DNA of 64,000 nt from Sphagnum compactum (Eukaryota), in NCBI GenBank assembly GCA_965153455.1, contig OZ234494.1, forward strand, positions 5,084,001 to 5,148,000. Direction: 5' to 3'. The position numbers were made by a program, and so were the translations under genes. Below the pieces are notes generated by a model. The model ran no database searches. It was given only the letters and a program-made list of their open reading frames with translations, and was not told the origin of the DNA. Of this stretch, positions 1 through 64,000 are shown piece by piece (the stretch's first letter is position 1; every line of letters begins with the position of its first letter).

Positions 1-590
1 AAGAGAGAGAATTAGAAGTGGTGAAAGGTATGAAATTAGGTTTAAATTACACCAAACCCCCCCCCCCCCCCTTTGACTGTGTCAGTGAACCAGTACCGTG
101 CGATTCGTGGGGGACGCATCTGGGTCCTGTATTGATTTCAGGACAAAAGAGAAATTCGTCGACAGGCGTGTGTCACGACAACGAAATGGAGGAGCTTTTT
201 GCGGGCGTGCCTGCGTCCATGCTTGTGAAATGTGAACGGGGCTATTAACTATCGGGATCTTACATGTGGCGACAAATGTTCGCCGGATACGACGCATCGT
301 GGCCGCCCATGCAAAACCCAGAGGATAAGAGGAGGAGGTGGATAAGACGCCGCCGGGCCGTCGTGTAAAAAGGTATTTTTAGCCTGGGCTGGGTTGTTGT
401 CGTCACTCACTCCATGTTGCCACCACTAGTGGCACCGTCCGATCAAGATACCGGCTGATCGTAACCGTCAGAGCCGACACAAGTCAGACCCGTGCACACG
501 TGGGCCCAATGGGAACCACATCTGCTCTTAGCCCTATCTCTGCCGTCGGATCTCTGCCACATCTAAATCACCACCCCTCACATTCTCAAC

Positions 591-876
591 CGGGGTTTCT
601 TCCTTTTAATGATTTTGTGATGTAGTCAAAGTGGCGATTATCCAGAAAATAATTTAGCCAACTTTGGCAAAATACTATATGTATATTATGAAAGTAGGAA
701 AAAAACCAGAATCTGTCTATATTCTTTGGCTACCTACTGGAACTTGTCATGAAAATAAGACTATTTTCAATTGGAGAATTTGGGTCAATTTTTTCCATGA
801 AAAATCCTTTGGATAGGTATAAATCATATTTTTCAGGTCAAAATTTGGCGAAAATTCGCCACTACAAGAAGCACTA
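591..876 (+). repeat. Dispersed MITE-like repeat, family A
   Basis: Core TTTTGTGATGTAG..AAAGTGGCGAT.ATCCA...TTTAGCCAA.TTTGG and end GGCGAAAATTCGCC are shared with other copies in the window. Confidence 0.55.
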
Positions 877-3800
877 CTCTTGGTGTACTCATTTGCTGTA
901 AAAATAAAATTTTAAATTTAATTTTTCTCCATTCCCAGTGTTCCCAAATAAATAAGTGCTTTAAATTCCCAAAAACCCGAAAATCCATTTAAATTATTTC
1001 TAGATATTACAAATATGCCAGGCTTAGACTAAACCACGGTCTCTGAGTTAAGTTCTTCAGGGACCCTGGTCCACTACTACCCCTTCATATTCCACATGCA
1101 GTTGTGGGTTTAGGGTTAAGTGGACTGGCCACACAAGGGTCGAATAGCCATTGTCACATGGCCTGATATTTGGAAGGTTCGATGACATCCTCTCAACTAA
1201 AACAAAGTAGAACACAAAACACATATATTAGGATTTTTATCACAAAGTATAAAAATAGGACATTTCATTTACGTTAGGTTGTCATTCATGGATGAAATTC
1301 ATCCATCATCATTTCAAGCTTTTCACAAATAAAGTTTATCCATATTTTGTTATTTGAACCATATTGAATGATGTTTATGATCATTCACATTTCATCCAAT
1401 GAATAAAATTCATCCATTATCCATCTTTTTCATCCATTATTATAATTTTTTCATCCATAATAGTATTAAGAAAAGTGTTTGAGAATATTTTTTGGATCGT
1501 GGGTCATACATATGTAAGTTTCATTGAGCTAACTCGAACAAGAACAAAGTGAGGTTGCCCTCTCATTACCTTTCAATTTGTTCATCATTAGTTTGATATA
1601 CAACTTTGCGATTTACCCTCATTCTTTTTATGTCATGTTTTCAATATTTTCATGCTACAAATAAGATTAGGAAAAATCATGAGACAACATCAATCAAGAT
1701 GACAATGAGCAACAAGCTTTTCTTCAAATAGGATTGACAACTTTGTGATTCTTTCCTCTAAATTTCACAAGACCCTATCATAGGCTATGGGCATCTATTG
1801 AAACACATTGTAGGATAGAGTTTAGTTCCACCACAACTTGAATTGATTTGTGTGTTGTGCAAACAACCTCCACAAACCTTGGAGACCAAAATGGGGGATA
1901 ATAAAAAATGGTGTTCCCAAATTTTGGGGGGTCTATGTTGCTATGGTTGCTTTGAATGAGTCCAACACACATGTAAAAGACACAATTGAAAAATAATTAA
2001 TATGCAAGACCAAACACCCTCATCAACAATTGTTTACCTTTAATTAAGCCCATTGTCTACTAAGGTCTCTTATCATCTAAGATTAGAAAAAATATTTTTA
2101 AAATAATGATTTATAAATTAACATAATTGTTATAAAAAACTCTTATGACCCAATAAGATGTTGGTTATATTATTATGTAATTGTGTTTTCTTTTCCATAA
2201 AAATGTCATTTTCAAATCATTTCAAATCCTTTTAAATCATTTTTATCAATGAAAAAAATAACAATATCTAAAAAATCATTTTGGGTATTCCATACTCATT
2301 AGATCCATTTCAAGTTTACCCAAATGTTCCCATAATAAATTGAGGATATTTTGTTCAAGCTCATTAAAGAAATTCAACATCAACTTAATTTAACACTTAA
2401 CACAATGAAAAAGTAAACAATAATTACAATTGTAATGACTCAATATACCCCATTTGGACCTTGTAAAATTATTCCTTTGTCTTAGTACTCATAACTAAGG
2501 TCATGAAATGTAAATATTTTCAATAAAAATTACATAACATATCAATTGAATATAATTGCCAATTAAAAGGTCAACTTAAAATTTAAACTAAATATTATAA
2601 ATAAATGATCAATTGAGGTCTTAGTCACAAATGTTTTTTACTTGACATCTTTTTCATTTTTTGAATAATTTTATGTGATATTTTTTTTCCTATTTAGGCC
2701 GAACATTTATTACTAACACAAATTAGCAAAACATGTTCAAATTCCAATGATGACTAATCGAAATTGGTATATGGGGGATTTTTTCAAGTCATTTGTATGG
2801 TTGTTCATGAACAATGAAGACAATTTCAGAAATAACTACTTCATTTTCAAACGTAACTACTTCATTTTTTTTGTTAACTTTCATAATAACTATCTCCCAC
2901 CTTTCTTAATAACTACATCCATTTTTATAACTATTTCATTTATTTTTCCTATCCACCAACATGGATATAAAAATAAAATCAACATGTGTTCTTACATGTC
3001 CATGAAATGTATATTAATTTAAATTAAATGACATTGACATAATTATATGAAAACATAAGAAAAAATTAAATTAGCTGATTGTCACTAGTAGTGCACAACA
3101 CTATGGAGCTCAAATGTAAATAAACACAAATTTTCAAAATGACAAATGGAAGTTCAATCAACAAATGCAAGACAATCATCTTTGGGGTCCTATATATTTG
3201 AATTGGGACCATTGTTAACACCATCTTCCAACAATGAAATTAGGTTAAAATTGTTAAGATAAATCATGTGCCCCAATATTCCACCTAATGCTCAAAAAAT
3301 GGCAATTAAAACAATGTACTTTTAAACCATGTGCTTTTATTTACATGAAAATTTCCTATAAATATCATTTGTGCCCTTTTAGATTGAAGTTGAACATGAT
3401 GATGTCATGAATGATACATTGTGCAAAACCCTAGCCCATAACATACAATCCAAAATTATGTAAAATTATCAAAAATGTTTTTCAATCGAAGTCATAAGAA
3501 TTACCATTTGTATAAATAAGTATTCCACATGATTCTTGATTCCCCAAAATGAAAGCAAGATTTTATTGCCTTGTTTAAAAAATGAAATCAATAGATGGAT
3601 TACAAATCCAAATGAACATTTTGGAATGTTCAAGGGCACCAAAAAACTCCTTGCACAACACATGGGATTGTTGTTTGGACATATGCATTGGTTTGTAAGT
3701 TGGTAATCCCCTCACATGTGTAACTCAATCCAAGTTTTGAAAAGCTTTTTACTAGCATAAATGTTGTTAATATATATTTGTATAATCACCTTTCAATAGT

Positions 3801-4809
3801 TCAACTAAACCTACCTCCCAAATTGGGTGCTCTTTGATGAAATCTACACAAGTTTATGTCATTCACTTATAAGATTGATGAAAAATTAAGAGACTATCAT
3901 ACGAATCAATAAAACCATTGTTCATTTTCAATTTGCCTAAATCGTACAAACTAAATGTGAAACAATGTTAATAATTTCAAAAGTTGATTCACCTTGTGCA
4001 CTTCACACAGAATTTATGTTGACACATTTTGTAATTCTCATTGTGTAAATGGATTGCAAAAAATTCCAAGAAATGATTCAAAATAACATATAGTTGCAAC
4101 ATAAAGTTTTTTCAAGTGTGGCAAATTAGTTACATGGTGTTTTCATATGTGCAAAATTTGACCTTTTTCCATAGAAATGTATGTGCATTGGTGAACATTT
4201 CAAACATTGTGTACAAAATGTGACAACAATAATTTTTTGCAATCCACTTTTGTTGTTAAAAATGGAAGGCATGGGGAAAGATTGAACCTCAATTCTCTTG
4301 AATCCTACCCATGCAACCCAAGTCAAATCTACACAAAAAAAACCCATTATAACTTTATTTACATTCCCGCATTAGTTCAAACATACAATCAAAAAACCAA
4401 TCAACAAGCAATGTGAATATCAACTTGAAACAAAAAAACTAGCAAGCATACATTCAAAAAACCAATCAACTTGAGCAAGGTGCATATTCACTTGAAACAA
4501 AAACTCAACAAACATATAATAAAAAAACCAATAAACTTGAAACATAAAACAAGCAAGCAAGTAGACATGCATAAGGTACTTATAGAACTTGTAAATATAT
4601 ACATCCAAATCATACAAAAAATATAGCAAAGGAATCAAGGTGAAAAGAATGTAGTTACAAATTGCAAATCAAAACTTGGTTTCATTGCTTGCCTAACAAC
4701 ATGTATACAAACTATAACTTGAGTTCAAAAAAATGTGCAAAAAATTCAAGTATGTAACACAAAAATTCTAGAATATACTAAGAATGCACTATATACCTCT
4801 ACTTCCTAT

Positions 4810-5060
4810 CTTGTTAATCCTCAATTACATCTCCAAATGGAAAAATATTCATGGAATAGTGATCCTTAACAAACACTTTGACAACCAATTCAAGATTATA
4901 TGTCAACCAATTTTTGAATTTGGATTTCATAAAATACAAGGTTGAGAAATAACACTTGTTTTTTACACTACCCAATACCATCACCACAAAAATCTCCACC
5001 AACTTGAAATCAAGCAAGTGTTATTGTAACACACCATTGGACACCTAAAAGAAATTTGGA
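4810..5060 (-). pseudogene. hAT transposase C-terminal (dimerization-like) remnant
   Basis: KLVEIFVVMVLGSVKNKCYFSTLYFMKSKFKNWLTYNLELVV is homologous to the segment at 45280-45564. Confidence 0.62.
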
Positions 5061-5394
5061 AATGGTTTAGGGTTGGAGATGGTACCACTATTACCTAGAT
5101 GGTAAGCAATTATAACACACCACTGAATTTTAGTTGTAATGGACAATTACAATTACAAAATTTTCTGATTGCCTAAGATAAGTGCCATCAAACAACCATA
5201 AAAAAAGACACCATGTGGCATTGAAGTTGCATTAGCAATTACAAACCCTTGCAACTACAATCCATTTTCACATCCACTACCATGGATGAACATGAATATG
5301 ACATGGACCCCATGTAGCCTACATGGAATTTGACTTTGCGAATATATTTGTGATTACATTTGTGACTAGCTTATGTCCATAGTCACATGATGCC

Positions 5395-5945
5395 AAATAT
5401 CCTAGCTACCTAGACTAATTTAGTTACCTAACTACTTAGGTAAAATGATAAGTTGGTAAATATCAGGTGTTTCTCCTAGCCTACTTACCCTGACCTACTA
5501 GGCCTATTTACCTAGCCAAGGTTATCCTACCTTACCTAATTTAAGCTAGCTCCTAAGGTATAAGTTTAAAGATTTGAACTTTTCACCTCCATGGTTAAAG
5601 ACTAGATTATCCTACCTACCTAGCCTAGGTTATCCTACCTACCTAGCTTAGGTTATCCCACTTTAAGTAAATTACATGTGTATGTAAATGGCCACCTAAC
5701 CCAAGTAGATGCATACCTACCTACCTACCATTTGATGTCTACTTACATACCTACCTAGGTAAATGGCCTACTTAACCTAGGTAGATGGCCTAGTTATTTA
5801 CCTACCTACCTAGATAAATGGCCTACCTACTTATAGTTTGTACCTCCCTACATACCTATCTACATACACACTTGCCCACCTACCTACTTAAGTACATGAC
5901 TTACCATAGGTAGATGGTTTATTTATTTAGGTAAAAAATTAATAG
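5395..5945. repeat. Low-complexity CCTA/CCTAG-rich degenerate repeat (also at about 6630-6770)
   Basis: Numerous CCTACCTA and CCTAGGT units. Confidence 0.65.
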
Positions 5946-7169
5946 GTGCCTATTGTAGCTTACCCTAATTAGGTGTATATGCAAATTAGGGTGGACCACT
6001 ATTTCCATAACACCCCAATTTATTTTGCACCCTTATGGATTACACTATATCCCAAGTCAAATGTTTTTTGAAATTTATGAAAAGGGACTTAGATATATGA
6101 TTCTTATGTAACTAGTTGAGTGCAATCTTTTAATTATTTGAAAATTATTTTTTACACCAAACATGGGGGACTTTTGTGCATGCATGACCTCCATCATAAC
6201 AATACATAAAGAACTTGTAAATGGATTCATTGTGATCATAGTTTGTAACGATGAGTCCATTTATTAGTCCTCAATAATCATAAATGTTATAATCAATTCA
6301 AAAATGTACTTTTAAAACCACTTCAAGATCCATTGAAACTTTGGGGGGACTTTTAAACACGCTATAATTGAAGGAAAAATTACAAAGTCCTTCAAACATG
6401 AATTTTGTGAAATTTTAATATATTTTTCCACAAACATTGTATCTTCAAATATATATTGAAGAGAGTTACTAATAATAATCTTTTTTGAAAAAAATTATTT
6501 TTTTAAGCCTCAAACATCAAGATTCAACAATGTCATAACATTGTCACAATCAAATACACTCCAAAAACATGTTTTCAGGGAAAAAAATTGTGCCACTTTT
6601 GGTCCATTTTAGTTTGCACATCCCTATCTTAACCTACTAGGGCTACTTAACCAGCCTAGCCTCCTAGCCTACCAAAGCCTACCTAACATAACCTATTTCA
6701 TCTACCTAGTCTAGTTGAGCCTATCTAGCCAATTTACTAGATGTAATAATAACATTTTCTAACCTCCCTATTAACCAATAATTGAAATTATACACTTTGA
6801 ATTGCAATAACAAATTAAATGTTATGTGTCATTTAATGATTTATGTATAATTGCAAATACATTTGCAAAAGCAACTTGGGTGTTAACCATCAATGAATGC
6901 CACCAATAATGAATGACATCAATTTTTCATCTAAACATATGGTAATCACAAATTGTAGTTGCATGTATGATTAAAATTTGGATTTCTCATAATGTAATCA
7001 TATATGTGATTACAAGCATTTGCGACTATGGTGACATGTAGGACTATTACAAGTGTATTTGCAAAATGAGTTGATTTGGACACTAATCACACACTAATCA
7101 TAAACATATAAGGTCAAAATGAACAAGATTTCTTCTAGTGGGAAGAGAGATTGGATCACATCTTGGGCA

Positions 7170-8330
7170 TGAGATGAGAGCTCAAAGGAAGCTCCAAAGC
7201 TTGTTTACAATTTGCTTGCATGGTCACCTTGAAAAAAACCAACTTCCATGTCAAACTTTTGCTCATTTAACAAGGTAGGTACTTTCAAGCCTTTATCACC
7301 AAACTCCTTTTCAAAACAATTTTGTGTTTTCTGCAAAGCTAAATGGGCAAAGCATTAGTGTTCAACTAATACTAAGGATATATGATTGTATCTTTTTTAG
7401 CAAAAGGGTTTCAAAGGGACAATAGTCTTTAATCTCAAACAAACACATTGGCTTGTTCAATTTCATTTGGACCCATTGGTCAAGTTGTTAGTTGTGCCAT
7501 CACCAACCAACCTTTTCAAATTCAACAAAATTAGTATGCACTTGAAGACATCCACAAGGTAAAGCACGAATGCTAACCCAAAAGATTGATTATTGATCAT
7601 CGTCACCTCATCATACTTAATAAAAAGGTACCTTGCTACATGAACTACAACTTTAGTTGTGACGAGCACCATGTGATGTAAATATTTTATAATCTCCCAT
7701 CCAACATTATATCAATCAATTGTTTTTTTGGGGTGTTCTTCACCTTCAAGAATTTAAACAACAATTTAATGGTCTCAACATTAGTGAAAGGACAACCTTG
7801 TTGCAAAAGCCAAAAAACATAAACAAATTGCAAAAATTTCTTTTTATTCTCTAACTACATCCCCCATAATTACCAAGTCTACCATTGCATTTTTTCCCCT
7901 ATTGGAGAAGAGACATTCATTTTTTGCATGTTGTGATTTTGTAAACATATAATATTACCCCATGTTGTAATTATGTCTTGCAACCTTGCATTTGCATTTC
8001 CCAACATGTTTTTGGAGGTTGTTGAATTTGTGAACCAAAAGTTTTTCTCTATCTTCAATCTACATGCAATCACAACATTTCACCATATGCACCTACCCAT
8101 TAGAATCAACCACAACTTCCACCCATGGAAGCATTGTTGCCTAAACATCTTGAAACATTTAGTTTATTTCCTATTCCCTTAACCTTCTTTTTCTTCTTTA
8201 GTGGGTAAAATTTCGATTTCAATGATGGGTCTGAATTCAAAATGTGAGTTGCAACACAACAAACATAAATAGTTACAACAACTTTGACTATAGTGCAAAC
8301 ACATTTGTTGTAAACATGACAAATGAAGGA
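7170..8330 (-). pseudogene. hAT transposase N-terminal/core remnant, probably the same element as 4810-5060
   Basis: DEVTMINNQS...ILILLNLKRLVGDGTTNNLT (catalytic-D region) and CRLKIEKNFW...ARLQDII are heavily degraded. Confidence 0.5.
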
Positions 8331-9193
8331 CCTTGGTTCAATGAAACAACATCACAATGTTCTAGACCCTTGCCAAATGAATAAATAAATAAATAAAATT
8401 TAAAGCCATTCGAGAGTTACAAAGGTGCCATGGTGCATACACTCAAGAATTGATGAGGAACAAATAAGCAAAAGAGCTTGATACTTACAAAGCAAACAAC
8501 AAAGCTATTGAGATTTATGAAATGTAAAGACTAGGAAGTTATCAATGAGCTTTCCATGCATGTAAATGTTGCAAATATACAAAAACTTGAAAGGGCATCA
8601 TGATTGCATGAAATTATCTTGACAATTGCTTTTCCATTGCATTGATAGTTGCATGGAAATGCACCAAGAAATATACCTCAAGTTGCAAGAAATATCATCA
8701 AAACAAAGTCCATAGCCACAAAGTTTTACAAAAAAATGAACCTCAAAAACACCATATCAAAGTCCATAGCCACAAAGTTCTAAAAAAAAAACAAACCTCA
8801 AAAAATCATATCTTTAGAATTCAAGAAACTCTAAGCTCTAACATGTCCTTTGGTGGCAACTTAAAATTTTAAAAGCTCATGAATGAGGCAACAACCTTAA
8901 GTCACAACTTTGATATGCATAAAGGTGATGGAATTTTTTAGTTGAAGGAAAAACTAGTTAGTTTGTTGTGAGCTTTATTGAAAGGCAATGATGGTGTTAT
9001 GAGATACATCAAATGCCCCTAATAGCAAGTAACTTCTTTGTCACATCCATTTTTCAACTAACCCTAAAGCATCACTCTAAGATATTGACAAAATCATCAC
9101 TCCTTTTAAATGTTTAAACAAGGTAGGTCACATCCCCTTGTGAAAGGTGGCAAACAAGCGAAATTTGGCTAGTAATAAAAACAATGGTTAGGA

Positions 9194-9490
9194 GAGTGTT
9201 TTTTTTCCAATTTTGTGAGATAGGTGGGCTGATGATCATTTACAAGAGGGCCTAGGCAAAGTTGGCTACAAGTCAAAGCCCTAAGTCAAAAAAAAATTAG
9301 GAATCCCACTATGTTCAAGCCATAAGCTAGAGGCCAATGTCTAAATATGGGGACTTGAGGACTTTCTACCTCGAAATATGATGACTTTGGTCAAAATTAT
9401 CCCAAAAAATCCTTTGAGAGCCTTCCTAGCCCCTTTATTTTGTCACCAAGTGGTGAAATTTCACCCAAAAAGAAAAAAAAAACACCCGAG
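9194..9490 (+). repeat. Dispersed MITE-like repeat, family A
   Basis: TTTTGTGAGATAGGTGGGCTGATGATCAT...GCAAAGTTGGCTAC...GTGGTGAAATTTCACC. Confidence 0.5.
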
Positions 9491-9979
9491 GAGATTATGT
9501 TACAACTTACTAGACCTACTTTCAAGGCATTGGAGCTTATTAGGTACACATTATTATGTAGAAGCCACTTGTTTTTCCATTGATTCTAATTTTGGACACT
9601 TGGGCAAGTTGGAACAAGTGTATTGTTAAGGGCTCCTTTTTATCTTTTGCTTTTAAGGCTTCCTTCTTTACCCTTTTTAACTTCCTTTCTCCTATATTAC
9701 GCCACCCTTTAAAGTCTTATTCTCCAAAAAGAAAAAGAAAAAAAGAAAAGAAAAAAAGTCTCTTTTTCACCATATTTCTTCTTGGGATAATATGGGAAAT
9801 TCAACAAAATGATAATGCATTCCAACAGCCCATGGGGGTCTGGGCTAAGGTCTTGAATCTAAAGTTCACTCAAAACCATGGTTGTTAATGTTTGAGTGAT
9901 TGTGCATGTGAATGCATTGTGGTCTTTCTTTCATTTTTTTCAGGAATAAAACAGATGTTGGCCATCCATCATTCACAGC

Positions 9980-10250
9980 CAGTGTTTCTTTTCTTTTTGG
10001 CTAATTCTTGACTTGGCCACAAAAGGACATTCAGGTGTGGACTCATACAAAGGATTCTTGTGAACAACAAGCGCCAAAGTCACCAAATTTCAAGGAAATT
10101 TTTCTTTTCTGAAGGTTGCCAAAACACAGTAGCATTCTTAAAAAAATTCTACTTTCCTCTTGACCTGTATAGTTCAATTTGGCTAATTTCTCTTGTGGAT
10201 GATCACCAGTGTCGTTGCTTAATCACAAAATTGCTCAAAAAATTAAAAAA
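9980..10250 (-). repeat. Dispersed MITE-like repeat, family A (reverse orientation)
   Basis: CAGTGTTT start, then TTTGGCTAATTTCTCTTGTGGATGATCACC...ATCACAAAATT. Confidence 0.5.
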
Positions 10251-12173
10251 CCTTTGTACACAGCTGGTTCATGTGAAAATCATGTGTTGATGTCAAATTC
10301 AAAGTCACATATTTCAAACATCCTGTTTCAACTTCAACAACTGTAGTCATTACAACCAAAAAAATGGGCAAATTTGACCCATCTGATTTAATGATACATC
10401 AATAAATCCCAATAGCCTATGTGTCCCTTGTAAATAACATATCAAACCCTAAAACAGATCATCGACTCATAGGTGATTTCAGTGTCATCAGTATGTGTGA
10501 GTCATACTCTATACATGATGATCCCTCTTCGAAGAAAACAGGAAATCTGCATCATTCCTAAGGGGGTCCAGTAATACTACCAAAACACCAATAGATTGGG
10601 GGACAAAAAACCATTTTGTAAGAGCTCCTTTGTGACCTTTACACCAATCAAATCCCACCAGAAGTACATTTGCCATTGTATGCAATACATATTGGTTATT
10701 GGCAAAACCCACATGCACAATTTTGCTAGTTTTGCTATCAGATCCCACTCAACAGCTCCAACTACTTAGCTTGGACCTCCTGTAACATCACCTTGTATAC
10801 AATCTCACAGGTCAAGATCTTGACCCAGAACAAACAGTTCACCCACAAAAACCTGAAAGAAAATCATCACAGAATCTGAAGATTTTGTCATACAATTACA
10901 ATGCGAATGTGACAACCTCCCTGCTTCGACCAATTATCACCAGCCCAACTCCACCTAACCAATGTCATTATGGTGAGGTACATACACCATTCCCACATGG
11001 ACTAAATTGTAAAACTTGCAGACTGTTGGAAACACTTGCCCACATTCATAGATAAAAGACAATTAGCACATTGCAAAACCAAAGGTAGCATTATGAATAG
11101 CGCAACTACAGTAAATGGATGCAGAGTCCTACCTAACTATTCAATTTAGCTAAAAGAGCAGTTAAAAGACTAAGGGTTCAGTAGTAAGTAACATAAATAT
11201 CTTGTTCAGCTCTGGCAGGGTGCACTGTTGAGGGTTGGTAGCTCTGCTCAGTGCCTATGTAAAGGATATTTTGCAGTCTTGTCAAATCCATGGACCAAAC
11301 TGTGTTTTTGAAAACATCTTCATTGCTTCTGGAACACAGCTAAGAGCTCTGAAAGGTCAAAAAAACAAAATGACAATGGATCACAGTAATCAGGCAGCGA
11401 GGATTCCTGTACTCAAATAGGTGATATTGAGTTATTTAATGGACAAGGATCAAACTGTTATTGCCCTCTTAAGTTAGAGAAGGGGGCAATAACAGTGGTT
11501 CATTGGCTAGACCAACAGACAAATACACTTAGCATCCACCTGTCATGCAGAATACACTATGTCAAATGTTGCAGAGAACATTGCTCAATGACCCAGGAAA
11601 CTAGTTGGCAAGACAGAAATCAATCTGCCTCACATGCCTTCCAGCTTGTTATGGGTGTTTCCCTGTACAGCCACAGCCAAGTGCTACAAATTGCTCTGAC
11701 ATATTTTTCTTGGCACTGCTGTACAACCACATACATAAACCAACCTCAAAAGCTCTCATACATTATCTTGGAAAAAAGGTTGTGATACACATTGTGCACT
11801 CTGCGTGGAGGCGAATACAAGCTTTAGATCTAAGGGATAATTGCAGATATCTGACAATTCTAGACCCATATGATTGAGTAAGTATGCAGTAGTGTTGGTT
11901 TAAGAAAATGTGCTGGACCTTACCTCCATTAGCATACCAAAAAGTCTGTGCAAATACCTTATGCATCTGTGCAAGCTGCTGATCTGATAGCAGTGCCCTC
12001 AACAGTAGTCCGGGGGGGCATTTCCATTCTCACACAAACTGGACACACAAACCCTCCATAAAAAGATACAAAAAACAAACTGAAGAAAACTGGGGTGATA
12101 AAACCAGTATGGTGTGGATGGATTCACTTTTGCTAGTTTTGCAACATTCACAAAACAAAATTCATGGTATGGT

Positions 12174-13815
12174 TCACAAGGCCAGAGATGAATCCTCCAC
12201 TTGTAACCTAGGCCCATTATCTGGATGACCCATACCTGCTGCAACCTCTGCATCAATCTGATTGTGTGGGGCAGCACCCTCCATTATTTTCACCCTGAAC
12301 ACTCCCACCAAAATGATAGAACTTCAATAAATTTTTTTTTAATTACCAGTAAATTGAGTAAAGCATGCAAATTAACGCAGACAAGAAAAATTCCTCATAA
12401 ACCTTGAATCTGAGGACACAAGAAGGCACCATTGCAAAAAGGTTGGTACTAAGGAAAAAGTAACATCCACATGAATAACTACTGCAGCCACAAGAAACAG
12501 CAAGGTCAGAATGCTAGTTCTAACTACACAATCAAGTGCTTGGAGTTCAAACGCTTAGACATCAATGCCAAGTTCCCCTCCCATGATGAAAAACGCAAGA
12601 ACAGGGGCAGATGCCTAGACACACCTTTTCTTGTGCTTCTTTGTCTTGTAGTGATCATCCCGAACAGAGGCATTGTTGAAGTAGCGACTGGCAATCAACC
12701 CAACATAGTCAGAGACCACTTGAGTTCTTGCCTAGGCTTTGGATCTATGCTAACAAAGATTAATCATCAATGCAATATCCATAAATCGAATGTCAAATAT
12801 TTCCACACCTCTCGACACAAAGCATCTGTTGTCACATTGGACAATGTATAAGAAGTGAGACTTACTCGCAATGTAGGCAATAAAATTGCCCCAAGCCGGG
12901 AAGATCAGAATTGGGTTCTTGTGTCTTTGGTACATCAACTTTGCGAAGCTCTGCATGGATCAAATCATCTCGTGCACTTATGGTGTCAAGGTTAATAGTA
13001 CAGCACAATGTGAAATAAGAGATCAAGTAAGATGTTCCACTGAAACCAATCCCTAGGCTCTTAGTTGGCAAGGGTTTAGCAACACTTAGTAACATAAGAC
13101 ACTCATAAAATAAATTCATAGTACTGAGAACTACTCCATAGATCTAAGTCGACCTTAAAAAAGAGAGAGATGACCCAGTTACAGATTTTTCAAATCTCAC
13201 AACACAACAGCAACCAATCACCAAGCATGAAAAAGAGGAAATCTAGCCTATAGAAAAGAGAAACAAGACCAAAACATAACTAATAACCCATAATTGCAAT
13301 AAAGACTAACATCATGAAAGAGAACTGCACACTGCTGGAGAAGCAAACAGGTATGACATCAAATCAGAAACCCTAACAATAGCAAAGAATGAAATTCAGT
13401 GAAGAACTTTCTGAGCAACACACCACTCCAGTCAGGACTCGCCTTACACAAGTGGAATAGACGCACTGAGAAGGAAACACCCTGGATATCAAACCCTAAC
13501 CCATTCCAAGCACAGAGAACTCAACACAGACGACAAAACGAAAACCCTAATTTTAACCTAAAAAAACCTGAAACGGATAACTTGATCAAGCCATCAGAAA
13601 TTAGAGAAGTGAGGTAGAGCACTTGTGTGAGTAGAATTTCACAACATAGAAGAAGAATAGCCTATATCGGAGGAAGACACAGGGAAACAGGAAAAGGAAA
13701 AAGAAAAAAAGGGTGAGGTGGCAAGGATATCTTTGACGAGAAATTTTGCTCTCCGCGCTGTCTTATGGGAATAATGCTTCCCATGGCTATTCTTATGATT
13801 TGGGCACCTCCCCAT
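12174..13815 (-). CDS. BUD20: BUD20/ZNF593-like C2H2 zinc-finger ribosome-biogenesis protein, 4 exons, 124 aa
   Basis: Exons 13815-13731, 12971-12866, 12687-12625 and 12294-12174 join in frame (375 nt) to MGRCPNHKNSHGKHYSHKTARRAKFLVKGDDLIHAELRKVDVPKTQEPNSDLPGLGQFYCLHCDRYFNNASVRDDHYKTKKHKKRVKIMEGAAPHNQIDAEVAAGMGHPDNGPRLQVEDSSLAL*. DLPGxGQFYCxxCxRYF...HxKTKxHKKR is the BUD20/ZNF593 signature. Introns 2 and 3 are GT-AG; intron 1 is AT-AC. Confidence 0.93.
12972..13730 (-). other. U12-type (minor spliceosome) AT-AC intron, intron 1 of the BUD20-like gene
   Basis: The minus strand begins ATATCCTT at 13730, has branch site CCTTGAC at 12991-12985, and ends in AC at 12972. Removing it restores K-G-D-D-L in frame. 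Confidence 0.9.
13368..13550 (+). promoter_or_regulatory. Three telo-box motifs (AAACCCTAA) inside BUD20 intron 1
   Basis: AAACCCTAA at 13368-13376, 13491-13499 and 13542-13550. Telo-boxes are known cis-elements of plant ribosome-biogenesis genes. Confidence 0.5.
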
Positions 13816-16800
13816 CCTTGCCCCAAGTTTCAGCCCCCTCCTCTTCCGTCCGGCCCCAACCCAGCAGAGCAGCAAGAGCAGCCACACTCTCTCTGTTGCT
13901 CAAAGCGCATGAGAATCGTGATTGATTGCTCCCCACCACGTCCACACGAGAAGGCCGCCACTTTCCGAAAAGAAAAGAACTCGCTGGGTTCAATCAACAC
14001 CCAATTTCTCAGTTGCACGTAAGAGCACTCCAGAGAATCAGATCCAACATGACCTAACCACTTTTAGGGAAGTAGGAGCTCCACGCACAGGAAAGGAAAG
14101 GCGATTCTCCAACAAACACTGCAACAACGTACTACACGAAGCCGAAGAACCCATAACCGGCGGAAGGGACGACCATTATGGTTGGAGAGTAAAGCCATCG
14201 TGGATGATTCATCCACGAGATGGTTATTAGTTAGTTCCTGAAGGATGGCATCAGAATTTTTTTTGACAATTTTTTTTCATTTTTTTTGGGCCATCATGCC
14301 CGTCAGGTATCACAAGGAAAAGACAAATTCGGCATTGAGCTTCACACTCAGTAAAGTCCTTTGGCCCCACGTGAGGTGGAGCCAAGGCCAAATACCCTTC
14401 TTATTCTGGTAAAGCCCACAGCCTCCTCAGGCTTATCCCAACACTTGACACCACCAACAAGGAGGGAGCCAATAGTGTGTGTGTCACCGTGCTGATAGTG
14501 AAGCTAGGTCGCCCATAGGGATTATGAATTCTATATGTAAGTTGGAGCCTTGTTATCCCCCCCCTTCCAAAATCAGGTTCCCAAAATGTTCCACAAGTTC
14601 CCAATGTGTTCTCAATAGCACCTCATTTTTTATCCCATATTGTTTTGCCGTGGTAACTCTTGGTCCAACATGTTTCCACCACCACATGAACACGGTCGTG
14701 TACAAAGAAACCTCAGAAATTTCTTTTGTTTCAACACCAAGCATCAAATTTGAGATAAATAAGGAAGGCCACACATACGTGCATGCACACAAGTAAGTGT
14801 TATTTAATTAATTCAAGCCCACCCAAGAGACAAGGTCTTTGCACACTCAGCGGTGGAGGCCAGGCCAGGCCACTTGGTCTGTAATAAAATGTGTTGGTGG
14901 CCGACCATTGTGTGAGCTGGGCCCAATGCGAAACGTTCCTTCTCCGCCCATCATTCAGGAATTTTCATTCGGTTTGATTCTCATAACCAAGCAAAAACAT
15001 GAATCGACACACGGAACTACAGCCCATTGCCCCCCAGCACCGCTCCCAATATCTGGAACCCTTTAAATAAAAATCATCTTTGTGCAAATGGATCAGAACA
15101 TGATCATTTATTAATTATTTTTAATCAATGCAGGTATGAAGTTCATGTGTTATTAAATTGGATATGTGTGAAATTAAAATTAGGCATGGAACTTGGAAGT
15201 TGTTGACATAAAAGGTACAATTATTTGAGTCAATTCAAGAAGAAACAAACCCCTTTATAATCATGTTGTTGGTGACCCTCCCTTTTTTTGTTTGGTGACA
15301 CTAATGAATTGTGATTCAAATGTGTATAGTCACATTTCATACAAACTCTTACGAGATTGTGACTATATCCAAAAAAATTTGTTACAAAATAGTTTTTAGA
15401 ATAAAAGTGTAAATTGTTTAAATTTCCTTCGTGGCTTATTCTAAGCTCTACTATGCATTATTAGACTTAAAGAAGGTTGTTATTTTTGTATGTTTATTAA
15501 TGTGACAATTTACATTGAGTTTGAGTTTTTTATATATCTTGTCAATTAGTTTTTTTTAATTAAATTTTTTTTGATTTCTTAACAAATCTCACATATCTTT
15601 TACTTGTCTACAATTGAAAGTTGTTATTTACAATTTACAAAACCTTAGTATTTGCCCTAGATTTCTCTCATTATAGTCACATTTACTAGACAAGCTTTAC
15701 AAATCTTTTGTGCTACTAATAAGTGTGATAGTTACTAAAAAGAATGGTTACCAAAAATGTGTGATAGAAACAAGAATGGGATAAAATGGGTGTGATTATA
15801 ATAGGGGTTTATTGTACATTCACTCGTAAAAAAAAATAGTTGTGCAAATTGAACACATTTGTTGGATTTTCAACCAAAGATTATTAACATTAATAAGTTA
15901 TTATTGCTAGTCAACTAGTTGGTACTTTTCATGATGTTTAAATCTTGTCTTAAAGGTCAGTGGTAATAATGATTAGTCCTCAAATCATATTAGTGACTAT
16001 CTACATACCTTGCACAAAGAAATTGCTACTTAAATTAATTAATTAATTATATATATATATATTAAACACATGATTTTTGAATTGCATACATCATTTGAAA
16101 ACCTCTTTCCTTTTTATTTTATTTTTGAAAATGGATTAAACACAAACATTGACATATCATTGAGGACCCAAATTCCAACTTATTGAATTTCAAACTTTAT
16201 GGACAATTGAAAACAAGAAAAGGATTTGTTGGAAATTAGTGGCAATCATGTTTGATTTATAATTTTTATCTACTTCAATAAATAAAAACTTGCCTTCGAA
16301 AAGATGAAATAGTTGATCGATAATGGTAGATTGTAATTGTTTCAAATCTTAATGCTTGGAGTTTTTAATGTTTACTTCCAAGAACTTTAGCTCCCTACAA
16401 CACACATGAGTTTTTTCTTTAAAAACAAAGACAAAAAAACACACACACAAAATGTGTCTTCTTCAAATTGACTCCCTCTAACAAACATTTTGGCTCATTG
16501 TTTTTGGCTCACCATAGCAAAGGATGAGGAAATTCTATTGAGGAGTTAAACCTTGTAGCCCAAAGATGCCCAAATTGTCTTTTAACCACTATATGAGTAG
16601 CTTTTGCATCCTTGCAATACACAAACATACACCAACTTCACTTGGAAAAAGATAATTTGATGCATTGTTGCATTGGCTTCTATTTCAAACCTTTACCACT
16701 TGCTACTACTTTTTTTCCAAATGTGAAAGTTTACAATTTCACTTGACACATTTTTACTTTGGTTTTTGCTTTCAACTTCCATCACTCATTGCTACTTTTT

Positions 16801-16889
16801 CTCCCAATGCAAGAGCTCTAAGCTTATTCACAACTTGGCACCAAATTGTTTCAATGAGACTGGGTGCAAAATCTTGTTTTAATCACCAT

Positions 16890-19800
16890 TGTCTAGTAAT
16901 ACATTTCTAATTTTGAATTTCCTTATACGAACTTGAACAACTGGTATGGCTTCATCAAAATCTTCTACTTTAGTTGTTGTGACTTTATAGACATCAACAA
17001 TTTGAGCTTCTCCCATCTTCAACAATGATTTTGTCATCATCTCTCTTAACTAAGAATAAATTTCTAATAATTTTCCTAATTTCACTTCTATCTTTGAATT
17101 CATCATGAATTATTGTAATTCACTACTTCATTTTTCCATTTGTTCAACATTCATCTTCTGTGGCAACAAATTTCGCTTTGCCATTAGATTGCTTTTCTGA
17201 CAAGTTAATTATTCCTTGTTTAAGGTCATACCCATTTCATCCACTTCACTAGCAATTGGCTTGTCAATACTCCCTGTCAACTTGCCATTAACACCTAGCA
17301 ACTCACTCTTCCTCTTCAACAAATTCAATTCTTTTAATGACACATCTCTTTGCGTCAACATGTAAGCTCCTTTCAACTTGACATGTACGTCACTTCCTTT
17401 GGCTACTTTAGTTGACCTTCTACCATCCTTCATCAAATCGATTTGACGTGTTGAATGCAACAATCCCTTTCTGTTCAACCTTGTTGGTTGAGTAATTAAC
17501 TTGGCCAGTTTCAAATCAAAGGGAACATCCATACACATTTCCAGTGGTCTATGTTTCACTTCTTGTATTCTTCGTAATTCATTAACTACATCCTTATGAA
17601 TCAATTTCTCCTTTTCCCATTTGATTTAACGTCTTTTAATGGGGCTAATTTTTTTCTCTAGAAGTTTTTCAATAGGCAGATCAGCCTCTAGCATCCTTGC
17701 ATTTTGTCCTCTTGTGGTCACACACACATCCACTACTGGCTAGTCCTTTTTGACCATAATCACATTCACTCCAACTTTCAATTTGGAGTTCTTTTCCTCT
17801 TCTTCAATAATTTTCTTTCATACAGACAATCGTTTTTTACATGACCTTATGATAGTAATAACATTTGACACTATTTTGTCGAAATCTAGGATTTTGATTA
17901 TATCCTTGTTAGCTATATTGGTTATTCCAATTTGACTAATTATTATTTTGTCAATTATGGCCATTGGGTCTTGCATTATATTGTTGATTGTTATATTGAT
18001 TTTGATGATTTGGTACACTATAATTTGACAACCATTTTTGTACTTGTATAATTGGTATCTTTGCTTGTACTACATGCACTGGTATAATTTCTCTTGAGGG
18101 GCAACTCCCACTCACTGCTTTACTAATACACTGATCTATATTATGATCACTAGCCTTGCAGATTCGATATAATTTCATTAATAGTCTGCATTCCTTTGTG
18201 AAATGACCTTCATTAAAACAATTTTAACAATTCACACCTTCCTTTATTGTGTCAATATTCATTTTCTTAAATTTCTTTTTAGTTTTCTTTTTGTAATGCT
18301 CATCTTCATCATCATTATCTTTGTCACAACCCCACTTTGTCCAAGTGTGGGGGTGAAGCCCAACACTTGGAAAAGTTGGAGGTTTGGAGTCCTCCGGGAC
18401 TCCCGAATGTTTAGAGTTCGACAGCAAGGCCCAAAACACCTCGCATTGGGGTGTTCTTGGTGTCATTGGAAAGGTCTTGAAACTTAAATATCGAAAATGG
18501 CATCGCATTGATCATTTGGGCTTCTGCAGCCCAAGTTATGGGCAAAAGAAGGGCCGGGAGTCAAACTGACAGTTTGACTCCCGACCACTAAAAGTCGGGA
18601 ATCGACCTCTTCCCGACATCTGATTTGAAAGTGCGACATGGCGTTGGAAAGATCTCGACGAGGGCTACAACTTTGGTTCAGACCTCGTTGCGATCGGACT
18701 CTGTAGTCGGGAGTTATGGCTGTTCAAAGTTCCGGGAGTCTAGCCGGGACAATTTCGGGACTCCATTTCAAGAGTCCCAACAAAATGTGCCATTTGGATG
18801 TAGCCTCCACGGTGAGCTGCAAAGATAATTATATGGGGGAAGGTGGTGGCTTCCCCCGAGTCCGGACCGTGGTGAGTCTCGTGCGTCCAAGTGCCCGTGG
18901 CTTGTCCCAACACCAACGGGTGTTCCGAATGCTAAACTAACCTCGTGTGGTTGGTTTTTGGATGCAGATTCAAGCTTGATAATCTAGTCCCTCTTCCTAG
19001 TCTAATCCCTGGGCTCCCAACTCGACCCTTTACCCCTTTCTAGAGTTGGAAGTCGGGAGCGTGCCCTTTGGTCCCAACTTTCCGCAACCTCACATTGGTG
19101 AACCCTCAAGTGGGTTCACCCCGGGACCAAGGAGCGCGTCAATCTTCATATTCGTCACTGTTAGAATTATTTGGACAATATCTTGCCATATTCTTTTGTT
19201 TCATAGGTAGTTCTTCTTCTCCCAAAATTGAAGATTCAACCATTTATGTTAATGTTCTTCTTAGCATACTGATGATAACCATCTTCATTTTATTTTGTAG
19301 GCTTTTTTTAAAGGCTTTTCTCAAGTAAATATTGTTCGATTATTGAAGAATTATCGCACAAAGTTGGAGCAACAGATCATAATAATCCTCCATCGACTCA
19401 TATTTATTTTGTTTTGCATATCATAAAATAACAATTGCTTGCCCTTCACTTCTTATTTCACTAAATCGAGTTGTAAAGGCACGTTTGAACCTCTACCCAT
19501 GTCGTTGTTGGATGAGCAGTTTCATATTTTCCAAACCGGTCGACAATTCTTCCCTTCAAGGAATTTGGAAAATATTGTAATTTGTGCTGGTCTATATCTT
19601 TTTCATTAGTTACACATACCTTCGTCAACTGTCAAATGTGTAAAACCAAATCTCCATTATCATGATATTTAGGTAATTGTATTCACAACGCATTTGTAGG
19701 GGGTACCGCCATGATGGGTGGAACGTTCATTATTGATGCCGCAATAATGGTGGTAATTTTAGAGAAACATCAATCTTGATGCGTTCAGGGTTCTAAAGAA

Positions 19801-21400
19801 ATAGTTTGAATAATTCTCTTCTAGAAACTTTGTTAACAATGATACTATTGATGGCTTCTTCTGTTGCATCCTCTTTCAATTATTTTTTTAATATACACAG
19901 CCATCCCTTTTCTATGATCCAATCGAACATTTCAAAAACATTAATTGTAGCCTATGGGGTTCTCAGCGATGCATTAACATTTCCTTCATCATCTTCTTCT
20001 TACGCTTCGTTTGGTGTTCCAGTTTCGGCAGATTGTTGAATGTTTTCACTAGGTGAACCATTTGTTTTTTTAGTCGTTGTCTGCATAATCGTCATTTTTA
20101 TTTATTTTTCAATATAATCAAGTACCTGATAACTAGTAGAAGGACTAAAAATAATTATCAACCCCTTCCATTTATAAAATTTCTTTGCCTGAACAATTAT
20201 TTCTTTGATTTCTTTGTTTGAACAACTATTTTTTTTGTTTCTTCATGATTCTGCCTTCTCCATTCTCTTAGTCTATTTTGTTTTTCTCCTTTTCTACTTT
20301 TATCCGTCATAGGTTCATAAATTATTTTGTTTTTTGATTACTAACATGTTCTCTTTCTTTTTTTTCAATTTTTCTTATATGGATCTGGAATCATCATTGT
20401 GGACCAAAATTCTTTTGACTCAATTTCTTCTAAACAATAGTCCTCATTTCTTCTTAATCTCATTGTATACTCAAACCCTAAAAATTTAGGTGTCCATAAC
20501 AAATCACATGGTATCCATTTATCTACCAAAACATTAATATTTGGTTTTGTAAATTCTCTTGTGTCATGAAATTTAATAATGTGATAGGTTGCAATAACTT
20601 TTTAAATTGGAATTAACGTCAGTAAACACATTTTTACTAGTAGCCATCTCCGATATTTGTTAATTATGTGGTATCAATTATCAATGTTTGTAGTTATATA
20701 CACCACACTTTCGTTTCCCCATGTAGTTTCTTGATTATCAATTTTTGGACATCTCAGGTAGTGTTTTAAAATTTTCAACAAATGTTCCCCATTTATCAAG
20801 TTATGGATTTCTTCTTGGTGTATACGAGTAATATAGAAAATTCCAACCATATCTAATGTGAATTCATAATCTTTCTTTCCCTTCATCAATTGTTATAGTT
20901 TCTTTGAACTATTCATAGTTCCCTCTTTTAACAGCCATCACACTCTACCATCTCTCATGCCATCCTTGATATACATTGTTGTAGTAATCAAAGAAAATAA
21001 TGGACTTAGCCATATCTTGTTCATAGTAGGTGAACAAATTAGGAAAAGTTATGACATGCTCAAAACCCATAATAATCATTTTATTTAATCTATTTTCTTC
21101 TTTTCCCACTTTATATACTTCTAACAATTTTGTAAATCCACAAGGTAAAATTATATAGAATACATGGATTAGACAAAATCCCAAATCTAACTCGTCTACT
21201 TCAACTTTTCCTTCTTCATCTTCCATTAATTTGATTGCACAAGGAAGGATTACATAACCTTTTTCTTCAATTTCTCCAACAACAATTTGATTTAAATCCC
21301 TAACATAGTTGCCAAATGTTATTGATACATTTTGTACCACTCTAGATTCTTATCCTACTCTATTAATATAAATACCATGTAAAAAATATTAATTATGACA
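16890..21400 (-). mobile_element. Old, truncated Ty3/gypsy-like LTR retrotransposon relic (upstream ORF remnant, gag, start of protease)
   Basis: Minus-strand remnants: LPKYHDNGD...QLTKVCVTN...LQYFPNSLKG (gag, about 19350-19700), two knuckles CQNCFNEGHFTKEC and RICKASDHNIDQC (about 18120-18240), and VVQVRIRKFKIRNVLLDNG (protease start, about 16890-16950). It has many stops, and no LTR pair was found. Confidence 0.65.
18322..19141. mobile_element. Solo LTR (820 bp) inserted in the gypsy relic
   Basis: GC-rich block starting TGTCAC and ending GCGTCA, flanked by a perfect 5-bp TSD ATCTT (18317-18321 and 19142-19146). Confidence 0.85.
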
Positions 21401-24400
21401 TTTGAATTATTGTTGAAAAATTCCTTATTAATGTTGAAGAACTACATTTACCAATATGCCATTATTGAATTGAAATTATCAACAACAATTGGAAAAATAT
21501 TCAAGCTTCAATAAATCATAAAACACACATGCCAAGCTTCTCTCACAGAGTAGTCTTTTCATTCGAAAACACCACTATCATTGTTCAAAATAATCTTCCT
21601 TCAAAGTTTCATGTGGTTGCCTACTTCTATATTGACATGCCCTTTGGCAGTTCCAAGAAGTAGTTGTAACTACTTTTGTGTCATATCGTTATGTAGTTAT
21701 GATAGTTTGTCTATCATATCGACACAATAAGCTTAACTTGTGTCAACCTACTACGTTTTGACACGAAGGGACTTGCAAGGACTCTATATAGTATTCTTAT
21801 TCTACTGCCATGCCTAAGTATCTCCCTTACAATATGCATATAGGGCATGTCAATACATCACTATTACATTAAATATACCACAATACAAATATAGTATCAT
21901 TCCTTGAATGTTATTGATTATTGAAAACCAAAATGAAAAGGTAATGAAATTATTCATGATCTATAACTTAACAATGTTTGAATTGAAGCAAGATTATCAT
22001 TTAACAACCTCACAAAATCCCTTGAAACATTAAAGCTCTATGAAAACCCTAGTCATTAAGAAATTAGAGACAATTGAGATATTTTTATTAGATAACAACA
22101 TGATAGGATTAAAATATTTCCAATGCAAAAGGACACAAAAAATAATGTTCAAGCCTAAAATCAATGAAAAACATTTAATTATTTTAATTTCAAACCCAAG
22201 AAACAAACAATGGTACAAATCAATATGAATCCATGTCTAAAGGCAAATTCATCTAATTTTGAAGGTCTTTCTTTCCAAACATTTGTAGATAGTTAAAGAA
22301 TAGCATAATAATGAAGGGGAAAAACAACAACCTTCCTCCAAATAATCTCTCTAAATAATGAAAGACATTAAACACCCCCCATCAAATTTTGCCTATTTTT
22401 GAAGCAATGTGGTTTTACATTATTTTGTTCATTTTGCACCCCGTTTTAAAGTTTAAAACATGCTTGAGAAAGTTTTTAATGATGTTTAAATGTTCTATCA
22501 TCATCACCCTCACAATGATTTGAACCAAGAATTAAAAAAAAAATCAATGAAAATACCCACCACTAGGCTACTTTCCAACTTTGAGTAGAACATGAAACGA
22601 AAACTAGTTCATTTCACTATTGTTCAGGTTTAGGGTTTAGTCAACTTTTATGCATGTTCACTATTGTTCAGGTGGCCTACATTCGTATACTGAAAGCACT
22701 TGAATTTTCTTGTGGATTATGGAAATAGGCAACAAGTGAGAGGACATTAGTTACCAGACATAACCAGTTCAGAGGTTTGAAAGTGATCCCATAACCCTCA
22801 TGTGAGTGGATGAAAAGTTTAATAATCTTCTTGTAGACGGACCAAAAAAACATATAACCCTCTTCTCCGTGTACAAAATCCCATAATCATTCTCTGTCCA
22901 GATAATTATGTATGCAAGACAAAAAAGAAGAGGGAGAGTTTATGTATGCATCATGAGAGATGAGGGAAGGGCCAATCAGAAGCTTGAAAAGCTCTGAACA
23001 GAAGGTTATGGTAACCTGAGTTACCATCATAAATACCCTTGCATTTGGAGGGGCTGTATTTTCACCCAAGAAAAAACCCTAAAGTCTGTCTCTCCCCTGG
23101 CTCTGGTTTGTTCTGGTTCTGTTTAAAAAAAATAAATGCAATGGTCTTGTGCCAGTGGTTCCCAAAAAAAAAAAACAAGAAAACTCTAAAGACATTTTAT
23201 GTGCTTTTGGCACAAACAAAAAAGAAAATATTTATTTGGAACACTAAAATATTGCATACTAGAATTGTCATTGCCCGATAGAGCTATCACACGGACCACT
23301 AGCATCTCTAGCATTTCACTCATTTGTTGGCCTTGCCTACCAAATGTAAGAATATTGTGTTTAGATTCATTATAGAGTATAGTAGCCTAATGGATTTTGG
23401 CCCCTAGATAATAATAGGTCTATTTACATATGAGGATTTTTGAAAGATGATATTTTGGCTTGTGTTGAAACTTGAGATTAGTTAGCGAGTTATGATATCT
23501 TGAAGGATTTTGGTTTCTTTCAGAGGATTTCCATAATTCTTCATTTGCCTTGAGATACGTTTTGGCAAGGCCACGTGTGACACACCCTTTGTTTTGTTTT
23601 GTTTTGGGTTTTTTTTGGACTGGGCAGCCTACTCATTGAGCTGAGAACAGTATTTTAAACACATTGCACACACACAAAATATGGACACATTTTGTGCTCG
23701 CTTCAAACTAGGAGCTTTCTACTACTAGCCACTAAAATTTGTTCAGAGTTGAAAACTTAAATTTCTTTTTGTTCATATGTGGCCCTTCTTCTGGAGATGT
23801 ACACCATGGTGGACCCTCTAGATGATACATTTCTCGACTTTATTTAATAATGGACAAACCGCATTCATTCCTTCCTATGGGTTTGCAAAAGGGAACCACC
23901 TTGCATAGCAATCTTTCTAGTAGAGGAGTTTGTAGTTGCATTTTAGTAATAAAGGGTGGGTGTCACATGTGGGGGGAACCACATGAAATTGGACAAGAAG
24001 CATATACCTTGGGAAACTAAGTGAACAACCCCTATTATTAATTATCAAGGAGCATGTGACAATCGACCCCCAAAGACCACCAAAATAATCCCTATATGGT
24101 AGTTTTTCTCTCCAAAAATTGGAATGTTTGTTCCTCTTTCTTTTCACACGAAACCCCAATCACGAGGAATGAAAAAACCAGCCAGGGTGAACAAGCCACC
24201 CGCAGTTGGTACCCCAACCTTTTTTAGTGAGGCCTCGTAGTGGCCATATTAAGCTCACAAAATGTTAGATTTGAACCCACAAACCATAGTTTAGTCAACG
24301 CATGGGATATTTGTAATATTTAGAAATAATTGAAGTGGAATTTGGGATTTTTTACCATGGTACAAACGTGGTTGCAGGTTCGCCCACGGCAGAAAACCCC

Positions 24401-24819
24401 TATTTAAAGTTTTAAAAAACCAAAAGAAATGTTTTGAATAGATTGAAGCACTGGATGATGTCAATGCCAATGAAATGCATGAACAAAGACTGGTACGTTG
24501 TACCATGGTTTTTAAAAAAGAAAGCCTAAATTTGTTTTTGTTGCTTTCTCAACTTTAGAAACCCCCCCCCCCCCCAATCCTTAGAAATAAATCAGGATTC
24601 TCAGAGTCCAAATTCAATATTTCCTGAGTTAAACATAGCCAATATGTACCCCCAAGTTATAATGGGGGTATTAGCCTAGGCCAAAAATGGTGATTAACAG
24701 TTTTGGAAATAGAAATCTCATGCAGCCAATGTGAAGGCTCAGCATGCACTCAAAAGTGCATTAGTTTTTTTCTTTTTAGTCTTGGGGGGTGGGGGGGGGA
24801 GAGGAGGAGGGACTAAAAT

Positions 24820-25150
24820 AAAATTCCATTGTTCCCAACATGTTCCTTTCAAGTTCCCAATGGGTTCCCATCAGGTTCTCTAAGTGTTCCTAAGGTTCCC
24901 AATGTTCTTCCCAAGGGTGTTCCCAATAGCACCTCGCTTTAATCCCATATGTTTTGCCCAAAGTCCTCCCCTTCTCACCTCTATATAGGTGGGCCAAAGG
25001 CGGAGGCACTCAATCTTTCTTTGGAGAGCCTTCATGCGTCCAACTTTTCTTTTGCGATGGGCCAATCAAATTGGCTCATTGCAAAAAAACAAAAAGTTGA
25101 ACTTGTGAGGCACCCCAAACTATTTTATATGAAACAGAATAAGTACACCC
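24820..25150 (+). repeat. Dispersed repeat, family B (GTTCCCA-rich); related copies at about 14575-14670 and 42990-43330
   Basis: TGTTCCCAATAGCACCTC.CTTT.ATCCCATATGTTTTGCC is shared with 14600-14650. Confidence 0.5.
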
Positions 25151-26103
25151 AGTTTATAATAGGTAGGCCTAACTCAAGAAGGTGAAATTATTGTTGACGT
25201 TGGAATTTGGGGGCCTGTAGCCGCTTGGCTAATTTATCTACGAATGCCAAAGTGAAAATAAATAAATAAATTTAAGCTTGGCTAATTTTAGTTCTCCCAC
25301 GACTTTTGATTTGGCCAGACTAGCTAGCGCCTGACTTAACTTGGCCCGACTAATTGGGCCGTCCTTTGTGCCGTTCTCTGCGCCGTGTTCCCCGGTCGAT
25401 AAAGTTCCCTGACACCAAAAAATTCGGATAATTCTTTTCTACAAATCGGAGACACACACGTTCTAAAGACGTCACAGATGTCCCTTGTTCATCACTTTCC
25501 TTTCGTTCATGAACACGACAATTGGTAGCGTTAATTATGACCCACCCCCCCAACCCCCCGCGTCATTTGCAGAATAAAAAAGTGAAAGCGCTGTTGAGAT
25601 TCCATTTTAGATATGATTCCCCTGACTTCAGAGACGCACGATCCACGGTTCACATCCCGAGACTGATTTCATCGGACGGTTGAGGATTGAAACCCCTCCC
25701 TCTTATTCCATTCTCTGATGCGTGCAAACTAGATACCCTAAAGTTGTTCCACACTTGTTGGCATCAACGAACGGTTGAGATGTTGTGGCGGAACTTCTCA
25801 CGGCTGAAATGTCACACCGGCCTGCCTGCAGGGTTTCGCTTCTTTTGACGGCCCGGATTCGCAAAATGATGTCAGCAATCGACGGCTTCGATTCCCATTT
25901 GGGTTCTTCCTGCCGTGCTCTGATCTGATTGGGCGAAAGCTGCCGGTATCCATTTTTTCTTCTTATCCCAAGTACACTGCGGACCGGCGGAGCGGGTCTC
26001 GTGACCTCACCACCTTCGTGGCGTGGCTAATTATAGGGCCCCACTTTTGTGGCTTTTTAAGCTGTTGGATTTGAAGTGTAGGGTAAAAAGTAAAAAGCCC
26101 CAG

Positions 26104-26200
26104 GCCCTCTTGGCAGCGGGCTTTTTACCGGGGTAAGGGCCTACCCAAGGTGGAGCCCAGAGCAGGTTCAAATCCGGTAAAAGCCCGTTGCCAAGAGGGC
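26104..26200. repeat. Short GC-rich inverted repeat (27-28 bp arms), mini-MITE-like
   Basis: GCCCTCTTGGCAGCGGGCTTTTTACCGG (26104-26131) pairs with CCGGTAAAAGCCCGTTGCCAAGAGGGC (26174-26200). Confidence 0.8.
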
Positions 26201-26981
26201 TTCAGCCAGCATAAAGGCCTGCTCGAAATTTTTGTTTTTATTTTTCCCTATGATACTCAATGGGTGGGTTATGATACTCGATGAGTACCCACCAGGTTTC
26301 ATGGGAAAAAATGTGGGGGGGGGAAGCAAGCCTAATGCCCGCCCACCCACAAGAGTGTGGGCATTTCGGAAAACATAGTGCCAATGTCTTATTAGGTAGT
26401 TGTTTTATGGGATGTTTTTGAGTCTTGACATGCAAACGAAAACTTTGTCATGCTAGAGATATTTGTGGGTGTGCATAATATTATTATAACACTTTGCACC
26501 TCAAGATATTTGACTAGTTAGGTTGGCACACCATAAGTCAGATTAATGTAAAAATCTTGGGAAGGGGTAACAAATGTGTAACAACTTTTAGGATCCTATG
26601 CCTATGCGGAGACTAAATACAGTGTGCATTCTTGTTCCTACTTTCAACATTTGCACCATCAAATTTCTTTTCATTAAACTAATGCTAAACAAAGATATGG
26701 TCAAATTAAAAATGATATGGAAAGCCTTTTAAATTGTAGGTAAATTGTGAAGGTGGGAGTTTGATTTCTCATTTACAAACCCAAGTGTGATGACAATTGT
26801 GAAAACACATTGACAAAAATCTTGTTCATGTAATGTTTTGAGAAAATGATTTCCATTGGTTTCAAGTTTCAATTAGTGTTGGGCAATTATCACAAAAGCC
26901 TCTAATCGTTCCTCTGGTTTCACTATGAAAATTTATGTGTATGAAATTGTATAATACCCAAGTTAATAATTGATCCAAAGT

Positions 26982-27061
26982 TAATGCATATCTTTGCCTA
27001 GTTCTTACTTGGTTGAAAACTTGTTTTCAACCAAGTAAGAACTAGGCAAAGATATGCATTA
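26982..27061. repeat. Perfect inverted repeat, 39-bp arms, 2-nt loop
   Basis: TAATGCATATCTTTGCCTAGTTCTTACTTGGTTGAAAAC-TT-GTTTTCAACCAAGTAAGAACTAGGCAAAGATATGCATTA. Confidence 0.97.
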
Positions 27062-29934
27062 GGTTTAAGGATTATGTCATGTAAGGTTTCGGTGTTAGGA
27101 ATTAGGGTTTGCAAAAGCGGGAGCACAATCTAGTGTTTGCGCTTTGCACTTTCCTCTTTGCTGCAGATCACTGCTTTCTTTGAGTGCATAGTAAGGACAC
27201 ACAACACACATTGATTCTAGATTTTTGTAGGTAATAAAATGAGAAAATTGATATGTATAACCTTTGTGCATATTCATCATTATGTGAGAATTGAAAACTA
27301 GCATATACATGACCGAATTTTAAAAAAAAAAGGTAAAATAATGTGTAACCGAATGGTGTGATAGATTTCAATTTTTTTGATATACATATCCTTCTTTTAG
27401 AAAAAAATGAGAATATACTTTACTGATATCCACAGGATAGGCCTAAAATGTGATAACCGGACAACACCCGTTCAAACCAATTCTTAAAGGAAATGAAAAA
27501 TAAAAATTGAAAACTAGTTTGTGAGATTCACGTGTCTATGGAAATATTGGAACCAATGGTTGTCACAAAAATGTGAGAACTGCCCAACAGTGGTTTCAAT
27601 GTTTGTACTCTTTCCTATAAGATTTTGAGTTAAGAAAAAACCTTTCTTGTGTGTCCAAATACATTAACATTCATCAAATCTCACCAAATCTGGTTTGAAA
27701 AGAATTACAAGGCATATTGCCTTAGGTTGCACTTCAGAATGTACCTTGAATGTCTTGCTAGAATATCTTGCAATGGCAGTCCACACAAAATAATGCCCTG
27801 TCAGAACCACAGAAGTGTCTGAGTTACTTAGTGCCCAATAAGGAAGGGTTTGCATTAAGGTAACCATGGTGGGCTGGTGGGTTCTGGTTGGTTTACTGTG
27901 GCCCTAGTGTTTTGTTGTTGAGGTATGATATTTTGTGACAAATTTTGGCTGTTTCATGAAAACATTTGGAGAGCAAATTGGAATGGTTTTTCAATGTAAA
28001 ATCCTTATTTCCAGCAAAGATTTGTCACTGTTGCAAAATTGTGCACCTTGCATGGGCCCTTGTTTGGGCCTTGGGCTTTACCCTACACAAAATTGTGCCC
28101 CCCCACAATTGCCCTAAAAACAGAGGTAAAATAGGAATCCCTTTTTACATTGCACCACTGCAACAACAACAAACTCTAGACGGAAGAGTAAATTAAAAGA
28201 GTTAGGTCTTCTTCATAAGTAGTGGGTGTGACCACATAGTAAAATGGAAGATGTTAAATACTTACAGGCAATACACATTTCAAAAGTACTTTTTCCCCAC
28301 AGGCTGCCCATTTGCCCATTCAAGATGATCTGGTAGTGACTAGACACAATCTGGGTCTTGTTATGTGTGTTTAGGGCTTGTAATGGACACACAGTGTCCC
28401 ATTATATGCCCAAAATGTGCATAACTGTAGCCAAAACTAGGTGTCTATTACAATGCCCTTCACACACACCAAAATGTGTCTGAGCAGCTTCAAGATGTGT
28501 CTTGAAATGCTCAAACACAAATTTTGTTGTTCAAGCCCATTACAGACTTTGGGTTCAGTTATACACAATTTATAGTCTTTATTATAGACAGGCCAAGAAT
28601 GTGCATTCAGCTTTGGGATGGGGACTAACACAAGTGACAAGTGACCCAAAGTATAAAATGGGCAGCACCAAAATGTGTTTGGGCATCATGCATCTTTTTT
28701 GTCATTGAGAAAAAAAGATGGATCAGGTCAAGGGCAACAAGAAAAAGAAGAAGAAGAAGCAGGCAGTACAAAAATAATAAGGACCCTTTGCTAATGTAAA
28801 ATCTTCCTCAGAAAATGAGTGCAAATCAATTAAGATTCTAATTAATTAAATAACTTAATTAAGGAAATCAGCAGCAGCGATGTAAGTAATCTCTCTCTTT
28901 CTCTCTCTCTCAAAACTTTCCTCCGTCACCCCCCACAGAGTGCACAGTGCACACAATCATCGCTAGTTCTTAATCTCGTCATAATCACGTGTTTAAAGCT
29001 TCTGCTACTATTGCAGAACAAAAGCCCTCTCGCTCCGGCTTTTTAACTGCCGGGGAGGATGGACTTCACCGACCCCATTTGAGCTCTGGCCTGCGATTAC
29101 TTACAGCTCTGACCTGTATTCCCAATGCGTGCTGATTCATTCTCTGGATTTCTCTCTGTGTGCGTGTCTTCGACAAATTTCCTTCAGGTTCTTGCTTTTT
29201 CTTCAGGGTTTTTGTTTGAGGGAAGTAGCTGTGGTTTCGTTGTTTGCATGCACGGACATCTTTTGCGCTTTTTTCCTGCTCTTTTGTTTGTTTGTTGGCA
29301 TCTCCATTGGCTTCTCTGATAGACGTTGTGCCAACACTAGTGTAGATCGAGATAGAGAGATGGGGAGAAGAAGAATATCAGACACTTTGTCTCTCGTTTT
29401 TCTTTGTCGCTGAGGATCGGGGATCCTGATGATGGATTGTTGTCAGGGTCTGTGCGTTCTGGTCGAGGTTGCAGAGATTGAACAGAAATAAAAAACTTGT
29501 GGAGATGGCGGGGGGGGGAAGAAATGCAGGAATGCAAGATTAGGAGAGCAGCGAAATAGATATGAAGGAGATGTACCATAGGGAAGAGAAACAGTGTTGG
29601 GTATAATATTCTCGTGAATGGTTGTGGTGGAAGCGAAGTGAGAAAGTTGAGGAGTAGTAATCCTCTTGATGGAGGGACGGGAAAAGGAGGGACCAAGAAC
29701 CGTGGAAGGATGTTTTCGTGAAGGAAGTTTTTCTGCTTAGATATCCTCCCTTATGCTGAAGACACTGATGGCAGGAAGAACACTTCATGTGAGGATGGTG
29801 CCGCGTGAGATTGCAGAAGGAAGACTCTGGAAGTCACGCATGCAGCAATGGTAGGTGACGGGGCTCCAGGTGAGCGAAGGATCTGTTGAGAATTGAGAGA
29901 GCCTTTGTGTTGGCCTTCGTGTTCTCGGTAAAGC

Positions 29935-32900
29935 ATGGAGGCTGGTGGGATCGATGGAGGAGGGGGAGGTTTGGCGAATGGTACTGTGGAGGAGATAGTA
30001 GAGCAGATTATTGCTGGCTCTCATGGATTACCTGACGACGACGACCAGCAGACTCGCTTTGAGCGGTTGCAAATGCAACGCATCCGGGAGCTTGATATGG
30101 AGCAATTGGAGGTGGAGGATGTCGACTCTGAGACGGGAAGCATTCTGAGTGACAATGATTCTAGGTGTTTCCCATTCATGCCATTTTTGTCCCCCCCGCT
30201 TGCCCCTTACTCTGGGCCTGTTCCCGCAATCTTGTCTGTTGGAAGTTTGGATCCTGTTGGGGTTTTGGGGTTGGTGTTTTTGACATGAAAGACTGGTTGC
30301 TATCTGTACAGTGATTGCTTCATCATCCTAAGATGGAGATATTGGATGTCAGGTTTCTTTTTCACAGGTGCACTGTACCTGTGTGATGTGGGCGGTCTCT
30401 ATTAGGGCAACCGCATCAAGAGCACAAGTGATTTGATCTAGGATGCAAGTTGCAGAAGACATGCTACAAGGCTTCTAGTTTAGCTGTTCATCACTTGGGT
30501 AGTCTCTATGATGAGCCTCATGGACACTTGCATTGAAGCCTGATATAGCTGTTCTTGTTGTCCTTCCTTTCAAACCAGCAGTGGATCAGAACATTCCTAT
30601 GTCTATCTATGCTTGCTGTGTGCAGTACAAAGTTGCTTTCAGTGCTGAATGAATCTGTGAGTGGGTTCAATTTTGCCTCCAAATGCGAACAGTCTGTTCA
30701 GATGCAAAGATGCACACCAGTTTTGGGACCACTTGGTTTGTCATTTGCATGTGCTTGAAATATCTGGACAGGTGAAATGTCTTGTAGCAAAGTAGGAAGC
30801 TGCAGAAAAAATTGTGGACCATTGGTAACAGTAGTCTTGGAAGAATTCAGAAGTGCAACACTGATTGCTAATAAGTTGGGACCATGTGGAACTTGGTCAG
30901 TATGGCTCGCCGTGGTGATGGAGGTGGAGGTGCTCGAGGTGGCTTCACATTTGACACAAATCTTGCTTCCATGCACACTTATCTTGGAGGTCTGTTCTGG
31001 TGCAAATGATGGTCCCAAGGGTCCAATGAGTCCTAGGTTCTTTTCTGTTGATGTACTCATTGGCAATGTAAGGTTCTTGCTCGACAATATTCATTCATCT
31101 CTCACATCCTGGAGGTACCAACCCATAAGACTAGTTTTCCACCAGAGAAATGGGGGCGAATACAAATAGTTTGTGTTATTGCAAACATAACTGGTTATTT
31201 TGTCTGAATCTGAGTGTCTGTCTGCTGTATTACACTGATGCACATTTGTAGAAGCAGGAGAGATGAATCAAGTTCATTGTGTTCCTGATGACATTTGGTT
31301 ATTCCTTAGTGTGTGGATGTCACCTAATTGTGAGGGATTTTGCTGCTTGTTTATGCCCATGCAGAGGTTGAAGATGTCACAAGTTGTCGCTCTTTTGCTG
31401 ATGGGGGAGCGCTGTTGACACTAGCAATGTTTTACCTGGAGGGTGAGTGTCACATCTCTGTTAAAGGAATTGAACTGCTGATATGTACTTATTTTATTGT
31501 AGCTTGATGGAGCATGTTGTATTTGAAGTATCTGATCATCAAGTTGGGAGCTGTTGCAGGGATAGTTCTCTTTCCAGGGGACACACTTCCACTTCGTGTG
31601 CTTCAACCCCGATTCTTGGCTGCAGTGGAGCGAGCAAGGCATAGTGTGGAAGCACCCAACATGCTTGGTGTGGTATGTCTTCAAACGGTATCCTATGTTT
31701 GTCCTAGCACACATCTAGACAGGTGAGTGGGAGCACTATGAGAATTGTAGCTGGATCTCCATTACATGTCATTGTTAACAGGGTAAAAGCATTTTAGCTA
31801 TGGTTTGGGCTCAAGTCTTGTGACATACTATCACTATGTGTGATTTGTTAAGCTTCATCAAATTTACATGGTCTGAACTCTCCTTTGTGCTAGGCATGGA
31901 CAGTGAAACTAAAGGCCAAAATGGTGTGCGAATGGACAGTTCACCACTCAAGTGATTTGATGTTTGTTCTGGTTCAGTTGCAGATTTGAAATATTAATTT
32001 GGCCAGTTTTAACCTTCTGCAATGGGCTAGTAAGCTGTCTTCATAATTGGCAAAGGTGCCTAACATGTATTCTGGGGTTTATTGCAGATACATGTGCGAG
32101 CCAGGCCACAAGATGGGCAAGTCCATGTTGCATCCGTGGGGACCACTGCAGAGGTATTGCTCCAATCCTTATCCTGCCAGGAGAATGGGGTCTTATTAAG
32201 TGTACCTCAGGGTGAGTTTTTTTTAATAATCTTTTGCTCTATAATCTTTGAGCAGATTATATACTCATCTACACCCTCTGTGAGGAGCTGATGGAGTCAG
32301 TGGGGAGTAGTCACTGCCATTCCTCATGAAGGTCATGGCCTGACACTTTGTGAGTGACACTCACAAGGTTATGACTTGCTCTCATCCTTGTTGTGTTAGT
32401 TTTGGTTTGGCCAGAAGTGACAACATTTGTTTGGTTGGCTCACATGTTTTTCTGGAGTATCTCTCCAGAATCATAGACATATGCACATCATACACAGACA
32501 TGCACACACACACCTCTTTTGTCTCTCTTGTACAAACACACACACACACATGCTACATAACCACTGAACAGGTGTGTAGTTTGAATTACCAGTCTCTAGT
32601 GCTCCTCCTCCAGAAGTGTCCATTTATACCCAATTTATAGCAGCATATTGCTAGATATGGGTTTGAGACCATCATGTGGTGGAAAGAGAAACTCTGTGTT
32701 TCCTCCAATTATGAGCTCTGATGTTGTTATCTGTGGTCTGGTAGATTCGACAATTGCGCCAGCTGACTGATGGGTCAGTGAATGTGGTTGCAAAGGGCCG
32801 ACAGCGCTTTAGGATCTGCAATGCATGGACAGAGGCTGATGGAGTGGTACATTAGTTCTCTCTCTAATCCGTAACATGTCATGTAGAATCAGTGTTGGGC

Positions 32901-35147
32901 CATGCATATTGATAAGAAGGGAAGGGGAAGCATAATCAGGTTCAGTTGTGGTCTTTCACAAGGTCTTATGGAGGCGCACCAATGATGGAGTTGACCTGTA
33001 TCATATGTATGTGACATGCAGTTGATTGCTCGAGTTCAAATTATTGAGGAGGAAACTCCATTACATATTCCACGAGATGCATTTGGTTCACTAGCTTCTG
33101 TACCTGTATACCAGAGTGGAAAAGTTCCACGAGCAGCTTCCACATCACCTCTGCCCTATGAACTTAGTGATGATGAGATAGTAGAGTTTGAGTTTTCTGA
33201 TTCAGACTCAGGCACTGAAGAGGACAGAGTTCTTCGTAGGTGAGCCATGCTATCTGCCTTGTATGTGACTCATGTTTAGGACTTCAAGATGGAGGGAGGA
33301 TGTTTGTTTTGTACTTGTGACACTCTTATGGTCAACAGGATAAACTTTGGGTGATGATAAGATAGATGCTATGCTTGCATGATGGGTCTGGAAGGCAAGA
33401 GTATCTGCACATTGGATAGCTGGGCTTTGCAGTCATAGTTTCTCATGCTCTCCAATCATCTTCTTAAGGTAGATTTATTTTGCAAAGGTGGTATATAGAA
33501 TGTGGGGTAGTATTTTCCTTGTGGTACATGTATGAGATATTGCTGTTCTTTTCGATACAAAATGACCAATCTCTCAAACGTGTAAAAAGTTGGTCTGCTT
33601 TGCTTTGTGTCGTGACTGCTGTAGGTTGACTCAATTTGCAGCTGCTAGTGATGATCTTCTGCGTGTTATTGAGAGCGAGATGGGTGATGAGGAGAACAAT
33701 GAGGAAGAAGAGAGGCTGGAGGGGTTGTGGCAGACACGAAGAGTACGCCGTCGAGGTCTTCCTGGTCATGGTGGAGAAGTCCATGTGGCTGGAGCAGGTT
33801 CAGAAAGTGTTGACAATCCAGAGAGTGAAGAGATGGATAATCGGGAACAGGAAACACCATTAACAGTAGACAATTGCAATGCTATAGGGGTGAAAAGACC
33901 ACAGGAGGGGGGTTGGGGTGGAGCTTGTAAGGCATGGGCTGCTGATGAGTCTAAATGGTCATTGAGAGCCCAGCGAACTGCCTGGCCACACTGGGTGTAC
34001 CGACAGTTTGATGCCTATGAGTTGGCACGACGAGCTGCTGGTAAGTGTTAGAAGCATCAAGTCCTTTTTTATTTTTTTGTATCTGCAAAGCTGTGATCTC
34101 TGTTCCTGTCTGTAGCTTTATACATCCCTGATCTAGACATCCAGCCAAATGAAGAACTAGAAGTCTGCTATTTAACTGTCTGGATCTTATGCACAGACAT
34201 GCTGAGGCAAATGGCTGAACTTCCGAGGATGGAGGCTATGGTCCGAACCCCCACTCTATTGTCCTACTATATTGCCAGCAACACACCACTCCAGGACGCC
34301 ACCCGCCAGGAACTCCTTGAGGTTGATGGCACTGTGCATCGACTACGTCGAGAAATTGAGCTTCTGGAAACCATGGATCAACTACGCTGCAAATGCTGTC
34401 TTGTATATACTCTGCACATGTCAACTCTGTTTTTTGCATTTGTGTGTGCATGTCATGCCTGTTTCTTTGATGCAATATCATACTAGCTGAGTGTTGTGTG
34501 CAACTCTTGACATCAATTTTGATGGGCTTATTTTGTGTTATGGTTGAAGCAATTTGGGCCAATGTATTGTGGTAACTGTCTTTGATAGGCTATCATTGCA
34601 AGGCGAAGTGACATGCTGGTGATGTCTTCTGATGGGCCCATTAGTGCGTATGTCAATGAACATGGCTATGTCCATGAGACTCTAACCCTCTCCCGTGCAC
34701 GTGGTCTCATTCTAGCTGGACAACCTCAGACAGCCAATAGCTGGTTCCCTGGGTAGGTCTTTTGCTCTTGTTGTCAATCACCTGGTGAACTTTGACAAAA
34801 AGCTCTTTTCCATCTAAGGTATTGTTGACTTTCAGAATTATATGTACACTGTTATGGGCAATTGAGAATCCTATGACCGAATCTGTAGATTCATTTGCTA
34901 TTTGAAAGTGAAGGTCTGGACCAACCTGCATTTAGTGTCTTTTGTCAGAGTGTTTTATATCGTCTCTTTGGGCAGGAATGGAGTAACCTTCTGATGAGGT
35001 AAAGGGTGATACAGGTATGCCTGGATCTTAGCAGAGTGTACAGCATGTGCAGAGCACATGGGCTGGCGTTTCACAGCAGTTGCAAAGGAAACCAGACCAA
35101 AAGCTTTTTGGGGAATTCGAAGGTCACAACTGGCAGAGAACAGTTAG
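29935..35147 (+). CDS. CRBN: Cereblon homolog (LON peptidase N-terminal domain plus CULT/thalidomide-binding domain), 11 exons, about 604 aa
   Basis: GT-AG exons 29935-30164, 30901-30989, 31365-31442, 31560-31672, 32088-32153, 32745-32846, 33022-33239, 33625-34040, 34197-34402, 34589-34752 and 35015-35147 total 1815 nt with consistent phases. Motifs include FTFDTNLASMHTYLGEVED, GIVLFPGDTLPLRV, VGTTAEIRQ, KGRQRF, RQELLEVDGTVHRLRREIELL, CKCC...YVNEHGYVHE...SWFPGYAW...CTAC..HMGWRF...FWGI. Confidence 0.93.
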
Positions 35148-36869
35148 GAATGGGAGGCAAACTTACAGCTGGGAATTTTTTTTGTCAGTGAAGGTCTGCA
35201 GCAGCTAGTGCTCACTGGATGAGGGGTGTATCCCTTGTGAGTTTCAGTGGTGCCACTGAAACTTTTTCATTCTTCAAGAAAGCCTTGGCCTACTAGTTGA
35301 CCCTTAATGTGCAAAAGGCCAAAGCCCCAAGTGCATTGCTGAAGAGGCAAGAACATTTTTTTGGGTTGTGAGCATGTGTATGAGGAGGGTCAAGTGTTCT
35401 ATTTTTTTTGTGCATATTACTTCACAACATGGAACTTCAACTTGTTAGAGCAAAGCAGTGGTAAAGGCTTCTTGGCTGTGTCTGCCAGGTGCAAGCTTGG
35501 AAATTCAGACAAACCATCTTTCTGGGCTTGTGTGGTGGCATTTTGCTTATAGAGCTGAGTAACATCTGCCTCATGAACAGACATATTGAGACGCAGATCT
35601 CTGTGATACAGCAGATGATAGGGAAGACTTTGTCTAAGTTCTCACTGCAAACCTGTGAAGGTCTGCTGACATGATTTGAAGTGTACAGCTAAGAGGAAAG
35701 ATTTGAAGTTGGAGGAGCTACTTGCAGAGATATCTTAATTCTCTGGTTGTACATCTCTAAATCCAGAAGTTGATCCTGACACTTACTATTTCTGAGATCA
35801 GAAGAAAGGATTTTGATACTGGAAATTGGATGTCCAATGATTGATAGATGGCAAGTGACAGCAGAATCCTCTAGTGAGGAACATGATTGCCTAATTTTAC
35901 TCAAGTTGGAACCATGAAACCCACATGGGCTTCAGTGCCCAATTGGTTCAATTGTCTAACATCTAGCGTGGCCTAATGATGTATTACTTAAAGCCACATC
36001 AAATCGTGAAGTGATGATGAGCCCAACCAAGGGGTGTTGATTAGGCAAAGCTAATTTTACTTGTGACAGTTATGATGATTTCTCATAGATTAGTTTATGA
36101 CAGATGCTGGTATTACATATTTTGTTCGTATAACATGTAAATGAATTCACAAAATATCCACTGAGGTGGTTTTGTTAGAGCTATGGTGCAAGTGTTATTG
36201 AATATTGAACAGCTTTTGTCAAGTAAAGTTCCCTAGAATCAAAACTAAGTTTTTTAAGGAAATTGAGGTGTGCTCTTGGGACTGATGGAGAGTATGTGAT
36301 GGGAAGAATTTTGTACTGATTGCAAAAACAGTACATTTGTACTGACTGTTTGTCAATTTAGCATTTTCCTCTTAGAGTCTTGGTCTTTCCTAGGGTTGAA
36401 TTCAGATTGTAGTCGACTTTAGCTTGAATTTCCCAAATCAAAAGGAGGACTTAATTGCATCAAATGCACAACCTGTGCATACTTTCAAGATGGAAGCATG
36501 CCTGAGTACAATTGAAGATTGTGCCAGCCCACACTCTCCCTCCCAAAATTGAATGTGGCAAAGGGTTCATGCATAGTCTTGAGCTGAAATGAAAGCACAT
36601 GTATAATAAGTTCATAACTATTCTACATGAAATGGTCAAGCCTTTGCCCTTTATGTTGGGTAAGATGCCAGGCATCCCATTACGTGGCTCTAGCTCTAAC
36701 AGGATTGCCTCATGCATTTAGCAATATAATGGCCAAGGGCGAGGGCATTCCATGACAATAAGGTCTGGGGTGGGAGATTCAATGAACATAAAAATAACAA
36801 AAGAAATCTTGCAGCAAGGATTTTGGTCACTGTTAAGAGTGTGTGATTGTGTAACTGGAAAATTTTGTT

Positions 36870-37085
36870 GATAAAATCACATGATTTTGGAGGTTTTCAA
36901 ATTGCCAGAAGTGGGGAAAAAAAAATGCTCGCATTTGCATATTTGATTTTCAAGGAGTAGCCAAAAATATAGAAGGATGATTTAAGATTTGTATTTCGTA
37001 TTTGATTTATAGTCAGATTTTACTAATTCTTCCTAGGGATGAGCGCCATTGGCTGCAAACAAAAATTCCTATTTAGAAAACACTG
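36870..37085 (-). repeat. Dispersed MITE-like repeat, family A (reverse orientation)
   Basis: TAGCCAAAAATATAGAAGG...CTAATTCTTCCTAGGGATGAGCGCCA...AAAACACTG. Confidence 0.45.
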
Positions 37086-37907
37086 ATGTTAAAAGAGGCC
37101 TGAAATTGCTTAAGGAACAAAGATCGAGGTTGGGTCACAGCGCGGTATTATCAAGTACTCGACAAGGGTACAAACCCCAGGACTCATGGGACAGAAAATC
37201 ATTGCTGATTTTCAACATCTTCAACCCCACCGGGTACACTCACTCACAACAGTAAGAGTAATCATTGGGTTGGGAATTTGCATGTTGAACCCCCACCTGG
37301 TACACTCACTCATAAAAGTTAGAGCTCTCCTAGCTTCTTGTCCTCCCTATAACACTTGCACTTGACAAACTTAGCGCACCTTTCCATTGAGTACCCTGAG
37401 CTTCAACTTTGGGAATTTGACTTACCGTTTTTGGCTTCACATTGCAAAATCAAATTTGCAAGACTTGCGTTGCAGAACCCTAGCTATCAAAGGGGTCTTT
37501 TTCCATTAGGCAGCCTAATGGAAAGTCATTGACAAGGGCCTTGTTTCTTGTTGCAGGGTCAGTAGCTTGTAGTTGGAGAGTTACAACTATGCTGAAAATA
37601 TGTAATTAATCATGTTAGGAACTTTAGGAACACATGTTCTATGAAAAAAGGATAGACGTCATTGTATGGTGAGTAGCAGTTAGACTCACAGTTCTTGCAA
37701 TTGGTCAATGCTTGATTAGTAGAGCTATGAGATGACTGTGAGCACAACTACTTGCAAAAAATAATGAAAAGCTGGTTCGATAGTAAAATCTGTGCTCACA
37801 GCAGGCTAATGAAAAGATGTCCTAATGAAAAGATGTCCTAACTGGGTTACTCATGACAGTACTCAAACGCTAAGAGGTTGCTTTGAAACACACTCTCAAT
37901 TGAAACC

Positions 37908-39245
37908 CTATCTGAGTAGGGATGATGAGTACTGTTGCTTACTGTGACCCCTGAGTCTAGAGCAAGCAGGCTCGGTGGTGCTGTAGAACCCTAGTTTGAG
38001 CTCAAGCTCTAATATTGCACTGTTTTGGTCATGGGTTCTAACGGTTTCATGATCAGTCATGTGATGTTGATCAACAAGTTGAGGCAAAGACCCAGGTGCG
38101 CAGCTAGCTGCTGTTGGTGTGTCAATAATATTAAGAAACAGTTCTCGATCAGCAGCAGCTAGTCTTGGCGGCGCTCCTCTAATTTCTTCACCCAATTCTG
38201 CATGTGACGCGATCAGCTTTCTAGTGGAAGGCTGTAGCTGCAAACCTGTACCGTTCGGGCTGGAACCCTGAGTTTTCATTTGCGTCGACAGTGATTGGAT
38301 CGTCAGGACCTGCAGGTCTGATCTTGCACACAAGCTTCTGTAACAGCTGATGATGTCGGCACGCGGACGTCGTCCTGCATGGAATAAAAGGCGGTCGAGA
38401 TTTGAGTTGGAGCTTGGAGTTGATGGCGATAGCGAATAATTAGAGCTGCTAGTGCAGGATAGCTGTGGGATGGGGAAATTAGTTCGTGCCTTGGATCCAC
38501 GCAGCCTCCTGGCGGCAGCGTCGTAAGCTCGAGCAGCGTCCACGGCTGTGTCAAACGTGCCCAGCCAGTGCCTGCATCTTCCGATGCGGTCGCGGATCTC
38601 GGCCGACCACCTTCCCCACGGTCGCTTCCTCACACCTCTATACACTTGCAGTCCGCTTGTCCGGAGGCCTGGCGTGCCATCGCCATCCACGCTGCTAGTC
38701 ATGACTGATTTCTTGCTTATACAACTGCTTTCAGGGGCTGCGAAGGCCCTGAGACTCTCCAGATAGGGGAAGAATGTATCTGAGCTGCTGATCCCGTGAC
38801 CACCACCTTCTTGAGGGGCGGCAATACATGAGACTCCCAGATCATTGGAACTCGATGTAAAGGTCGAGCACTTTGATTCAGGCGGTGGAGGTTCCAAGTT
38901 GGGGAGGGATTTGATTGTCATCATCTCATGTGACGACTGATCAGCCGCACCTGACATTGTCTGCCAAGACGAATCCTGGTCGAGAAGCATTGTGGGAAGC
39001 GAAGATGTACAAGAAAGGGCTTCCAGGGTCCGCGTGCTGCGTGACTCCTGAACTTGATCACCCTGGCCTCCAAACAGCGCACGCTGCCCAACAACTGCAG
39101 CGATTCCATCCAAGTCCTGCAGACCATCTGTGGCGTTGCCGCTTGTTTCTTGGCAGCTGTTGATCATGTGAACCACGGGACTGATTAGCTGCAGGTCGCT
39201 CTCTGTGGTTCGCAGCAGTTGAGGGTGCTCTACAAATCCGTGCAT
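37908..39245 (-). CDS. AP2/ERF transcription factor, ERF084/STEMIN-like (group VIII), with C-terminal EAR motif; about 445 aa from the first in-frame ATG
   Basis: AP2 domain [56 protein letters not shown] at about 38475-38645, N-terminal [14 protein letters not shown] motif and C-terminal LELELKLG (LxLxL). The frame stays open upstream to about 39422, so the true start is uncertain. Confidence 0.88.
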
Positions 39246-42200
39246 GGAGAGCTGCTGTCCCCCTGAAGCTGAAGAAGGGTCGTTCCAGCTAGGTTGCAGC
39301 AACTCATGGGAAGAAGGAGGGCTGTACACGGCAACTGCCGACGAACAAATGGCACAAAAGGAAGAATATAGGTTTGGTGCCACGCAACGCGCGCAAGCTC
39401 CCCTGCACTCAAGTCGCTCGAGCTAGTCATCACAAGCTGCGCCCAAGAACACTTCTCTCTACTCGCAGACACTTCCGACATGGTGTCGTGCGGCCATTTC
39501 CACTTCGAAGACAAGCTGGAGGTGCTGAGGAGCATGTCATGCAGCGCCATGACTAGAGTGCTAGTGAGTAGAGTCTCTAGGGAGCTCAGAACTGACCAAA
39601 GTTTCTGTACAAACTTGCAAACTACTGAAATTGCTCATGCTGTTACGTCAATCGTCATGCCATGACGACCCAGTTAGCTGCCAAAGATCAGCTGCCAGCT
39701 ACAAACCAAAGCTGCTGGCGATCGAATATCGATTGAATGTGGAGTAACTTCAGGAGACAGATCAGATGAGTACCACAGTGCCTGCTGCTGCATTAGTCAA
39801 AGAAGTCTTACCAAAGGTCGAGAGTGGCTAGCTAGTTGCGTCTGGAAACAACTGGGCCCAACTCATGTTCTGGAAAGGCTTCATCATGACTCGAAAAAAC
39901 AGGGAACTAATTAGATTGATCTGCAAATTATTAGTTGGAAAAATTGGGGAAGATTGTATTAAACTACTGAGCAGAAAAGACTACAAGTGTCGTCTGTCTG
40001 TACGAGCAGCTGGTCGGTCCCCAGACTGATATATAGTAGCTGCAGTCAAGAAGAACCAGTACCAGCTCCAAGAGGTCTCGAGAACAGTAAGAAGACGAGT
40101 GAAAGTGCAGAGTGGAGATGGAACGGAGTGGTAGCTGCCGTCACTTCCGCGAGGCCACCAACTACATTGCAGGCGAGGACACCGTTCCGGACCTTCTTCT
40201 TCCTCAGGAGGACTGAAGAACAAGAGAGGCCTAATTGCGACTGTGTCTCGCGCCCTGTTATTTAGAACTGGTCTGATTTAAGACAAGGTCTAGTTTCATT
40301 TCATTACACATAACTAAACCAAAAAAGAAAGAAAGAGTGTAAATTTTAGTTTATTCAACTAGTGCACATACTCCAAGATTAATATTATATAATATTAACT
40401 ATGTACAACCAATCAAATACAATAACTTGTCTAAAATGTAAGGTCACGTATATATATATTTTTTCAAAAAATTATATTTATATATTCAAAAAACTTGAAT
40501 CATTTAAAAATGCCCTACTAGGTATGCCCTACTAAGTGATGCACCCAATGTAATGGGCAAGGCCGAGGGTACTCCATTACATCTTGGATGGCAGATTAAA
40601 TGAGTTTTTTTTGTAAATAACTTTCAATAGACATTTTGGTAGGCAATGGGACCAGGCAGCCAGAGTCACATGCCAACCAGTGTTGGGAACATTTTGGAAT
40701 TTTTTTCTGGTGTAAATTGAACTAATTTTTCAGATCGCAACTTTTTCCAGAAAAAAGTCCCATGCCACTTCTTAGGGCCGAAACACACAAAATATTTTTG
40801 TTAATTATATTGTGAATTTGTCCAAAGGGTCTGAGTCCAAAGAAGAGGCCATTTCCTGAAAATTCTGGATCCATCAGAAGACTTTGCTTCAAAAACAACT
40901 CCAAATGTTTATAGCCAGACCCAAATCCAGGTCAAAATCTGGCTATATTTCCTCACTTCAAAAACATTGGTCAAATACATTTCAGCCAGATTTCTTCATG
41001 CTTAATTATGAGGAGAAGATGTTCATTTCAGAAGAAGCTGAATTCATTTATGCAACCTGAAAAAGCTTCAGAAAAATCTAAGAATTTCTTTTGTAAAGGA
41101 GGTGATGTCAAGGTGATTGACAGAATGTAGCAAGTCAAATGTTCCCAGCTTGAATGATGGGGTTTTGTTCTAGGAAAACTCAAAAAGAGGACAGGATGAA
41201 TGCCCTCCTTGTGTAGGCTAATGCTTCTGTTGCTTAAGTGCCAGTCAAACTTCCCTTTTACTTGCCCTCTCATGAATCATCACATCACCCCGCCTTTGTC
41301 CTGTCTTGGCTATTCACCAACAACCCAACGCCCAGTAATAATAGTACCCTAGACAAAACAACAAATCAGCAAGCGTGGCAGAGTCTGTTAATCTAACTTG
41401 CACTTCCTCTGAATTCAGCCTTCTCTTCCCCCAGTAGCAGGCAATGGGGAGAGTGCTGCATGGGTATTAGAAATGGCACCAAATAACAGGTGGTTATATG
41501 CCGATTCTTTTGAGATGAATAGCTTTGGTTCACAAAACATCAAAATAACTGGGTGTAGTAACGGTTCTCTAAAAGTGTAAGAACTGATTCTGATATATAG
41601 TCACAGTTGTCAAAACATCCAAGAACTTGTCCACTAACCTTCTGTGAAATTGTCAGTTCTTTGTGGGTTCTTTCATGAAAACCATCAGTTCTTTCTTTGA
41701 GGGTATAACATATTTGAAAATATGGGAACCACAGGTTATTTCTAAAAATCAAATAACCAGTCAACACTTGTAACAACCAACAACATACAACATTCTAGCA
41801 GTCGATCACTCACGGAGTGCACAATTTCATTAGGAGCAGTGTCTTTTTGTTCTGGTGAACTGGTGCAAAATTTCACCCTTCGTTGGGGGGCTGCACCCAG
41901 CACAAGATGGGTCTCCAGCTCCAGCTCCAATTCACAGTTATGCTCTGAAATGAGGTTGAGGTTGCCAAGTTGCATCCAATCACAAAGGAAGTTTCACCGT
42001 AAACAGTCATAGTTAGTGCGGGTTCCTAGTTCCATTTAACCCGGGTTAGCAGTCTTCAAATTGCAACTAATTCAGGTTATTAATTAGACTCCACAACTAA
42101 CCATGGTGTATATATTGACATGGGAACGTGGGTACCCAATAGAACACATGGCAATGATGATTGTGTGATGATTACACAGAATGTCGGGGAGAGAGGCCCA

Positions 42201-42989
42201 GGCCCAGTTCATGTATTGTACTCTCTCTATACCAACTTTTGAATGGTAATAAATTACACCTCAATACCTGACTTTCAATGTCATAACTGTCAGCTCTAAA
42301 GCCAGAATTCACCTTCTCATTGTGTGCACTGTGTACCTTCTTCACTACAAGATGATATGAATTGGCTAAACATTTCACTAATTTTGTAATAAAACTCATG
42401 AAACTCATTATAATGAATTTGGAACATGGTTTTTTTTTTTGGGCCCATGCGACAACCCTATAGGAAATTAGGGCTGCAAAAGTTGAATTTGTTGCCATAC
42501 GTCGACGACACAGACAGGTCCCATCACCATCTACATGATGGGCAGTTTTCATTTATTACTAGTAGCCACAAAACATCTTGGGTGTTGATTGCCACATCAC
42601 CCCCCGCGGCCTTTGATCTTTCACATGTCCACCTCTTGCACGCACAATGCCATCACCTCCCGTTATGCAACCACAAAGAAAACCATCGCTACTGAATGTG
42701 CAAGCTCAAAAACTTCTGTCGCTTTCTGTTATGCACAACTCAAAATTTACATCCTTGCCTCAATGAATAATGGAAGTTAACCGCGCGAGGATCTTCCACA
42801 AAACCTGGCAGGCGGAAAATCCGGACTTTCTTCTCTGCCGCACCCGGCAGATGTCTGCCTGCCAGTGTGGCTCCCCTTCTGGCCTGCCCACGAACTGCGG
42901 CGCTCCGTTTAGCACTCTGCGTGAGTCTCTCACGAGTCTCACCATTCACCTTCCTGCTCACCTGTGCTCACCTGCCTGTCCTCCATCGC

Positions 42990-43310
42990 CATGGGAACAA
43001 AAGGATTTTGATGGGAACTTGAGGGAACAAAAAGAATATTGATGGGAATTGATGGGAACAAGAGGAATTTGATGGGAATTGTTTGGGAACTTGATGAGAA
43101 CAAAAAGATATTGATGAGAATTTGATGGGAACAAGAGGAATTTGATGGGAATTGTTTGAGAACTGATGAGAACAAAAGAATATTGATGCGAACTTGATGG
43201 GAACAAAAAGATTTTGATAGGAACAAGAGGAATTTTATGGGAATTTTTGGGAACTTGATGAGAACAAAAAGAATTCGATGAGAACTATTTGGGAACTTGA
43301 TGGGAAATCA
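42990..43310. repeat. Degenerate tandem repeat of TTGATGGGAAC / GAGAACAAAA units
   Basis: More than 10 imperfect copies; this is the reverse orientation of the family B motif. Confidence 0.7.
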
Positions 43311-43934
43311 AGCTCCAACCCTTTCAAAAAGATAAGAAACATCCCTTGGGGCCATGTTTGCGCCACCCAATTGGCTCCCCCCTTCAAAAAATAAGAAACA
43401 TTGGCGCTCCTCACATGCTTTATCATAACTTGTTTTTTTTAAGGGACAAGCTACTAGGATAGGTTCTGCCCATGTATGTAATTATTTTTAACAAATTGCC
43501 TTGGTCAGGGAGAGAAAATTAGATGGAGCCAGCTAAAAAGGTAGGCAGACAATGTGTGCATGTGCACATTTGATGCCTGCCTGCCGGCCTTTAAGCCAGC
43601 GGATTTCAAGGAGTAGGCAGGCAGAACCCAAAGTTTTCACAATCATGTGCGCGACCCATCTAACACAAGACAAATACCACATTAAATAGCCCAAAAAGAG
43701 CACAGGAAGCGGCCTATGGCTGTGAGTGATTAGCCAAAGGACATATTTTTTGGTACCCAAATGAACGAACTCGACAACGAAGTACAAAGTGAGCCCTTGA
43801 AAGGCACACTTGCCTCTAATAAAAAATAACCTGTTGCATATGGAATGGAAAAATCCGTGAACCTCACATGCAATCCAACAATTGCAAGCTCTCATCCTCC
43901 CACATAGTGTACCATTCCAAGTTGGAGGGGTTGT

Positions 43935-44165
43935 CTTTTTCTCATTTTTGTGATGTAGGTAGGTGAAGTGGGGAACATCCGAAAGAAATCTTAGCCAAAT
44001 TTAGCTGTTAACAGGATATGAAAGTTAAGAAGTTTAGGTCTCCTTCACATTTTTGGCTACATGCTAGTATCCAATACAGAAATCTGAAAAAAATTCACCA
44101 AAAAAAAAAAGTCATGACTAGACAACCAAAAATAGGCATATTTTTAGTAAATTTTTTTTAAAAAT
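43935..44165 (+). repeat. Dispersed MITE-like repeat, family A
   Basis: TTTTTGTGATGTAGG...CATCCGAAAGAAATCTTAGCCAAATTTAGCT...TTTTGGCTAC. Confidence 0.5.
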
Positions 44166-45279
44166 AGCCAACTGGGATCGACATCACCATTGTACCAATC
44201 CAAAAAAGTGGGTCCTTTGGGGAAGGTTGCAATTGACACATGAAGCCAGCTATTGCTGTTGTCGGGTATCTGAATCTTTTTGCAAATGTTTGCATTCTTA
44301 TTAGAGCATCTCCACTCAAGAGCCGTAAACTACACCTTTACATTAAAATAAGTGTTTAATGTTCACCACCCACAAACAATCAAAAAAGTCATTTTAACTA
44401 ATGAAAAATCATTTATACATTTGCATCTGGACCAATGAATTGCCACTGACCAAGTTCAAAGCAAAAAAATATATTAAAATGATGTTAAAATGATCACAAC
44501 ATCTTGGACCGCTTTCATCATAGACCAACAGGATTTGCATTATCATGTTACAATATTTAATTAAAAGGGATCTTCAGGTGGGGTGGAGATGCTTCCTACG
44601 AAAATTTAGTGGTTCCCCCGTTGCCAACAGCCCTTTTTTTTTTGGTTTTTCAGAAAGTGCCCACATGGCTACAGGAGCTTTGGACTGAGTGGCCACACTT
44701 TTTTAAATATTATTTAAAAGGTGGTGCTCATATGCTGAAAAAATTGCAGGATATTGGCAATAATTTGTGTGTTGCAAATGAAGGGCAGCGGCTTTCAAAT
44801 GGAATTTGAAACATGTCAATAATGGTGACAATCAACATTTTAAAACAGACTTATGGTTACTGTCTAGATGTGATGTTGCTACCTTCATTGCCTTGTGAGT
44901 GAGAAGCAAACTGAATATCACACAATTTTCATTCAAAAAAACTCTCATTGAAAATAAAGTTTCAAACCAAGACCACAAATTTCCATATCCTCAAATGCAA
45001 GAGGTTCACTAAGCATACAAAGATGATGAAAACAAAGGGCCCGGGCCAGCAATGAACATGAAGCTATTGCCAATATGAGCAAAAGTCATGAAAGTATGCA
45101 AGGCAACAACTATGCTTTTTTTTAAATGTCTACCAAAATGTCAGCTACTGCCATGATGGGAAAAATCATTAAAAAAAAACAAAGGCAGCAACTGCCCTAC
45201 TTTAAAAATCTTTACAAAAATGTCATCTATTGCTAGGGCATAGGATGGGCAAAATCATCTAAGTATGCAAAGGCAACAA

Positions 45280-47830
45280 CTAGGGTACTGTAAAAATGTC
45301 AGAAAAGGCAAGAATATTGTAACAATCAGTTGTTCCAATCCAAGCATCAAATGTGGCAATGTATGGAAAACCTTTTAAAGTAAAAACCTTTTGACTATAC
45401 ATGCCAACAACAAGAGGGAGGTGAGGATCTAAAGTAGCTCGGAGCTTGCTCTTAAGAAATGCAAGAAATGAAAAGCATCTCTCATCTTCTACACTCCCTA
45501 GAATGTGGACTATGGCCATCTCTGCTAGCTTAAGATACTCAGGAAAGAGTGTGTGAGAACCCAAGATGCATCAATTGTCCTTCAAGTTCGGGTCAATGGA
45601 TTCAAATCAAAAGGTGGCTCCATGGTAGCCTTAGAGTTACTTTTCATACACAACTTGAACATCCCTTGATGCGCATCCAAAATTCCAATGATCAAGCAAT
45701 AGTGCAACCAATGAACTTGAGCCTCCAAACCCCAAACGTTTTGGCTTTCAATACTTCTAGATGATTGGTAAAACTATTGTCACAATTGGGCTACAACCAA
45801 TACCGTGGATATACAATGCCCATGGCATCGAACAAGGCACATTAGGGGAAATGGTTGTCCAACTCTTTGATCAATTAGGTAGCTGCAACTACAAACCAGC
45901 AAAGATAATTGAAAAGAGAAAAGCTACAAGCAGCAACACACATTGAAAGCAAGCAAGGCAAATGCACCCACAAACCAACAAAGAGAAATAAAAAAAGAAA
46001 GTTACAACATAGATTGAAAAAAATGAAGCCCCAAACTGAAGTCTTTGTATGAAAGAAAACAAAACCTTAAACTCAAAACACATCAAGATGAATTTTTTTA
46101 AAAATAAGGTTATAAACTTATGTGAACAGTCTAACTTCACCTGTAACATTAGACTTTGAAAAGAGTCATGAGTCACAACTGTCCAAACCTTCGATATTTG
46201 GTCATTGTGCATGGCCCAAAGTTTATCACCATTCACAATAAAGGCAAGTTGGTCACTGGAGTCATTCAAGTTTGCCACCCACTTCATGTGGATGTGGTCA
46301 TGGCCACAACCTGGCAAACCTTTAAATGCCTAGAACTCATCATTGGAAAATGATGAACTACCATCATTGTATAGAAAATAAAGTTGTCCATGGCAAACTT
46401 TTACTGCAACCACTAGATCACATATGAAGACATCATGTTGCTAAGCGAATTGCACAAGAGAGTCAATGCTCTCCAACAAAAGTATGATGCAATACATTCC
46501 CAACATGCAATAAGGATCAGCAAGTAAGGTCATATTAGCCTACAAATGCAAGCAAACCATCAATTAGAAAATGCGAACAACATTGCAACAAATAACATAG
46601 AATGTAAGAAACATATAGAAGTTTAAGGCAAAAAGTTACTTTGGCAACTTGGTTATTGTGTTATACATAGACATCTTAGCCAAAAGTGGCTTGTATTTTA
46701 ACAAAATTATCCTTAGAAAATCTAGGAAAGATATTTAACAGGTTTTCATGTTTTTGAGCATTTTAAGCCTTTTTGTTTCCATCATGTCAATATGCTTAAT
46801 GAACTCAAGGTGCCTCTTTGGGTTATGAGCAAAATATGCATGGCACATCTATAGCCAATTTTCAATGCTACTAACTATTCCCAGGGTAGACAATGTCTTG
46901 AATACAAGATTACATCTATGAGCCATGCAATTAACCCCAATGGGAAAAGGTGCATAGTTTGTGTTTATTTGCTTAATGACCCCAATTTTAATACCTTGGA
47001 ATGTATTTACCCCATTAGCCCCCCAAAAAAAAACTTCTCAGCTATAGTAGTAGAACTTAAACCTCCACCATTTTGTAAGGCCTCCATGATGACAACAATG
47101 AGGTTGTCAGCTTTTGCTCCATCAACAACTCTTTGAAGAAAGATCATCATGGGAAACCTCACCCAAATTTACATCACATAAATGTGTATGGAAATCCAAC
47201 TTCTATTATCAAGGGTGTTCACTTCATCACATATCAAAACCACATAGTTAGAAGCAGAACAATCCCCAAAATTTTGTTAGTCATTTGGGCATATTTGAAT
47301 TCAGCCATAACCCAACCAAAAGAGTCAAATTAGTGCATTTTAGGGTTCTTAGGCACACCAAGGATATAGTAAAGAGACTTCTTCTTCTCATATTCCACCA
47401 TAGGATGGTTAGCTTCCAAGATTTGAAACAAGGTTGCAAATTAGACTATCTTCCTCTTTAGCTCCAAATGGGTGTTCTTATTGACCTGCCGTAAAACAAT
47501 GGTAAGTGTTCTAGCAAAGAACAAAGCTTGGTTCTATTTATGCTTGTAAAACTTATTGTTATACCATTCACATTTTTGAATGTTGCGCTCTGGTAGATCC
47601 TTTTTTGCTTTCATCATGCCCTTATGTTTCATAAAAGTATCCCACTTGGGAGCAAGCAAACAAGGTTTCCTGTCAATTGTGGTGTAGACCTTGCATTTCA
47701 CATTATGAAGCACCCCATCAGTAGCTAAACATTTTTAGCCCAAGAGAGTTTTGCAGCCCATTCAAGTTGAAATTTCTTTATGTAATCATATGACTTCTTC
47801 AACTTTTGAGGTGGACGCACAGGCAACAAA
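45280..47830 (-). pseudogene. hAT-family transposase relic with intron remnants
   Basis: C-terminal dimerization-domain-like LFPEYLKLAEMAIVHILGSVEDERCFSFLAFLKSKLRATLDPHL at 45280-45564 and N-terminal KFQLEWAAKLSW...VKCKVY at about 47600-47800. It contains multiple stops, and TIRs were not resolved. Confidence 0.72.
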
Positions 47831-50800
47831 TCAGGGTCTGACTCCATATCAAGTAAGTCATTCAAGATGACCACATTTTTAGAAGAGGTAGTTGGAAAGT
47901 CACCATGGATGTTGGCACTTGAGCTAGGTTATACAGATGATGGAAACAAAGGGATTGCTACATCAAACGATGCAGCAACTTGAAGATTTAGAATTAGAGA
48001 AACTAAATCACAAGAAAACCCACCATGTTCTAGTGTAGTGGGAAATGGCAAAGGTGAGATAACATCAATTGTAACCAAAAAAGAAGATGTAACATTTGAT
48101 AGTGTAGGAAATCATAGCCCACCAAAATTTGTATGTGAAGATTCTGATGAACCACCACCATCAAAAGGCAAGGGCATTGAATCACATACCATCCAGGGTG
48201 GTTATGCATTCTGAACATTTATATTGCTTGCAAAGTACCGCAACACAGTGGGGTTTGGACTTTGCTATTATACTTGCTACAGATTCTAGAGACTTGTGCT
48301 TCATGGTTCGTCCAACGCATGCACACAATGCACACACAACATGCACTACAACAAAAAATGTACATGTACACCAAGTGATTTCATTAAATTTTGAATGAAT
48401 TCACTGGTCTTAGTAAATAAAACTAGTTGGAAAGTAATGAATTCACCGGTTTAATGAACAAGGACTAGTGAACTGCACCCACATTTTGTAGTAATGATGC
48501 ACAACAACAAGCAAGTGAAAAGTCAGGGCTCTATAATTATTAGGACATAAAAAGTGGGTGCTAGGCCTTACATTGAATATCCTGATGAAATGCATAATGC
48601 ACACACAACATGCACAACAAGTGTGTTTAAAAAGTCCATCTATAACTAATAGGATAGACAAAAAGTGAATCCCAAACCCTAAATCAAATCTCCGTTAGCA
48701 GATAGCGCACACACAACATGCATAACAACAAGGAATTTGGAAGCTTAAAGGTTTGTCTATAATTTCTAAAACAGATAGATAGTGAACACCAAACCTTAAA
48801 TTGAATCTCCTCAAGTGCACAATGTACATAATAAGAAAACACACAAGAAATTGCTGGAATTGAACTAAAAACGAAAGATTTTTTACCTTTTTCAAATGAA
48901 AAATATTTTTTCCAGTTCAAACAAAGAATCAGGATCTTGCATTGGGACTCTTGTTTTTCATTTCACATCGGCATTCATTCACAACGTAAACAATTTTGAA
49001 CGCACTCAACAACATTGCAACATGCAAAATGAGATCCTTGGCTAACTGCTTATAAATGTTCACCCTAAAGTTTGAAAAGATCTATTCTTTAGTAGTAGTC
49101 CCAAACTCCAGCATATTGCAACAACAACAATGAAGTGACACATTTTGTGTGAGGCGATAAGGAGGTGATAAGTTCTTTTCACAAACATGAAGCTATGGCG
49201 ATGAACAAACGAATCTCAGCAAATTAGATGGCAACACTAAACCCTAAACACTATTCGACAGATAAAATGAGTTGGCTACATTTTATGATGAGGATGGGGG
49301 GCATAAGCACACTAAGCCCCCCAAAAATTGTAGTCACAAGTATAGTCTTTCTACAATTAATTTTTTTGGTAATGTATGGACATCACATCTTGGATTATTT
49401 TTGCTTATTTTAAGTATATGTGATTAAATTTAAGCTTAATTTAATCAATTATTTTAAAAAATCGAACAAACAATGAGAAAATTGAATGTATGGAATATAT
49501 TTGTGACGAAAGAATACCTATCACAGAGTTTGAAAAATTTTCATATATATTTCAAAACTAGGGTTGTGAGTGGAATTCTTGGGTGAATTGTTTTATGATG
49601 TATGACATTGATATACATGAATTAAATTTAAGACCATTTAGAGATTTAAAGTTTATAGATGAAATTTCATTAAAAAAATGTGTGTTTTTTGTATTTTGAA
49701 CAATAAATGCATAATGATATCTTTTTTTAGGAAAAAATCCACTACCATATCAAAGAGGAGATTTTATAGATGGGCATTGCATTAGTTTTTTAATTTTCTT
49801 TTGGTTGGTAATGTTTTATGAACCACAAACATGAGGCCCTATGACCGTTGAAAAACTGTAAGTTATATACAATATGTACATTAATTTTATTTAATCCTCT
49901 TCATCTAACTGTTGGATCAAAATTTATTTTGACTCGAAGTAAACTTTGAGTTCCAAAAGGTTGTCATGCAAAATTTGAAATTTCTTGCTTGTGTTTAGGA
50001 TAGCCAAAGGATACCATCAAAATATTAGCTTATTGCGTACTATAATATTCATTATACATCACCTTTTTTGATGAAAAGTGGTTCACCTTTAATGTGTTTT
50101 CACCTTGGGACAAGATGGTGATATCCTACGATGGTGATGTGACACGTTGGCAATAGCCTATGGTGATGATGGGAGAACATGGTGATGATAATCGACGGTG
50201 GATTAAAACATTAGGACAATGTCGTTCACTACACGTAAAGCAACATGGCTGTAATGTTGGATGCCTTTTAGGTTTTTTGGCTAATTGTGACTGTTTCACA
50301 TATGCGTACTGCCCGACAAAAATTTATAGTGAATTTTGGTGAATTTTCGACAAAAAAAAAGGGGGCTGGTTGCCACCCATTTTTCATGCTTATTAGGTTT
50401 CTTCAACAAGTAGTCTAATGTGCTTTGAAAGCTCCAGGTATGGAAATTGACGTTCAAATATTTGATGAATTATCATCTTGACCTTGCCTAACATCATTTG
50501 AACCATCATCATCCATTGCAAACCTCTAATGACATAATGAGTCAATTGTTGCAATGAATCAGTTGTTGATAAATCACAACTGATTTATGAAGGTTCCACC
50601 TTGGTAACCTATTTGGAAAATCCAACTACTTACACCTAATAGTACATAGCTAACTATTGTGATAAGAATACAATGAAAAAATGTTTCCTGTCCATATATC
50701 ATTCATCCTGTATCGTACATAGTGGGGCCTCATTGAGCCCCTCCTTTTCTATTGGCTCTGACTCTCATGGAGAAAGTAGGGGATGATGGGCCGGAGAGTT

Positions 50801-52029
50801 CATTTGTCCCACATTTTGGGGAACATCTCCTATTTAAACTTTTGTTGTCTCGGAAGGAACTGTCATTTCTCTTGCAAAATCAACTAGTGTTCACATGCAC
50901 CAGAAAGCCATGATCTAGGGCAGAGACATTACAAACTAGCTGCTTGTTGCCTCTTCAACCAAATTGTTCACAAGAGTCTAGTGGGCCTGGCACTAACCTC
51001 TGGGTGGCTACTAGAGTGAACCTTGGCACAGTCTTGCAGTAGTAAATCATAGAATCAACTGCCACAACCAATCCAATTGACAACCATGGCCTATTCAATC
51101 ATTTCCTACTTACACATGCTAGCTTACATCCATTAGGTCTACCACCCACACCGCGTATGGGGGCATGTACCAGTTTTCATCACATCCAAGATAAAGTGTT
51201 AATTATTTCCCAAAGCCCCATGCTGCATGCCAAATTGAACAACATAAAATGAGAGATTATTTAAATGCTATCATCTAGGCCAATTAAAAGTACTTTTTTT
51301 TCTTACACCAGGCCTTCTGGTGACCTATGTTCTATGCAAATTTACAGGTCCGAACATTTTCACACTCTGGGAATGCTGCACTTCATCCAATGTAACATTG
51401 TATAAGTCTTGTACGGACCTGCATGTGGCCCTTGAATTCGGGGAATGAACCTCTAGGGTATATTTGGTCTCCTAAGAAATCATCAACGAAGCCAAGGCTG
51501 ATAGTGGCAAGCTAAGAGCCATGGCAAGTTCTTCCCAGTGTAAAACTTGATATCTTGTGCTGTGAATCAACAATGTGGGTGGAACTTAAGAATTGATGTG
51601 AATCAATTGTGAGAAACATTGGGTACACTCTAGAACACGTCCTAGTAAAACCTATTGCCAGTTGATGGAACCTAGCTTGATGTGTTCGTAGGTGAAAGGG
51701 GCCGAGGCCCATCCCAAAGCACATAATGGACTAAATCTGTCGATTCTGCACGTTTTCAGGCATTACTATTTTTCCATAAACGATAAATTAGTCAGATTCT
51801 ACGTTTTCCTACCTACCTGGATTATGCTAAGACCTACCTAAGCAACACATTTAGTCCTTTATGCCAGGAGCCAACATTGGGTGCTAGTTATGGTTCTTGG
51901 TTTGCCAATTAGGGCAATTGTTTTGTTTGTAAGTACTCATCTTTTAGGGAAATAGTTTTAGGGTTTGATAGGATTAAGGGGGGTTTTTGAGATTGGGTTT
52001 TAAATCAGATATGTTAGGTCGAGGATAGG

Positions 52030-54579
52030 CATGGTAGATCCTGTGGATTCTCCGTTCTCAAAGTGTTGTCGGGCATCCAATGGAGAGCCAACAGTCAACT
52101 TTACCCTTATGTTCAAAGTGTTGTCGGGCATCCAATGGAAAGCCAATAATCAACTTTACCCTTATGCCTAGTTGTGTTCCAACTTCCATCCATCCGCCCA
52201 TCATTCCCATCCCTCCTAGTTTATTTCAACCAGTCCCTTCATCCTCTATTGGTCCGTCGGCCCTATTTTCGCCTTGCTCACCACACCCAATAGGAGTTTC
52301 TCCAATATCCATTGTACGGTCCTTTCCTCCACGACCTTACATTCCTTGTCCTTTTTGCGATCGTCTATTCAATGCAAGGGGGGCTTAACATGGAACCAAC
52401 TTTCATGCACCAGTCATGGGTAGTCATTTGTTTCAAGGGCAAAGTTACCCCCAACTTTACCATGTTCTCCTCCCATTTCAACATGGACATGGATTGCATA
52501 TATAGACATCATTGATGTTTTCCATTTGGATTTACTTCATCCTCATTCATACCATCATATTCCATATGCTGTTCAAGTTGATTTTCAACAAGCTTTGCAT
52601 ATCCCTTTATTTCGATTAGTATTCGATCCTTTTGATATTATAGTTTGGCATGTTTTATTTTATTCCTTTTTTGGTGTTTGTCCTTCCTCCCAAAAGGTGG
52701 TGAAAAAGGCCACCAAAAAACTCATGTTCACTTGTGTCAAAACATAGATGGTGATTAGGATACATTACATGAGGAGCACACGATTAAAACACTCGTTTTA
52801 GCTTTTCGTAGATGTTTAGAATCGACTACTTGAATCTTATCCCACCTCCATCAGCATGATAACACTGTGCACAGCCCTTTGTTCATGTAAGGGAGTACAT
52901 TTAAGCAATATGTGCACTAGTTCTGAGCACATTTGGAACCCCATTTAACAAGACTATAAGAATCCTTCGTCTTCTCCATCCACTTGCTAAGATTGATCTC
53001 CCCCCTTTTGTTGATGATTTCCATCCTAAAACAAAGGTTACTTTAAATTGGGAGCCATTTATTTTTGTTTTGGCTTGTTCACCATATCTTTTTTCTAGTG
53101 GCCCCTCGGGTATGGTGTATGAGTTTTCACAAAACTATTTTGTCCTAGATGATTTTACGAGTGGCATTGACCTCTTTTTCAAGATATGTGGGCACATTGA
53201 TCAAGGTCATGTTCCATCGTCAGTATTGCATTTTTTTTGTGCATCTCGATTCCTAACATTGGAGAAGTAGCTTGGAGGCATACGTCCCATCGTGATTGGT
53301 GAAGTGACCTATTACCTAATTGCCCATACACTTGCTGTTGAGTTTAAGGAAACTTTTGCGAAGCATTTTAATCATCATCAATTTGGTGGAGTGATTCGTG
53401 GTGGGTGTGAGATACTAGTTCATCGCATCCGAATGATGTTAGATTTGCACCCAAATTGGGCGATGCAGGTGGATGTCCGTAACGCCTTCAATTCGATGTC
53501 ACAGTCCACCATTTTTTAAGAGTTACGATCTTCACCAGGTTCTCTCGATCAACTTTTCCCATTTGTTTGATGATTCTATGCACATGCATCCCCACTATAT
53601 TTTTTTCAAATTTCCTGACATGGGGATCTCATAGTCATTTTGTCGAAATAAAGTACATGATAGGGGGACCCATTGGGAGGAACATTGTTTACTATGGCTC
53701 ACATTCGCACTCTTTGCCTTAGAGTAGCAACCACCCTTACTTGTGTTTTCCCTTCATTGGCAAATGATACACATATAGTAGGTTTCACATCAAATGTGGT
53801 TCTTGTTTTTTTACGATTACAACAAGAGTTTTCAACATTAAAACTTTTAATGCAACCAACAAAGTGTGTAGTTTGGTCTCCACAAAGGTTAGACCACTTT
53901 ATATCATTTTTCCTTGGCTTTCTTACTCTCAATTCGGGTTTTTATATTTTGGGCACATCGGTGGCATCTAGGTCATTCATTGAGTCGTTTGTGGCTAAGG
54001 CTTTTCATGAAAATCTTGGGATGATATTTAGTCTCCCTATGTTTGCAAATCCTCAAGCAGCTTTTGCAATGTTTTCATTATGTTATGCCCAACGCCTTGG
54101 CTATTTGTTTCGTACAATGTCTCCATCTCTAGGTATTTTACAACATCACACTAAATTTGATACTCATACCATAACTACATTGGAAAAGTTACTTGGTGCG
54201 GGATCTTTTGGTGGCTCTATCGGTCACTTAACACATTGTTAGGTCACTTTTCCTACTTTTTCGGATGGGCTTAGCCTCCCTTTTGTAATTCAGATTGTTA
54301 CCCCTACATTCTTGGGATGTTGGGCAATGATCGCTTTTACGTTTGTCATTCATTTCCAGCAGGATGATCACCTTATTCTTCTAGCTGCAATAACACATGT
54401 TGAGACTAACACTTCCCCATTCCATATGGCACTATGAAATACATGAGCCTTGTTACCCCATGTTGTTTATTCTTAGGTCCCACCTTTTGAGAGCCTAATG
54501 CTTCAATCTTATCCCTCGTTGTAAGCATTTTTGGCGAATCGCCTACATGAATAGGAATTTGCTTCACTTCTAGTAAATG
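52030..54579 (+). mobile_element. Decayed CRE-clade (RLE-type) non-LTR retrotransposon, 5' part (zinc finger plus reverse transcriptase)
   Basis: Broken ORF with CPFCDRLFNARGGL, SGPSGMVYEF, LTLEK*LGGIRPIVIGE, HQFGGVIRGGCEILVHRIR, VDVRNAFNSM, GDPLGGTLF and LANDT (ADD-like). These are RT motifs characteristic of CRE/SLACS-type elements. The 5' boundary is approximate. Confidence 0.8.
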
Positions 54580-54846
54580 TGTTATGGACCGACTACAAAC
54601 AAGTGGAGAATTACAAGACAAGACAAGCTTTATTGATCCATCAACTAGTGTTGATCTGCTGAAGGGTTGTTCCCCAGACTTTTTCCTTTTATAACCCTGA
54701 GCCATACTAGTCCCAAAATATCCTAGGCCATGATATTGCCAAAAGTATCCGAAAATATCCTAGGCCATGATATTGCAAAAAGTATCCCAAAATATCCTAG
54801 GACATGACATTGCCAAAAGTATCCCAAAATATCCTAGGCCATGACA
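54580..54846 (-). repeat. 3' LTR of the chromovirus
   Basis: Direct repeat of 60589-60855, preceded on the minus strand by a polypurine tract at 54847-54859. Confidence 0.95.
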
Positions 54847-57800
54847 TTATCCTCTCCTCAAGCGACATCTTCCAGATGGAGCCGGTTTGTTAGGATACCG
54901 TTGGTGAAACCGATTAATTAAGTCTTGGGCATGAATTAGGTTTCCAGCAGGCTCCCAAGTAGCTTCAGAAGGAGGATAACCTCGCCAAAAGACAAGGTAC
55001 AGGAGCTTTCCACGAATCTAATTGGAGTCCAAGACCTCCTGAACTTCAAACTCTTCTTGGCCTTCAATTTCAACTGGAGCTGGGGGTTCTTGATGACGTT
55101 CTGGGATCGGGTTTTCATGATAAGGCTCAAGCAGGGAGACATGGAAAACATTATGGATTTTGAACTGGGGTGGAAGCTCCAACTGGCAAGCCACTAGACC
55201 AACCAATTTGGCGATTTTGAAAGGTCCGAGGCGCTTGTAATCCAACTTGGCACATGGGCGAGTGGTAGCAATGTTCTTTCTGAGAAGCTAGACCTTGTCT
55301 CCAACCTTGAAGTTTGGATGGTCCTTGCGTCGGCGGTCTGCTTGCTTCTTTTGCCACTCTTGTGTTAGCTTGAGTTCTGCCATAAGGTTCTGTTGAACTT
55401 GTCCAAGCCTCGTGGCCCTTTCTTCAGCCGAGCGATTTATGGAGTCTCCAGGAATTTCAAGGCTGAACCTGGGATGAAAACCATAATTGGAAAAGAATGG
55501 ACTGATCCCGGTCGATGCATGTGTTGTGTTATTATAAGCAAACTCTGTTTGAGATAGTAGGTCCAGCCAATCGTCCTGTTGGTAGTTCACAATGCAACGA
55601 AGGTATTACTCGAGTGTCTGGTTTGTCCGTTCGGTTTGTCCATCCGTCTCAGGGTGGAAAGTTGAAGATAGCCGAATATCAACTCCAAGAAGTTCGAATA
55701 GACGATGCCAGAACTTGGATGCAAATTGAGGACCTCTATCGGACACAATTTCCTCGGGGAGTCCATGCAGTCGGACGATCCCGTCCAGAATTAACTGAGT
55801 TGTCTCTTCTGCCGTGATTGACTTGGAACAAGGGGTGAAATGGGCCATTTTGGTGTGTCGATCGACCACAACCAGTATTGAATTCTTGGTTCTGACAGTA
55901 GGGAGGTCTGTGATGAAGTCCATTGCAATAGATCCCCAAGGTCGGCTAGGAATCGACAGAGGCTGTAGGAGTCCAAACGGGCGATGCCTGGGAGCCTTGG
56001 ATCGAACACATGTATCACAAGACTTGACATACTCCCGTAGCATCTTGTTCATTTTGGGCCACCAGTAAGTCCTTGACACTAGTTCGTGAGTCCGTGCCAT
56101 TCCAAAGTGACCCGCCAGGGTGTTGTCGTGGCATTCTCTCAGGATTTTTAGGCGTACAGGTCCTTCGGGTACATAAATCAGGTTATTTCGAAGGAGAAGT
56201 CCGTCTTGTTGCTCAAACTGATCCAAGTCATCACGATTTGGGTTCCTTGGTCGTTCTTGGAGTTCCTTCTTGATGTTGGTAGCCCAAGTGTCTTCCTCAG
56301 TTGCCATCTTGATGTCCCTGACAAGGTATGAGTCTGGGAGGGTGCTGATTGTTGCTGCAACTCGAAATTGCTCGAGGTTGAGTAAAGTCTGGTTCTGCTG
56401 GCCGTAGGACTCATCCCCCACTCGAAGTTCATATTCTGAACGACGAGATAGCGCGTCAGCTTTCCCTTGCTGGGTGCCGGGTTGATACAGAATCTCAAAG
56501 TCGAAATCAGCTAGGAAGATAGACCAGCGTGCCTGGCGACGATTTAAGGTCCGAGTAGTTGTGAAATAAAGGAGATTCTTGTGATCTGTCAGAACTTGGA
56601 CTCGATGTTGAGCTCTGGCAAGATACGGTTTCCACTGCTCGAATGCCGTGATGATTGCCAGGAGTTCCTTATCGTAGACCTGGTAGTTGATTTCGGCACT
56701 GGTTAACTTCCGTGAATAGAAAACAATTGGATGCAGCAACCCATCTATTCCAAATTAAGATAGAATAGCTCCCAAGGCAAAATCTGAAACGTCCGTTTCC
56801 ACAATGAATGGCTTGGCAGGATCGGGATGTATCAGGATGGGTGCAGAGGTGAATGCCATCTTGAGAGTATCAAAAGCAGCCTGGGCCGTTGGATTCCACG
56901 AAAAGGGCTTGTCTTTGCAAGTCAGGGTTATTAACGGTGTTGTGATCTTGGAGTAGCCTTTGATAAACCGACGATAGAAGTTGGCAAACCCTAGGAAGCG
57001 TTGAACGTCCTTGACCGAGGATGGAGTAGCCCAACACTGGATGGTCTCGACCTTTGACTTGTCCATGAAAATGCCATCTGGAGAGATCACGTAGCCGAGG
57101 AACGCCACTGAAAATTTGTCGAATTCACATTTTTCCAACTTGGCGTATAAGCCATGCTCCCGGAGCGTCGCAAACACCAATCGTACATGTTTGTCGTGGG
57201 TTTCCTGGTCCTTGGAAAAGATTAAAATGTCATCCAAATAGACCACGACAAATTTGTCCATGTAATCCCGGAAGATATCATTCATCAGATGCTGAAAGAC
57301 TGCGGGTGCATTGGTGAGGCCGAAGGGCATGACCATGTATTCGAAGTGGCCGCAGCGTGTGCGGAAAGTTGTCTTCCATTCATCACCGGGGCGAATCCTA
57401 AGTAAGTTGTAGGCTTCACGGAGGTCAAGCTTGGTGAAGATCTTCCCGGTACGTAGTTGATCTAGGAGACCTGAAATCAAGGGCAAGGGATATCGATTCT
57501 TTTTGGTTATCTTGTTGAATCCACGATAGTCCACACAGAGTCGAAAGGAGCCATCCTTCTTCTTGACAAACAAAATTGGGGCGCCAGCTGGAGACTTGGA
57601 ATGCTGAATGAACCCCTTGGCAAGATTTTCAGTAAGGTAATCACGCAGGGCTTGGAGTTCCGGTTCTGATAGGCCATAGATAGGACCAAAGGGTGGTGAG
57701 TGTCCTTCTTCTAGATCAATCGGGCAGTCATATGGACTATGGGCGGGGAGCTGATCAGCATTAATCTTTTCAAAAACATCAACAAAGTCCTTGTACTTCT

Positions 57801-58603
57801 CGGGAAGTTTGACAGGTGTTGGTTCTGATTGGGGGTTTGTGGTGTTGGCTGGGTTGACATGGATGGCGAAGACTTGAAGATTCTTAGCAGCTCGATAGAA
57901 AGGGACAGCTCTATCAACGAAGATCTGGACAGGGTTGGTTTTCTGGGCAGGATTCTTGACAAGATTCTTGACAGGACAAGGTTTAGTTCTGAAACCGGGG
58001 GTTTTTGACTGCAGGACTTGACATAACAGACTTGATAAAACTGGAATTGGTTCCGACCCTCTTTGGGTTCTCGACCACAGGGTTCTTGGTAGGACTGGAC
58101 AAAGTGTTTTTCTGAGCGTGGGGTTCTTGAGAGGTGCACCGTTGTGCGCTGAAGGTGAGGGTTCTAGATCGCCAATCAATGATAGGGTTGTGTGCTTCTA
58201 GCCAAGGCAGACCAAGGATGATGGGATGGTGAGGGGTGGAGATGATGTTGAGAACAATCTTCTCCGTGTGCTTGCCGATACAGAGTTCTAGAGGGGTTGT
58301 CTCGTGTGTGATTGCACCAGAAGCAATGGTTCTCCCATCAATAACCTCTACCGGAACAGGGGTTGACTTCTTGACCACAGGGATGTTGTGTTGGACGACA
58401 AATGTTTGGTCGATGAAAGAAGAGGTGGCGCCGGAGTCCACCAAAGCTGACACTTGTGGTATGTCTTCTGGAATACGAATGATGTCCACATACTAAGTGA
58501 AATTGGGACTGGGACCAACAGCGGAACAGGAGCCTTTGCAAAGGTGGTGTTGGGTGAGATCCAGTCGCACGGCTCCTACTGTGACTAGATGTTCTTGTTT
58601 TCC
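54847..58603 (-). pseudogene. pol: Chromovirus pol (PR-RT-RH-IN-chromodomain), disrupted
   Basis: ORF pieces 57983-58489 (protease), 56755-58179 (RT), 55606-56739 (RNase H/integrase), 55288-55590 and 55018-55245 (GPF motif; EEFEVQEVLDS...YLVFWRGYPPSEATWEP chromodomain) are separated by in-frame stops and one frameshift. Confidence 0.92.
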
Positions 58604-59601
58604 AACTCCCGGGGAGTTTCCACAGCTTATACTTGAAGTTTGACAAGCTTTTGAGGGCACTGACGAGCTATATGCCCTGGGTTGCCACAGTTAGACATAG
58701 ATTGTTTGTCTTTCGGTGAAGTTTCTCGGCTTCTGTCAAAGATTTAAACTTAGCTGTGTCGATCTTCATCGGAGCAGGTCCAAAAGAGGCAGGTCGGGCA
58801 ACTGGTGTTGTTTGGGGAACTAACTCATGAAGCCTATAAATTTGTGATGTTATACTATGCATTTTTATGTAGATGCATGGAGTTAGCAGGCCGACTGTTC
58901 CAAAGCTGGGCGTTGGAGGTGACTTTCTTTTCCTGGCGACGCTCGAACAGACGATTATCGCACCGAATTGCCTGGGTGATGGCTTCACTGAAGGAAGAAG
59001 GGTCTGCGAGTGTCAACAAAAGATCTTGAACATCATCACAAAGCCCACAACGAAACTGATCAATCAAGGCAGCTTCTCCCCAATTGACGTCGCAGGCAAG
59101 CTGCCTGAATTTTGAGGCGTAGACGATGGCCGAACGTGTCCCTTGCTGGAGGCGACGCAACTTGTTGACTGAAGTCCTGGCCTTGTCATTGTCCCCAAAT
59201 ACTGCTTCAAATTCCGCCATAAAGGCGTTGAAATCTTGTAGGAGAGGGGATGATGTTTCCAAGATGGGAGCAAACCATGCTGCAGCTGTCCCAGTGAGTA
59301 GGGTTCCAACGAATCCTACACGAGTGGTGTCATCAAAATAACGTCGGGGGTGTAGTTGCATGATCAGGCGTACCTGGCTGACAAAGCCTCGAAATTTGAG
59401 GCGCGTTCCATCAAACTTGTCTGGCAGACTGATCTTGGGCTCTGAGGCGGCCATTGCAAGAGCAGGAAGTACTGGGGCAGGAGGTGGTGGCTAATTCTGT
59501 AGGCGGGTCACCGAGTCTCTGAGCATGGCATTTTCTTGTTGAAGGTGTTGAAGGGCGACGAGGATTTGAGTGAGATCGATGTTTGATTCTGAGTTGTCCA
59601 T
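58576..59601 (-). pseudogene. gag: Chromovirus gag (retrotransposon gag domain plus CCHC knuckle), disrupted
   Basis: ATG at 59601 gives MDNSESNIDLTQILVALQHLQQENAMLRDSVTRLQN*PPP...EPKISLPDKFDGTRLKFRGF...LRRLQQGTRS...PAPMKID...CGNPGHIARQC. It carries internal stops, a frameshifting AT-rich insert and a 1-nt deletion. Confidence 0.9.
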
Positions 59602-59640
59602 GGTGGTAGTTCTCACACTTTTGCGCTTTCAATCTTCAAA

Positions 59641-60413
59641 CTTGAAACTTCAGATGCTTGGATCTCTCTCAATACAAATCCAAATGACATGAAATTTCTC
59701 TCACACATATATTCCTATATGATCTATAAGATCACAAAGTTATAGACCCAAAAAAGCTTAAACAAAGGAGATATGACCAAAAAACCAGATCTGCACTTGA
59801 AACTTCAGATGCTTGGATCTCTCTCAATACAAATCCAAATGACATGAAATTTCTCTCACACATATATTCCTATATGATCTATAAGATCACAAAGTTATAG
59901 ACCCAAAAAAGCTTAAACAAAGGAGATATGACCAAAAAACCAGATCTGCACTTGAAACTTCAGATGCTTGGATCTCTCTCAATACAAATCCAAATGACAT
60001 GAAATTTCTCTCACACATATATTCCTATATGATCTATAAGATCACAAAGTTATAGACCCAAAAAAGCTTAAACAAAGGAGATATGACCAAAAAACCAGAT
60101 CTGCACTTGAAACTTCAGATGCTTGGATCTCTCTCAATACAAGTCCAAATGACATGAAATTTCTTTCACACATATATTCCTATATGATCTATAAGATCAC
60201 AAAGTTACAGACCCAAAAAAGCTTAAACAAAGGAGATATGACCAAAAAACCAGATTTTTTCTTGAAACTTCAGATGCTTGGATCTCTCTCAATACAAGTC
60301 CAAATGACATGAAATTTCTCTCACACATATATTCCTATACGATCTATAAGATCACAAAGTTACAGACCCAAAAAAGTTTAAACAAAGGAGATATGACCAA
60401 AAAACCAGATCTG
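59641..60413. repeat. Tandem array, 5 x 155 bp, in the chromovirus 5' leader
   Basis: Units beginning CTTGAAACTTCAGATGCTTGG start at 59641, 59796, 59951, 60106 and 60261. Confidence 0.97.
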
Positions 60414-60588
60414 GCACAGAGTTTTCAAAAGCTCTTAACTCTCACAAAACATATCCTTTTCTTTTGAAACTTTGAGAGTAGAAGCGTCCTATAGTCTTCT
60501 ATAACCTTTCGAAGTTTCACTCCAAAATACCTCTAGCTACTTACTGAAACAACAAAACAAACAAACAAGAAGAAGAAGCAGATCAAAC

Positions 60589-60855
60589 TGTTATGGACCG
60601 ACTACAAACAAGTGGAGAATTACAAGACAAAACAAGCTTTATTGATCCATCAACTGGTGTTGATCTGCTGAAGGGTTGTTCCCCAGACTATCTCCTTTTA
60701 TAACCTTGAGCCATACTAGTCCCAAAATATCCTAGGCCATGATATTGCCAAAAGTATCCCAAAATATCCTAGGCCATGATATTGCAAAAAGTATCCCAAA
60801 ATATCCTAGGACATGACATTGCCAAAAGTATCCCAAAATATCCTAGGCCATGACA
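60589..60855 (-). repeat. 5' LTR of the chromovirus (U3 has about 3.6 copies of a 37-bp repeat; TATAAAA at 60702-60696; AATAAA signal)
   Basis: Direct repeat of 54580-54846. The unit CCCAAAATATCCTAGGCCATGATATTGCCAAAAGTAT is repeated in tandem. Confidence 0.95.
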
Positions 60856-61845
60856 AAATGTTCTTTCAAATATCATACGAACACATTTTTGTTCATGTGC
60901 GGATCCAGGGGCAGGCATTTGGTTATTAGTTCGTCTTACCACACTTGCATTTTGTTTATCTTTAGTCCACTTCTTTACAGCACTATGTCCATGTTTTGAC
61001 TTATCACATCCTACCGTTGCCCATTTTTCATGATGTCAATGTGATCATATCACTGACGATCTAAGTACCCATTTGTTTTGATGCCCCTGCAAGAATGAAT
61101 GTATAGTAGCCCACGATACACTTTGGGATATTATCATAGCTATTAATTTGGAAAGTGGAACACATGTTTAAAAGGAGGTCTCCCACCTTTTCCCTCGCCA
61201 CACCTAATGACGAGTGGATATCATTATCACCAGAGACAGCTTCTAGACCTTGGTGGATGTTGTCATTGTTGACGTGATTCATACAAATATGGTGTAACAA
61301 ACATCGACGATGACAACACATGCAATGATTATGGTTGCTCGGGAGAAGAGATGATCGTACGCTGAACGAGCACCAAACGATGACTTCATTTTCCTTGTTA
61401 TTGAGACATATGAGTGTTTTCATTCTTGTTTTGATTCATTTTTTATCACTTGTGCATGGACCACTATCGAACGTCATCAACAATCTTCTTTAATCCCCGT
61501 GATGTTTTTTTCTTTACAATCAACAACACGTGTTCATAGCCCTGTAGTGTGCGCAAGCCATAATGATTATTTAGCAAGGTGCTACACTTGGTCAAGCTTC
61601 CTCATCCCTTCCACACATCATAACTAGTGCACCTCTATCACTAGTCGGTTTGTGGCAAATGACAACTCTTTCGTCTTAAATCTTTTTTGTTATTGTTGAT
61701 TGTCATTTCGTGGCCATGAGTAGGTCTTTACATGATTTTGGTTGATTGTTTGCTTTTGTTTTTTTCTTTGGGTTGTGTCCTATTGTGTTCTATTTTGCCT
61801 TGTACTTTTGATGGATGGGTTCCCATCCTTGATTTTTATTTATAG
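60856..61845 (+). mobile_element. Decayed CRE-clade non-LTR retrotransposon, 3' part (zinc knuckle plus restriction-like endonuclease)
   Basis: The frame continues across the removed chromovirus (LLVNVLSNIIRTHFCSCADPGAGIWLL). It then reads CQCDHITDDLSTHLF*CPC...AHD and KEVSHLF...RVDIIITRD...TLVDVVIVD, followed by a T-rich 3' region. The 3' boundary is approximate. Confidence 0.75.
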
Positions 61846-61984
61846 GGTTTTTCTTCATTGGGGAAACCGGGAGCCATAAGTGGCACCCAGTGCTGGCTCA
61901 TTAGTACATAGGTACCCAGCCCCACCCGTTTTTAATCAACCTGTTATATTGCCCCAACACCCCCCCCCCCCCCCCCCCAACCCA

Positions 61985-62260
61985 AAACAAACTCTTCTTT
62001 CACGCGACTCAAATTAAGAAGTCACTGTGACTTGGCGTGTCACGTGTTTGCTGATACGCCACGTCCTGGTCCCCTGCCCCCTCAACGAACTCTTCTTTCA
62101 CGCAACTCAAATTGGGTAAGAAAGGGGTCAAGGTGTTTGCTGACACACCACGCCCCCGACCCCCCGACCCCCCCCCCCCCCCCAAAACTCTTCTTTCACG
62201 CCACTCAAATTAAGTAAGAAAGGGGTCAAGGTGTTTGCTGTTACGCCAAGTCCTGGTATA
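61985..62260. repeat. Degenerate tandem repeat (about 3 copies, about 100-bp period) with poly-C tracts
   Basis: AACTCTTCTTTCACGC.ACTCAAATT recurs at about 61989, 62088 and 62186, and GTGTTTGCTG recurs three times. Confidence 0.6.
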
Positions 62261-62904
62261 AAACCCCTGCAAAAAAGAAATTCAAAGATCCCGAAAAACA
62301 GCAGCAGCGTTTTGATTTTTAAAAAGAAAAAAAAAGCAGCAGTTGCCGGAGGAGCAATACAGTAGCAGGAAAAGGAAGAATCCTGGAGTCTTGTGCCCCC
62401 CCAAAGTCCAGGAAATCCTGTTCATCAGATTCCACGAGACTTGGTACTTACTCTCTTCTGTCACTCTATGATTGGCCACAGCCGACCGTCTCCTCCTCTC
62501 TCACCATCATTGGTCGATGGAAGAATCAACGAAAGCTGTAAGTTGAACGAAAATCAACCGCTCATGATCATCCGTTGATCCATGAATCAATGAGGAAAGG
62601 AATGTCGCAAGCTGGAACAAAATCATGGCTACGCAGTGCCTTTTCTTTGGTGGCGAAATTTCGCCATTTTGTGGAACATGTTCTCAAAAAAGAATACTCT
62701 GTCACAAATTCCCTGTTTTTTGAAGAAAACTAATTCCCTTTGCACGCTGTCGAATTCTCGTTTTTCTGTTGTTGTTGTTCCTTCTAGAGTTCTGATTGGA
62801 CTGAATTTTTGGTGGAAGAGTGTGAGTGAAGATGGCTTGAGGAGTAAGAGAAGGAAAAAAACCAAAAGAAAGAGAAAGAGGAGGAAGAGTAGTTTATTGT
62901 AGGA

Positions 62905-63900
62905 TAAAGCCCTAGGTCCACGGCATTTATGGAATTCCAAAAAGGCCATGCATGTGAGGCAGTTTTTTCTCTTTGGCCTAGTGGAAAATCAGAAAAGATT
63001 CCCTGGCCTTGCATCCCTAGACATTACAACCTCTCAGTGTCTTGTCCTGAGCCTTGGACCATTTCATCTTAGGCCCATAGCTACCTAAGGTTATTGGGAA
63101 TACATGTTAAAAACGATTAAATAAAATTAATCAGTGTTTTTAACATCAGCATATATTACATTCAAAAAGGCCATCCATGAAGGCATGATTTATTATAAAT
63201 TTGGCTTAGGCTTGGGGTAAGCACCAGAATATTCTTTTGATTTGAAGTCCTTGGGCATGTCCTAAATAGGGCCTCAGGTCATCATGTACAAGATCCCAAG
63301 TAGTCAAAAGTCATTTTGTGTGAGCCCCAAGCCACCATGTCCTAGACCCAAGGCTGCCTGGGATTGGGACATAGCAACCTAGGCACTAGAACATGGTGGC
63401 TTGGGGCTCACACAAAATGACCCTTGGCTACTTGGGGTCTTGGACGTGAGGACCTGGGACCCTACTTAGAACATGTCCAAGGACTCCAAACTGAGAAAAT
63501 ATTTCGGTGCCTACCCCAAGCCTAAGTCAAATGCATAATAAATCATGTCTTCATGGATGACCTTTTTGGATGTAACATATGCTGATGTAAAAAATACTGA
63601 TTAATTTTATACACTCGTTTTCAACAACATGTGTTCCCAATAATCCTGGGTAGCTATGGGCCCAAGATGAAATGGCCCAGGGCTCAGGACAAAACACTGA
63701 AAGGTTTGTAATGTCCCAGGGCTCAGGACAAAACACTGCAAGGATTGTAATGTCCCAGGTCAGGGAATCTTTTGTGATTTTCCCCCAGGCCAGGCCCAAG
63801 CCAAAACTCTCATTTTTTACCTTCCTCACATGCATTCATGCATGCGTGGTTTCTTTGGAATTCCGCAGGCATTACCAAAATAAGGGCGCACAAGGCTTTA
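62905..63900. mobile_element. About 1-kb fold-back (long inverted repeat) element, MITE/FB-like
   Basis: The arm at about 62905-63360 is the reverse complement of about 63372-63900, for example GTCATTTTGTGTGAGCCCCAAGCCACCATGT versus ACATGGTGGCTTGGGGCTCACACAAAATGAC. The ends read TAAAGCC...GGCTTTA. Confidence 0.85.
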
Positions 63901-64000
63901 GTCGAGTGCAGGCCTGATTTTGGTGATGGCCTCATCCGAGGGCTTTAGCCAATGATAAGAACTGCCAGAAATTCAGTGGAGAAACCGAGGCGAAACAGGA

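Follow-up and report, generated by a model that had tools for sequence, protein, structure and literature searches.

A putative self-priming Tcn1-type chromovirus in Sphagnum compactum, with inverted-U3 junctions in some sister copies

The element and its surroundings

The window analysed here is a stretch of 64,000 nt of Sphagnum compactum DNA (contig OZ234494.1). Its minus strand carries, from 60855 to 54580, a decayed copy of a Ty3/gypsy chromovirus of 6,276 nt; all features of the element given below lie on this strand. A 5-nt target-site duplication (TSD), CATTT, flanks the element on both sides (60856-60860 on the left, 54575-54579 on the right), and this TSD, together with a second copy, sets the limits of the two 267-nt LTRs, which differ at 6 of 267 sites. 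The 5' LTR (60589-60855, TG...CA) ends with ...CCATAACA at 60589. Most of its U3 is made up of 3.6 copies of a 37-nt tandem repeat (60720-60853), an array whose length varies among copies of the family (LTRs of about 197-304 nt). A putative TATA box, TATAAAA, is located at 60696-60702, and AATAAA, a candidate poly(A) signal by sequence, at 60638-60643 within R.

The untranslated leader contains 5 copies of a 155-nt tandem repeat (59640-60413). It is followed by gag (58600-59601, the lower limit being approximate; PF03732, PF19259), whose ATG lies at 59601, and by an aspartic protease (57983-58492; PF08284), which in the window copy is in a different frame from RT. The RT, RNase H, and integrase domains (55288-57750; PF00078, PF17917, PF17921, and PF00665) contain in-frame stops, as does, once, the chromodomain (54898-55050). 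Searched with X in place of its stop codon, the chromodomain matches PF00385 over positions 1-53 of 53 (E 2.8e-14), and read by eye against the aromatic cage positions described for group I chromodomains (PMC3350952), it has F, W, and Y at the three positions, suggesting the group I type. A polypurine tract, recognised by sequence (54847-54859), directly precedes the 3' LTR (54580-54846). The Pfam domain order is gag-PR-RT-RH-INT with a C-terminal chromodomain. The window copy, as it reads, is unable to encode its own enzymes: gag and the stretch between protease and RT contain stops and frameshifts, and the RNase H, integrase, and chromodomain regions contain stops. Several other family copies have an open pol-sized frame of 1,299 aa. 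The family can be called abundant in the genome because the exact 15-mer of LTR end plus PBS occurs 108 times.

Other features are scattered through the window. Beside the 3' end of the element are broken frames on the plus strand (52905-54242) with motifs that, as we take them, recall a non-LTR RT; the one frame tested there had no Pfam match. An imperfect palindrome of about 820 nt (62974-63792), with arms 85-89% complementary and a 16-nt centre, is possibly a MITE or fold-back element. A plant host transcription factor gene is represented by a 504-aa open frame (37908-39422, minus strand) that contains an AP2 domain (PF00847).

Pairing between the LTR and the primer-binding site

Directly after the 5' LTR, the minus strand reads GT (60588-60587) and then TTGATCTGCT (60586-60577), the predicted primer-binding site (PBS); there is no TGG after the 5' LTR of the window element. 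These 10 nt are the exact reverse complement of AGCAGATCAA within the LTR (60669-60660), and the TATA box starts at 60702, 33 nt before 60669. The first-pass annotation had reported the lack of a TGG-type site, the 10-nt complement, and the 33-nt spacing, and each proved correct. If the RNA starts at 60669, the segment 60660-60669 would be its first 10 nt and the predicted self-primer. Shuffling the bases of the LTR gave a perfect complement of at least 10 nt, 0-5 nt past the LTR, in 14 of 20,000 trials; with random 30-mers taken from the window, a draw that includes both LTRs themselves, the figure was 128 of 20,000. The duplex stays at 10 bp, with no extension even when G-U pairs are allowed, and a loop of 73 nt separates its arms. 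The REXdb rule for self-priming, as given in PMC6317226, asks for at least 10 bp of LTR complement starting 0-5 bp past the LTR, and the window element falls under it.

The predicted start is a C/A step (60670/60669), which fits the plant YR rule. In Arabidopsis, TATAAA peaks at -35, and 77% of starts obey this rule, the YR step marking +1 (PMC1832190). Contigs assembled from 4 of 24 RNA-library runs contain pieces of the family without usable starts; one contig has its end at 60666, another two run from U3 across the predicted start into the leader (read-through or DNA), and neither the end nor the crossing counts as evidence on the RNA start. Two runs labelled moss metagenome also yield contigs across the LTR and PBS; these show 12 differences over 244 nt in one case and 16 over 397 nt in the other. 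In predicted folds, the first 10 nt of the window RNA pair with the PBS with a probability of 0.75-1.0 per base, and the inner primer:PBS pairs come near probability 1 in 9 of 9 folded RNAs, except at a mismatch in one of them (L166). The whole-fold z is only -1 to -2.2.

Copies and relatives of the element were drawn from two sources. From its own genome came 40 regions, of which only those with RT, an LTR pair, and clear ends were kept; protein searches of this genome with divergent RTs returned almost only the window family. Among 78 metagenome loci, 8 had an LTR pair, clean ends, and a TSD (L063, L105, L110, L115, L125, L126, L136, and L137), L079 and L134 were added by hand, and the remaining 68 were left out. 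Of the 30 closest copies, 24 have 10 perfect pairs, 2 have one G-U, and 4 have one mismatch. The conservation among these near copies shows little alone, because variation in the arms is as high as in their flanks (3 changes in the 10 positions of each arm vs a mean of 0.23 per position); the true test comes from other families. Some changes recur: one G-to-A change in the PBS is found in 5 copies (L015, L019, L020, L171, and L177), and one C-to-T change in the primer arm is found in 3 (L017, L021, and L141). Both occur in CAG/CTG contexts and would fit methylation-driven decay after insertion.

In a sister subfamily (L140, L175) with a longer LTR and a loop of 134 nt vs the 73 nt of the window copy, one A-U pair is replaced by G-C on both sides; L141, of the same subfamily, has this double change and one G-U. 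More distant elements carry pairs of other sequence. L144, whose RT is 74% identical to that of the window element, has a wholly different 11-bp perfect pair with a TATA box 32 nt upstream; L165 (RT 62%) has 12 bp with one G-U and TATA at 31 nt; in L166, where no TATA box was found, the pair is 11 bp with one mismatch. Among metagenome loci, L105 has 12 perfect bp with TATA at 33 nt, L126 has 11 bp with one G-U and TATA at 35 nt, and L079 has 13 perfect bp. Across the elements the loop ranges from 73 to 317 nt, the PBS arm is always 0-2 nt from the LTR, and the TATA distance is 31-35 nt in the families where a TATA box is seen. A full complement is absent in L163 (5 bp) and in L134 and L063 (7 bp, old LTRs), and L136 and L137 have 8 bp only. 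Loose duplex scoring, allowing G-U and one mismatch, was rejected as a test: non-cognate LTR/PBS pairs reach 10-10.5. The loosely scored L110, L125, L136, and L137 carry little weight because non-cognate pairs score equally. The compensatory changes between R start and PBS that the first-pass annotation had suggested looking for are present, both as the sister A-U to G-C change and as the different complementary pairs of other families. Across these elements, the primer:PBS pairing is kept through sequence change, including full turnover in the more distant families.

Lineage, primer, and competing explanations

Two RT trees place the window element with fungal and vertebrate elements, apart from seed-plant and algal chromoviruses, with a split of 99% in a tree of 56 rows and 100% in one of 31 rows. 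Both are quick IQ-TREE trees with SH-aLRT support only and a midpoint root, and 2 short rows were dropped from the 56-row tree. The window RT is 53-56% identical to two fungal proteins, 52-63% to vertebrate proteins, and 46-52% to seed-plant proteins. An assignment to the fungal-like Tcn1 lineage had been proposed from the start. Its first half stands, namely that the element is fungal-like and apart from the seed-plant chromoviruses; the rows compared are labelled by host organism (fungal, vertebrate, plant), not by clade, and none is named Tcn1 or Tf1, and the name Tcn1 itself rests on matching features. The element is thus best described as of the Tf1/sushi group (plant Tcn1-type), 'Tcn1' being applied by likeness of features and not by placement with a reference.

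The same genome contains a second chromovirus family (RT about 52%) that serves as a control. In 7 of 9 loci checked, its LTR end reads CA + 2 nt + TGG, a motif that presumably matches tRNA-Met. The three of its loci that were placed in the tree fall on the seed-plant/algal side; a split with 100% SH-aLRT support separates them from the window element and from the fungal and vertebrate elements. This TGG family (L145-L150, L158, L164) is very young, with LTR pairs 98-100% alike over the part compared and single frames of about 1,500 aa, and many of its copies lie on contigs C17, C19, and C20.

Together, the sister double change, the pairs of other families at a similar TATA distance, the RT tree, and the TGG control family support self-priming, as first proposed for this locus. 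The reading we consider highly probable is that this chromovirus, an abundant family of the Tf1/sushi group (plant Tcn1-type) of which the window holds a decayed copy, uses its own RNA as the primer for minus-strand DNA synthesis. RNA polymerase II would start at or next to 60669, and the first 10 nt of the RNA would fold back over the 73-nt loop onto the PBS. By analogy with Tf1, the RNase H of the element would cut the RNA right after these 10 bases, and RT would extend the freed 3' end through GT, U5, and R. In Tf1 itself, the stretch paired with the PBS is the first 11 bases, and the RNase H cut falls between bases 11 and 12 (PMC7175516).

The most serious competitor grants that the pairing is real and selected, and assigns it to RNA folding, packaging, or strand transfer, with the RNA starting elsewhere and priming taking another route. 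It can draw on the RNA-library contigs that cross the predicted start, the start itself being a prediction, and on Novikova et al. (2010), who found no signal of self-priming in SM-Tcn1 of Selaginella (PMC2864245). It can also point to the accessory duplexes known from Tf1 (the 'pretzel'; bioRxiv 2022.12.06.519325), which are not above chance here. The test for these duplexes considered uninterrupted helices only, with a start no more than 4 nt from the PBS; by it, none of the 9 elements had a third duplex that exceeded the shuffles. The inner duplex is weak: in the window copy, a possible stem arm in R (60644-60654), predicted to pair with the U5 end (60599-60590), is equalled in 48 of 300 shuffles, not above chance, and the best case is 12 of 300 (L166). 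However, the duplex ends at an A after a pyrimidine, 32-35 nt from the TATA box, in the window family, the sister, L144, L105, and L126, and the other arm lies 0-2 nt past the LTR, where a primer must bind and where no other primer site is present. This alternative is improbable.

Rather less probable still is that a host tRNA half or other small RNA primes here and that the LTR complement is a side effect. Half-tRNA primers do exist in plant copia lineages (PMC6317226), and the tRNAs compared were 42 distinct sequences from 30 of 63 Rfam loci, an incomplete set that is partly organellar or bacterial. Within this set, the best match of a tRNA 3' end to the PBS is 2 nt and the best internal match 7 nt, so that the search for host tRNA complementarity proposed in the first-pass annotation gave nothing longer, and there is no TGG. 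Moreover, related families have wholly different PBSs, each of them complementary to the LTR of the element that carries it, a pattern not expected from a fixed host primer. One small contig (L031, L035; G000:C563), which looks like a bacterial contig within the assembly, has 13 tRNA genes packed closely together, among them one whose anticodon is TCA. Finally, chance, for which the mere 10 bp and the similar duplexes that loose scoring gives to unrelated LTR/PBS pairs might be cited, appears largely refuted by the cross-family pairs and can practically be dismissed, given 14 of 20,000 shuffles, the sister double change, and, in at least 4 more families, complementary pairs of other sequence that keep the same register.

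Self-priming by the element's own RNA is known from Tf1 of yeast (PMC7175516, PMC4600332, bioRxiv 2022.12.06.519325; see also PMC3601003 and PMC5445492). Like Tf1/Tf2 of Schizosaccharomyces pombe and the Tf1/sushi group, the window element has the Ty3/gypsy domain order with a chromodomain, and the first bases of its predicted RNA complement a PBS right after the LTR. It differs from Tf1 in pairing over 10 bp and not 11, in showing no evident three-duplex 'pretzel', and in having a plant as host, and it is known here from sequence alone. Tekay, Reina, CRM, Galadriel, and Chlamyvir share with it the Ty3/gypsy type, the chromodomain, and the 5-bp TSD, but they have a TGG-type tRNA PBS, which the window element lacks. 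The closest likeness is to the plant Tcn1 clade of REXdb, with a mean length of 6,357 nt, a range of 5,466-9,444, and a 5-bp TSD (PMC6317226). Members of this clade mostly have gag and pol in overlapping or separate frames, and their hosts are mosses or club-mosses. The window element agrees with this clade in its chromodomain, 5-bp TSD, length of 6,276 nt within the range, lack of a tRNA PBS, position under the self-priming rule, and RT on the fungal/vertebrate side.

Of 1,500 plant Tcn1 elements, 83% were predicted by Neumann et al. (2019) to be self-priming, a trait that, as their survey states it, no other plant chromovirus clade has (PMC6317226). Self-priming of plant Tcn1 elements is thus already predicted in print, and the first-pass annotation overrated its novelty; the window family or relatives of it may be among the elements of the REXdb survey. 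A specialist would find it unsurprising, as one more family in a clade with predicted self-priming. What is added is the cross-family covariation, the TGG-type control within the same genome, and sharp predictions, namely a start at 60669 and a cut after base 10. The covariation and the inverted-U3 junctions described below are not reported in the accessible part of PMC6317226.

Inverted-U3 junctions at the primer/PBS arms

In one sister copy, L170, the PBS runs not into the leader but into inverted LTR nt 196-8, which then join the protease region. A search for this junction pattern found 8 places in 7 elements, or 8 of 108 exact LTR-PBS junctions (about 7%). Six of the places (both ends of L169, and L170, L191, L192, and L193) have the order LTR-GT-PBS-inverted U3; in the other two (L194, L195), the order in element sense is U3-first 10 nt-AC-inverted U5 end, and L143, of the sister subfamily, has a 6-nt version of this second type. 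In all of them (L169, L170, L191, L192, L196+L193, L194, L195, and L143), the strand switch is located exactly at the primer/PBS arms. The TSD 5-mer of L194, CATTT, is the same as that of the window copy at a different locus, probably by chance.

One end of L169 (G000:C2:20800100-20809499) reads PPT-3' LTR-GT-PBS-inverted U3, continuing to the first base of the LTR. There the inverted U3 directly abuts AGCAG, the same 5-mer that precedes the 5' LTR as TSD. Therefore, this end predates integration, and integrase used an inverted U3 end; the inverted-U3 copy probably arose during reverse transcription, to judge by this arrangement. One variant is common to the 5' LTR of L169 and its arm and absent from the 3' LTR and its arm, a pattern that would fit later conversion or a two-template origin. 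In L193, the TSD GGTAG bounds an inverted whole LTR, and the fold-back arm is internal. The junctions of L170, L191, and L192, which have normal ends, could be later genomic template switches.

The exact register of the 8 junctions argues that the primer and PBS arms have paired in vivo, as DNA. As sequence evidence, they speak to arm pairing in DNA and not to the identity of the RNA primer, because any primer at the PBS would be copied to the same letters. In Tf1, about half of the cDNAs are described as keeping a single-stranded PBS copy at the 3' end (PMC11042837). Such a 3' PBS copy on cDNA could pair with the R start of its own strand and from there copy U3. We favour, with some reserve, the idea that self-priming leaves fossil errors: a plus strand with a copied, unremoved self-primer would fold onto the R start and copy U3 backwards, after which some products would re-enter the element with a deletion and some would integrate via a second, inverted U3 end, the roughly 7% of exact junctions (8 of 108) being such products.

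No account of PBS-to-inverted-U3 junctions was found in the literature searched, in which coverage of subscription papers is incomplete; inverted-U3 junctions placed exactly at the primer/PBS pairing in some sister copies thus appear to be the new observation here. If the proposed origin is true, primer pairing and primer retention in a plant self-priming element can be read from genome sequence alone, and the integrase of such an element accepts two U3 ends. The junctions would then be a source of palindromes and deletions specific to self-priming elements, and they could serve to follow primer pairing and retention from sequence alone in any self-priming lineage (Tcn1, TAR copia, sushi).
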